Assembly: GCF_030028105.1 (NCBI RefSeq)
Contig: NC_092393.1
Span: forward strand, 55,493,121 to 55,557,120
Source of the DNA: Mobula birostris
Lineage: Eukaryota
Length of the DNA stretch: 64,000 nucleotides
Reading direction: 5' to 3'
In this document: one piece after another, positions 1 through 64,000 of the stretch
How positions within the stretch are numbered: the stretch's first letter is position 1
How the letters are laid out: each line of letters starts with the position of its first letter
Notes under the pieces: model-generated
What the model was told of the DNA's origin: nothing
What the model saw: the letters and a program-made list of their open reading frames with translations, nothing else
The model's database searches: none
Made by a program: the position numbers and the translations under genes

Positions 1-110
1 CTATGGCGTCATCGCCGCCGCATCCCGCGCGCGCCCGAGAGAGACTTCCGTCAGCTGAGGAGGTGAGAGCAGAGGTGGAGGCGGGAAAGGAGGTGAGGGT
101 CGTGGCGGGT
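1..110. promoter_or_regulatory. Edge of a CpG-island promoter, probably of the next minus-strand gene (MCRIP1 by human synteny)
   Basis: Dense CpG (cccgcgcgcgcccg), ETS-type ACTTCCG at 44-50, CGTCA half-CRE sites at 7-11 and 49-53, ATGGCG YY1-like core at 3-8. Gene identity is inferred only from the human MCRIP1-PPP1R27-P4HB order. Confidence 0.5.
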
Positions 111-322
111 ATGACATGAGGAAATTGATGAGGATAGGGAAAGGCATAAGATGAGGGGTGGGAATGAGGATAGGAGAGGAGGGTGCAGGACATGAGGGGT
201 GGGAATGAGGGGATAGATGGGGAGGGGATGGCATCAGATGAGAGGTGAGAATAGAGGGCTGGATGATAAGCGGGGAGAGGATGAGGGAGTAGGAATGAGG
301 AAGTGTGGGGATATGAGAAGGG
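56..322 (+). repeat. Purine-rich low-complexity tract (GAGG/GATGAG-rich)
   Basis: Plus strand is strongly G/A-biased with repeated gatgagggg-type motifs. Confidence 0.8.
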
Positions 323-323
323 A

Positions 324-990
324 ATTCAGAATCAGGTTTAATATCACTGGCATATGTCGTGAAATTTGTTTTGCAGTAGCAGTACACTGCAATAAAAAAC
401 TATAAATTACATTAGTGTCCTTGAGCAAGGCACTTAACCACATATTGCTCTGCAACGACACTGGTGCCAAGCTGTATCGGCCCTCGTGCCCTTCCCTTGG
501 ACAACATCGGTGGCATGGAGAGGGGAGACTTGCAGCATGGGCAACTGCCGGTCTTCCATACAACCTTGCCCAGGCCTGCGCCCTGGAGACCTTCCAAGGT
601 GTAAATCCATGGTCTCACGAGACTAACGGATGCATATAAAAATTACAATATATATACAGTATATAAAAATTTAATTACATAAGTAGTGCTAAAAGAAAGC
701 AAAAAAAAGGCGAGGTTGTGTAACATAGATACATTGTCCATTCAGAAATCTGATGGCAGAGGAGAGGAAGCTGTTCCTAAAACATTGAATGTGTGTCTTC
801 AGGCTCCTGTACCTCCTCATTGATGGTAGCAATGAGAAGAGGGCATGTCCTGGTTGATGGGTTCTTGGATGATGGATGCTGCCTTTGTGAGATCGTCTGG
901 ATGCCGGGGAGGCTGGCGCCCATGGCTGAGTTTGCAGCTTTCCGCAGCTTTTTCCAATCCTGTGCAGTGACCCCTCCATATCAGATGGCG
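324..990 (-). mobile_element. Rex1/Babar-type LINE 3' fragment, interrupted by a SINE at 415-636
   Basis: Reverse complement of the AAACCTGATTCTGA tail seen at the end of the 9682-11400 element; minus ORF has HALFSLLPS..RYRSLKTH..RNSF, matching that element's C-terminus. Confidence 0.75.
415..636 (+). mobile_element. 5'-truncated CORE-type SINE (same family as 21214-21533)
   Basis: gtgtccttgagcaaggcacttaacc CORE-like motif; colinear with the full-length copy at 21214. Confidence 0.75.
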
Positions 991-1002
991 ATAGAATCAT
1001 TG

Positions 1003-2270
1003 TGGACTTCAGGAAGGTGCAGATGAACCACCCCCCTCTGCGAATACGTGGCTTCTCTGTAGAGAGAGTTAAGTGCACCAAATTCCTGGGAGTCATGTCA
1101 CAGATGACCTCCTCTGGTCCTTTAATATCACTTCCCTCAGCAAGAAGGCACAGCAGTACCTCCACTTCCTAAGGAGATTGAGGAAAGTGAGGCTACCCCC
1201 CCCCCCATCTTATCTACATTTTATAGGAGCACCATTGAAAGTGTACTGACAAGATGGTTCTCCAGCTGGTATAGGAGCAGCCAAGCATTGGACCAGAAGT
1301 CCCTACAAAGGACAGTGAGAATGGATGAGAGGATCAGAGGGGTCTCCCTACCATCCATTGGGGACATTTATCAGGAGTGCTGTGTATGCAGGGCACTTCG
1401 TATTACTAAGGATTCCTCCCAGTCATCCAGCTTTGTCTTTCTACCATCAGGCAGGAGACTCTGAAGCATAAAGACAAGAGCAGTCAGGATGGGAAGCAAT
1501 CTCTTCCATCAGGCCTTCAGGCTTCTGGACTCCCTGCCACATCGCATTCAAAGTTTCACTGGCGAATCTGTTCTGTACCTTACAATATTTAATTTATGCA
1601 CCTTAGTTTGTTTCATCCTTACTTTCATAAGTTATTATATGTTATGTGTACTACAGTGCTTTACCCCTGGTTTGGAGAAATGTCTCATTTGACGGAATAC
1701 ATGTATATAGTTAAACGACAATGGAGAGCATCCTAACAAGCCACATCACTGCTTGGTACGGAAACTGCCCCGCAGCAGACAAGAAGGCTCCCTCAACGGG
1801 TAGTCAAAAATGCCCAACACAACACCGGCACCTGCCTACCTGCCATCAAGGACATATATACCGAAAGGTGCTGGAAGAGGGCTCGTAACATCATGAAGGA
1901 TCTCACATACCCTGCTCAAGGACTGTTTGTCCCACTCTCATCAGAGAGGAGGCTATGTAGCTCTGACACCAGGACCACCAGACTCAAAAACAGTCACCTT
2001 GCCCAAGCAGTAAGACTAATCAACACCTTCACCCACTAACGCCACCACTACTTTATTATTTGCCATTATGTGCAGTCTAGAATCACTTTACGGACATACA
2101 ATCAACGTACATGAGCTATCTTACCAATTTATGTTTATGGTTTGTTTAATTATTATTATTGTGTTCTTTATCTTCTGTGGGGGGGCGGTTCGTGCTGCAG
2201 TGGATCCAGAGAAACAACGATTTCATTCTCCTTACACGTCTGTTCAGGAAGTAACATTAAGCAGGCTTGA
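1003..2270 (+). mobile_element. Two abutting Rex1/Babar-like LINE 3' fragments
   Basis: Degenerate VDFR..KFLG and ESILT..ITAWYG coding remnants, each followed by an AT-rich 3'UTR; junction at ~1720. Confidence 0.7.
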
Positions 2271-2504
2271 ATCAAGTCCCCTCTCATTCTTCTAAACTCC
2301 AGTGCATACTAGTCTGTCCAACATTCCTTCCTAAGACAAACCACCCATTCCAGGTAATAGATTTGCATGTATTCTCAGATCTAATTTCAACATATTAACA
2401 TACTTCCTTAAAATAACCTAAGAGTAAAATTTATGCACAGTACTCCGAAAGTAGCCTCGCAAATGCCCTGTATAACTGATGCACAACCTCTCTACTGTTG
2501 CGTT

Positions 2505-2795
2505 ACGATACGGCACAGTTAGCACGCCGCTTTGCAGCGCCGGCAATTAGGAGTCAATTCCTGACTTTGTACTGTTTCTCAGTGACTGCGTGCGTTTCCT
2601 CCAAGAGCTACTGGGTTCCTCCCACAATCCAAAAGCGTGGGGGGTCAGGGTTAGTAAGTTTTTGGCAGGGTGTGTTGGCACCAGAAGCCTGGTGACACTT
2701 GCGGGTTGCCCCAGCACGTCCTCGGAATGTGTTGGCCATTGATTTAAAGGGTGCAGTTCACTGTTTGTTTCAATGTACGTGTGAGAAATAAAACT
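2505..2795 (+). mobile_element. V-SINE (HE1-like). Further copies at about 5470-5740, 23640-23895(-), 24885-25150(-), 27600-27730(-), 31560-31805, 40455-40630, 52960-53220, 58090-58380, 60540-60790, 62400-62665
   Basis: Degenerate versions of the V-domain GTGGGTTTCCTCCGGGTGCTCCGGTTTCCTCCCACA.TCCAAAGA after a tRNA-like head; recurs throughout the window. Confidence 0.7.
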
Positions 2796-3000
2796 ATTCT
2801 TTTAAAATTCCCCTTGCAGGAAAGTAACATGTGCTTGCTTTCCTATTTATATGTTGTGCCTAGCCAGGCCTTTTGGGAATTGCGCACTCCAGCACACATA
2901 TCCTCTGCATCTCAGAGCCTGCAATCTCTCCCCACTGAGGTAAGTTTTTCAAATAACACACACAAAATTCTGGAGGAACCCAGCAGGCCAGGCAGCATCT

Positions 3001-4453
3001 ATGGTGGCTAATGTAATCCCGCTTTTTAAAAAAGGAGGGAGAGAGAAACCGGGGAATTATAGACTGGTAAGCCTGACATCGGTGGTGGGGAAAATGCTAG
3101 AGTCGGTTATCAAAGATGTGATAACAGCACATTTGGAAAGCAGTGAAATCATCGGACAAAGTCAGCATGGAGTTGTGAAAGGAAAATCATGTCTGACGAA
3201 TCTCATAGAATTTTTTGAGGATGTAGCTAGTAGAGTGGATAGGGGAGAACCAGTGGATGTGGTATATTTGGATTTTCAAAAGGCTTTTGACAAGGTCCCA
3301 CACAGGAAATTAGTGTGCAAACTTAAAGCACACGGTATTGAGGGTATGGTATTGATGTGGATAGAGAATTGGTTGGCAGACAAGAAGCAAAGAGTGGGAA
3401 TAAACGGGACCTTTTCAGAATGTCAGGCAGTGACTAGTGGGGTACCGCAAGGCTCAGTGCTGGGACCCCAGTTGTTTACAATATATATTAATGACTTAGA
3501 CGAGGGAATTAAATGCAGCATCTCCAAGTTTGCGGATGACACGAAGCTGGGCGGCAGTGTTAGCTGTGAGGAGGATGCTAAGAGGATGCAGAGTGACTTG
3601 GATAGGTTAGGTGAGTGGGCAAATTCATGGCAGATGCAATTTAATGTGGATAAATGTGAGGTTATCCACTTTGGTGGCAAGAACAGGAAAACAGATTATT
3701 ATCTGAATGGTGGCCAATTAGGAAAAGGGGAGGTGCAACGAGACCTGGGTGTCATTGTACACCAGTCATTGAAAGTGGGCATGCAGGTACAGCAGGCGGT
3801 GAAAAAGGCGAATGGTATGCTAGCATTTATAGCAAGAGGATTCGAGTACAGGAGCAGGGAGGCACTTCTGCTGTTGTACAAGGCCTTGGTGAGACCACAC
3901 TTGGAGTATTGTGTGCAGTTTTGGACCCCTAATCTGAGGAAAGACATTCTTACCATAGAGGGAGTATAAAGAAGGTTCACCAGATTGATTCCTGGGATGG
4001 CAGAACTTTCATATGATGAAAGACTGGATCGACTAGGCTTATACTCTCTGGAATTTAGAAGATTGAGGGGGGATCTGATTGAAATGTATAAAATTCTAAA
4101 GGGATTGGACAGGCTAGATGCAGGAAGATTGTTCCCGAAGTTGGGGAAGTCCAGAACGAGGGGGTCACAGTTTGAGGATAAAGGGGAAGCCTTTTAGGAC
4201 TGAGATGAGGAAAAACTTCTTCACACAGAGAGTGGTGAATCTGTGGAATTCTCTGCCACAGGAAACAGTTGAGGCCAGTTCATTGGCTATATTTAAGAGG
4301 GAGTTAGATATGGCCCTTGTGGCTAAAGGGATCAGGGGGTATGGAGAGAGGGCAGGTACAGGGTTGGATGATCAGCCATGATCATACTGAATGGCAGTGC
4401 AGGCTTGAAAGGCCGAATGGCCTACTCTTGCACCTATTTTCTATGTTTCTATG
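3001..4453 (+). mobile_element. Young 5'-truncated CR1 LINE, ORF2 reverse transcriptase (premature stop at 3967-3969)
   Basis: 322-aa ORF with [50 protein letters not shown]; 3' tail TTCTATGTTTCTATG. Confidence 0.95.
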
Positions 4454-4499
4454 ATACTTCAATAAAAATCGGTAAGATTCGAAGGAGATATGCTGAATT

Positions 4500-5040
4500 C
4501 CTTTAGCCTCCCGATGGAGTAGAGGCCTTGGTGAGCTTTCTTGGCTGAGACGTCAATGTGCTTGGACCAGGGCAGACTATTGTTGATATCCACAGCCAAA
4601 AACTTGAAGCTCTCCGCCCTCTGAACTCCAACCCCATTGATGCAGACAGGAGCACGTGCACCACCTCCCTTTCTGAAGTGAGTGTTTCATTGCCATTGAG
4701 GGAAAAGTTGTTGTCATGACACCGTGTCACATGACTCTCTATCCCTTTCCTGTACTCTGGCTGGTCGTTATTTGAGATGCGGCCCACCAGGGTGGATTCA
4801 TCAGCAAACCTGCAGATGGAGTGACAGCAGTATCCGACCACCCAGGGAGTGTACAGGGAGTAGAGCAGGGTGCTGAGGATGCAACATTGTGGAGCACCAG
4901 TGTTTAGAATAATCATGCTGGAGGCGTTTCCGCCATCATTACTAATTATTAATCACAGTCTGTTGGTCAGGAAGTCGAGGGTCCAATTGCAGTGGACGGT
5001 GTTAGCTCCCAGGGCCCAGAGTCTGGTGATGAATTTGCTA
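4500..5040 (-). mobile_element. Rex1/Babar LINE RT fragment
   Basis: Minus ORF NTGAPQCCILSTLLYSLYT...RFADESTLVGRIS. Confidence 0.8.
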
Positions 5041-5954
5041 TGTAACTTCGGGAACAGTAGTTACTACTGAATCTTTGTGAATTGACATTCCATCATTAGC
5101 GTAAAGTCAGTTAAAACTCCTGAGGCAAACTCCTAATTTATGATAGCACAGATATATAATCCACACTTTGCTAATTTCATATTTATACTGCAAGGATTGT
5201 ACTAGTTACCTGTAAGTGGTCACATACTGACACCAAAGGCCATCCAGGATTACTCTCTTTGCTGAGAAGGAGGATGAGCGGTGATTTTCTAGAGGTGTAC
5301 AAGATGATAACTGGCATGGATCAAATGGACAGCCTGAGACCTTTTTCCCAGGGCGGGGATGGCTAATACAGAGGCATAACTGCGAGGTGTTTGGAGGAAA
5401 GTATGGGGGGGCGGGGTGCATTTGCTTCAACGTTCCAAAGAAGTGCTGGGAGGTTAATTGCTCATGGTGTGGTGGTTATCACATTGCCAGCATTTACTGA
5501 TCAGGGCTCAATTCCCGCTGATGTCCGCACGGAGTTTGCATGGTCTCCCCATGACCACGTGGGTTTCCTCCGACATTCCAAAGATGTACGGTTGGGGTTA
5601 GAGAGCTCTGGGCATGCTATGTTGGCACCAGAAGCTCGGCGACACTTGCCGGCTGCCCAGTACAATCCTCAGTGATTTGGTTTGATGCAAATGCCACCGT
5701 TCGCTGTGTTTATCTATGTACTGTACATGCGACAAGTAAAGCAAGTTATAATCTCTTGGTGGCGGGGAATCAGGTAGGGTAGAGAGGGTGGGAATATGAG
5801 AGAGACTACAGGGAGAGTGGGTGAGTGGGAAGAATCATTAGAGAATCAATAGCCAAGTCACCTTCTAGATCATAAGAAAATATGAATATATAAGATTGTT
5901 AGGCTGATGGCAAACAGAGTAGGCATATTTGGCTTACTTTCAAATCTCTTACTG

Positions 5955-6100
5955 GCTCTTCCTTCAGTTAGTCCTGACGAAGGGTCTCAGCCTGAAACGT
6001 GGACTGTACCTCTTCCTAGAGATGCTGCCTGGCCTGCTGCATTCACCAGCAACTTGGATGTGTGTTGCTTGAATTTCCAGCATCTGCAGAATTCCTCGTG
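5955..6100 (+). mobile_element. Penelope pLTR-derived repeat with hammerhead motif (cleavage triplet mutated to GTG)
   Basis: AGTC-CTGACGA-AGGGTCTCAGCCT-GAAAC-GTG-GACT at 5970-6005, followed by the family tail gatgctgcctggcctgctg...ccagcatctgcagaatt. Confidence 0.75.
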
Positions 6101-6519
6101 TAGGCATATTTTGGTCTTTTTCCTGATGTAATAAGTGGTGTGTCAGATTGACGCCAGGGCCTCAAATAGTTACATAAATGAGCAACACACACGAAATGTT
6201 GAAGGAACTCAGCAAGTCAGGCAGCATCAATGGAGAGGAATAAACAGTTGACAATTCTGGACAAGACCCTTCATCAGGACTGGGGGAGGAAGCCAGAATA
6301 AGAAGGTGGGGTTAAATGACATGGACGAGGGCACCCAAGTGTTGTCTACTAAATATACTGACACTACAGAGAACTAAGTTGTGAGGTGCTAACAGCAAAG
6401 GTATTTACTGTAGATAAGTTACATGAGTACACAAAGATCTGATAAACGGAGCTTCACGTGGGAAATGGTGGAATTGTTTATTGGGCAGGGGAAAAATGCG
6501 GAAAAAAAAAACTTGCCCA

Positions 6520-6705
6520 ATCACAAGCAGAAGAAATTCTGCAGATGCTAGGAATCCAAGGCAACACACACACAAAATGCTGGAGGAACTCAGCAGGCCA
6601 GGCAGCTTCAATGGAAAAGAGTACAGTCAATGTTTCGGGTCGAGACGCTTCATCAGGAACCTGGTGAAGGGTTGTGCCTGAAATGTCAACTGTACTCTTT
6701 TCATA
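6520..6705. mobile_element. Penelope pLTR-derived inverted-repeat element
   Basis: acacacaaaatgctggaggaactcagcagg...gtttcgggtcgagacgcttcatcagg followed by a partial inverted arm that is cut by a CR1 tail. Confidence 0.7.
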
Positions 6706-7182
6706 GAAACACAGAAAATAGGTGCAGGAGTAGGCCATTCAGCCTTTCGAGCCTGCACCGCCATTCAGTACGATCATGGCTGATCATCCAACTCAGAACC
6801 CTGTACCTGCCTTCTCCCCATACCCCCTGATCCCTTCAGCCACAAGGGCCATATCTAACTCCCTCTTAAATATAGCCAATGAACTGGCCTCAACTGTTTC
6901 CTGTGGCAGAGAATTCCACAGATTCACCACTCTCTGTGAAGAAGCTTTTCCTAAAAGAATCTTCTAAATTCCAGCGAGTATAAGCCTAGTCGATCCAGTC
7001 TTTCATCATATGAAAGTCCTACCATCCCAGGAATCAATCTGGTGAACCTTCTTTGTACTCCCTCTATGGCAAGAATGTCTTTCCTCAGATTAGGGGACCA
7101 AAACTACACACAATACTCCAGATGTGGTCTCACCAAGGCCTTGTACAACTGCAGTAGTACTTCCCTGTTCCTGTACTCGAAA
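6702..7182 (-). mobile_element. Young CR1 3' fragment with an internal deletion (same family as 3001-4453)
   Basis: Reverse complement of the CR1 3'UTR and FEYRNREVLLQLYKALVRPHLEYCV. Confidence 0.9.
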
Positions 7183-7639
7183 GCATTCCGTTTGGATGAG
7201 TAACTGCTCTGCATGAGACCGCAAGAAGCTGGTGAGTTGTGCTCACAGCTCAGCGCATCACAGCAACCAGCCTCCCCTCTGTGGGACACTTCTCGCTTCC
7301 TCAGTAAAGCAGCCAACATAATCAAATACCCCACCCACCCTGAACTCTCTCTCTTCTCCACTCTCCCCTCTCCCATCAAGTGGAAGATACAAAAGCCTGA
7401 AAGCTCGTCCCACCAGGCTCAAGGCCAGCTTCCATGACACCGTTATCAGACTGTTCAACTGACCTCTTGTGTGATAAGATGGACTCTTGCTCTCACAGTC
7501 TACCTCAATATGATCTTACACTGTATTATCCACCTGCACCGCACTTTCACTGTAGCTGTAACGCTTTATTCTGCATTCTATTATTATCTTATTTTGTTCT
7601 ACCTCAATATACTGTAATGAATTGATCTGATAAACAGCT

Positions 7640-8017
7640 GAGATGGTGTGGTGGAGATGCGTCTCTACCAAAGGAGGTGTAAGGTGCTCCTGCCCTCCAG
7701 TAGCCTGCAGGTCACCCTTGGACAAGGTGTAGCACCTGCTTAGCACCCCAGTTGGGGTCATATGAAGCCATGGGAGCAGGTGATGGATGGTCATATGAGC
7801 AGCTGGTACATATCACAAGTCCCGGTTATGCGACCACTGACACCAGGAAGACAGTCGTTGAAGAGTATTGATAATGGCTGGGGTCGTCCATCTTGCAAAG
7901 ACACGCACCAGAAGAAGGTGATGGCAGTCCACTTCTCTAGAAAAATGTGCCAAGGATAATCATGGTCAAGACAATGATCACCCACATCATATGACACTGC
8001 ACATAATGATGATGATG
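7640..8017 (+). mobile_element. Non-autonomous RTE-related interspersed repeat; copies at ~41178-41505 and ~42940-43296
   Basis: Three colinear copies (ggtggagat..tctctaccaaag ... catggtca...cacataatgatgatg) ending in (ATG)n/(ATA)n tails; gaaggcaatg/gaaggtgatggcag..ccact segment resembles RTE-type 3' ends. Confidence 0.65.
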
Positions 8018-8323
8018 AATCAGTATGCAAGGCAAACTTTTCTCTGTCTCTTGGTACATGATAATAATAATAATCCATTCCAATGTCAATACTGAACTAT
8101 TCACCTGGATTATTGTGCTCAGCTGTCAAGAGTATGATTTGAACGCACAGTTTTAAGGGCTGTTCACCACTGATATATTGGCCTGTCACAGAAACTTCAA
8201 TTCCTATATATTCTGCAACTGTTTTATTCTGCATTTAGGGGGAAAAAAGTTTTGCCTTTGTGTGTGGATTGCATGAAAAATAAACAGTGGCCTAATCTGA
8301 AGTGGTATGGTTTGTTTAAAAAA

Positions 8324-8508
8324 GAGGAATTCTGCAGATGCTGGAAATTCAAGCAACACACATCAAAGTTGCTAGTGAATGCAGCAGGCCAGGCAGCATC
8401 TCTAGGAAGAGATGTTTCAGGCCGGGACCCTTCATCAGAAACGTCGACTGTACCTCTTCCTAGAGATGCTGCCTGGCCTGCTGCGTTCACCAGCAATTTT
8501 GATGTGTG
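8324..8508. mobile_element. Palindromic Penelope pLTR-derived element
   Basis: Arms cacacatcaaagttgctagtgaatgcagcaggccaggcagcatctctaggaagag / ctcttcctagagatgctgcctggcctgctgcgttcaccagcaattttgatgtgtg are reverse complements. Confidence 0.8.
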
Positions 8509-9681
8509 ATGGTGGTATGGTTATTGGTGTTTTGCTCTGCGCTGTCTCTGCACTTACAGCTCGCTCCCAGCAGGAGGAGCTCATCCTCTGTCTAATGTCC
8601 AGGGATTCTGCAATCTTTGCTGTCAGCTGTAGTTGTGGGTCTTCATGGAGCTGGGTCAGAGGACTGTTTCAGATACCTTTTTTTTCTAAAAATGGAGGGT
8701 ACAAGCAGACCTCTTCATTCATAGACTAGTGAGTGTTTACCTAGCATTTATGGAATCTGTTTTACAGCATCACAAAAGATTTTTAAAATCCTGTGAAGTA
8801 AAATTAAAGTTTCCGTTCTAAGCTAATTTTTTCGTTCAGGTGATTGAGACTAGAACTAGAGGCCATAAAGGCCCCTTTGCCTTTCTACCGTCAGGCAGGA
8901 GACTCCAATGCACGAAAACAAGAATGGTCAGGATGGGAAACGGCTTCTTCCCTCAGGCCATTAGGCTTCTCAACTCCTTGCCACGTTGAATTCAAAGTGT
9001 CGCTGGTTAATCTGTTCTGTACCTTGCAATATCTAATGTATGCACTTTAGTTAGTTTGTTTATTTATGTGTAATCTATCTGTAGATTTCATCCTTACTTT
9101 CATAAGTTATTATATATTATGTGTGTTATGTGTACTACAGTGCTTAATCCCCTGGTTTGGAGAAACGTCTCATTTGACAGAATACATGTATATAGTTAAA
9201 TGACAATGGAGAGCATCCTACCAAACCACATCACTGCTTGGTATGGAAACTGCCCTGCAGCAGATGGGGAGGCTCTCCAAGGGGTAGTCAAAGCTGGCCA
9301 ATGCAACACTGGCACCAGCCTGTCTGCCAACAAGGACATATTTACTGAAAGGTGCTGGAAAAGGGCCAGTAACATCATGAAGGATCTCACATACCCTGCT
9401 CAAGGACTGTTTGTCCCGCTCCCATCAGAGAGGAGGCTATGTAGCTTTCACACCAGGACCACCAGACTCAAAAATAGTAACTTTCCCCAAGCTTACTGGC
9501 TGATCGACAATGGCAGTCAGAATGAGAAGCAGTTTCTTCCCTCAGGCCATTAGTCTTCTGAACTCCCTGCTGCTTCGCGTTCAAAGTGTCACTGGTTAAT
9601 CTGTTCCAGTACAATAGTTAAAAATAATATAGCTTGTAATCTACATGTGATTCATCTGTAGATTTTATCCTTACCATCATA

Positions 9682-11400
9682 CTTCCTACAAAGCGAAACC
9701 CAGTAGCATGAATGGCAGCGATGATTCACTACCTGATGAACTCAACGCCTGCTATGCACACTTTGAAAGAGAGAATATAAGGATCTGTGAAGATCCCTGC
9801 TGCACCCGGTGACCCTGTGATCTCTGTCTCAGAGGCCGATGTTAGGCTGTCTTTAAAGAGGGTGAACCCTTGCAAGCTGGAAGGTCCTGATGGAGTACCT
9901 GGTAAGGCTCTGAAACTTGTGCCAACCAACTAGCGGGAGTATTCAAGGACATTTTTAACCTTTCTCTGCTACGGGCAGAAGATCCCACTTGCTTCAAAAG
10001 GCAACAATTATACCAGTGCCTAAGAAGAATAATGTGACCTGCCTTAATGACTATCGCCCAGTAGCACTCACATCAACAGTGATGAAATGCTTTGAGAGGT
10101 TGGTCATGACTAGACTGAACTCCTGTCTCAGCAAGGACCTGGACCCACTGCAATTTGCCTATCATCACAATAGGTCAATGGCAGGTGCAATCTCAATAGC
10201 TCTTCACCTGCACCACCTGGACAACACAAGCACCTACGTCTGGATGCTGTTCATCGACTATAGCTCAGCATTTAACACCATCATTCCCACAATCCTGACT
10301 GATAAGTTACAGAACCTGTGCCTCTGTACCTCCCTCTGCAATTGGATCCTTGACTTCTTAACCGGAAGACCACAATCTGTGCGGACTGGTGGTAATATCT
10401 CCTCCTTGCTGACGATCAACATTGGTGCACCTCGGGTGTGTGCTTAGCCCACTGCTGTACTCTCTATATACACATAACTGTGCGGCTAGGTATAGCTCAA
10501 GTACCATCTATAAATTGCTAATAATACAACCATCGTTGGTAGAATCTCAGATGGTGACGAGAGGGTGTACAGGTGCGAGATATACCAACTAGTGGAATGG
10601 TGCTGCAGCAACAACCTGGCACTCAACACCAGTAAGACGAAAGAGCTGATTGTGGACTTCAGGAAGGGTAAGATGAAGGAACACATACCAATCCTTATAG
10701 AGTGATCAGAAGTAGAACGAGTGAGCAGTTTCAAGTTCCTGGGTGTCTGAGGACCTAACCTGGTCCCAATATATCAATGCAGCTATAAAGAAGGCAAGAC
10801 AGTGACTATACTTCATTAGTTGTTTGAAGAGATTTGGGATGTCAACAAAAACACTCAAAAACTTCTACAGATGTACCATGGAGAGCATTCTGACAGGCTG
10901 CATCACTGTCTGATATGGGAGTGGGGGGTGGGGGGGGCTACTACACAGGACTAGAAGAAGCTGCAGAAGGTTGTAAATTTAGTCAGCTCCATCTTGGGTA
11001 CTAGCCTACAAAGTACCCAGGACATCTTTAAGGAGTGGTGTCTCAGAAAGGCAGAGTTCATTATTAAGGACCTCCTGCGCCCAGGGCATGCCCTTTTCTC
11101 ACTGTTACCATCAGGTAGCAGATACAGAAGCCTGAAGGCACACACTCAGTGATTCAGGAACAGCTTCTTCCCCTCTACCATCCGATTCCTAAATGAGCAT
11201 TGAACCCGTGAACACTACCTCACCTTTTTATCATATATTATTTCTGTTTTTGCATGATTTTTTAATCTATTCAATATACATATACTGTAAATGATTTATT
11301 TATTTTTTAATTCTATATTATGTATTGCATTGAACTGCTGCTGCTAAGTAAACAAATTTCACGACACATGCCGTTGATAATAAACCTGATTCTGATTCTG
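9682..11400 (+). mobile_element. Rex1/Babar LINE, 5'-truncated and frameshifted, nested in an older LINE 3'UTR
   Basis: [57 protein letters not shown]; tail AATAAACCTGATTCTGATTCTG; host sequence resumes at 11401. Confidence 0.9.
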
Positions 11401-14024
11401 ATAAGTTATCATGTGTTACGTGTACTACTGTGATTTACACCCTGGTTCGGAGAAACGTTGCATCATTTCAATGTATGTTACATGATTACTGTGTATACAT
11501 TATATACATGCGTATCGTTAAATGACAATGAACTTGACTTGATGAGTAGCATTCCCAAGAAACATAATTTAAACACAATACTTACAAGAGTGAACATAGT
11601 GAGAACACAGTAAGTGTTACAGTGCGAAGCAGTCATGGTGCTGCCACACTGAGGCAGTGATTGGGGTCGTGTTGGTTAGCTCAGGAACTGAATGGTTGAA
11701 GGGAAGTAGCTGTTCGGGAACGTGGTGGTGTGGGACTTCAGGCTTCTGTAGCTCCTGCCTGATGGTAGCCGCGTGAGGACAGTATGGTCTGCTTGTTGAG
11801 GATCTTTGATGGTGGGTCATTCCAAATGCTCTCCAGCTCTTTCTGAATTCAGGCACTGGCTGTCTCGTTCCCTGAAAGGGCAGGGGGAGGTACAGAATTA
11901 AAAATAGAAGACAAGAGAAAAAGCTGATCAATGTTCAAAGTAAATTGATTATCAAAGTGCATATATGTCACTATATACGACCGTGAGATTCATTTTCTTG
12001 TGGGCAAATACAGTAAACCCGAGAAACACAATAGAGTCAATGAAAGACCACACCCAACAGGATGGAGAAATAACCAGTGTGAAAAAGACAACAAATTGGG
12101 CAAATACAAAAATAATAAATAAGCAATAAATATCAAGAACATGAGATGAGATGAAAAACCCTTCAAACTGAGTCCATAGATTGTGGGGACAATTCAATGA
12201 TGGCGCAAGTGAAGTTGAGTGTAGTTATCCCCTCTGGTTTTCAAGATCCTGTTGGTTGAGGGGTAATAACCATTCCTGAACCTGGTGGTGAGGCACCTAA
12301 GGCTCCTGTCCATCTTCCTGATGGCAGCAGCGAGAAGAGAGCATGCCCTGGATGGTGCTTTCCTGTGACAATGCCCTGTGGTGGGAGGGCCTTTACCTGT
12401 GCCATGATGGACTGGGTAAGTCAGTCACCAGGTCAGGCAGCATCCAGGGAAAGAGAAACGGTGAAGGTTTCAGGTCTGCAACACTTCAGATTGTTTCTCC
12501 TTCCGCAGATGCCGCCTGACCTGTTGTGTTTCTCCAGCGTTGTTCTGATTTCCTGCATTCTGCAGTCAAGAGACTCTCAGGATGATGGACAGAGGCAAGA
12601 ACTCTTCGGATGATGGTGTGGGGGGGGGGGCTCGGTGGTGACGGGGTGGAAGAAGTTAGCCTGTTGACCCTCAGCCTGGCCTGAGCACATTTGGCCTCAG
12701 TGCCACCACCTGGGAAAGACCAAAATAAGAGAGCCAGACAGGGCTGCTCTCCAATGAATTCAACTGGAAAATATGTCTATAAATACCAGGGTCAGATCTG
12801 GGTTGCGGGGCCTCACCCCAATGGGAGAAATTCCACCCCCACCCTCCTATCTGGGCTTAGGGAGGCAGGGGTCAAGGGAGCCATTGAACCCAAACGTGAA
12901 ACAAGATCAGGGGAGTAAGAAACTGTAGATGCCACGCGTTTTAAGGCACTGTGACGAAGGCACTATGTGTCCCATCACTTCCATTGCCTTCCCTTTCTGA
13001 CAGTGAAGAATCTCCAATGAAAGGACAGAGGAGAAGAGGTGCCCTCTCTCCCAATGCAGACTATACACCAGTGAAGTAATGATTCCGAAAAGAAGGTCTC
13101 CCTATGTGGCTCGGTCTATTTCAGGCGTCTGGTAATGAGAGAGAGTTCCGAGTGTCAGTCGCTGGGAATGGTGGGACTACTGGACAAGCAGCTGCATCAA
13201 GCGCTACGGTGATGCAACGTTGTCACAGCAAACAACTCGTTGCCTAGTAGCTCGCAGGAGCTGGTTTAACGATGGGAGTACAGCGCATTCCACTGGCGTC
13301 TCTGTACAGCCATTCTGCAGCTGTCGCCCTCTGGAAGTCCAGCCCTTCCAGGCAGCTTCACTTGTTCCTCCACTTCTCTGAACTCGGTCACCAGCTAACT
13401 GCTCCGGTTTCAAGATCCTCAGAGCCGGAGGGTCAATAAGGGACCTCTGCGACTGGCTCGCTGGCCTGGCTCCCGGGATGCTGGGATTGTTGTACTACAA
13501 GAGACCAAACGAACCGAGACTGTGTTCTGTGAAATTTAGAAGGATGAGAGGTGATCTCATTAAAATTTACAAAATTCTTCAAGGGCCTGACAGGCAAGAT
13601 ACTGGCTGTCAGACGTCGCTCACTGCTACCGTCGGGTAGGCAGTACAGGAGCCTTAGGTCCCACACCACCAAGTCAGAAACAGTCATTACCCTACAACTG
13701 TCAGGCTCCCGAACCGGTGTGGATAACGTCACTTGCCACAGCTCTGATCTGAACTGATTCCGTAACCTACAGACTCACTTTCAAGGATTCACCTTCTCAG
13801 GCTTATTTTGTTTGCGCAGTTTGTCTTTTGCATATTGGTTTGTTTGTCAGTCTTTGTTTAAGTGTATTTTTCATAGATAGGACACTGCAACACAGAAACA
13901 GGCCCTTCTGTTGTATTTCTTTTCCTGTAAATGCCCTCAAGAAAATGAATCTCAGGGTGGTATATGGTAGCATATACTACATCGAAAATACATTTACTCT
14001 GAACTTTGAACTTTGACCGAAGAG

Positions 14025-15066
14025 ACTCTCTCTACACTCTAGAACATAGAGTAGATAGTGTGTTACACCTGACCTCAACTTTCTCTATCCTCTAGAACAT
14101 AGAGTAGATGGTGTGGTACACCTAGCCCCCCAATCTCTCTGTACTCTGGAACATAGAGAGTAGAGGTGTGGTACACCTGACCCCCTCCACTCTCTCTGTA
14201 CTCTAGAATATAGGGTAGATGGTGTGGTACCCCTGACTTCCCCACTCTCTCTGTACTCTGGAACATAGACTAGATGGTGTGGTACACCTGACTCCCCCAC
14301 TCTCTCTGTACTCTAGAACATAGATTAGATGGTGTGGTACACCTGACTCCCCCACTCTCTCTGTACTCTAGAACATAGATTAGATGGTGTGGTACACCTG
14401 ACTCCCCCACTCTCTCTGTACTCTAGAACATAGAGTAGATGGTGTGGTACACCTGACTCCCCCACTCTCTCTGTACTCTGGAACATAGACTAGATGGTGT
14501 GGTACACCTGACCCTCCCCCACTCTCTCTGTACTCTAGAACATAGAGAGTAGATGGTGTGGTACACCTGACTCCCCCACTCTCTCTGTACTCTAGAACAT
14601 AGAGAGTAGATGGTGTGGTACACCTGACTCCCCACTCTCTCTGTACTCTAGAACATAGAGAGTAGATGGTGTGGTACACCTGACCCCCTCCACTCTCTCT
14701 GTACTCTGGAACATAGAGAGTAGTTGGTGTGGTACACCTGACCCCCTCCACTCTCTCTGTACTCTGGAACATAGAGAGTAGATAGTGTGGTACACCTGAC
14801 CCCCCCCCCTACTCTCTCTGTACTCTAGAACATAGAGAGTAGATGGTGTGGTACACCTGACTCCCCCACTCTCTCTGTACTCTAGAACATAGAGAGTAGA
14901 TGGTGTGGTACACCTGACCCCCTCCACTCTCTCTGTACTCTAGAACATAGAGAGTAGATGGTGTGGTACACCTGACTCCCCCACTCTCTCTGTACTCTAG
15001 AACATAGAGAGTAGATGGTGTGGTACACCTGACTCCCCCACTCTCTCTGTACTCTAGAACATAGAC
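14025..15066. repeat. Minisatellite, about 18.5 copies of a 55-57 bp unit
   Basis: Unit CTCTCTGTACTCTAGAACATAGA(GA)GTAGATGGTGTGGTACACCTGACTCCCCCACT repeated head-to-tail without spacers. Confidence 0.97.
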
Positions 15067-16298
15067 ACTGTCAATGAACCGTGAACACCACGTCACTACT
15101 TCGCTCTCCTTTCGCGCTATCTAGTTCTATATTTTTTATATTTGTTATTGCAACTTGTATATTTTATATATTGCACTCCACTGCTGCTGCAAAACAATAA
15201 ATTTCACAACATATATCAGTGATAATAAGGCTGATTCAGAGCTTTGGTACCTCAGAATCAGGTATATTATCATTGTCATATGTCATGAAATTAACTTATT
15301 GGTTGTCTTGTGGCATCAATGCAGTGTAATACTTAAGAGTTACTATCATTTAAATATAATTAATTAATTACAAGGACATTGCTGGAAATTAAAAGGCCTG
15401 AGTTATAGGAAAAGGTTGAATAGGTTCGAACTTTATTCCCTGGAGCACAGGAGAATGAGGAGCAATTTGATAGAGGTATACATAAGTTCTTATTGTAATT
15501 TATAGTAATTTTTATGTTTAGCATGGTACTGCTGCTGCAAAACAACACATTTTACAACATCAACACAAGAGATTGTGCTGATGCTGGATATCGAAAACAA
15601 CACACACAAAATGTTCCAGGGGAACTCACCAGACCAGGCAGCATCTGTGGAGAGGAATTAACAGGCTGAGACCCTACATCAGGACTCATTTCCCCATATG
15701 TCAGTGATAATTAACCTGATTCTGATTCTGACAATTTAATAAACAATCACAGGCCTGCTTCTGTCTGTGCAGATGTTTCATGACCATCTCCAGAATTTCC
15801 GATTTTTATTTCAGGGTTTCAGCATCTGCAGCATTCTGTTTTACCCCACCATTCTGACTTGTATCTAGTGGCAACGGCTCACTGCTTTGTTCACGTGGAA
15901 AGGCGTTGGAAGTGTTGCGCGGAACTCTCCCTGACACTGCTGTTGCTGATTGAATCAACCGTGCAAACTCACAGGTGTTTGATAGCTGTTTACCCACAAA
16001 CACGGCAACCACTTAAGATCAAGTGCAATCTCTGAGTCAGAGCTCGTTAACCATTTGTCTGCCAGATTGCGCAAGTCTATTAACATGTTCCTGTTCAATT
16101 GCAACTTTTCATCAGAAGCAGAGCTTTCGGTCTCTAGCATCTGCTCCTCTCTACCTCAGTAACACCATCCTGCACAACACTGTCTACAATTGATTCCCTT
16201 GTTATCTAAAACCCTGTTCATTATTGTCCTGTGTGCACTCAGCAACTGAGACTCTGCAGCCCTCCTGGGGAGGGGGCTCCACAGACTCACCACCCTCT

Positions 16299-16485
16299 GG
16301 GCCGGCTGGTGGCGTAGTGGCATCAGCACTGGGCTTCAAGGCAGATGGTCCTGAGTTCAAACCCAGCCGGGTCCCAACCTGTATCTGTGCAGAAGAAAGG
16401 CCTGGCAGTCCACTTCTGTACCTTGCCCATGAAAACCCAATGGACCTTGAGGTCAGGAAGAGTCAGACTCGACTATAACAACAAA
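16299..16485 (+). mobile_element. tRNA-derived SINE with RTE-like tail
   Basis: A box TGGCGTAGTGG, B box GAGTTCAAACC, 3' end gaggtcaggaagagtcagactcgact + (ACA)n. Confidence 0.7.
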
Positions 16486-19400
16486 CCACCCCCTGGCTGA
16501 AGAAATTGCCTCTCATCTCTCCCCTGAATGGTTGTCCAGACTCACTGAAGACCCACAGTACGCAACCCTCCAGTGAAAAATGATATTGTATCCGTTAAAT
16601 AGGGGCTGTGGACAATTCTGATTTAATGGAGACAGACGTGAAAGCACAGAGCAGCATCTGGAGAAATTTCTGAAACGCTCGTTCGCTGCTGTTGTTAGTG
16701 CGCGGTCCGGAATCTTCCAGAGGGTAGGCCTCAAAATCCCCGGCTTTGCCCGCTGTTGGCGACCGAGATTGAGGTCGAATCGTTCGGACAGAGATGGTGC
16801 TCATTTCTCGGTGTCGGAGAGCTGATTCGGAGGCTCAAAGTTTTCAGATGACTCAGAGTCAGGTTGTGGTCGGGCATGGCAGGGAGAGTTTTTCTTCCGT
16901 CTGCGTGAGATGTGGGACATTTGAGAGACTTTGAACTTTTACTGTGCTCATGGACTTCTTCATCAAGTTATGGTATTGTTACACTGTTTGTAATATGTTA
17001 TAATTATGTGATTTTGTTACTTTTTCAGTCTTTGTCTGTCCTGTGTTTTGCGATATCACACCGGAGGAAATATTGTATCATTTCTTAATTCATGCATTAC
17101 TAAATGACAATAAAAGAGGACTGCGTGTCTTCATAATCTAAATTATTTAGGAGCAGCTTCTTCTCCTCCACCCTCAGATTTCTGAGTGGTGCATGAACAC
17201 TACCTCACTGTTTATATATTCGACTGTACTGCTGCCACAAAGCAACAAATTTTGTGACATGTGTCAGTGATGATAAATCCAATTCTGATTCCCTGCTCAG
17301 TGAGATACTGATGATTGTTTAAGGCATGAAGTGAAACTTCATGACCAGGGGAATATTTCCAGAAGAGATTCTGCGGATGCTGGAAATCTAACCCTGGCTG
17401 CGTTATGGCCTGGTATGGGAACACCAATGCCTTTGATCAGAAAAGGTAGTGGATTTGGCCCAGTACATCAACAGTAAAGCCCTCCCAACCATTGAGCACA
17501 TCTACATAGAAAAGCAGCATCCATCGTCAAAGGTCCCCACCACCCAGGCCATCCTCTTTTCTCGCTGCTGCCATCAGGTAGAAGGTACAGGAGCCTCAGG
17601 ACTCGCACCACCAGGTTTAGGAACAGTTACTACCCCTCAACCACCAGGCTTTTGAACAAAAGAGGATAGCCGCACTCATTTAAGGACTCTGTTGTTATTT
17701 CATGCTCGTTATTTATTGCTATATATTTATATCTGCATTTGTACAGTTTGTTAACAGTTCCTGGTGTTTACACTTTACAGTTTCTGTTCTATAGATTTCC
17801 TAAGTATGCCCACAGAAAAACAATCTCAGGGTGGTATGTGGTGACATGTATGTACTCTGATAATAAATTTTTCTTTGAACTTTGAGCAATACACACAAAA
17901 TGCTGAAGGAACTCAGCAGATCAGGCAGCATCTATAGAAATGAATAAACAGTCAATGTTTCTGGATAGGAAAGAAAGGGTTAGGGTTATACTCCTTCCTC
18001 TTCCCCACTTTACCCTGCTCCCTTCCTATCCTGGTGAAGTGTCTCATCCCCTCTGTAGATGCTGCCTGACCTTCTGAGCTTCTCCAACGCTCCATGTGCA
18101 CCACTCGAAATTTCCAGCATCTGCAGAATCTCTTGTGCCAATAAATAATTAAGCAACTTGCATTTGTTCTCACTCAGAAGGAAGTTAAGAGGTAATATGA
18201 TGTTTATTTCAATGGGTTAATAATGGAAAATACAAGCTCTTTTCTCCAGGTTGAGTCTGTGCAGGATATAAACAAAACACTGACCCTGATTCTAAAACTT
18301 GCTACACCTAGAAAGTTTGGGGAATGGCATTTAAAATATCTGGTTCAGGATTCCTGACCCCAAACTACAGAAAAATTTGCTGCAAATTAGGTTTTGTATG
18401 AGCATGCTCTTCCATTCAGGGAACATGTCAATCAAGCCCCAGCCTCCTTGCCACTTTCTGGAGTAGGTTGAGAGCTTTAGGTTTCTAGGTGTAAATGTCA
18501 CCAACAATTTGTCCTGTCCAGCCATGTTGACACTACAGCCAAGAAAGTTCACCAGCTCCCCTACTTCCACAGAAGGTAAAGGAACCCCAGCATGTCCCCA
18601 AAGGCTCTCACTAGTTTCAGGATAGGATGTACCACGGGAAGCATCCTCAAAGTTCAAAGTAAATTTAGAAATAGGTGAGACCCTCCGTTGGTCAGGGCAG
18701 ACCATGGATGTTGTGTCCTAGCTGTCATATGCAAGCCAGGGCAGTACAGTATCGAGAGCAAGCTGTTCCCCATGCAGCAGTCCACCTCTCCATGCAACTG
18801 ATGAATCCAAAGGATCAGCATAGACCAATACAGCTTGGCACCAGTAGTGTCGCAGGAGATGAACTCAATGTAGGACTACCTTAGGGGCTCCAGCTCCAGA
18901 TTTTGCCCCAGGGTTTGCTCCCAAAGCCTTCCCCATGAGTGGGTATAGCAGCAAGGCCGTGGAGGTTTGAGATCAGGATTTTCCTCCTCGTCAACCACGG
19001 GTGATGAACCCCATATGCCTGAAGTAACTGGTTTTAAGGCAACAGTAACCTGCCTTTGCCCCTTCTCTTGTCAGTAGAAATGGTTATGCCAACCTTAGTA
19101 GCTAAGCTACACGTGAAGGCCAGGAGCTGGACTTGGTTGTCAGATGCACACAGGAGGCTGTGTACAGAATAACTACGAGCAGTGAGATAGACTGCGTATC
19201 AGATCTGGAAGAGATCTGGTATATCATGGAAGACTACAGTAAATTTTCACAGATGTACAGCGGAGAGCATTCTGACTGGTTGTACCACCATCTGGCATGA
19301 AGTCTCCAATCCACAGGATTGAAAGAGGCTGCCTTGGAAAAGCAACCAACATAATCAGCACTTCCACCTCCCACCCCTCTCCTATCAGACAGAAGATACA

Positions 19401-19643
19401 AACCTTTGAGGGCACGTACCACAGGGCTCAAGGACCGCTTCTATCCCACCATTATCAGACCCTTGAACGGACCTCTCCTACACTATAAGATGAATTCCTG
19501 ATCTCCCAGTCTACCTCATTATTATCCTTGCACCTTCCTGCTTACTTGCAGAGCACATTCTCTGTAATTGTATCATTATAGAACCCTCAAAGTTGCCACA
19601 CAAGTTGCTAGGGTGGTTAAGAAGGCGTGTGGTGTGTTGGCTT

Positions 19644-20960
19644 CAATGTTCTCTCCAATTTTATTTACAGCTGCACGGACCAACTGTTGCTCTGAACAGG
19701 GAATTTTTACATGGCCTGAAAACTGGGCGGCACATTAAATGTTTTTTTTAAATACTTATAATGAAAATGTGAAAAATCACATGCTTCTGATTTTATTTAT
19801 TAATTGAAGGGTTTAATGAAATACAGTACAAAAAAAGGAAATCTTTCATGCTCCATTAACTTTTTCTCACCTGTCTTTATTACAAATCCCTTGTCTATAA
19901 ACACTGTCTGGATTAATTTTGCATCCAGATAAAAGATACGTCTTAATTTTCATTAGATCGTCCAAATCTTCCACTTCTGGTCTGTTTCTGCATTTATAGG
20001 ACATTTCATTGAAATCATAAGACTGAATCCATGTTACCCAGTGCTGAAGTGGCTAGCACGAGAGGGCACAGTTTTAAGGTGCTTGGAAGCAGGTACAGAG
20101 GAGATGTCAGGGGTAAGTTTTTTACACAGAGAGTGGTGAGTGCGTGGAATGGGCTGCCGTCGATGGTGGTGGAGGCGGATACGATAGGGTCTTTTAAGAG
20201 GCTCCTGGATAGGTACATGGAGCTTAGAAAAATAGAGGGCTATGGGTAACCATAGGTAAGTTCTAAGGTAAGGACATGTTCAGCACAGCTTTGAGGGCCG
20301 AAGGGCCTGTATTGTGCTGTAGGTTTTCTATGTTTCTAAGCTTCTTCACAGTCAGCACTGGAAGCTTGAAATGATCCAATAATGTCAACAAGAATTAGCA
20401 GTTCTTCAAATTCTTTTTTCTAAGCAGATAGTTCAACTTACCAGTGGGCCGGTAGCTTATTAACAATGAGTTACTGACTTACGTTCTGTTTTTATTGTTA
20501 CAATTTGTAATTGTGTTGTAACTTGAAACACCGATAATGTAAGTACTATATGTTGAAGCTCTAAAATGTTCCAATTAAAGGTTGTGGTACCTATATTATT
20601 TAGAAAATTTATGGATTATATTCATTAACACGTGATTAATTACAGGGTATTTCTCAATTATGTTAACATGGATATCAAAATGATGTGGGTCTCTTTTGCT
20701 GTTGCTTGCTTGGTGTGGGGTTGGGGAGTCAGTGATTTTGGAGGCTTTAATGTTCTATCATTCCTATGGGGCCTATTGTTTCATGGATGTCTGTGAAGAG
20801 TACGAATACCAGGTTGCATACTGTATACATTCTCTGATATTAAAATAACATAAATTACCTTAACATTTACGTAAAATTAATTTCCAGCAGTGTGGCAATA
20901 AAGGCTATGTGCACGGGAGTATTTCAGTTACTGCACGGCCGCACAACTGAGGGTAACCTG
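19644..20960 (-). mobile_element. hAT DNA transposon deletion derivative with a transposase C-terminal dimerization-domain remnant
   Basis: 8-bp TSD gttggctt/gttggcta; degenerate termini (caatgttctctc ... gagggtaacctg); minus strand reads KEFEELLILVDIIGSFQASSADCEEGFSLM...RNRPEVEDLDDLMKIK after removing the CR1 insert at 20030-20340 (one frameshift). Confidence 0.85.
20030..20340 (+). mobile_element. CR1 3' end inserted into the hAT element
   Basis: TRGHSFKV..FFTQRVVSAWNGLP..FKRLLDRYM; tail ttttctatgtttcta. Confidence 0.85.
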
Positions 20961-21213
20961 GTTGGCTATGATTAGTTGGGGGATTGAGTTCGTGAGCCAC
21001 AAGGTAATATTGCAGCTCTATAAAACTCTGGTTAGACCACACTTGGAGTATTGTTTTCGGTTCTGGTTGCAGACTTGGAAGCTTTAGAAGAGATTTACCA
21101 TGTTGCTGCCTGGCTTACAGAGTATGTCTTATGACGATAAGTTGAGCAAGCTAGGGGTTTTCTCTTTGGAGAGAGGGAGGATAAGAGATGACTTTATAGA
21201 GGTGTACAAGATG

Positions 21214-21533
21214 TGTGGGCACGTGGCCAAGTGGTTAAGGCATTGGACTAGCTACCTGAAGGTCATGAGTTCAAGCCCCAGCCGAGGGAATGTGTTGTGT
21301 CGTAGAGCAAGGCACTACCACACATTGTTCTGTGACGACACTGGTACCAAGCTGTATGGGTCCTAGTGCCCTTCCCTTGGACAACATTGGTGTCATGGAG
21401 AGGGGAGACTTGCAGCATGGTCAACTGCTGGTCTTCCATACAACCTTGCCCAGGCCTGCACCCTGGAGAGTGAAGACTTTCCAGGCGCAGGTCCATGGTC
21501 TCGCAAGACTAACGGATGCCTTTGATTTGATTG
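21214..21533 (+). mobile_element. Full-length tRNA-derived CORE-type SINE with 8-bp TSD
   Basis: A box TGGCCAAGTGG, B box GAGTTCAAGCC, CORE-like gagcaaggcact, TSD acaagatg at 21206-21213 and 21534-21541. Confidence 0.85.
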
Positions 21534-21541
21534 ACAAGATG

Positions 21542-22634
21542 ATTGGTTAGCAGACAGGAAGCAAAGAGTGGGAATAAATGGGACCTTTTCAGAATGGCAG
21601 GCGGTGACTAGTGGGGTACCGCAAGGCTCAGTGCTGGGACCCCAGTTGTTTACAATATATATTAATGACTTGGATGAGGGAATTAAATGCAGCATCTCCT
21701 AGTTTGCGGATGACACGAAGCTGGGTGGCAGTGTTAGCTGTGAGGAGGATGCTAAGAGGATGCAGGGTGACTTGGATAGGTTGGGTGAGTGGGCAAATTC
21801 ATGGCAGATGCAATTTAATGTGGATAAATGTGAAGTTATCCACTTTGGTGGCAAAAATAGGAAAACAGATTATTATCTGAATGGTGGCCGATTAGGAAAA
21901 GGGGAGGTGCAACGAGACCTGGGTGTCATTATAAACCAGTCATTGAAAGTGGGCATGCAGGTACAGCAGGCGGTGAAAAAGGCGAATGGTATGCTGGCAT
22001 TTATAACGAGAGGATTCGAGTACAGGAGCAGGGAGGTACTACTGCAGTTGTACAAGGCCTTGGTGAGACCACACCTGGAGTATTGTGTGCAGTTTTGGTC
22101 CCCTAATCTGAGGAAAGACATCCTTGCCATAGAGGGAGTACAAAGAAGGTTCACCAGATTGATTCCTGGGATGGCAGGACTTTCATATGAAGAAAGACTG
22201 GATGAACTGGGCTTGTACTCGTTGGAATTTAGAAGATTGAGGGGGGATCTGATTGAAACGTATAAAATCCTAAAGGGATTGGACAGGCTAGATGCAGGAA
22301 GATTGTTCTCGATGTTGGGGAAGTCCAGAATGAGGGGCTACAGTTTGAGGATAAAGGGGAAGCCTTTTAGGACCGAGATGAGGAAAAACTTCTTCACACA
22401 GAGAGTGGTGAATCTGTGGAATTCTCTGCCACAGGAAACAGTTGAGGCCAATTCATTGGCTATATTTAAGAGAGAGTTAGATATAGCCCTTGTGGCTACG
22501 GGGGTCAGGGGGGTATGGAAGGAAGGCTGGGGCGGGGTTCTGAGTTGGATGATCAGCCATGATCATAATAAATGGCGGTGCAGGCTTGAAGGGCCGAATG
22601 GCCTACTCCTGCACCTATCTTCTATGTTTCTATG
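21542..22634 (+). mobile_element. Young CR1 LINE 3' portion (stop at 21700-21702)
   Basis: Near-identical to the 3' part of the 3001-4453 copy; 291-aa ORF at 21760-22635; TTCTATGTTTCTATG tail. Confidence 0.95.
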
Positions 22635-25412
22635 ATGAGAGTCATAGACTGAGTGGACAGGCAGTGCCTTTTTCAGAAGGCCACAATGGGTAATAACAGG
22701 GTATGTAATTGAAAGGTGATTGGAGGAAGTGTAGGGAGGGGACGTCAGAGGTAGGTTTTTTACAGAGTGGTGGGTGTGTGGAACGTGCTGCCAGGGGTAG
22801 TGGTGGAGGCAGATACATTAGGGGCATTTAAGAGGTTATTAGACACACACATGGATGACAGTAATAGAGGACTATGTGGGAGGGAAGGGTTAGATTTATC
22901 TTAGCACAATATCATGGGCTGAAGGGCCTGTGCTGTGCTGTGAAGTCCTATATTCTATTTTGGGAATTCTGTTTCTCTTTACACTTTGTCAATATTCTTC
23001 AGTATAGAAATGGATCTCTGGGTTGCACATAAACACCGGTTTTCACTGTTTGATACACGAGAGAACAATAAGTCAGTTACTTACCTCGGTGACCGCTACA
23101 ATTACTGAGCTTAGACCAAACCTGGAACCTTTGTCCCACAAAGACGATGGTTTCACATGTTAGAAGTGAACTGTCCATTAGCAGGGCCACTGGCCAAGTG
23201 AGGATTATAGAGAACTGCATTCCAGTTCCATTCCAGGGCTCTCTGCTGCTTGCCAAGAGATTACCTCATAGGCACTGTCACGTCCGTGGCTGCCACAGTG
23301 ATCTGCTGGCTTTAACACCCCTCGTTAGTGCTCTTAGTCAGGCCACCTCCATCTGCGGCATTGCCCTGCATAAGCCTTGTCACTTACGCGGAATCGGCGT
23401 TCACCTCCTGGTCCTGGAGTTTGAGGCTTGCTTCAGAATTGCGCAACATTCCTGCATTGGGTGGTGGGGGGGAGGTGGTTCAGGCAGCTGGACTGGGGAT
23501 TGTCAGTGGCTGTGGAGGCCGAGGGAGGTCAGAGGAGAGGGCTGGTGGAGGGAACTGAGTTAGTGAGGGAAGGTTAATTGATGAGAGGATTAGAGAGGAG
23601 TTGAGGAAATTCTTTACATCCAAATGATTTTACTTATTTTATTGATAGAGCACGGAGTAGGCCTTTATGGCCCTTCGAGCCTCATCAAACCCCTACAAAC
23701 CCGATTAACTGTGACCTAATCAAGGGACAATTACCCTACCCGGTGTGCCTTTGGACTGAGGGAGGAAACCAGATCACCCAGGGAAACCCACACATTCCAC
23801 AGGGAGGACGTACAGAGACTCCTTACAGAACGGCGCCGGGATTGAATTGCGGACTCCACAACGCCCCGAGCTGTAATAGTGCCGTGTTAACCACTATTTA
23901 CTTACGCACTGCCGGTTATGCCACTGGCGTTTAAGCCAACAATGAAGGTCCTCTATCTCCGTCTGTCCTTACCGTCACACACAGACGTAGAAGGATTCTT
24001 CATTGCTCTTATTGTAACCTTTTTTTGACCATTCAGGGTTTTTAGCCCTAAGAACCCCCGAACCTTGAGAAAACCACTCTTAGTCTGGCCTCTGCCCTTT
24101 GACCTGTTTGCCATGGGTGACCCTACCAGGAGCCAAAGCACGAGGCCCTGACTCCAGCCGGCATAGCGCCCCGGGTCACTGAGGCACGCAAGCCTCCGAA
24201 CCACGACACGGTTGTGGTCTTCCTGGAGGGTTAATCATGATAACACGGCAGTTTAAAACTCTCCGCCGGAAGGGAAGTAGGAGCAGCAAATACAATCTTG
24301 TTTGACGGTAACTTGCAGGCTGTCCCCAACACATCCTTTGCTTATGTCGGTTGTTAACGCAAACGACACATTTTACCATATATTTCCATGTACATGTAAT
24401 GTGCATCTGAATTTGCTTTAAATTTGGAATGGAGTGTGGAGGTGGGGCACCGGGGGTGGGGGAGGGAGGGGAAGGTGATGGGTGTTTTGTCAAAAGAGAC
24501 CTCATGAGTAAAGAGCAGGAACAGGACTTGGGCATAGTACGAGGGAGGATGCTGAGTGGATTTATAATTCTATCAGTGCTGATGAATTGTAGTCACGCAG
24601 AGAGATTGGCCAGGATGGAGGCTGCTTTCTTTAGAACCTGCAAAGATCAGAGAGAAATGAAGGGAAACCTGAGTTTATTACCACAGTCATCATTACAAAG
24701 GGACACAGACATAATGAGGAACATCCTTCTCAGCAGACAACTTTTGAGTTGTCAGATATATAGCAAGATGCTAATTACAGACAGCTTTTGGACAACACAA
24801 GCCCATTCAATGTGCTCGGTTACTTTCCCTAGTTGATGGGAAACAACTAATTCCGCAGTAAACCATATCAGCTTAATGACTGAAGGTTTATTTGTCTCAC
24901 GTACATCAAAGCATACAGTGAAACACAGCATTTGTGTCAATGACCAGCACAGTCTGAGGATTGTGCTGGGGGCAGCCTGTCCAGTCCCAATATTGCATGC
25001 CCACAACTTACTACCCAAACAACTTTAAAATGTATTCCGGAGGAAACTGGAGTACCCAAGGATACACCATGTGGAGAGCATACAAACCCCTTACAGACAG
25101 CAACGGGAATTGAACCCAGGTCACTAGCGCTGCAAAGCATTACTCTAACTGCTTTTAATCAGAGATCAGACTTTGCTTAAAACACTGAGGCAACAGAACT
25201 AATGGCAGGAACTACAGCTACTTCTCCTGATAAAAGTAGAGCGGTTTTGTCAGCAAAATGCAGTGAGTGGAGGATAATCATATAGAGATTTTGGACGTAT
25301 AATCAGTCCCAGTTATTCACAGCAATGTGGGCTTGATGGGAACCACTTAGAAACCATGCACAGCCAACTAAATAAGTCAACTTTCACAATGCTTTGTAAC
25401 AAAATGTATAAC

Positions 25413-25418
25413 TTTATT
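25413..25418 (-). terminator. Candidate PPP1R27 polyadenylation signal (AATAAA)
   Basis: tttatt on the plus strand ~1.05 kb past the stop, with a U/GU-rich downstream region on the minus strand. Confidence 0.45.
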
Positions 25419-25554
25419 CATTTATAAATATACAAAGCATGGTCCTGTACATGTAACAGTATTCATAACAACTTCAACTTCTGGTAAAATACTCCAAGCT
25501 GCATTACAAAAGAATAATCAAACAGAGGTTGACAGTGAAGCAACCTATTATTAT

Positions 25555-25924
25555 TTTTTGACAGCTGCATGGACCAACCATTGCTCTGAGTGGGAAAACT
25601 GCATTGGCATACAGCGGCCAGCAGTTCATTAACAATGAGCTGCCAACTTCCATTCTGTGTTTATTGTTACAATTTGTAAATATTGTAACTTGAAACACTG
25701 ACAATGTAAATAGGTTAAATGTAGTACATTTGTCATTTAGAAAATTTGTGGATTATATTCATTAACACATAATTAATTACAGGGTATTTCACAATTAGAT
25801 TAACATAGATTTCAAAATTATATTAACATTATATAAAAGAAAATTCCAGCAACAAAGGCTATGTGTGCAGGAGCATTTGAGTTACTGTGCGGCCACGGAC
25901 CCACACAGCTTAGAGGGAACAGTG
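25555..25924. mobile_element. Non-autonomous hAT copy (same family as 19644-20960)
   Basis: Colinear with both ends of the 19644 element; terminus TTAGAGGGAACAGTG. Confidence 0.75.
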
Positions 25925-26462
25925 CAGTGAAAGATTTTTGGGGTCAAATGTATGGATAAGGAGGAAGGGTTTGAGGAGAGTGTTGAAGAAACAGGAAGTG
26001 TGGAGATTTCAGAGAGAACTGCAAATATACTTGGTAAACTGAGTTTAAAATTCAGTAAACACAAGTCACCAAAAAGATTAAAGCTTCACACTGGAATAAG
26101 TGAGGTTATTTAAGTAATACAAGTTACAACAGAACTGCCACAAGTTAAGACTCCGGTGCATGTAAGACTGGTTAATGGCCATGAGCTCCACAGTGGTCAG
26201 TCCATTGCAGGAAGTCGGAAATTTTGATCAGTAATCCTTGCAATAGAAACATTCGTTAAACTTCTTGCTAAAATAAAATTAATGAAACAACAACGCTGGT
26301 GAAACGAAGAAGTAAAGGGAATATACTCGGGGGAGTGGCGTGGGTCCTTGTCGAAGACCTCCTCCTTCCCTTGCTCTTCACAGTATGCTGCTTAGAGTAC
26401 ACCATCCACAAATCACTGCTGAGGATTCCAAGGAATCGCATTGCACAATTTCAGGCATCTCT

Positions 26463-26586
26463 TCAAACAGCCCCTCGGGGCCCGAAAAGCAACTGCAGCT
26501 CGACATCTTCTGGGTCGATCAGGTCTACGGGCAGCTCCCCATCATCATTCACTGAATCCGCTTGAGCTCCCTGGGACAGTAGGTAC
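26463..26586 (-). CDS. PPP1R27: PPP1R27 coding exon 3 (last)
   Basis: ccag|G acceptor; (K)YLLSQGAQADSVNDDGELPVDLIDPEDVELQLLFGPRGAV*; phase fits exon 2. Confidence 0.93.
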
Positions 26587-27847
26587 CTGGAAGGGTGAAA
26601 GGCAAAGTAAAACACTGCTACAAGAACAATTAAAGTGGAAACAATCATTTCTGCTTCTGTGCAGGTATAACCAGGGCTTCAAAACAAAGTTAAGTTTACT
26701 ATCACATGCACATGTGTACACATAAAGCCTACATAAAGTGGCCAGTCTGTCACAGGAGAACACCTCCCGACCACTGAACACATCTACAAAGAGCGCTGCT
26801 GCAAGAACCCCACGTCAAGGATTGTCAAGGACCCCACCACCCAGGCCATGCTCTCTTCTCACTGGGGCTGTCATGAAGGAGTTAGGTCCCACACTACCGG
26901 ATTCAGGAGCAGTTATTACCCCTCAAGCATCAAGCTCCTGAATCAGAGTGGATAACTTCACTCGCCACAACACTGAAATGATCACTGAACACAACCTATG
27001 GACTCACTTTCAAGGCTCATATTCTCGGTATTAGTTCTTTCTAAATTATTATTATATATTTTGTATTTATTCAGCTTGTCTTCTTTTGCACATTGATTGT
27101 TTGTCAGTCTTAGTTTGGGTGTAGTTTTCACTGATCCTATTGTATGTCTTTCTTCTACTGTGAATGCCTGAAAGTAAGTGAATCTCAGGGTTGTGTATGA
27201 TAACAAATATGCATTTTGATAATAAATTTACTTTGAACTTTCAACTACACAGGTGTAATAAAAATCTTTCTTGCTGTAGCATCGTGATGATATAATATTA
27301 GGGACACAACAATCATCAGGAAAACATAAATTAAGTGCAATTTTTTACAAGAAAAACACATTAAACAGAAGTTTTACAAAGAAGAATACAATTAGAAGAG
27401 AAAAAAAATAGTCCATTGTAGTACAAAGTGGTGATGGTATTATACTGATGCGATGATTGGGGTTGTACTGGCTGGCTCAAGAACCAAATGGTTGAGAGAA
27501 AGTAGATGTTCTTGAACCAGGTGATGTGGAACTTAAGGCTTCTGGACCTTGTGCCTGATAGCAGGTCCAAGAAGATGACATGGTCTGAATGTTAGGGAAC
27601 TGGAGCACCCAGGGGAAGCTCATACGGGGAGAATGCATAAACTCCTCACAGACAGACAGTGGCAGAAATTGAAACCAGGTCGTCAGTGCTGTAATAGTAT
27701 TATGCTAACCACTACGCCACTGTGCTGCCCAAAGGGTGGATGAGGAGGAACCACTAATGGACTGCCATACCCTGACAGATGATTTCTTAAAAAACGTTTC
27801 GAATGTCGACTTTCAGTTGTCAGTGTTAGGGTGAAGTTGCTCCTTAC

Positions 27848-27998
27848 TTTGCAATCTCTGTGTGCCCATCACTGCAGGCTATGTGGAGGGCTGTCCAGCC
27901 GTCCTCGTCCCTCTGTAGAACATCAGCTCCATACTTGAGGAGCAGCTTCACGCAGTCCAGGTTGCCCGTGAGGACCGCCTCATGGAGAGCTGCCATTC
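27848..27998 (-). CDS. PPP1R27: PPP1R27 coding exon 2 (ankyrin repeats)
   Basis: tttcag|...|gtaagg; (G)MAALHEAVLTGNLDCVKLLLKYGADVLQRDEDGWTALHIACSDGHTEIA(K); 151 nt. Confidence 0.96.
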
Positions 27999-28009
27999 CT
28001 GAAATTAAG

Positions 28010-29240
28010 AACACATAGAACATCATTTCACAGTGCAGGGCATTCAGCCCACAATCTCGTGCAGATCTTTTAACCTACTCCAAGGCCCTTCTAACCCTTC
28101 CCTCCTACATTGCCCTCCGTTTTTCTATCATCCAGGTGCCTGTATAATAGTCTCTCAAATTTCCCTAATGTTTCTGCCTCTGCCACCAACCTTGGCAGCA
28201 CATTCCTCACACCACTCTTAGTGCAGAAGAAAACCCTACCTCTGAACCACTACACGGTCCTCCAAACACCTTAACTTATGCCCCCTTGTGTTAGCTATTT
28301 CCGCTCTGGGGAAAAAATCTGTGGCTGTCCACTCAATGTATACCTCTTATCTTGAACACTTCCGTTCAGTCACTTCTCACCCTCTCCCTTGAAAGAGAAA
28401 AACCCGAGCTCACTTAACCTTTCCTCATAAGGCATATTCGATAATCTGCATCTTCTCTTAAGTTTCCACATCTTTCCTATAATGAGGCGACCAGAACTGA
28501 ACACCATGTTCCAAGTGTGGTCTAACCAGAGTTTTATAGAGCTGCAACATTACCTCACAGCTTTCGAACTCAGTGTCCCGACTGAGGAAGACCGATACAC
28601 CACACGCCTTCTTAACCGCCCTATCAACTTGCGCGGCAACATTGAGGCATAGATATCTGGACGTGGACGCCAAGATCCAGTGTTCCATAGATTTTTTTTT
28701 TCACAGCTGAACTGACCAACAATAGCCCTGAGCAGGATTTTTTTTTAACTCGGCCTGAAAGCTGCGCAGCACATCATTTAAGAGAAAATCCCAGCTGCGC
28801 GGCAACAAAGGCTATGTGCGCGGGAGCATTCCGGCTACTGTGCGGCTGCGCACCCGCGCGGCTTAGAAGGAGCAGTGCCCTCTGTTCCCTCTGTTCCTCC
28901 ACACTACTAAGAATCCTGCTATTAACCCTGTGTATTATCTTCAAGTTTTACCTTCCAAAGTGAATTACTTCACACACTTCTCTAGATTGAATTCCAATTC
29001 TCAGCTCAGCTCCGCATCCTGTCAATGACCCGTTCTAACCTCCAACAACCTTCACACTATCCACAACACCACCAGCCTTCAGGTCATCTGCAAACTTACT
29101 AACCCTCCCTTGCACTTTCTCGTCCGTCGTTTATAAAAATCGCAAGGAGCTGGGATCCCAGCACAAGTCCCTGCAGAACACCACTGGTCGGGCAGAATAC
29201 GCTCCATCTACTACCACACTCTGCCTTCTGATTGGTTGGG
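28010..29240 (-). mobile_element. Old CR1 3' portion interrupted by a hAT MITE
   Basis: Minus ORF VMLQLYKTLVRPHLEHGVQFWSPHYRKDVET. Confidence 0.8.
28678..28877. mobile_element. hAT MITE (same family as 19644-20960)
   Basis: Termini cagtgttcca... / ...ttagaaggagcagtg; interior colinear with the other two copies. Confidence 0.75.
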
Positions 29241-30069
29241 AAACCAGCCAATTAGATTGATTAATTTTCAAGGACTATTTACAACTCGCGTTCTCGGTAT
29301 TATTTTTATTTGTAGTTTGTCCTCTTGTACATTGGTTGTTTGTACGACTTTGTCCGTTTGTGTATAGTGTTTCGCATTTTGTCTCTTTTCCCCCGTTAAT
29401 GTCTGCGAGAAAATGAATTTCAAGGTAGCATATGGTAACATATGCCACATACATTCATAATAAATTGACTTTGAACTTTAAAGATAGTCAGAAACTTTTT
29501 CCCACGTGGAAATAGCAATCACTTCCACACAGCTTTGAGGTAAGGGGGCGGGGGTTTAAAGGAGCTGTGCGGGAAGAGCTATTTTTATTTTGCGAAGTGT
29601 GGTAGGTGCGCGGAGAGCGCTGCCGGGGGAGCTGATGAAATCACATAGGGACACATCGTTCAAGGGGCATTTAGACAGACACGCGAACAGACAGGGATTG
29701 GAGGGATATGGACCACGTGCGGGCAGATGGATTAGTTTAAAATGGCATCATGGTCGGTACAGACATTTGTGCCGAAGGGCCTGTACTGGTCTATGTTCTA
29801 AAACCTGCTCCATACCTTGGCCTTCTCACCTTAAAACACGCCCTCCAGAATTGTCTGGGATTACTATGCCCCGCTTCCCTTTACACACAAGGGCAAAGGT
29901 TTCTCATCTCCTCCGCAACACAAGACGAGGAGGTGCCCCTTAGGGAAATAACTCCCATGACACCAGAACCGGGCGCCTTTTCCAGCACCGAAGGCATCTC
30001 TACCACCCCCGAGGGGGCAACGAGTGACCAACCCCGCCCCCCAACAAAACTCTCGGATCAGAAACTCAC

Positions 30070-30250
30070 CAGACGGGTAGAGAGAGTCCAGCTTCACTTT
30101 GCCCGCTCTAATGAAGCGCCCGACCTGTTCCAGATCGCCTTGCCGAATGTGATCCTGAAATACTATATCGTTCGGGAAGCGGACGGCGCGGGTGGACTTC
30201 AGGCTGGCGGGAGCCACCGCGTACCTGGCCCGGGTCGAATAATACTTCAT
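30070..30250 (-). CDS. PPP1R27: PPP1R27 coding exon 1 (protein phosphatase 1 regulatory subunit 27)
   Basis: Kozak accATG; MKYYSTRARYAVAPASLKSTRAVRFPNDIVFQDHIRQGDLEQVGRFIRAGKVKLDSLYPS(G)|GTGAGT; RAVRF is an RVxF PP1-docking motif. The three exons total 456 nt = 151 aa + stop. Confidence 0.95.
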
Positions 30251-30340
30251 GGTAAGCGGTTTGGACGAAAGGGGATAACTGTAGATAACTCCTCGCACTC
30301 GGATCGGCGGTGAGAACTCCCGTTCGCTCTTGCGCACTTG

Positions 30341-30370
30341 CCTATATACCGCTGTCCGCTCTATTTATGG
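30341..30370 (-). promoter_or_regulatory. PPP1R27 core promoter: TATA box plus MEF2/CArG-like site
   Basis: Minus-strand GGTATATAGG at 30350-30341, ~90 nt upstream of the ATG; CTATTTATGG at 30361-30370 is one mismatch from both MEF2 CTA(W)4TAG and CArG CC(W)6GG. Confidence 0.6.
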
Positions 30371-32469
30371 GAACCTTGTCTCACCGACCGTGTGCCCCAC
30401 CTCTCTCCACACCCCCACCCTTCGGCGGTGGAGGAGTGGGGGAAGGGTTTAATAGCGAGTGACCCATTAAAGGGTATGATAAAAGAGACACGAGTTGCAT
30501 TTATGTAGCCGGTTTACGCTGGCACAAACTAGCCGGAGAGGAAGCCGGCGTCATCTCTTGTCCTGATTGATCAGGGCAGGGTCAGAAAGTGGCGGGGGTA
30601 GGATAAGAAGAGCGGGGAGGTTTGGGGAAGGGGGTCTCATTTATTTGACCCCCTCTTTGATTAGAATGGACGTGGAGAGGATGTTTCATATAATGGGGGA
30701 GTCCAAGACCAGAGGGCACGGTCTCAGAATACAAGGCGTCCCTTTAGAACAGAGATTAGGACGAATTTCTGTGAAATGAATTGCCACAGACGGCTGTGGA
30801 GGCCAAGTCATTTGGGTATATTTAAAGTGGAGGTTAATAGGTTCTTGATTAGGAAGGGCGTCAAAGATTATGGGGAGAAGACAGAAGAATGGGGTTGAGA
30901 GGGATAATAAATCAGCCATGATGGAATGGGGGAGCAGACTCGATGGGCTGAATGGGCTCGTTCTGCTCCTATATCTCATGGTCTTATGGAAGGCCAAAAC
31001 AAGTCATGGCAAGAATATTAGCCATCAGCAGCAAATAATCTGCCGGAGGAACTCAGCGGATCGAGCAGCGTCTGTGGGTGGAAAAGATCCTGATGCAGGA
31101 TTTCCACTCGAAACGTCGAGAATTCCTTTTCCTCCACGGATGCTGCTTGACCCGCTGAGCCCCTTCCGCAAATTATTTCTTGCTGCAAGTCCCCGCACCT
31201 GCAGTCTCGTGTTTCTCCAATATTAGGCCCCGCTACTTCCAGGGGCTTTGGCCGCGCTACTAAGCCTTCCTGAGTGACTTTGAGCTAACCGATATGCAGC
31301 GTCATTAGATTACCGCAACTGAGACCTCAGGGATGACCTTATGTCACAGAGCCCCAGTCAGGTTTCACGGTGTTGCAACAGTCCCTGTTTACAATTCAGC
31401 GTGTTGCCTTTTGCCTCACGTGTTGCAGAGCACAATCCGTAAATCCACAAGGGAACGATGAACCTGTTTTACCCAGCGGACGTACAACTGTGGTGGAACC
31501 CGCTGGTCAAAAGGCGGAGCAGGGTGTCGCTGTAAGATCAAGGCACGGCACGGGTGTGTAGCGGTTACTGTAAGATCGAGTTCAATTCCTGCCGCCGTCT
31601 GTGAAGAGTTTGTACCTTCTTCCCCTTGACCCTGTGGGTTTCGTCCAGATGCTTTGGTTTCCTCCTACATTCCAAAGACGTGCGGGTTAGGGTGAGTAAA
31701 TTGTGGCGCCGGAAGCGTGGCGAAGCGTGTTGTCTGTCCCCAGCACATCCCCGATGCATTTCATCGTATGTAACGATGTTGTGATGTACACGTGACAAAT
31801 AAAGGCAATCTCTCCTTAGTCTTTATTAAGATGAGACATAAACACCACAGCAGGGACCAAGTGACCTGTTTTGGGTTGTTTGTCCCGTTTAAGTGTCACG
31901 GGAGAAGGTACGAAAGGCCAGACTGATTGACCAAGAGATCCAGACAAGCGTTTCCCTGACCATCCAAAGGTTACGGTACAAACCTCCGTGCACGTTTCAT
32001 TCGTACATGAGGCTCTCTATTTCCATGTGTGAACTTGCAATGGATTTGAGTTGTTTGACACACGTACGCAATGGCTAACAAGAGATGTTTAACCCTGCCG
32101 CCCGCCTCCGAAACAGAATTTCACATCTCGGTATGGACGACTCGCCTTTCGACCGAGTTCTCGCATCCACACTGTAACCGCCCTCGGAAGTACAAAAGTC
32201 AAAGCGATAGAATACAATAAAACAAAAAAAAAGTGCGTTGAAGAAAGTTGTTTCTCTTCCCAGAATGCCGACCCTTCGCGTGCCTTTGTACTGTAATCAC
32301 CAATATCTGTGGAAAGTCTTCAGCGCAGTTGGACAAGCAAGGAAACAAGCTCTCTCAAGTTGATAGGGAGGTTAAGAAGGCGTAGGATAGGTCGGCCTTC
32401 ATTAGTCGAAGCATTGAGCTCAAGAACCGCGATGTTACATTGCAGCTCTATAAACGCCAACTCCAGTTA

Positions 32470-33590
32470 GAACATCAGAAAGTTTTTGACAACAGGCCAC
32501 AAAGCTTGCCAAATTCCTGTTCGCATAGTGCGTTGAAATAACTATTGAGTTTAGATTTGAAAGTCTCTAAGGTACTAGTCTCAACTACACAGCTAGGTGT
32601 CCATAACTCACTGTGTGAAGAAATGCTTCCTGATGTTGGTCTGAAATCTTCCCTTAACCAGTCTCCACCTGTGACCCCGTGTCCTTGACGATGGATTAAT
32701 TTTCAAGTAGCACCTGTCATCCAATTCTACCCTTAAGGATGTTGAACACTTCTATCATGTCTCCTCTCATTGTACGTCTACTTAGACGAAAAAGATTAAT
32801 TATTTCAATCTTTCTTCATAGCTCATACTCTGCAGACCTGGAATGAGTCTGGTCGCCCTTCTCGGGACCCCCTCCAGCGCCTTGACATTCCTCACACAAA
32901 ATGGAGAACAAAATTGTACACAGCACTCAAGGTGTGGGCTCACAAGCGCATTATACAGCTGAGAGAGAACGTCTCCTGACTTGAACTCCTCTCAGCGTAT
33001 GATATAGCCCAACAATCTGTTAGCCTTCCTGATCGCTCTGTGCGTTGTCTAGATGTTGATAGCGATGAGTCTACCTGGACGCCCAAATCCTTCTCACACA
33101 GTGCACTTTCCAACTCAATACCCCCCACTGTAGATTTATAGCTAACACTTCTACTTCCTATATGTAATACTTTACATTTATTTACATTGAAATTCATCTG
33201 CCCATATTTGGATTTTGTTTAGATCTAACGGAATTGATTCAGCTGTCCTACTAATCAATCAGCCCGTCCCACTAATCTTGTGTCTTCAGCAAACTTTACT
33301 AGTTTATTTGTTATGTGCTTATCCAAATCATTAATGTAAATTAAAAACAGCAGCGGACCCACAATCGATCCCTGCGAAACCCGACTTTTAACATCTTCTA
33401 GGTGTGAAAATTATCCTCTCACCGTACCTCGTCGTTTTCTGATTTTGAGCCATTCGCACACCGCAGTCTGAACCCTTACTTCCTGTAATTTGATTATTAA
33501 CCACACATGGGACACCTTGTCAAAAGCCTTCTGAAAGTCCAAGTAAACGATATCGACTGCTCTTATGTTATCATAAATTTTAGTTGCCCC
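32470..33590 (-). mobile_element. CR1 LINE fragment (distinct, older family)
   Basis: Minus ORFs VDIVYLDFQKAFDKV and MNFNVNKCKVLHIG..EKDLGV. Confidence 0.85.
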
Positions 33591-33670
33591 TTCATAGCAT
33601 TCCAGCATAGGCCTCATCATCGGAAGGATGTGAAAACTTCAGAGGGGGTGCGGAGGAGATTTACCAGGAT

Positions 33671-34015
33671 AACACACACAAAACGCTGGAGTAACTCAGC
33701 AGGTCAGGCAGCACCAATAGAAATCGATAAACAGTCGACGTTTTGGGCGAGGCCTTTCATCAAGACTGGAAAGAGAGATGATCGGTGAAGTGGTCAGGAA
33801 AGGTAAAGGGCTGGAGACTCTGATTGGAGAGGAGGGAATCCAGGGGAGGTGATAGGCGGGTGAGCAGAGGTAAGACACCAGAGTGGGGAATAGAAGAGGA
33901 GAGGCGTGGGAGAGATTTTTTAAACGGAAAGAGAAATCGATATCCAGGTTGGAGGCTGCCCAAACGGAATGCAAGGTGTTGCTCCTCCTTCCTGAGGGTG
34001 GCCTGCGTTTCCATG
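33671..34015 (-). mobile_element. Penelope-like element 3' fragment: GIY-YIG C-terminus followed by pLTR
   Basis: Minus ORF ATLRKEEQHLAFRLGSLQPG resembles the R..E...I..L.TL.P.G.N endonuclease tail of Neptune-type PLEs, then a pyrimidine-rich spacer and the degenerate hammerhead/pLTR repeat. Confidence 0.75.
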
Positions 34016-34864
34016 AACCGCGCACTGAACTGGATGAATCCGAGGATGACACACCCCTATCTTCTCCAGCACTCAGACACGTTCTGTTATTCCTGTGGTG
34101 TGGGTCTTCAGTTACTAGACTGGGGATCCAGCAGACGGGTGAGCTAATAATTGCGGAAGGTAAGGAGTTAACCGAATGATCCGGAGTCAAAGTTCAAAGT
34201 AAATTTATTATCACCACATGCAACCCTGAGATTCATTTTCTTGTGGGCATACTCAATACATCCGCAACAGAATAATAATCATAATAGAATCAGCGAAAGA
34301 CCGCACTGACTTGGGCGTTCAACCGGTGTTCCAAAAAAATAGAAAAAAGAAGGGAATAATACATAAATAAATGATAAACATGAGATGAAGAACCGCTGAA
34401 AGTGAGTCCATAGGTTGTGGGAACGCCTGGGTGATGGGGCAAGTGAAGGTGAGTGGAGTTATCCTCTTTGGTTCAAACGTCTGATGTTTGAGGCGTAATA
34501 GCTGTTCCTGAACCTGGTGGTGTGAGTCCTGAGACTTCTGTACCACCTTCTTGATGGCAGCAGCGAGAAGAGAGCGTGGCCTGGGTGGTGGGCGTCCCTG
34601 ATGATGGATGCTGCTTTCCTGCGTCAACACTCCATGTAGATATGCTCCATAGTGGGGGGGGGGGAGAGTTAGTTTTACCCATCATCGACTGGGCTGTACC
34701 AACTACTTTTTGTAGGGTTTTCCATCCAGGGGCATTGGTGTTTCCATACCAGGCTGTGATGCAGCCTGTCAGCACACATCCATAGAAGTTTATCAACGTT
34801 TCAGATGTCTCTTCGAATCTTCGCAGACTCCGACGCAAGTAAAACCAGCATTAATGAAAATGGC

Positions 34865-35080
34865 AAACAACAGGAATTCTGCAGATGCTGGAAATTCAAG
34901 CAACACACATCAAAGTTGCTGGTGAACGCAGCAGGCCAAGCAGCATCTGTAGGAAGAGGTGCAGTCGACGTTTCAGGCCGAGACCCTTCATCAGGACTAA
35001 CAGTCTGAAACGTCGACTGCACCTCTTCCTACAGATGCTGCTTGGCCTGCTGCGTTCACCAGATACTTTGATGTGTGTTG
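34865..35080. mobile_element. Palindromic Penelope pLTR-derived element
   Basis: Two inverted arms around a short spacer at ~34975-35004. Confidence 0.85.
34963..34998 (-). ncRNA. Minimal type I hammerhead ribozyme motif (core intact)
   Basis: Minus strand AGUC-CUGAUGA-A-GGGU(CUCG)GCCU-GAAAC-GUC/-GACU: stem I AGUC:GACU, both conserved cores, GUC triplet, palindromic ACGU stem III. Activity untested. Confidence 0.7.
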
Positions 35081-36620
35081 TTTTAATGAAAATCGATTCG
35101 GGCGATTTGGTTTGCGCCGTGTCACCTTCTGTAATTTGTCATCTTACTGCCATTGACTGAGGAAACGTTAACCCAAGAGACTTTGCAGAGGCTGGAAGTT
35201 TTGATCAGCAATGCCAAGTACTGGAGGACCATCTATGCAGGTGAACAAACAGTTGGGTTTTCGGGCCGGGATCCTTTCTCAGAACTGGAAGGGAAGAGGG
35301 AAGAAGCCAGGATAGGAAAGTGGGGTGGGGGTGGACTGAGGTCTAAACTCTGAAGAATCCTGATTAAATGTTTCCGGTTACACACAAGGTTGACTTTAAG
35401 CAATGTGTGTGTTCCCTGCTGGCGGAGCCCACTTGTTCTGAAGGACACGCGAGAGTGGCGGGAACTTACATCACCCGGTTGCAGCGAAGAATCAAAGCGG
35501 AGCGCAGAGGGTGGTGATGGGCCTCACACACACTAGCACGTTGACAGCATCTGCGGAATCTGGACAGATTTGCAGCGTGTGGGAGGGCAACCTGGATGTA
35601 GCAATTGGGAACAGCCGTTTCACAACGCTTAGTTCGAAATGACTGCACCTCTTCCTACAGATGCTGCCTGGCCTGCTGCGTTCACCAGCAACTTTGATGT
35701 GTGTTGCTTGAATTTCCAGCATCTGCAGAATTCCTGTTGTTTTCGAAATTAACATCACTTTTCGTTGCAAAGTCATTCTGGCGATTCTAACAGCTCATTT
35801 TGTCCTTCATGAGAATAATCAACTGACGCGCCGTGCTCCAGCGGAGTAAGTATCCGCTGTCAGTTTCGGTAAAGACAATAGACGGGATGTTACAGAATCC
35901 GACGTGGAGAAGGATAGAACAATTCGAGAGACAACTCCCCGAATGACCAAAATAGAGTACAAGAGACAGGATGGGCCCAGCTCTGGTCACCTGCCTACAG
36001 GAAATAGATCAATAAAATCGGAAGAGTACAAAGAAAATTTACAAGGATGTTGCCTGGTCTTGAGTTATAAGGAAAGGTTGAACAGGACTTTATTTCCTGG
36101 AGTGTAAGAGCATGAGGGGAGATTTGACAGAGCTATACAAAATTATAAGGGATATAGATAGGCTAAATATAAGCAGGCTTCACCCCCCCCCCACCCCCAC
36201 CCCCACTCAGGCTGGGTGAGATTACAACTCAAGGGAATATGGGTTAAGGGTGAAAAATGAAATGTTTAAGGGGAACCTCCTCCTTCGGAGACTGGAACGA
36301 GCTGCAGGCGAAGTGGATGATGTGGGTTTGATCTCTACATTTAAGTTTGAGAGGGGTATGTGGGGTGCTATGGTTCAGGTGCGGGTTTGTAGGACTAGGC
36401 AGAATAATAATTCCACATAAGAATAACAGGACAAGAGCCTGTTTCTGTGCTGTAGTCAGTATTCATAGTGCTAGGGAAAATAAAAATGAGTGAAAAACAG
36501 CCAGCACCAAATATGTTTTTTTTTAAAAATCGATGTACAGTAGATGTTAACTGTTAAGAGAAGCGGGGTTCCTTCCTCGCGGTATGTTCATTGAGGTAGA
36601 AACGCCAGAGGAACTGGCTG

Positions 36621-36950
36621 CAGGTAAAGACGTAATGTTAACAGGAACAAGTTACATGTCTGAGCGCGGAAGTACGGAACAGAATCCCAAGACTAGAAGT
36701 CAATCTGTGGCGTCAACTAAAGATGATGATCCCTAACACTTTGAAGGCAACTGCACGGGCTACTGCCCTCGTGGCAAATGATGACAAATAATTTACTTTT
36801 ACTACATCACTGAATTTTACAGAAGTTTTGTTTTGTTTTAAATTTCTCCTTAATTCACCCCTGGGATGCCAGTTTCGTCATCTTTTGTCTACGTCGCCTC
36901 ATCTTCTGGGAGACCAACAGATCAAATGTTCTTGACACCAGTCTCCAAGG
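36621..36950 (-). pseudogene. Decayed duplicate of the P4HB last exon and proximal 3'UTR
   Basis: Colinear anchors shared with 42179-42550: CAGGTAAAGACGYAATGTTAA, AACAAGTTA, GATGRTGATCCCTAA, AACTGCACG, TGATGMCAAATA, TGAATTKTACA, TAATTCA, TTCGTCATCT, GTCTYCAAGG. Confidence 0.75.
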
Positions 36951-39021
36951 AAAAGGATGCCGCCAGAATCTCGAAGGTGGTTTAATTCACAAGTTAACAA
37001 CAGCTTCTTCCCTTCTGCCATCCGATTCCTAAATGGATATTGAACCCATGAACACTACCTCACTTTTTAAATATGTTATTTGCTTTACACTATTCTAATC
37101 TACTCAATGCACTTATTGTAATCTATTTATTTGTCCTATATTATCATGCATTGCATTGTACTGCTGTTAAGTTCACAAATTTCACGACACATGCTGGTGA
37201 TAATAAACCTGATTCTAGTACAGGAAAGGCTGGTAGTGGGTAACAGTTGGCCCAGATCGAATGCATCCTTGGTCGGTGAGAGTAACCAGTCCTGATTTCC
37301 TACTTTCAGCCCATATCACATTAAGCGCCACTGCTCCCTATACCTACCCAACTACTTAAATACTAGTGCACCTGCCTCAGCCACATTGGTCGGTGAGCAC
37401 CTCCTCTGGCGCCTCGTTCCATATACTCACCTCGTGTGTGGGGAAAAATGCCTTTCAACTTTTGGTCAATTGTTTCTTCCTCAGCCAAGTACAATTGTGG
37501 AAGGCAAACTACATTAACTTCAGATTTTTTTTTAAAAAAACGGTGCAGGAACTGAGGCGAATGTGGTGCACATGGAACTGTGAAAAGGCAGTTGGCAAGC
37601 TACTGTATAATAGGAACTTTGAGGAGATTTAAGACCATGCAGTCGACAACTGCAGCAGTGAGTGGTAGCGTTATTGGACCGCGGGGGGGGAGGGGTGTCC
37701 CTCTGGCTTCCACTCTCTTCCTTTCCAGGCACGATGAAGGGTCGCGGCCCCAAACTTCGACTTCCTTTCCATGGTTGCTGCCTGACCTGCTGAGTTCCTC
37801 CAGCATTTTACGTTAATAATTTCTTGCGTCTACAGTATGTTGTGTTTCACTATGAAGATTAATTTTAATATAAACCTCTGTACAAGATACGATTCTCAGT
37901 CTGCAGCTGACAAAACAGTGAATTGTGAGATTGACTCGAGGAAATGGTAGATGGGTCCCACCTGACAAGATGAAATTTAAAGGTTCTCGCTGAATACAAC
38001 AGTGGGCATATAGTTCGAAAATAGACTGAATGTAGAGGGTTGAGAGGTGACAATTTCAGTAGGGTGCAGCAGGAAATTCTGGACAGTCAGCAATGCAACT
38101 GGAAACCTGTAGTTGATCCAATAAAACCCAGTAAAGCAGGTGGCTACCTCACTCCTCTCACCTAGCCCAATTCAAAGCCTTTGCTGTGTGGAGACTGCAT
38201 GTGATCCCTAACCACTGGGGATCTGCAGATACTCATTTCCTCTTGCACTCTAGAGACATGCTGGTTACTAGATTAACCAGTCAATGGTTGATTACCTGTG
38301 GTGTAGGTGTACCCAGCCACATCCACACTCGTGGCTATGCCTGGTCACAACTGCTTTGCCTGGATGAGCCATTTTCCGCACCGAGGGCAACACAATGATT
38401 AGCATAACGCTTTACAGTAACAGCAATCACGAAATGGGGCTCGTACTTTGACAATCCGCCAACCTTCAGGTCGTGCTATTTAAGAATTTAGTGACTGTTT
38501 TGTACCTTGGCTGTCTGCAACGAATTGGTACGTTTTCCCCGCTCCAGGTTCCTCCCCCATTCTAAACAGATACGCTTGGCAAGTTTCAGGCTACCTCCAG
38601 GACATCCTCAGACTGTTGGTCATTGATGCAAACGAGCAGTTGCAGCAGTGTACCATTTACCGACCAATACCATCTGGAAGGACGGGAACACCACCACTTG
38701 GAAATCCCCTCCAAGTCACTCACCACCCTGACTTGGAAACACATCGCCATTCCTTGTCGCTGGGTCAAAATCATGGAATCCCCTCTCCAAGAGCACTATA
38801 GGTGTACCTACATCTCAGGGACAGCAGCGATTCGAGAAGGCAGCTCATCACCACCTTCCCAAGGGCAATTAGGGATGGGTAATAAATGCTAGTTTAGCTG
38901 GCAACGCCCACATTCCATAAATAAGAAATGACTGCTTCAATGTATACATGGTATAAAGCTAATTAACAGGACGGTCAGGGGAATTAATTAAAAGGTGCTA
39001 AATTACAGGTAAATTAGGAGT

Positions 39022-40065
39022 ATAGACATAGAATAGTACAGTACAGGCCCTTCGGCCCACAATGTTGTGCTGACCCTCAAACCCTGCCTCCCATATAAGC
39101 CCCCACCTTAAATTCCTCCATATACCTGTCCAGTAGTCTCTTAAATTTCACTGGTGTTTCTGCCTCCAGAATCGACTCAGGCAGTGCATTCCACGCACCA
39201 ACCACTGAGTAAAAACACTTCCTCTAATATCCCCCTAAACTTCCCACCCCTTACCTGAAAGCCATGTCCTCTTGTATTGAGCAGTGGTGCCCTGGGGAAG
39301 AGGCACTGGCTATCCACTCTATCTATTCCTCTTAATATCTTGTACACCTCTATCATGTCTCCTCTCATCATCCTCCTCTCCAAAGAGTAAAGCTCCTTTA
39401 ATCTCTGATCATAATCCACATTCTCTAAACCAGGCAGCATCCTGGTAAATCTCCTCTGTACCCTTTCCAATGATTCCACATCCTTCCTATAGTGAGGTGA
39501 CCAGAACTGGACACAATACTCCAAATGTGGCCTAACCAGAGTTTTATAAAGCTGCATCATTACATCGTGACTCTTAAACTCTATCCCTCGACTTATGAAA
39601 GCTAACACCCCATAAGCTTTCTTAACTACCCTATCCACCTGTGAGGTAACTTTCAGGGATCTGTGGACATGTACCCCCAGATCCCTCTGCTCCTCCACAC
39701 TACCAAGTATCCTGCCATTTACTTTTGTACTCTGCCTTGGAGTTTGTCCTTCCAAAGTGTACCACCTCACACTTCTCCGGGTTGAACTCCATCTGCCACT
39801 TCTCAGCCCACTTCTGCATCCTATCAATGTATCTCTGCAATCTTCGACAATCCTCTACACTATCTACAACACCACCACCCTTTCTGTATCTGCAAACTTG
39901 CCAACCCACCCTTCTACCCCCACATCCAGGTCGTTATAAAAATCACGAAAAGTAGAGGTCCCAGAGCCGATCGCTGTGGGACGCCACTAGTCACAACTCT
40001 CCAATCTGAATGTACTCCCTCCATCACGACCCTCTGCCTTTTGCAGGCAAGCCAATTCTGAATCT
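39022..40065 (-). mobile_element. CR1 LINE 3' portion
   Basis: 216-aa minus ORF with LYKTLVRPHLEYCVQFWSPHYRKD; upstream [16 protein letters not shown]. Confidence 0.92.
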
Positions 40066-41829
40066 GCAGGATTAACAGAATGGTTGAGCCAACAGATTTG
40101 ACAGGCTGAATGGCAAGCATCAAAGTACAAACATCAGCTGTTCTCCAAGTGCTCGATGGGAACATATTACAACAGAGGCCACAGTAGTGGACTGTGTCCA
40201 GCTTGTATCAGATGTCCTGTCTTGTCCGGTCCACGTGGTGGACGAAACTTCTAATGGCCTTCTAGGAACTCTGGCAGGTGTAAATTGAAAATAGTGGCTC
40301 AGACCCACTTCACCACCCTACATGCAGCAGAAACCATTACATTCTCATGGACACCAGAGCCAGCCACTCCTACTACAGCCTGTGACAGATTTGTGCCCAG
40401 GACCTCAAGAAGACAAAGCAGGTTGTGCCCAGGAATGCTGAAGGTGGGGATGCAACAGGGCAGCACAGTAGAGGAGCAATTAGCACAACACTATTACAGC
40501 ACCAGCAACCCAGGTTCTATTCCTGCTGTTGTCTGCAAGGAGTTTGTACATTTTCCCTGTGGCCATGGGTGTAAACAGGTAGTGCGGGCTCATTGGTCAG
40601 GAAGGACTCATTACCACTGTACATCTAAATTTAAAAAATATGAAGTAACCAAACAGCTGAGAACAGCTTCAATGACACTTGAGCTTGTCTGTAGGTTACA
40701 AACCCCCAATTACAAATGGACAACCTCCCATATTAAAGTCAAAAGTGATGCACACAAGTTTGTCTTTCAGATAAGCAGAATTCCTTTCTTTCTCGACTCG
40801 AGATTGTTCTTCATCAGTCTTATGCATTTGACTGTTCATTACAATAATATGGCAATGTTACCATATCAAGTGAGTGTACAATTCCAACTTGCGGACTAAA
40901 TCAACTACTGATGAACTGAAACTGGAACCGTGTGGAGATGGTCTGCAGAGAAAAGTGAAATCTGCAGATTTCAGATTTGGTACAGAATAGTGTGTGGAGT
41001 TTGTCTGATCATGTGACACATTTTTCCCATATTTACATTAATCAGAAAAATTGAACTAGAGGGTGAAGTGCAAAATAGGCTCAAAGTAACAAGTGGAATG
41101 GAACTGCCAAGGGCTAGCATAAACTCAATGGGCTGAATAATCTTTGCATAAGAAATACATCAGCTACTGCTGATACTTTGGGTGGCAGGGTGGAGATGTG
41201 TATCAAAAGAGGTGCAAAGTGCTCCTTCCATCCAATAGCCTCCTGATCATGTTTACGTGAAACCATGGGAGCAGGTGGTGGATGGTCATATGAGCAGCTG
41301 GTGCCTATCACAAGCCCTGGTAATGTGACCACTGACACCAGGCAGACAATCTCTGGAGTATTGATAATAGCTAGCATCATCCACCCTGTAAAGACATTGC
41401 CCAGAAGGCAATGTAGAAAAATTAGCCTGGATCTATCATGGTCATGAGACCACAATCATCCATGTGATATGACACAGCACATAATAATAATAATAATAAT
41501 GATGATAACTGTTGCTATTGCAAACTCCAAAATGCAGATTATGACTGAAGCAGATCCAATTGAGTTCACCATACGAGATAGTCAACAGATACCCAACTGA
41601 TGCAGCTCTATTCAAATCATTTGTGAGCATTTAGTCATTGGCCTCATACTTACCATGGGTAACATTTTACCACTGGCACCATACTTGTCATGGGAATCAC
41701 AACCCAAATACCTTTGGCTCAAGGGTGGGGGGGAGGGGGGGGGGGGGAGGAGAAGAGGAGAGAGAGAAAGACAGAAAAGACAACCAACCAGCTTGACAAA
41801 ATGCAAACAGGAGTCTCAGAATGGAAAAG

Positions 41830-41846
41830 TTTAATCTTTCTTTAAT
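41830..41846 (-). terminator. Candidate P4HB polyadenylation signals (two ATTAAA)
   Basis: tttaat at 41830-41835 and 41841-41846, ~620 nt past the stop, followed on the minus strand by a GU/U-rich tract. Confidence 0.55.
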
Positions 41847-42456
41847 TTCATCCTGGCCACCAAATGTTTGCCTCCATTTAAGCACATCGGAATGCTTGAA
41901 GAATTGCACAACTCATAGATGAAGCCCTCTCCCTATGCTTCATCTACTGCGTGATCCTTTCTACCCCACCCACCAAAAAAAACTGATCTTGGGTCCAGAT
42001 TTTAAAACTGAAATAGAAGAGTCCCTGAGTTACAAAACTAGATGCCTCTTCCTTTAAACTTCTGAACAACCCCAAAGCCCTCCCCCCCCTCCAATTTTTC
42101 CTCTTCCCCCAGCAGTGGCCTCTAGTTCACTCACCTCTATTTAGGCACTCAGACAAGTGCAAGAAAACCGTCCATCACCAGGTAAAGACGCAATGTTAAT
42201 ACAAACAAGTTAAAAATCTGTACAAAAGTACATTACATGAATCAGTAACAGGAAACAAAAAAGTCCAAAGTATAGATGTGGCTTGAACAATTAAGGATGG
42301 TGATCCCTAATAAATTAACAAAATGAAAACTGCACGATGTGCACTGACAATTGGCTGCATATTCCCTGGTTTTATCAACTTAGACTTGATGCCAAATATT
42401 TCATGTTTACTGCATTTTGAATTGTACAAAAAGCTGTAGTGTTTTTGGTTGCAATT

Positions 42457-42552
42457 TTATAATTCATCTTTAACATGATCAGCTTCTTCGTCATCTGATT
42501 CTCCATCTGTCTCTTCATCTCCCTCCTCATCCTCTTCCATGTCTTCAAGGTC
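42457..42552 (-). CDS. P4HB: P4HB exon 11 (last): acidic tail + KDEL
   Basis: tatag|DLEDMEEDEEGDEETDGESDDEEADHVKDEL*. Confidence 0.96.
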   Translation of the reverse strand, partial: DLEDMEEDEEGDEETDGESDDEEADHVKDEL

Positions 42553-44409
42553 CTATAGGACAGGAAGTAGGGGTGAGATAGAGGCAGCTTCCAGACAAGT
42601 TGTTCACAGTATTACATCAGACTCATCCCCACGCCAACCTCCCCATTTCCAGGAAAGTCCCACAACCCACCAATACTGGCAGTGCTTTGGAATGGGAAAG
42701 GCATCTGCAGACGTCACTTGCTAAACTCAGAGCACCAAATGATAGTAGCATTCTCAGCAGCCAAAGCCATCTTACTGAAAATAAAATCTGTTTCCCCACC
42801 CACTTTCCAAATGTTAAGGCAACATCCCAAGTTGCAAAGCTCAAGGTTCAATGTAAGCACCTCTTAGCTGGAACAGTGACACTGAACTGCCCACAGTGGA
42901 TAAAGGCTTAGGAACAGGTTATTAAATTAGATTATGGATATGGGTGGCAGGGTGGAGATACATCTCTACCAAAGTAGGCACAAGGCACTCTTTCCCTCCG
43001 TTAGCCTGCAGGTCACCCTTGGGCAAGGTGTAGCACCTGCTCATTCCCCTCTGCCCTATATCAGGGTCACATGAAGCCATCAGAGCAGGTGGTGGATGGT
43101 CAAATGAACAGCTGGTATATATCACAAGTCCTGGTTATGTGGCCACTGATGCCAGGCAATCACTGAACATTGATAAAGGACGGGGTCTGGCATCTTGAAG
43201 ACACTGCCCACTATTTATGTAGAAAAACAATTACTAAGAACAATCATGGTCATGAGACCATGATTGCCCACATCATACGACAGTACATAATGATGAGGAG
43301 TCTTTAAATTTTGGCTGGGCATCTCATAAAATCAGATTACTATGTGATTCATGTAGCAATCAATCTGGTGCTGATGCATCTAGATTTGTATACCTAAAGA
43401 TAAATCAACGAGTCAAAGGTTCAAAGCTCTGGTAATAGGTACTGACTTCACAATACTCTACACATCTCCCTTTCCACACTACAATGAAGTAATTGCAATA
43501 CTGTCTACCAGCAAGTGAATAACTTAACACAGCAGAGAGAACATTTCAAAGGTAGAGGGCAGGCAGGGGATTGGGACATTACCCAGCGACTATTCATACT
43601 GAAGACAAAAGCACAGCAATACACTCAAAGCGCATAACTGACTGAAGCTCACCACAAATTGCCCCAGAGCAAGCTGCAGTTAGCAGCAACCACATTAATC
43701 AACACTCAGTTAATTAGCCACAGCAGCCAGAACCATTTCAGCTCCTGGTTACAGGAAGGATCTCAGAAGGACACAAAAGCTTTAGCGAGTGGAAAAGAGG
43801 TTTCCCAGGATGCTGCCCAAATTTGAGAGCATGCCTTATGAGCAGAAATTGGACAAACTTCAGATGTTTTCTCTGGAACAGAACAGGCTGAGGGGAGACC
43901 TGAGAGTAGTGTAACATAGGGTAGATTTAGTACAAAGCCAGCTTCTCTCGGGGTCAAAATCTCTAACATGCCTTATGGTGAGGGGGACAAGTCCAAGGAG
44001 ATGCACGGGGCAGAGTTCTGTTTTTAAGTATACACTAGTGGGCTCCTGAAATGCACTGCTAAGGGTGGCGGCAGAGAAATACATGGCGTTTAAAAGGCAC
44101 ACGAATGCAGAGAATGGAGGGATACAGACAAAGTGGGCAGAAAGGATTAGTTTAGCCAGGCATTAAATTACTAGTTCAATTAGTATGGCACATCATGGGC
44201 TGAAGATCCAAAACCTGTGCTTTGGGTATGGCAGAGGCAGCACCTCTAATCTGGACAATGACTGGCCAAGGACTGTGCTTCCCACACAGTACCTGGCCAG
44301 ACTCCAAATCACCTTGCTGTGTTTCAGGCTGTTATCGTGGGAGGACCTTCTCTCCTTCCCCCAAAGCCCCAGGCCAACTAAACCAATCTGACCCCACGGT
44401 AGTACTCAC

Positions 44410-44496
44410 CTCCTCTGCAGCACCTCCATCTTTTCCTCCACTTTCTAAGAATTTGATGAATGCTTCAAGTGTTCTTTCACCATTGTAATCTATGAC
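44410..44496 (-). CDS. P4HB: P4HB exon 10
   Basis: gcag|[29 protein letters not shown]|gtgagt; 87 nt. Confidence 0.97.
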
Positions 44497-45749
44497 CTGC
44501 AAATACAAGTTCACATTTCAGGGAGAAATCAAGCATTTCAATACTCTGGTTACCAGTGACTTCATGTGATGTGGAAAAATCATTAAGAAGATTAAAGATA
44601 ACTCCTTCAAACTACATTTCATATTTCTAAATAAACTGAAATGCACATCAGAACATCCCTTCCAAAGCAGCATTTACCCCAGAGTTGCAGCTCTATAAAC
44701 TCAAGTTAGTTCACACTTGCGAGTACATGTTCAGTTCTGCTCGCCTCATTATAGGACAGTTGTGGAATCATTAGAAGTTACAGACGAGACTAACCAGGAT
44801 AAATAACAATCCTGGGAGGCAGGGTGAGGTGTGGGGAGAAAGGAGAATCACTAGGTCATAGGCAAAGCACTGGACAATAGAGTAGTGGGTACAATGCACA
44901 GCCAGAAGTGGTGGCAGAGGCTGGTTCAATAAGTGCATTTGGGACTCTTCGATAGGCACATGGATGAAAGAAAAAGTGAGGTTTATGGGCTATATAGGAG
45001 AGGGGGGCTGGATTGATCATAAAGTTTACATAGGTCAGCACAAAATCATGGGCTGAAGGACCAGTGTTGTACTATTCCATCTTAAACATTAGGGCCTATG
45101 CACATTAGTCGCCAAAGCACAACAGGTGGAACAAGCTATTGGAAAGGCAGATCACATGTAGAGCCTTTATTGTGAGGTTTGTGTACTGAAGTGAAAGTGA
45201 CATTACAATTATACAAAGCCTTCACCTGTAGTACATGTAGAATTTCTGTCCCCCACCACCCAAGATACACACTACATCTTAGCAAAGATCCATTAGACTT
45301 GTTACAGGACCACTGTGTTCATCAAAAGCGGAGATAAAGATAAGGGAAGATAGCTGTCCAAACTTACAAGAGATCTAACTAATACTTAGATCTGACAGAC
45401 TCAATGTTAGATGCTGGCAAGATGTTATTCTCTGGCTGAGAAGTCCAAACTGGTAGAGTAGCCAATCTCAGACTAAGAGGGAGGCTACTTGGAACATGAA
45501 TGGGAGAATTTGTTCCCAGGAGAGTGGCAAATCTTTTCCATTACCAGGCCAAGTCATCAAGGTCATTGAAAACAGATCATGGACTGACTGCAGGGTGAGA
45601 ATCAAGGGATATGGAGATAGTGGCAGAAGATGGCACTAAGGGAGATCAAGCAGATTTTGCAGCTGCTGAAAACCTTCAGCAACACATTACCACTCGACTT
45701 GAATTCCTCCAGCAGTTTGTGCACGTCTCCAAAGGAGATCAGATTGCTG

Positions 45750-46755
45750 ACCATAAGACATCGGAGCAGAATTAAGCCATTCTGTCCAGTCTTCACCATT
45801 CCATCACAGCTATTATCCTCTCACCCCATTCTCCTATGTTCACCCTGTAACCGTTGATGCCCTTACTAAGCAAGAACCTATCACCCTCCACTTTAAATAT
45901 ACCCAGTGACTTGGCCTCCACAGCTGTCTGACGCAATGAATTTGACAAGTTTGCCAGCCTCTGGTTAAAGACATTCCTCATCTGTTCTACAGGGATGTCC
46001 CTCAAGTCCTAGACTCCCTCATTATAGGAAACACCCTCTCCACATCCACTCTCTAGGCCTTTCAATATTTGAAAAGTTTTAATGATATCCCCTTGCATTT
46101 TTCCAAGTTCCAGTGAGTACAGGCCCAGAGCAACCACTCTTCATACATTAACCTTTTCATTCCTGGAAACATTGTGAACCTCTAGATCCTCACCAATGCC
46201 AGTACATCTTTCTTGGAAAAGGAGCCCCAAAACTGCTCGCAACAGCTAAAATGCAGTCTGACCAATGCTTGATAAAGCTCAGCATTATACCCTTGCTTTT
46301 GTATTCTAGTCCTCTTGAAATGAATGCTAACCTTGCATTTGCCTTCCTTACACTGACTCAACTTGCAAGTTAACCTTTAGAGACCCCTGCACAAGAACTC
46401 CCAAGTCTCTTTGCACCTGTAATTCCTGATTTCTCCTACTTAACAATTAATCTATACCTTTATTCCTTCTATCCCAACACCATATCCATCTGCTACATTG
46501 TCCATTCTCCTATTCTGTCCAAGCCCTTCTGCAGACACTCTGCCTCAACACCATCAGCCCCTCCACCCATCTTCGTATTGTCTGCAAACTTGGCTACAAA
46601 GTCATTAATTCCGCTTTCCAAATCATTGATGTATAACATGAAAAGAAGCGGTCCCAAGACCAGCCCCGGTAGCACACTAGTCAGTGGCAGCCAACTAAAA
46701 GCTCCTTTATTCCCACTCTGCCTCTTGCCAGTCAGTCAATCTTCTATCCATATTA
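45750..46755 (-). mobile_element. Old CR1 fragment in P4HB intron 9
   Basis: Minus ORF GLVLGPLLFMLYINDL..VAKFADNTKMGG and a CR1 3'UTR. Confidence 0.85.
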
Positions 46756-47170
46756 GTGGATCATGGGTTGTGGAGTGGTTTCAAAGTCTGATGGTCCATT
46801 CAGTTCCCATTTCTAAACCCTTATGTGACAACATTGAGTTGCATCTGATCATACAGTAATTCATAGTCTTACTACTCTAACTATTCAAAGTATGTTTAAA
46901 TATTCATTTACAGCACAGCACTTATCTAAGCCTCTATTTAAAATATTCAGAGTCAGTGGATAAGTTACTGTAATTCATGATTCTAAAAAAAGGAACAGGC
47001 CACCTCATTCCAGCAAAGGCAGTCACATCCAGCTTGAACTGAGCTATTTATAGCTGGAATGGAGGCTTAAATAGGCTGGTGGAGAAATAGCTAGGAATCC
47101 AAAGTCATCTCGCCTGCCCAGGAGCCAACGGCCATTACATGGTTGCTGAATCACGCTGATCATTGCTTAC

Positions 47171-47352
47171 CTTCTTCTCAGAGCCTGAAGGGAAGAACTT
47201 CAGTGTAGGGAAGCTGTGGATCTTCACAGCTTCAATTTCATTCGCTGTTGAGTCCATCTTTGAAATGACTATTTTCTCATCATCCTTGTATTTCTCTCCT
47301 AGAGATTCCCAGATCGGAGCAAGCTGTTTGCAGTGACCACACCATGGGGCAT
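47171..47352 (-). CDS. P4HB: P4HB exon 9 (a' domain active site WCGHC)
   Basis: cag|(Y)[60 protein letters not shown]|gtaagc; 182 nt. Confidence 0.98.
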
Positions 47353-47685
47353 CTGGGTAGAAAAAGCAGAAGCTTTATACAATGCATAATCTTAAATTTA
47401 CAATGGTACAAGTTTTATATAAATTTTAGTGCAATTTCTGTTCAGAACACCAAGGTTTAGGAGCTCCGCTCACCATTCACAATCCTACACTAATCACCAG
47501 ACATTTAGGTGGCACTCAGGAAACCCACGCTTGTCAGGGGAAAACAAGTTCTTTACAGACAGCAGCAAAATTGAACCCAGGTTGCGAATGCTGTAATAGT
47601 GTGTTATACTAAATGCTACATTTAATGCAAGATTCAAAGCTCAAGAGAAATTACTTAATTTAAAACTCAAATTTTTTAGACTTAC

Positions 47686-47806
47686 AGAATTCAACAAAAA
47701 CATCCTTTGTTTCATCGAAGGCAACTTCCTCAAAATTTTTGCCAACAAGGACCTTGACAGGTGCTTTGTTCCAGTCTTCAGGAATGTCTTGGCTCATGAG
47801 ATGAGG
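47686..47806 (-). CDS. P4HB: P4HB exon 8
   Basis: tttag|[40 protein letters not shown](Y)|gtaagt; 121 nt. Confidence 0.97.
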
Positions 47807-48355
47807 CTAAATATCAAAGGCAAAATTAGCATCTTTAACTTGACATTTCAAAACATTAAATTCAAATTTATGTACAAGCAACAGAATCTCAAAGGTCACA
47901 GAACAGATTTGGCCCATCAAGTCTGTCGAGGTAACCTCAATTCCACACCATCTTTTACCAAAGCAAATTCTCTTGGATAGTTACCTAGCACTTTAAACAC
48001 TAACTGAATCTGCCTCCACTAATACCATCACAGTTGCACAGGATCGGGAAAAAGTTGTAGAAACCAACCCAGACAGCTCCGTCGTGGGCACTAGCCTCCC
48101 CAGCATAGAGGACATCTTCCAAAGCGATATCTCAAAGGCTGCTTCCATCACTAAGGATCCCCACCACCAGGTAATACTCGTCTCATCACTACCATACAGG
48201 AGCCTAAAATATTGTTTTCTTTTAAGAACAGCTTCTTCCCCTTCACCAGATTAGTAAATGGAAAATAAACCATGTACACTACCTCTTTTTGCATTACTTA
48301 ATTCATTTTTAATATACATTTCTTACTGTAATTTGTTTTATTGTATTGCTATGTA

Positions 48356-48603
48356 GCTGGCTGGTGGCACAGTGACATCAGCGCCCGACTCCGGAGCGAA
48401 GGTTCCCGAGTTCGAATCCAGTCGGGCCGCTCCCGGGCACGCTTTCCATCCGTGCCAGGTTGAGTGTCGAGCTCGCAACTCAGCCTTGTAAAAAAAAACT
48501 GCGCTGCGAGAAAGACGTGGGGGACCACTCACAGAATCTTTCCTCCAAGACAACCACTTGAAAAGTGGTCACCGAGGCTCTGGCAGAGTATGGCACACAA
48601 AAA
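48356..48603 (+). mobile_element. tRNA-derived SINE with 11-bp TSD, inserted in a LINE 3'UTR
   Basis: A box TGGCACAGTGA, B box GAGTTCGAATCC, TSD attgctatgta (48345-48355) / attgctattta (48604-48614). Confidence 0.8.
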
Positions 48604-49868
48604 ATTGCTATTTACTGCTGCCACAACACCACAAATTTCACAACATATGCCAGTGATATTAAATCTGATTTGAGCTCATTCCACATCCGCTCCTTGACCT
48701 TTGACTCAAACCTAACTGTAGATTAACTGGTGCACATTTACTGTAACTGGTTTACAGAACTGGTGACCTCAGCACAGTGGCCTTAGAACTTTTCCTGTAG
48801 CTCTAGTCTGTGATCTGAGGTTTTGTATTCATCTTAGGGAACCTGCATCCCATGAACCATGAATACATGTCTAACTGTTGGAACACAAGGTAAACATCAC
48901 TGCGTACAAAAATCAAGCAAACTTAGCTTAAAATTGCATTTTGCAATCTTAAAACTAATTTTATCCTGGCCTCAAACTGATTTGCTTAATCTAAGCTCAA
49001 TACTGTGGATGCACACTTCCATCCAGTACAGCCCATCTCAATCTCTGCTTCCTTTGTACTTCTGTCATTTGATATCTGTTCAAAATTATCCCAAGTGCAT
49101 AATACAGTTGGTACCTTCTGCAAAGGTGTTGTGGCATCAATTCAGATTGGCACAGGACAATTCTACCAGCTCCTCCACTCCTACAATGGGGGTGGGGAGA
49201 CATCCCAGTCGTGGAGGAAACCATGCCTAGTTACAGTTGCAGCTTTAGGATACGCACAATTTTCACTCTATTAGCACCCATCCTGAACTTTTTGCCTTCT
49301 CATTTGCACAAATATAGGTTCTCCCCTGATCAAGTCAGTATGCTGGTATTTAGAACTGCTTGGAATCTGTATGTCTCAGAAATGAGGTGCCCAACAACAT
49401 GTATGTGTAACAGAACCAAGGGCAACATGCAGTTAAATGAGATCGGCCAACCCCTGCAAGTTCTAGTCCATTGAAGGCCTGTCTCTGCCTGTCCTGGGGT
49501 TAGAGGAGTGTTTGTGTGGATGAGAAGGATGGAGGGCAGTAAAGGCTTTTTTTGCCATTTTGCTGCTTGTGTTCTGTGTTGTCGACGAGCATGGTAAGCA
49601 TGCTACGTTGATACTGGAATATGGCGCATCCTTAAGTTGATGGTTAAAGCAAATCACATTCACTGCATGTTTCAATGTATGTGTAAATAAATGAATCCAC
49701 GATCTCACCAAGATACAAGTCCAGCAGGCCAGTTGTTGGTCACCCGAGGACATGCAGCCTCAATTTCTCCAAGCTCTACACTATCAACTTTCCCTTTACA
49801 CTCGGGCAAACATTTGTCATTGCAGATTCACGCAGACGAAGCTTTTTACAAATGATGAAAGGCCTCAC

Positions 49869-50069
49869 CTTCAGCTTCCCTTCCAAGAACTGGCTGCAGA
49901 AGTTTTTGACATTCTCCACTGTGACGTCTTCTGTCTCTGGCTTGTACTTGGTCATTTCCTCCTCCAGTGTGATGAGGCGAATGGCAGGACATTCCTCCTT
50001 CTTCAAGCCAAAGAACTCCAGAACCCTCTGGTTGTCTTCAACTTCGCTGTCAATGTAGATGAACAGAAC
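49869..50069 (-). CDS. P4HB: P4HB exon 7 (b' domain)
   Basis: atag|[67 protein letters not shown]|gtgagg; 201 nt. Confidence 0.97.
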
Positions 50070-51005
50070 CTATCAGGAAAGGTGAGGGGAAGGAAGTCAA
50101 TTGACCGAAGGGACAAACTGCATTTCAGCTCAAGACAGTGATTGTACACCATGCTTTCCCCCATCTAAACCTCCACTAGGATACACCAAACTTCCCACAA
50201 CCTTCTTTGATCCAAGAACCATACCTTGCCTGTCTAATATTACTTGATTGGTTTCAGTAAACCATCTATTCTTCCTGAAACATTCATTTCTGCCCAAGTT
50301 TGGGGTCTGAATGGTCAATGTTCCCACTGTAGGCCAACTCAAATTTGTACTAAAACCACATGAACATCTACACCTACACCAAATGTCCCTCACTTGGGGT
50401 CCATGGCATAAAGGTTGGGAACCCCCGCTCTACACCATGCAAGAATCACTGACTACCAGGACCCGACAAAATTTGCTGACTTATTCAATACAGCCCAAAA
50501 CTATGTGCACACCCAGATATGAAAAGGCATCTCATTCTTAAGCTGGCACACTCTAAAGAATAACCATTGTAGATTCATCCAGCCAACATAAACAGAAATC
50601 ATAATATGACTAACTTCAAATACCTGATTCATATAACAAGGGAATACAAATCTAATACAAAAGCCAGTTTCTATAACTATAGGATTTGGCAGTCAAATTG
50701 AAAATTTCCATAATGCTCCGTACAACTAAGATTTCCACTTGTTCACCAAAACTTGTGTCTCAAAATGGTAGGAATACAATTTGTACCCAGGCACTTGTAC
50801 CCAGATGCACTAACATTTAGAACAGGCTCTCAGAACCAGAGTGAACAACAACTTCATGCCGACTCCAGATAAGTAAACACAATAAATCTGACTGGAGTAC
50901 CTGTTCCAAATGCGAAGCCATGCGTTGAAAGCTTCCTTTAAGGCTGGCATCTTAAGGCACTGGTAGACTTTCTCCCAGTTGGACAAAGATCACTGGCATA
51001 CTTAC

Positions 51006-51131
51006 ATTCCCCTTGAAGTTTCCTGCTGCACTCCTGAAGTTGCTCAATTTGTCCTCAAAGGTGGGCGAGCTCTTGGGGACGAACAGCAGCATGTGGGTTT
51101 TGATATCACCACCAAAGATCTTTGGGGCAGA
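51006..51131 (-). CDS. P4HB: P4HB exon 6
   Basis: gcag|[42 protein letters not shown]|gtaagt; 126 nt. Confidence 0.97.
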
Positions 51132-52528
51132 CTGCAAAAGAACCCAGAGCAGTCTATAGTCAGTATTGAAAAATTTTCCCACAGGAACATGTCAACCACC
51201 ACTCATACTTCAGTTCCCCTGTGAACCAGCAGATTCTGGATATACCCAATTCAACCTCATTTAATTAGGTATCTATTATTAAATTGATCTTAGAATAGAT
51301 TAAACAGTCGACACGACATTGAGACGTGTACTGTGCCATACTATCTTACACACTCACGTGCTCCAAAGACCAGCTCCTGCAAGGCCAATATACAGAAAGA
51401 ACTGACCCACTGGCCACAGGAAACCCTCCACTACCTGTTTTCCCACACAAATTTCAAGTGTTCCAAAGTCCACCAATCTGAGCTTTCAAATACTCAACAT
51501 TCAGGGTGCCCAGAAGCAACAATTTTAACAGTGCGGTATGAGTCCGCATCTCTAAACAGGCAACCACTTAACCCTGAGCTCAAGACATTGAGGAACGCAC
51601 ATATTCCAAATATTTCAGTCTTTCAAAGGAAAAATAAAACCAAATGTTCATGGGATGTGGATCTCACTGGCAATGACAGTAATTACTGCCCATCTAATAG
51701 TCCCAAGTTCCAGACTTGCACTCTACACTAGGTAAATGGAAGATCTCCTTCCGTCAATGACATTTGCAAACCAGGTTATTCAGCATAAGGCAGGCCCTTC
51801 AGCCAACTTTGTCATGCCAACCAAGCTGCCTACTGAGCTGGTCCCATTTAACTGCATTTAGTCCACATTCCTCTAAATCTGGGGTCCATGGGCCCCTTGC
51901 TTAATGGTATCGGTCCATGACATAGAAGAAATTGGGAACACCTGCCCAAATGTCTTGTACATTGTACCCATCCCTTTCTATTCAGAGCCATCACACAAAT
52001 CACTGTCTAATAGATATTGCTTTTAGGCCAACTATAAACACAAGACTACATGTACATTTGGACTGAAAATGCTGCCAGTGGTGAGCACAACTAGGGTTCC
52101 TTGAAAGTGGCAACAGGTAGACAGGGTGGTGAAGATGTTTAGCACACTTCAGTCACGATGTTGAATACTTAAGTTGTGGCCATGTTAATCCATGCCAGTG
52201 AATCAGTGGTACAAAGTTCTAACTTAGCCAGGTCATCACTGCACCCCTGCCTTTAACATACCAAAAGGCCCAATGGCTAGAATCAGTCTTCACACAACCC
52301 TGCCCTTATAACCACAAACTCATATTGAATAAAAAGCAGCATCTATCAAGACACCGGAATGTGTGGCGTCACTTGTGAGCTGCCCCAGCACATCCATTGG
52401 TTATGCAAACACGCATTTCACTGTTTTGAAGTAAATGTGATAAATAAACAATATCTTCATTCCGTCTTTAATGGCTCAGCTCAGTGTCAGGATTATGGTT
52501 TGAGAAACAGTTCAGTCCATCTGCCTAC

Positions 52529-52633
52529 CTGCTCAGTGAACTCAATAACCAGAGGCAGCTGGTTGCTTTTGATAAATTCCACCAGACCATCTTTAGTAAT
52601 CTCTCCATCGTAGACATTACGGCCTTCATCGAA
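52529..52633 (-). CDS. P4HB: P4HB exon 5
   Basis: ttcag|[35 protein letters not shown]|gtaggc; 105 nt. Confidence 0.97.
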
Positions 52634-55600
52634 CTGAAAGAGAAATAACAATTTAAATAACACCCACCTAAACATCTGGCAATGTACTCAAAGAGCAGTC
52701 GTTTTCCTCAATGACAGGGTTTCAGCTGTAAAACTACACTGGAGACCAGTCACCTCCTTGCAATAGAGATCTGAGAGAGGTTAAACAGAGCAGCTTCCAA
52801 AGACTGAATATGCCCCACTGAATAAACAGGCAAAAGCAAAAAGCACAGTTCAAAATATCAGTGTAATAATCTCAAACTTTATGTAGTGGAAGCTGAGTTC
52901 TCAAACTGAATGAAGTTTTAGAATAATTTACAGGGCTCGAAGAAAACCATCACTGTAGCGTAGCAGTTAACGCGACACTAGTACAGCTTGGGGCGCAGCT
53001 TGGAGTTCAATCCTGGAGGGTCTATAGGGAGCTTGTACATTGTCCCTGCAACTCCGCAAGTTTCCTCCAGGTGCTCCGGTTTCCATCCATAGTCCAAAAG
53101 ATGTACAGATTAGGAGGTTGACTGGTCATTGTAAATTGTCCTGTGATTAGACTAGGGTTAAATAGGTGGGTTGCTGGGTGGTGTAGCTCATTAGGCTGGA
53201 AGGGCCTGTTCAATACTCTAAATTAAACAAACAAGACCAATTCATAGTGATTTACAAGAAACAGGCATGGACTTAAAGGCAAACTGCCATACCAACTCCA
53301 CCTTACTTTCTGCAAATACCAGTACCAATTCCAGTGTGGATATTAGGTCAAGAGAACTGAAAATCTCAAGATTAAGAATGGAGTTTGCATTACCAAAATT
53401 CCTACTGGCTTTAAAAAGCCAAATTTTAATCTGGAGGCTGAAATACTACCTGCAGTTGGTACAACATTTATTGCTTTCTTCCCCCTCCTCTGCAACCCAC
53501 ACCCATTACACACACCAACTTTAAACCTGCCCACAAAGTACGGCACGTGAATATGCAGTCACTGGTAACTAAGATACAAGTTCTCCCAGTCACCAGTGAT
53601 CAAGGTATCACTACCCAGGAGTATATGGAGGCACTGAAACTGTTCATAACAGGGGAAACCAGATACCAATTCCTCTCATCTCTGCACGATGGCCTCCTAA
53701 TTCAAAGGAAATAGGGATTCACAAGTGATTTCACACAAAAGCCAACAACCAAAGTTCTTGCAGGCAAGGTCAAAAATCTGACAAATACAAGTTGGTTATT
53801 AATAAATCCTACAGGGAATTATAGAGAAACAATGTGGAGATTACTGGAAGTAGGTACGGTCAACATCAGAGCTAAATAAACACAAGAGGATGTGTCCACA
53901 GGATCATATTAAGGACAGGGGACAGGTGGAGCATACAAATCAGCATGACTGTGGGGAGAGAAGACTATTAACCATCTTTATTACAATACAACCCGCAGCT
54001 GTTGACAATTAGAGCTACTAAGCCTCTCCTGGGATCACTTCAGGAATCTTTCCAAATTACTTCTACTTGGGGTAGGTGTAGTGAGAAGTTGTGGGGGAAT
54101 GAGGGAGAGGACCCCTGACCCAAATAAGTGCTAACACTTCTGCAGGCTTCTCACACATCCTGCTTCAGGACAAGAGCGAGCAATTACAGATCATACCATA
54201 CACTTCAGCATTGACAAAAGGCTTGAACCCTGAACCAGATACAAATGTGCAGAACATTCACGATGGCTACTAGTAGCCCAAGTTTAAACTGAAGGGATTT
54301 CTGCAAAAACAAAGTGATGTACATTTTCTCAGGTATGGTATATTATGCCATGAAGTAACTAACTTCCTCATTTAATATACACTCAATAGCCACTATGAGG
54401 CAACTCCCATACCCAGTGTCCACTGGGCACATCCGCTTCAATGTTTGACATGTTGTGCATTCAGAGATGCTCTTCCACACACCAGTGTTGTAATGCATGG
54501 TTATTCAGGTTACCGTCACCTCACTGTCAGTTTGAACCAGTCTTGCCATTTTGCTCTGACCTCTCACTACAAGGCAATTTCACCCACAGACTGCAGCTCA
54601 CTGGGTATATTTTGTTATTCACACTGTTCTCTTAACTTTAGAGACTGTTGCACATGAAAATACTAGGAGCAGCAGTTTGAGATACTCAAACCATCCAGCC
54701 TGACACCAGTCAAAGTCAGATACCCGCCCCCCCCCACCCCAATTCTGATGTTTGGTCTGAACAACTAAACCTCTTGACCACATCTGTATGCTTTTATGGA
54801 CTGAAATGCCACATGACTGGCTGATCAGCTATCTGCATTAACGAGCAGTTGTACCTAATAAAGTGGCTGTGGTCTAATCACTCATGGAACCTAAACACTA
54901 TACCCATTAAAAACTAACAGCATTCTAACTACAGAACTCAAGTAGGCTCAGGCTCTCCAGTTACGAAGGGAAGTTAAGCAGATCAACACATCCCTGCAGG
55001 ACATCAAGCCACAATAAAGGTGAAAATCCATAAGGAGGCACACAATTATTCTCCACTAGATTTAGCACCAGTGATTGAGACAGCACAAGCTCCACTGGAG
55101 CTCTAAAAATAAACATTCAACATTGGCCCTTCACATGTTCTGCAATTAGCATGTGTAAAGCACTCCAGCTATTTTTCCCAGGAATGGCTCAAGGACAAAA
55201 CCCAGTGCTGGATTGGCAAACAAACCCCGGTGAACCACAGGTAGCACAACCATAGTGGCATAGGTACACTGTTTCAAAAGGAAGACATCATGCCTCAAGT
55301 TGAAGTTTTCACTGAAGTTTTGTAAATGGCCTAATAAAACACGGCGCAATGACGAATCCCAAAACTATGGCTGTGCACTCCATTACATCAGATTGCACTG
55401 TGGGGTTCATAGCAATCAAACTGGTTCTGAAGGTTCTAGATTTTTTATACCTAGAAATAAATCAGAGAGTCAAACAGATTCAAAGCTCTGGGAATAGGTA
55501 CTGACTTCACAATACACATTTCTTCCTTTCCACACTATTGCAATACTGCCAACTGGCAAGTGATTAACATGATTATGGCAGAAAGTTCTAAAACAGAGGG

Positions 55601-58600
55601 CAGGCAGGGGATTGGGACTACATTACCCAGCCACTGCTTGTATTGAAGACGAACACAGCAATACACTCTGGAAGTAAATCACCAAAGCTCACCACTAATT
55701 GCCCTGAAGCAAGTTGCAATTAGCAGCAACTGTATTAGTCAATGCTCAATTAGCCACACCAGCCAGAACCATTTCAGCTCCCATGGAAAAGATCTCATCA
55801 GGAGGAGACAACAAAAAGGCAGATGCCACAGGTTAAACTTGGCCAGCTCCAACTATTAAATTTACAAGTAACCTAACCTTGATATTGAATTCAGGAACTC
55901 TTTTAAATAAGCAAAACTCAGAAAGAGACTTAATTTTTTCTAATATCCTCCACCCAACCAATTTAACTTAATGCCTTTATCTTAAAACTGAGCCTACTAC
56001 AGCAGTACCACCGCAGTTGATGTTTCCATTATTACTTGTTCCATACTTACTCATTTTGTTAAAGTCAAGGTCACTTTCCCCATCAAGTCTATGTTAACGC
56101 AAAGCATAGAACCCACCCTCAATCCAATACTGTATTCCCTCATGCTCATCAATTTGCTTCACCAGCTACCTCTGAGATCAGATAGGTTTCAGGAGCACTG
56201 TATGCAGGGCCCTTGGCATTCTCAGCGATCACTCCCATACATCCCAGAATCTCTTTTGACCCCCTACTGTAGGATTAGGATACAGACTGTTAGGATGGGA
56301 ACAGCTTTCTCCCCCAGGGCCATAAGACTACCGAACTCCCTGTCACTACCCAGGTCTCATCATGCATGAAGCACCATTAGTGCTATACTGTTTACTTTTT
56401 AAACTTGTTGCAAGTTAACTTTACTGTTTGTTAATTTATTTACGGTAATAATACTGTGTTGTGTGTGTGTGTTATACACTGCATTGTGCACCTCGGTCCA
56501 GAGGAACGTTGGTTTGCTTGGTAGCACATGTACAACTGAACGACAACAAGCCTGAACCTAGAGGACACTCTGCAGCAGCTAATCAATAGGTAAGTGGAAC
56601 ATGAGAGGAAACCAAAGTACTTTGGAGGGAGTGACAAGCTCCATGGAGCACCATCAGGGGTTAAACCCAGGATGCTGGTAGTGTCCTGCAGCAGCATTAA
56701 TGCTGTGATACCGTGCCACAAAAATATTTCAACAGCACAAAAGGGATCCGAATACACACAAGGACACTCAGGATTAGAAGATTAACCTCAGCAGAATGCA
56801 TAGTACCATGGGTTTCTGTACTGAGGATCTTGCATGCTTCCCCCTACAATCACAGGGCCACCTAGAACAGTGACGTGTTCATGCAGCAGGAGTAAATGAG
56901 ACCTATATGCACAGAACCATGTACCATTGCATTTTTGGAGAAAATTTCAGAAATTTGTATCACTGATAATTAAATATTATCTACTATCCAATCATGATGA
57001 CATCACTGTGAAATGCATAAAGTTTGAAAGGGCCATCACATTTAGAACTTCGGACAAGTGATGGGTTCAAAAGCTGAGCAGTTTAAAAAGTGCACTTGCA
57101 TGCAAATATGACACTTCTAAAGACTCTTCTACTTTGCTCCAATCAAAAACACAGGAAGGGGTGGGATACCAGCAATGGAAACCTTGTTTGTCATTTCCTC
57201 ACTGCCATCAGTCAGCTCAGTGTTCAATTACTGCCACCTGCTGGTGACTGCTTCCAACCAAATCCCACATTCGTAGCTGCACATTGTATTCAGCATCTTC
57301 GCTGGGAGGGATCGGAGGCTTATGACCAAGTTATCTTGGCTTCTAGGTCACATTCCAAACATTAGTTCATTTCAAAGAATGAACCAAAAGTTCTGAATTA
57401 TTCATACTTCAAGTGTGTTTAGTTCTAAACCAGTGATCAGGCCAGTAAATGTAAATATGCTACATCAATAAATTAAGACTAAGCATGGACTTCTATAATC
57501 ACCCTTTCACCCACTGCACTGTCAGTAAAGGCATGGACTTCAAAATTAGTGAAAACACTTGGGAAGGATATTTGCTTCCAATGCTGATTTGAGGAATGCA
57601 CCTCAACCTGCTTCAACCTATTCCAGTAAAAGTTAGAGAAGGGAGGTCACATTACCTCCTGTCATGTATTTGTCTCATTCCTGACATATACCTTTGCTCC
57701 AAATCCTTCTATAATGGACTACCAACATATCTGTGAAGTGTTTGGCGTAATTCTCACTATTGCTAAATCCCATATCCTGATAAAGGAATCTCAAAGTACA
57801 GTAATACCAGTTCTGCTTCAATGGCCAGTTACCAAGCCGTAAGAAATTGCCACCAGTTCATAGATTTAGAATTCAAAAACATCAGCTTAGAAGTGTATTT
57901 GGACCGATGGGGTACAGTGACATTTTGGCATAAAAATTCCCACTAAGGAATCCCTAATATGCATTTTCAGCTGAATAGTTTGGTTTGGCAAACCTGAATA
58001 CCGCTGATTGTTTTAAGCTGCAAAATGCCATTCCATCACCCCCCCGCCCCCTTACCGCCAACTAGTGGCAATCAGGTCAGAGTGAACTGGGCAGCGCAGT
58101 AGCACAGCTGCTAGCGTAACGTTATTACAGCACTAGCGACCACTGGTTCAATTCCCACCACTGTCTCTAAGGAGTTTGCAGTTCCCCCATGACCTTGGTT
58201 TCCTCCCACATGCCAAAGATGTATGGTTAGGGTTAGTGAGTTGTGGGCATGCTATCTTGCCACCGGAAACATGGCAACACTTGCTGACAGCCCCAAGCAC
58301 ATCCTTGGACTGCGTTGGTCATTGACACAAAGAATGCATTTCACTGACCATTTTAATGTTTTGGTGTACATGTGACAAGGTAATTTTAATGTTCTTAAAT
58401 CTGTTGGAGGCAGTTAAGAGTGATTAGCTGATTTAGTCAACAGATTAACTGGTCACATGGGTGTAATTGGTAGCGCAGACTCATTGGGACAGAAGGGCCA
58501 GTTACCATGCTGCATCTCTAAAATAAAAATAAGCTGGGTTCAAAATATTCAGGATTCAAAGCTGCCAACAGAAACCAACTTGGATACAAGCCAAGTCAAA

Positions 58601-58643
58601 ACTAAAGCTACAGTCCCACCCCATTTGATCAAATGCCTTTTAC

Positions 58644-58781
58644 CTTCTTGAAGAGGATAACTCCATCCTCCTTCATATCATACTTGGTAAAGATGTCAGC
58701 ACTGGAAGTGATTCCAAGCGGCACCTCGTCAATGGCCTCTGCAGCCTGAAGAAATGTTTTGGCATCATTCCCTTCCAAATC
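58644..58781 (-). CDS. P4HB: P4HB exon 4
   Basis: ttgcag|[46 protein letters not shown]|gtaaaa; 138 nt. Confidence 0.97.
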
Positions 58782-61700
58782 CTGCAAAAAGAGATGGCTT
58801 TGTCAGACAATTACACCCTACACAAATCATACAAATGGTACAGAATAAGTTTGTTCCAATTAAAGTGAGAAGGGAATGGTTTCACATTCTACAGCAGTAG
58901 CCAGGAGTCACATTAAACAGACTGCGCTTTTAACAGGTTTGAGTAAAATCAGTCTGCCAATGCAAACTTCAATTAGCACTGCCACCATCTAGCTGAGAAC
59001 AATTACACACCCACATGGTTACAGCTGTTCACACAACAGTCAGAGCCGAAAGCAAATTGCAAACATGAATACAACAGCAATCCCAGAAAAATAACAGAAG
59101 TCGTTTCTGCAACAGACAGAAATTTACTCCAGAATCAGGTTTATTTTCACTGACACATGATTAATTTGTTTTGCAGCAGCAGTACAAGACAACTAGTGGC
59201 AAGGGAGAGAGAAGTGCAGCAGACTAGAATGGGGCTAGCACCTCCCAGTGCTGCTCTCCAGTGTTCGTTCAGTAGACAACTGGATTGTATTTGTCTACAG
59301 GAACTGCTACGTACTTATTCTTGCAGAAATGCAGCTTCAGGACAACATCCCATCCACCAATCTTCAGGCCATTTCACTCAGGGACTTGGACTGTTTTTGT
59401 AACCTTTATTTCTATTATCTTAATTATGTGCTATGTGTTGAGCTGTATGTAGTTGTCGGCATTGTTTTGCACCTTGGCCCCGGAAGAACATTTTCATTTG
59501 GCCTTATACATGTGCCTGGTTGAATGACAATTAACTATAGGTATGGTCAAATGTGTAGCAGGCGTTCAGAAGTCTCACAGCTTGGGCAAGAAGCCATTAG
59601 CCACCCTAACAGCCCTTGTTTTTATATTGTTGTACCTTCTGCCTGACAGCTGGAGATACCACAGTCCGAAGATTGTGGGACAGATGGGAGGAGTTCTTGA
59701 CAAGGGGAATGTTCAGTGAATGCAGCACTTTTTATACATGTTCTAGATGGGACATGTGTGTTGGACTAAATCTGATGTCAGAGAAGCTCTCCTATACTGT
59801 TGAGTTTGGATCTTCAGTCTCCTATACTTTCTTCTTCATGGTGGTGATATAGAGGATGTTCCAGATGGTGAGCATCCTTAATGATGGATGCCGTATTCTT
59901 GAAGCAGCTCTTCTTGAAGATGTCCTCAATAGTGGGGGAAAGCTGTGCACCTGACAACTGGCCAAGTCTATAATCTTATTATCGTGTGCACTGATTGTGG
60001 CCAGGTTATGACACTAGTCAAAAGGCTCTATACCATAGAGCTGCAAGTCTTTGGTGGCATACCAAAACTCAAACTCTTAAGCAGAGCCAACTTGTGTGCC
60101 CTCACCATGATTGCATCAACACCTTGGGCCTCAAAATAGATCCAGTGAGACGTTGACACCCAGGATACATTAATGCAGAAACCCAGAGCACCAAGCCAAT
60201 TTCTAATTTGCTGACAAGCAGAAGCCAACATATTCTAACCAGGTCAGTTATATACAGATAAACAAGTCCTTCAGCCCACTCAGTCCACAGGCTAATGTAG
60301 GAGATGCTACTTCCACCACACACCTGCCCCCAATCCCAAGAGGAAGAATGAACTCCGGAGGTCATTAGAAAACAAAGGGAGAACATAGTCATGAGAACTG
60401 CATTGTGGACTAATTTTTTTTTGGGAAGTTTACGATAAAAGAGCCAAGGGATCCAATTTAATCAGTCAGACTCCATTGGGCCCGCCTCATTGGACTCTTT
60501 GCTAGAGAAAAGCTGATCTCAAACCACAAGCCCACAGTAGCTCGACACTATTACAGGTCAGGGCGTTCAGAATTCAATTCTGGCACCATCTGTAAGGAGT
60601 TTGTACGTTCTCCCTGTGAATGCATGGGTTTCCTCCGGGTGCTCCGGTTTCCTTCTGCAGTCCAAAGGCATTACGATTAGTGATTAATTGGTCAAATTAT
60701 TCTGTAACTAGACCAGTGTTAAATAGGTGGGTTGCTGGGCAGTGTAACTCATTGGGCTGAAAGACTCCATTCCGTGCTGTTTCTCCAAATAAACCTGTGA
60801 AGATCCAATAATTACCAACTTTCCTACCAAGGACAACAATTGCCCATCTACATTTCAAACTCAGCAGCACAGCAAGCTTTGGGATTAATGCGTGTGTCCT
60901 CAATCAGAATCCATATCACACTCATTACCTGTAGGAATGATGCCTAGTTCCCATTATGCACAGAAATCAAGCAGCCAACTGGGACATTGTTGTTTTTTTT
61001 TTAAAAAAGAAAGACTCAGATCAGTTTGCTGAACATTCTAATTGGAAGCCAATTGCAAACTATTCCAAAGGGAATTTTGGCAAAGTGGTAAAAATATCAA
61101 AAAACCATTCCCGCTTGTCACGAATGATGTTCAAACCTTTATCAAAAGGTGAAAGTGCAGAAGATTTTAGGATGTTGGCAGACTAGAGGGCCTGAGTCAC
61201 AAGGAGAATTTGGCCAGGCTAGGGACTTCATTCCTTGAAACATAGGAGAAAGAGGGACAACCTTATAAAAATGTTTAAGTTATGATAGGCTTAGGGTGGA
61301 CGGTAACAGTCTTCACCCTCCTTCCCACCCCCAGGATAGAGTCAATTTAGGGCAAGCAAAAAGATTTAAGAGCAACAAGTGGTAACATTTTCCACTCAGG
61401 TGGTGAGTGCAGAATGAGCTGCCGGAAGTAGCTGAGCCAGGTACAATAGTACCATTTAAGAAGAACATGACCAGGTACAGAGGGGTGGGTTTTAGAGGAA
61501 TATGGGCCAAATGCAGGAAATTGGGCACTGTGGTCAGCATAGACTTGATGGGCTGAAGGACCTGTAGCTGTGCTATACTGGTCTATGGCTCATTGTATTC
61601 TACCTCTAAGACTTCAAATGGCAAGATTAGAAACATTGACAAAATGGAAACAATACCAGTCCAATTCTACGCAATTCTCAATGGTAAATAGCAGTTCACC

Positions 61701-61975
61701 CTGCTGAGTTCAGTATACCCAGCAGTCCATTCGCCCCACAGACAATATTCAGCCCCAAATAAAAAACAGCAAAGTACAAAATGTAATTTGCAGTTTCTAA
61801 AAAAACTACTCAACACATGGCAGGTTAACATACACCGACCGGGTCTGCTGTACAGTACACAGACAGGTAGCTAGTAACAGTATAGCTCCCTTACCCGGAT
61901 TATTTAGTGCTCTCACTGTGGCAGAGCTGCATTAGCTTGTCCATGTTTCACACATCTTGAAGCAATAATTAGTAC

Positions 61976-62109
61976 CTTGAAAAATCCTATGACAACCACG
62001 TCAGAGGAGTCTACCAGCTTGTCAGCAGCATCTGCCTCAGTGATGGTGTCAGCTGCAGGTCCAGTGCGTTTCTTCAGCCAGTTCACAATATCTTCATGCT
62101 GTCTTCCAG
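61976..62109 (-). CDS. P4HB: P4HB exon 3 (exons 1-2 lie beyond the window)
   Basis: ttttag|(A)[44 protein letters not shown]|gtact; 134 nt. Confidence 0.96.
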
Positions 62110-64000
62110 CTAAAAGGGAAATGTTCAGTTAGAACATAGATCAAGATGTTTTTGGATATCGAGAATCAAGGGAAGCAGGGATACTGCAGGAAAATACTAA
62201 GGAATGAGTGATATTAATGAATGGGAGAGCATACTCAATAGGCAAGATTAACTATTCTGGTTTCCATTTACTGCTCTCAATTTTTGCTTTAAAACAGGTT
62301 GTGGTTTCCTTGCTAACCAAGTGACTGAATCCAATATTCAACATGGGATAAGGTAATCTCATCACCTTCAAGCCAGGATAGTACTAGACTATAGGCAGAA
62401 TGGTAGCATAGAACCTTTTACAGAGTGCTGGTGATCAGTTCAATTCTTGCCACTGTCTAAAGAATCTATACACACTTCCCATACCCACATGGGTTTATTT
62501 TCCCAGCTACTCTCGTTTTCTCCCACATTCTATAAACACACTAGGGTTAATAAATTACAAGCATGGCGACACTCATGTGCTGCCCCCAGCACAGCCTCGG
62601 ACTGCTGGTCGGTGACAGAAATGTCGCATTTTGATGCATGTTTCAATGTACTTGACAAATAAAGCTAACCTCCAATAAGAATAGCACAGTGAAGCCAAGG
62701 TTGTTACAATTATCACCAATTCTACACTGTTCTCTATTATTCCTCTTCACCTGGATCAATCACTTGCCGGCTCTTCTTCAACCCTTCCCCATCACTTCTA
62801 TACGCCGTCTACCTCCCCACCATCTCCAGTCCACATGAAGGGTTTCCACCCAAAACATCAACTATTTTCCTTCCACAGTGCTGCCCAAAGCAGTTTGGTG
62901 TTTGGGGCTGAAACTAGAGCAGTCTGTGTATTACAGCACCGATTGAAGTGAAAAGATGCCAGAATCTATTGTAATATTCCTGAGACATGAAATACCTCTG
63001 ATCTTCCACTGCTGCTTATTAAAATCTGCTATGAAATGGTGATTAACAAGAATATGCCTATCGGGGTAGCCTAAAGGGAGGCTGCTACAGAGTACAAGCA
63101 CCATCTTGTTAGCACTGCAAATTCTACTTCAGCGTAACTTGTCTACAAACACCAGACCTTTTCATCATTGTGGCTGGGATGCTGGTGAAAAAGCGCGAGC
63201 ACTTAAATTCCAAATTCAATCTCAAATTATAACCACAGCAGCAAAATTCATGACTCCCCAGAAAGTCACCTCTGCTCTTATCATTGAACGGTGTATCTGC
63301 ACAGAAATATGTAGTGGCTCTTCTGTTAAAACCACCAGCCTCATACCTCTGCCAAACAGCAGTCTATTCCCAGACAGTAATCATTAAATAGAACAATTCC
63401 CCTGAGCTAGATTCCTGAAGCCACAGCAACAGCCTCTGTGGCTCCTAACCAGATCATTAACTGTTTAACACCAAAATAAAAGGTTAGCTTAAAAATAGCT
63501 CACCTATAAATTGGGGTTTAAGGTTCATCTAGCTGCTGCTTTGAGCGGGAACTTGGATTTCAGGAACTAATTGGGAAAAGGCTGAGCTTTCGATGGCCAA
63601 GCAGAGTGATGGCAATCCAAGTCACAGTGCACACACTGCTACCAGCATTGAACTGGTGAGACGAGTCACAGGAAGGCAATACACCCCACTCTGTAAACCA
63701 GACTGTATACCCTCTGGGGCTCAGCAAGCAGCTGAGGATTGGCCAGGAACAGCAGTGCCAGTTAAGATGTGCTGAACGTTGCGGGTATGCTATGTTGGCA
63801 CTGGAATGCGTGGTGACAATTGCAGGATGCCCCAGACATCGCAGTACAAAACAGACACATACCCCAAATGAAAGTACAGAGTAAATGCATAGTGCAAGGA
63901 TTTGGTCTGACTTTGGGGATGAACTTTTCAATAGAACAGCCACACAAAGACAATGATACTCAAATCTTGCCCTCTCAACAGCAGCTTGCAGAGTGAAAAG

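Follow-up and report, generated by a model that had tools for sequence, protein, structure and literature searches.

The hammerhead motif and its surroundings

The window analysed here is a 64,000-nt stretch of the Mobula birostris genome (contig NC_092393.1, positions 55,493,121 to 55,557,120), and its features are collected in Table 1. It contains the last exons of a protein disulfide isomerase gene, which we take to be P4HB from its motifs, and several copies of a dispersed repeat, one of which carries an apparently intact hammerhead ribozyme motif. A ~58-bp tandem repeat with internal palindromic character was also observed at 14500-15030. Contigs from sequencing runs that we guessed were RNA extend over the gene's last exon and 3' UTR, as far as about 41850, and the insertion holding the motif lies ~6.9 kb beyond their end. 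In the interval 35100-43000, no contig connects the 3' UTR with the element, a result that carries no weight either way.

Table 1. Coordinates of features in the window.
Feature	Position	Strand	Remarks
Young-subfamily stub	5936..6096	+	From -38 onward; GUC mutated to GUG
Two older-subfamily stubs (6178-6281; 6524-6702)	6178..6702	-	Decayed cores
Young-subfamily head-to-head stub	8318..8511	-	Core damaged
Target-site duplication TTAATGAAAAT, left copy	34851..34861	+	11 bp
Direct pLTR arm, element ~-7 to +132	34862..35001	-	"Long" 3' end including ~35-nt tail
Minimal type I hammerhead motif	34963..34998	-	Sequence and descriptor match
Inverted pLTR arm, ~+18 to +94	35005..35082	+	"Short" 3' end
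Target-site duplication TTAATGAAAAT, right copy	35083..35093	+	11 bp
Decayed older copy	35250..35287	-	Without core or GUC
Simple insertion, same subfamily as focal copy, +28 to ~+129	35641..35741	+	Starts exactly at the predicted cut
Target-site duplication TTCGAAAT of the preceding insertion	35633-35640 and 35742-35749		8 bp
Last exons of protein disulfide isomerase, stop at 42460	42460..47806	-	WCGHC, thioredoxin domain, C-terminal KDEL

Element positions are numbered from the first C of CUGANGA (+0), which is window position 34994 on the minus strand. Stem I is then formed by -4 to -1 paired with +28 to +31, and the predicted cut follows +27, between 34967 and 34966. Read directly, the minus strand from 34998 to 34963 is AGTC CTGATGA A GGGT CTCG GCCT GAAAC GTC GACT, which comprises stem I AGUC:GACU, CUGAUGA, an extra A, stem II GGGU/GCCU with a CUCG loop, and GAAAC-GUC. 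Stem III is a loop-less ACGU palindrome, as in the minimal hammerheads of Penelope-like elements (PLEs). The core features of such ribozymes (CUGANGA and GAAA, an NUH triplet, and stems I and II) are all present; stem II includes two G-U wobbles, one of them G10.1-U11.1. A strict descriptor (stem I of 4 bp, CUGANGA, stem II of 4 bp, GAAA-NN-UH) matched the whole window once, at this motif, and had no match in 200 first-order Markov copies of the window. A looser core pattern matched eight times, against 1.4 expected, and an Rfam search found no hammerhead at E≤5. The sequence, layout and predicted cut site given in an earlier sequence-only reading of the window are correct by direct reading and descriptor. 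That reading had also listed ten further degenerate copies, all of which exist close to where it placed them; they are decayed or truncated, and every one fails the strict descriptor. It had overlooked the 83-nt inverted arms, the target-site duplication and one more copy, at 35641-35741.

The motif sits within a 221-bp head-to-head insertion (34862-35082) whose two arms form an 83-nt inverted repeat, the inverted arm pairing with the direct arm and covering the 3' half of the ribozyme. Within this insertion, the pairing probability of stems I and II is 0.0, and the predicted hairpin has an energy of -168 kcal/mol. The second arm is predicted to bury the focal ribozyme in a hairpin of ~80 bp, and the ribozyme of this copy is likely inactive at this locus.

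The neighbouring insertion at 35641-35741 was noted for its start. The letters of its TTCGAAAT duplication are similar to the CGAAA of the ribozyme, and because of this resemblance the exact +28 start can be explained by microhomology. Copies of this start-at-cut class are rare across the genome.

The repeat is the pLTR of a Neptune-type Penelope-like element

Exact matches in the 4.0-Gb genome numbered 3,877 for a 31-mer of the motif and 55,607 for a 35-mer just downstream of it, which upholds the claim of a high copy number and places at least 55,607 pLTR arms in the genome. A 29-mer from the ORF start had 295 exact matches. At the first 30 loci listed, the upstream sequence extends to different lengths, through a 3' UTR rich in pyrimidines and on into frames for GIY-YIG and RT. 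A search with an RT fragment returned 24,677 candidates, and among the 150 that were scored, open frames were as long as 1,112 aa. Twenty long-frame loci were fetched, of which five have a hammerhead-bearing pLTR ahead of the ORF; at four of these five, both hammerheads were matched around the ORF, 3,510-3,725 bp apart. Copies of pLTR-ORF-pLTR structure with RT and GIY-YIG frames of >1,000 aa are present in the genome.

The parent element has a single ORF, RT then GIY-YIG, with its first ATG near +166, ~138 nt downstream of the cut. In the 1,015-aa frame at locus L153, Pfam RVT_1 (E 0.0027) and GIY-YIG (E 0.00094) were both below curated cut-offs, with their motifs visible, and a PDB sequence search with an RT fragment gave no match. 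The linker between RT and endonuclease, CKRNKCYTC, fits the CX2-5CxxC motif given for Neptune elements (PMC8557442). The repeat is the pLTR of an autonomous Neptune-type PLE together with its stubs, the Neptune assignment being based on domain order, linker and copy anatomy. We presume that repeats like this pLTR are typical of sharks and rays. Both pLTRs of an RT-endonuclease element carry the motif, and its identification as a type I minimal hammerhead like those of PLEs is supported. Its description as part of a non-autonomous, retrozyme-like family is not supported, as full-length pLTR-ORF-pLTR copies exist and the copies are 5'-truncated stubs with variable starts. Among full-length copies (ORFs of L151, L154-L157 and L159), some have an internal duplication of 207-213 bp in a proline/serine-rich N-terminal region and others lack it; the unit length is 3.7 kb with this duplication and 3.5 kb without it.

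Decay, subfamilies and covariation

Inserted copies decay neutrally: CpG loss affected the catalytic G8 in 12 of 141 in-register young arms and each loop base likewise in 12 of 141, and because the loss is equal at G8 and in the loop, an intact copy means youth. The strict descriptor was passed by 78 of these 141 arms. Across subfamilies, the cores and stems are kept, while the flanks, loop 2 and N7 vary. The stem changes that separate subfamilies are all one-sided (G-C/G-U and U-G/U-A), and no two-sided compensatory change was found between amplified subfamilies. The G10.1-U11.1 wobble occurs in 125/141 young copies, with G-C in 14 and in about half of the older copies; the G10.1-C11.1 pair, a frequent but not obligatory feature of PLE hammerheads, is absent from the focal copy. 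A separate subfamily was observed with the same cores and stems, a UCCG/UCCA loop and other flanks (L152:-2641, L157:+462, L102, L168, L188, L356 and L378).

A compensatory stem I change had been claimed for the copy at 35250. This copy lacks the core and the GUC, and its U-A pair is the expected outcome of CpG decay. Of 60 older copies, 22 have A at +28 and an unchanged C at -1, and two show the T-A combination, so the apparent compensation is explained by CpG decay. A search for copies changed on both sides of one stem II pair gave 123 matches, mostly A-T double transitions, which were rejected as covariation since neutral decay also yields A-T double transitions. The sole clear two-sided change (G-C to U-A) is stem II GUGU/GCAC in a single duplicated locus, C17. 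The locus is an old stub, inserted in a LINE remnant, that has at least 30 segmental duplicates (L365-L377 and L385-L414; G000:C17 and C4456). A domesticated ribozyme in the C17 duplicated locus was considered and rejected, the core being kept in 13 of 30 paralogues and lost in distant ones.

Ends of the genomic copies

Copy anatomy was examined in 190 distinct arms, drawn from two downstream-pattern searches by using most of the first 100 places in each. The arms were picked by the downstream 35-mer; some are paired within one insertion, and such paired arms are not independent of each other; breakpoints are those of local alignments, and a few palindromic junctions are off by several bases. 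Target-site duplications measure 9-17 bp with a mode of 11-12, and the 3' ends are bimodal, at +94/95 and +129/130.

The 5' ends fall at +38 to +12 in 12 arms, +11 to 0 in 15, -1 to -5 in 30, -6 to -13 in 15, -14 to -100 in 17, -101 to -740 in 52 and beyond this in 49. Twenty of the 30 arms starting at -1 to -5 do so exactly at -3/-4. The cluster is also seen in non-inverted arms, with 12 starts in these 5 nt versus three in 27 nt and 10 in 87 nt flanking them, and in seven of the 12 the duplication abuts the arm.

A start at the predicted cut (+28) was found in only 2/190 arms. Seventy copies span the ORF start, and 44 of them reach +38; among these 44, none ends at +28, three end at -1 to -5 and 13 in +11 to -13, while 27 run beyond -13, three of them beyond -740. 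These counts indicate that integrated copies derive from uncut RNA, in agreement with PMC11167929. A cleavage footprint at +28, to which the copy at 35641 had pointed, was rejected on these counts (2/190 arms and 0/44 long copies). Genome-wide, one junction class gave 1,100 junctions at -4, 308 at +28 and 99 at +31, a rough comparison as the anchors differ. The 308 junctions at +28 were likewise rejected as cleavage ends, being mostly inversions with GAC(T) stem-I microhomology; 24 of 30 such loci were flagged as inverted and two more were recognized by inspection.

Head-to-head insertions join one short and one long 3' end in 46/49 cases; the remainder are two short-short insertions, one of them a locus-edge duplicate, and one long-long insertion. 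A duplication of at least 8 bp flanks 27 of the 49. At the subfamily site +45, the two arms match in 33 of the 43 pairs and are different in the other 10, indicating that many head-to-head insertions used two templates. With 33/43 pairs in agreement, one source RNA or fold-back copying remains common. In the head-to-head insertion L336, three private stem II changes are common to both arms, pointing to one template or to conversion between the arms.

Predicted folding of the ribozyme

For the isolated 36-mer, stems I and II are predicted with a probability of 0.5-0.7, and for a native copy starting at -4 with 0.84-0.97. When the RNA starts at -30, the tract from -19 to -7 is predicted to pair with 0 to +11, and the stems drop to 0.03. 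With sequence to +135 included, the stems are predicted at ~0.1 even when the RNA starts at -4. The upstream blocking hairpin is predicted in four of the five core-bearing copies folded (L153, L157, L022 and L013, not L152), and its loop, -6 to -1, coincides with the 5' end cluster. The minimum-energy dimer from a cofold prediction is not the catalytic fold.

A branch-point-like signal (TACTAAC/TACTCAC), a pyrimidine tract and a YAG were observed just before stem I (L153:3452-3473) in all subfamilies seen. Copies spliced from an upstream donor to -6 or -2 would share an upstream exon; none was found among the junctions listed, and the joints in contigs are not GT-AG.

Proposed mechanism and alternatives

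Taken together, we consider it very probable that the motif is the pLTR hammerhead of a Neptune-type PLE and that the focal copy is a 221-bp head-to-head stub, its ribozyme predicted to be locked in a hairpin and likely inactive. Such stubs could arise when the RT-endonuclease makes a staggered cut of ~11 nt at the target and primes cDNA on the two target strands, using a different internal start site for each, mostly with uncleaved element RNA as template. Two short cDNAs would then drop off or run off near the 5' edge of the hammerhead and be joined head to head via microhomology. Head-to-head insertion by self-priming has been proposed for related elements (PMC3846280); the discordant arms argue against pure self-priming as set out there, though most pairs share a source. 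The ribozyme of a source element most likely cuts only with help, either from a second copy through the ACGU palindrome or from the element protein. Cutting may further be confined to RNAs from which the upstream pyrimidine tract is absent, because predictions have this tract paired with the catalytic core.

Both an RT that drops off within the hairpin and an RNA with a defined start would fit the 5' end cluster at stem I. It is conceivable, if on balance unlikely, that there is a distinct RNA whose 5' end is the first base of stem I, set either by an initiator-type start (YYA+1GTCC) or by processing, and that the short copies are its run-off cDNAs. The ribozyme would then lie at the very 5' end of an RNA, where it could fold. 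The concentration of starts described above speaks for such an RNA (30/190 arms at -1 to -5, with 20 at -3/-4; 12 non-inverted copies in 5 nt versus three in 27 nt and 10 in 87 nt, seven of the 12 abutting the duplication; one junction class with 1,100 members at -4 across the genome), as do the predicted stem probabilities of 0.84-0.97 from -4 versus 0.03 from -30. In contigs from these putative RNA runs, other sequence is likewise joined at -4/-3; however, these contigs lack the power to show RNA ends and may mirror genomic stubs. The excess in ORF-spanning copies is broad, with 13/44 in +11 to -13 and only three at -1 to -5, and 27/44 run past it, which fits RT drop-off in the predicted -19 to +11 hairpin equally well. 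An excess of G before -4, as would be left by a cap, was not seen, the first 100 junctions listed being about half G and half A.

The reading as a retrozyme-like, non-autonomous family, with short hammerhead units amplifying through their own circular RNAs, is largely refuted, and we regard it as very improbable. It could draw on the excess of stubs over ORF-start copies by two orders of magnitude (55,607 versus 295 exact matches), on the intact motif in 78/141 in-register copies, and on animal retrozymes that a preprint derives from PLE pLTRs (10.64898/2026.07.22.740005). Yet the starts vary continuously into the 3' UTR, endonuclease and RT, the copy ends miss the cut, and each stub has its own duplication. 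Retrozymes as described in PMC7229834 are 150-450 bp tandem repeats between two hammerheads, and the units here are not; the 30 loci and 190 arms are single or head-to-head, direct hammerhead pairs in the family lie 3.5-3.7 kb apart, and the family includes an autonomous ORF.

Most improbable of all is a host-used focal ribozyme that trims or terminates P4HB read-through RNA: the motif is intact and, as the sequence-only reading had it, lies on the same strand as the upstream gene and hence sense to any read-through, but age alone leaves over half of young copies intact, PLE minimal hammerheads were inactive as monomers in vitro (PMC4209133), and a role in such RNA is unlikely because the motif is predicted to be fully buried in the hairpin of the insertion and lies ~6.9 kb past the 3' UTR contigs. 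In read-through RNA from this locus, the insertion would form a long double-stranded hairpin, and the ribozyme would not be free.

Relation to known systems

The motif closely resembles the minimal hammerheads of metazoan PLEs (Cervera and de la Pena 2014, PMC4209133), which are of type I with no stem III loop and a palindromic 15.2-16.2 pair, have an extra base between 9 and 10.1, are present in both pLTRs, and mostly occur as single motifs of truncated copies, with close opposite-strand pairs also found. It differs from those described there in its shorter stem II (4 bp) and in the G10.1-U11.1 pair of 125/141 young copies, and intact motifs number tens of thousands here, by extrapolation, versus 4,000-9,000 in coelacanth and Xenopus. 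For these ribozymes that study reports no monomer activity and weak dimer activity, and gives no in vivo evidence.

With Neptune elements of the endonuclease-bearing (EN+) type (Craig et al. 2021, PMC8557442; Arkhipova et al. 2013, PMC3846280), the element shares the RT, C-terminal GIY-YIG and CX2-5CxxC linker; it also has their partial tandems, an inverted copy truncated at its 5' side, a tail of 30-40 bp at one end and short duplications. Measured against those sources the element is not different in kind; what is added here is a figure for the one-end tail rule, 46/49.

In the Poseidon element PAc of Anolis (Frangieh et al. 2024, PMC11167929), the ribozyme is active only with protein and no RNA-seq ends fall at the cut. 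PAc resembles the present element in having two internal RT start sites a tail apart, in extending both target strands, and in using uncleaved RNA as the main template with no ends at the hammerhead cut. In contrast, the PAc ORF begins inside stem II, while the first ATG here is ~138 nt downstream of the cut, and in vitro PAc used the same start sites on both strands, while here a single insertion combines the two sites, one per strand.

Non-LTR retrozymes (Cervera and de la Pena 2020, PMC7229834; 10.64898/2026.07.22.740005) have in common with this family a type I hammerhead, high copy number and a link to PLEs; they consist of short units in tandem, have canonical or near-canonical ribozymes and form circular RNAs, whereas the family here consists of an ORF-bearing PLE and its stubs. 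In the pLTR intron of Drosophila virilis Penelope (PMC2377424; PMC4209133), the intron ends at the base of stem I, where the 3' splice-site-like signal of the present element ends too, here as a signal alone. Further sources on what is known and what is new are PMC6155905 and PMC6765202 (for Lunse et al. 2017). Neither the Mobula birostris family nor a 5' end cluster at stem I was found in the literature consulted; the supplements of PMC4209133 and of the preprint, which sampled one cartilaginous fish, may list the motif.

Significance

The motif is real and of a known kind, and at this locus the ribozyme is probably inactive. As a ribozyme discovery it is ordinary, minimal hammerheads being standard in PLEs. 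Its value lies in a very large and young natural data set on PLE questions that the literature leaves open: PMC4209133 and PMC8557442 leave open the in vivo job of the PLE hammerhead, and the origin of head-to-head insertions is also unsettled. Two footprints stand out, namely 5' ends at the 5' edge of the ribozyme and not at the cut, and different fixed 3' ends of the two arms, the arms often coming from different templates. The uncut-template, 5'-cluster and two-3'-end results are each directly testable in the in vitro system of PMC11167929.

A bolder reading, which we offer tentatively and consider doubtful, is that the hammerhead acts as a position-dependent switch. The pyrimidine tract of the pLTR would pair with the catalytic core and keep internal and 3' copies off, an RNA species starting at stem I would free the ribozyme, and the 5' ends at -1 to -5 would be the genomic record of that RNA end. 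The rule of one short and one long 3' end would then reflect a dimeric RT-endonuclease that primes each target strand at a different fixed site. If this were true, the still unsolved PLE cycle could be read from a single genome, by way of its tens of thousands of young copies.
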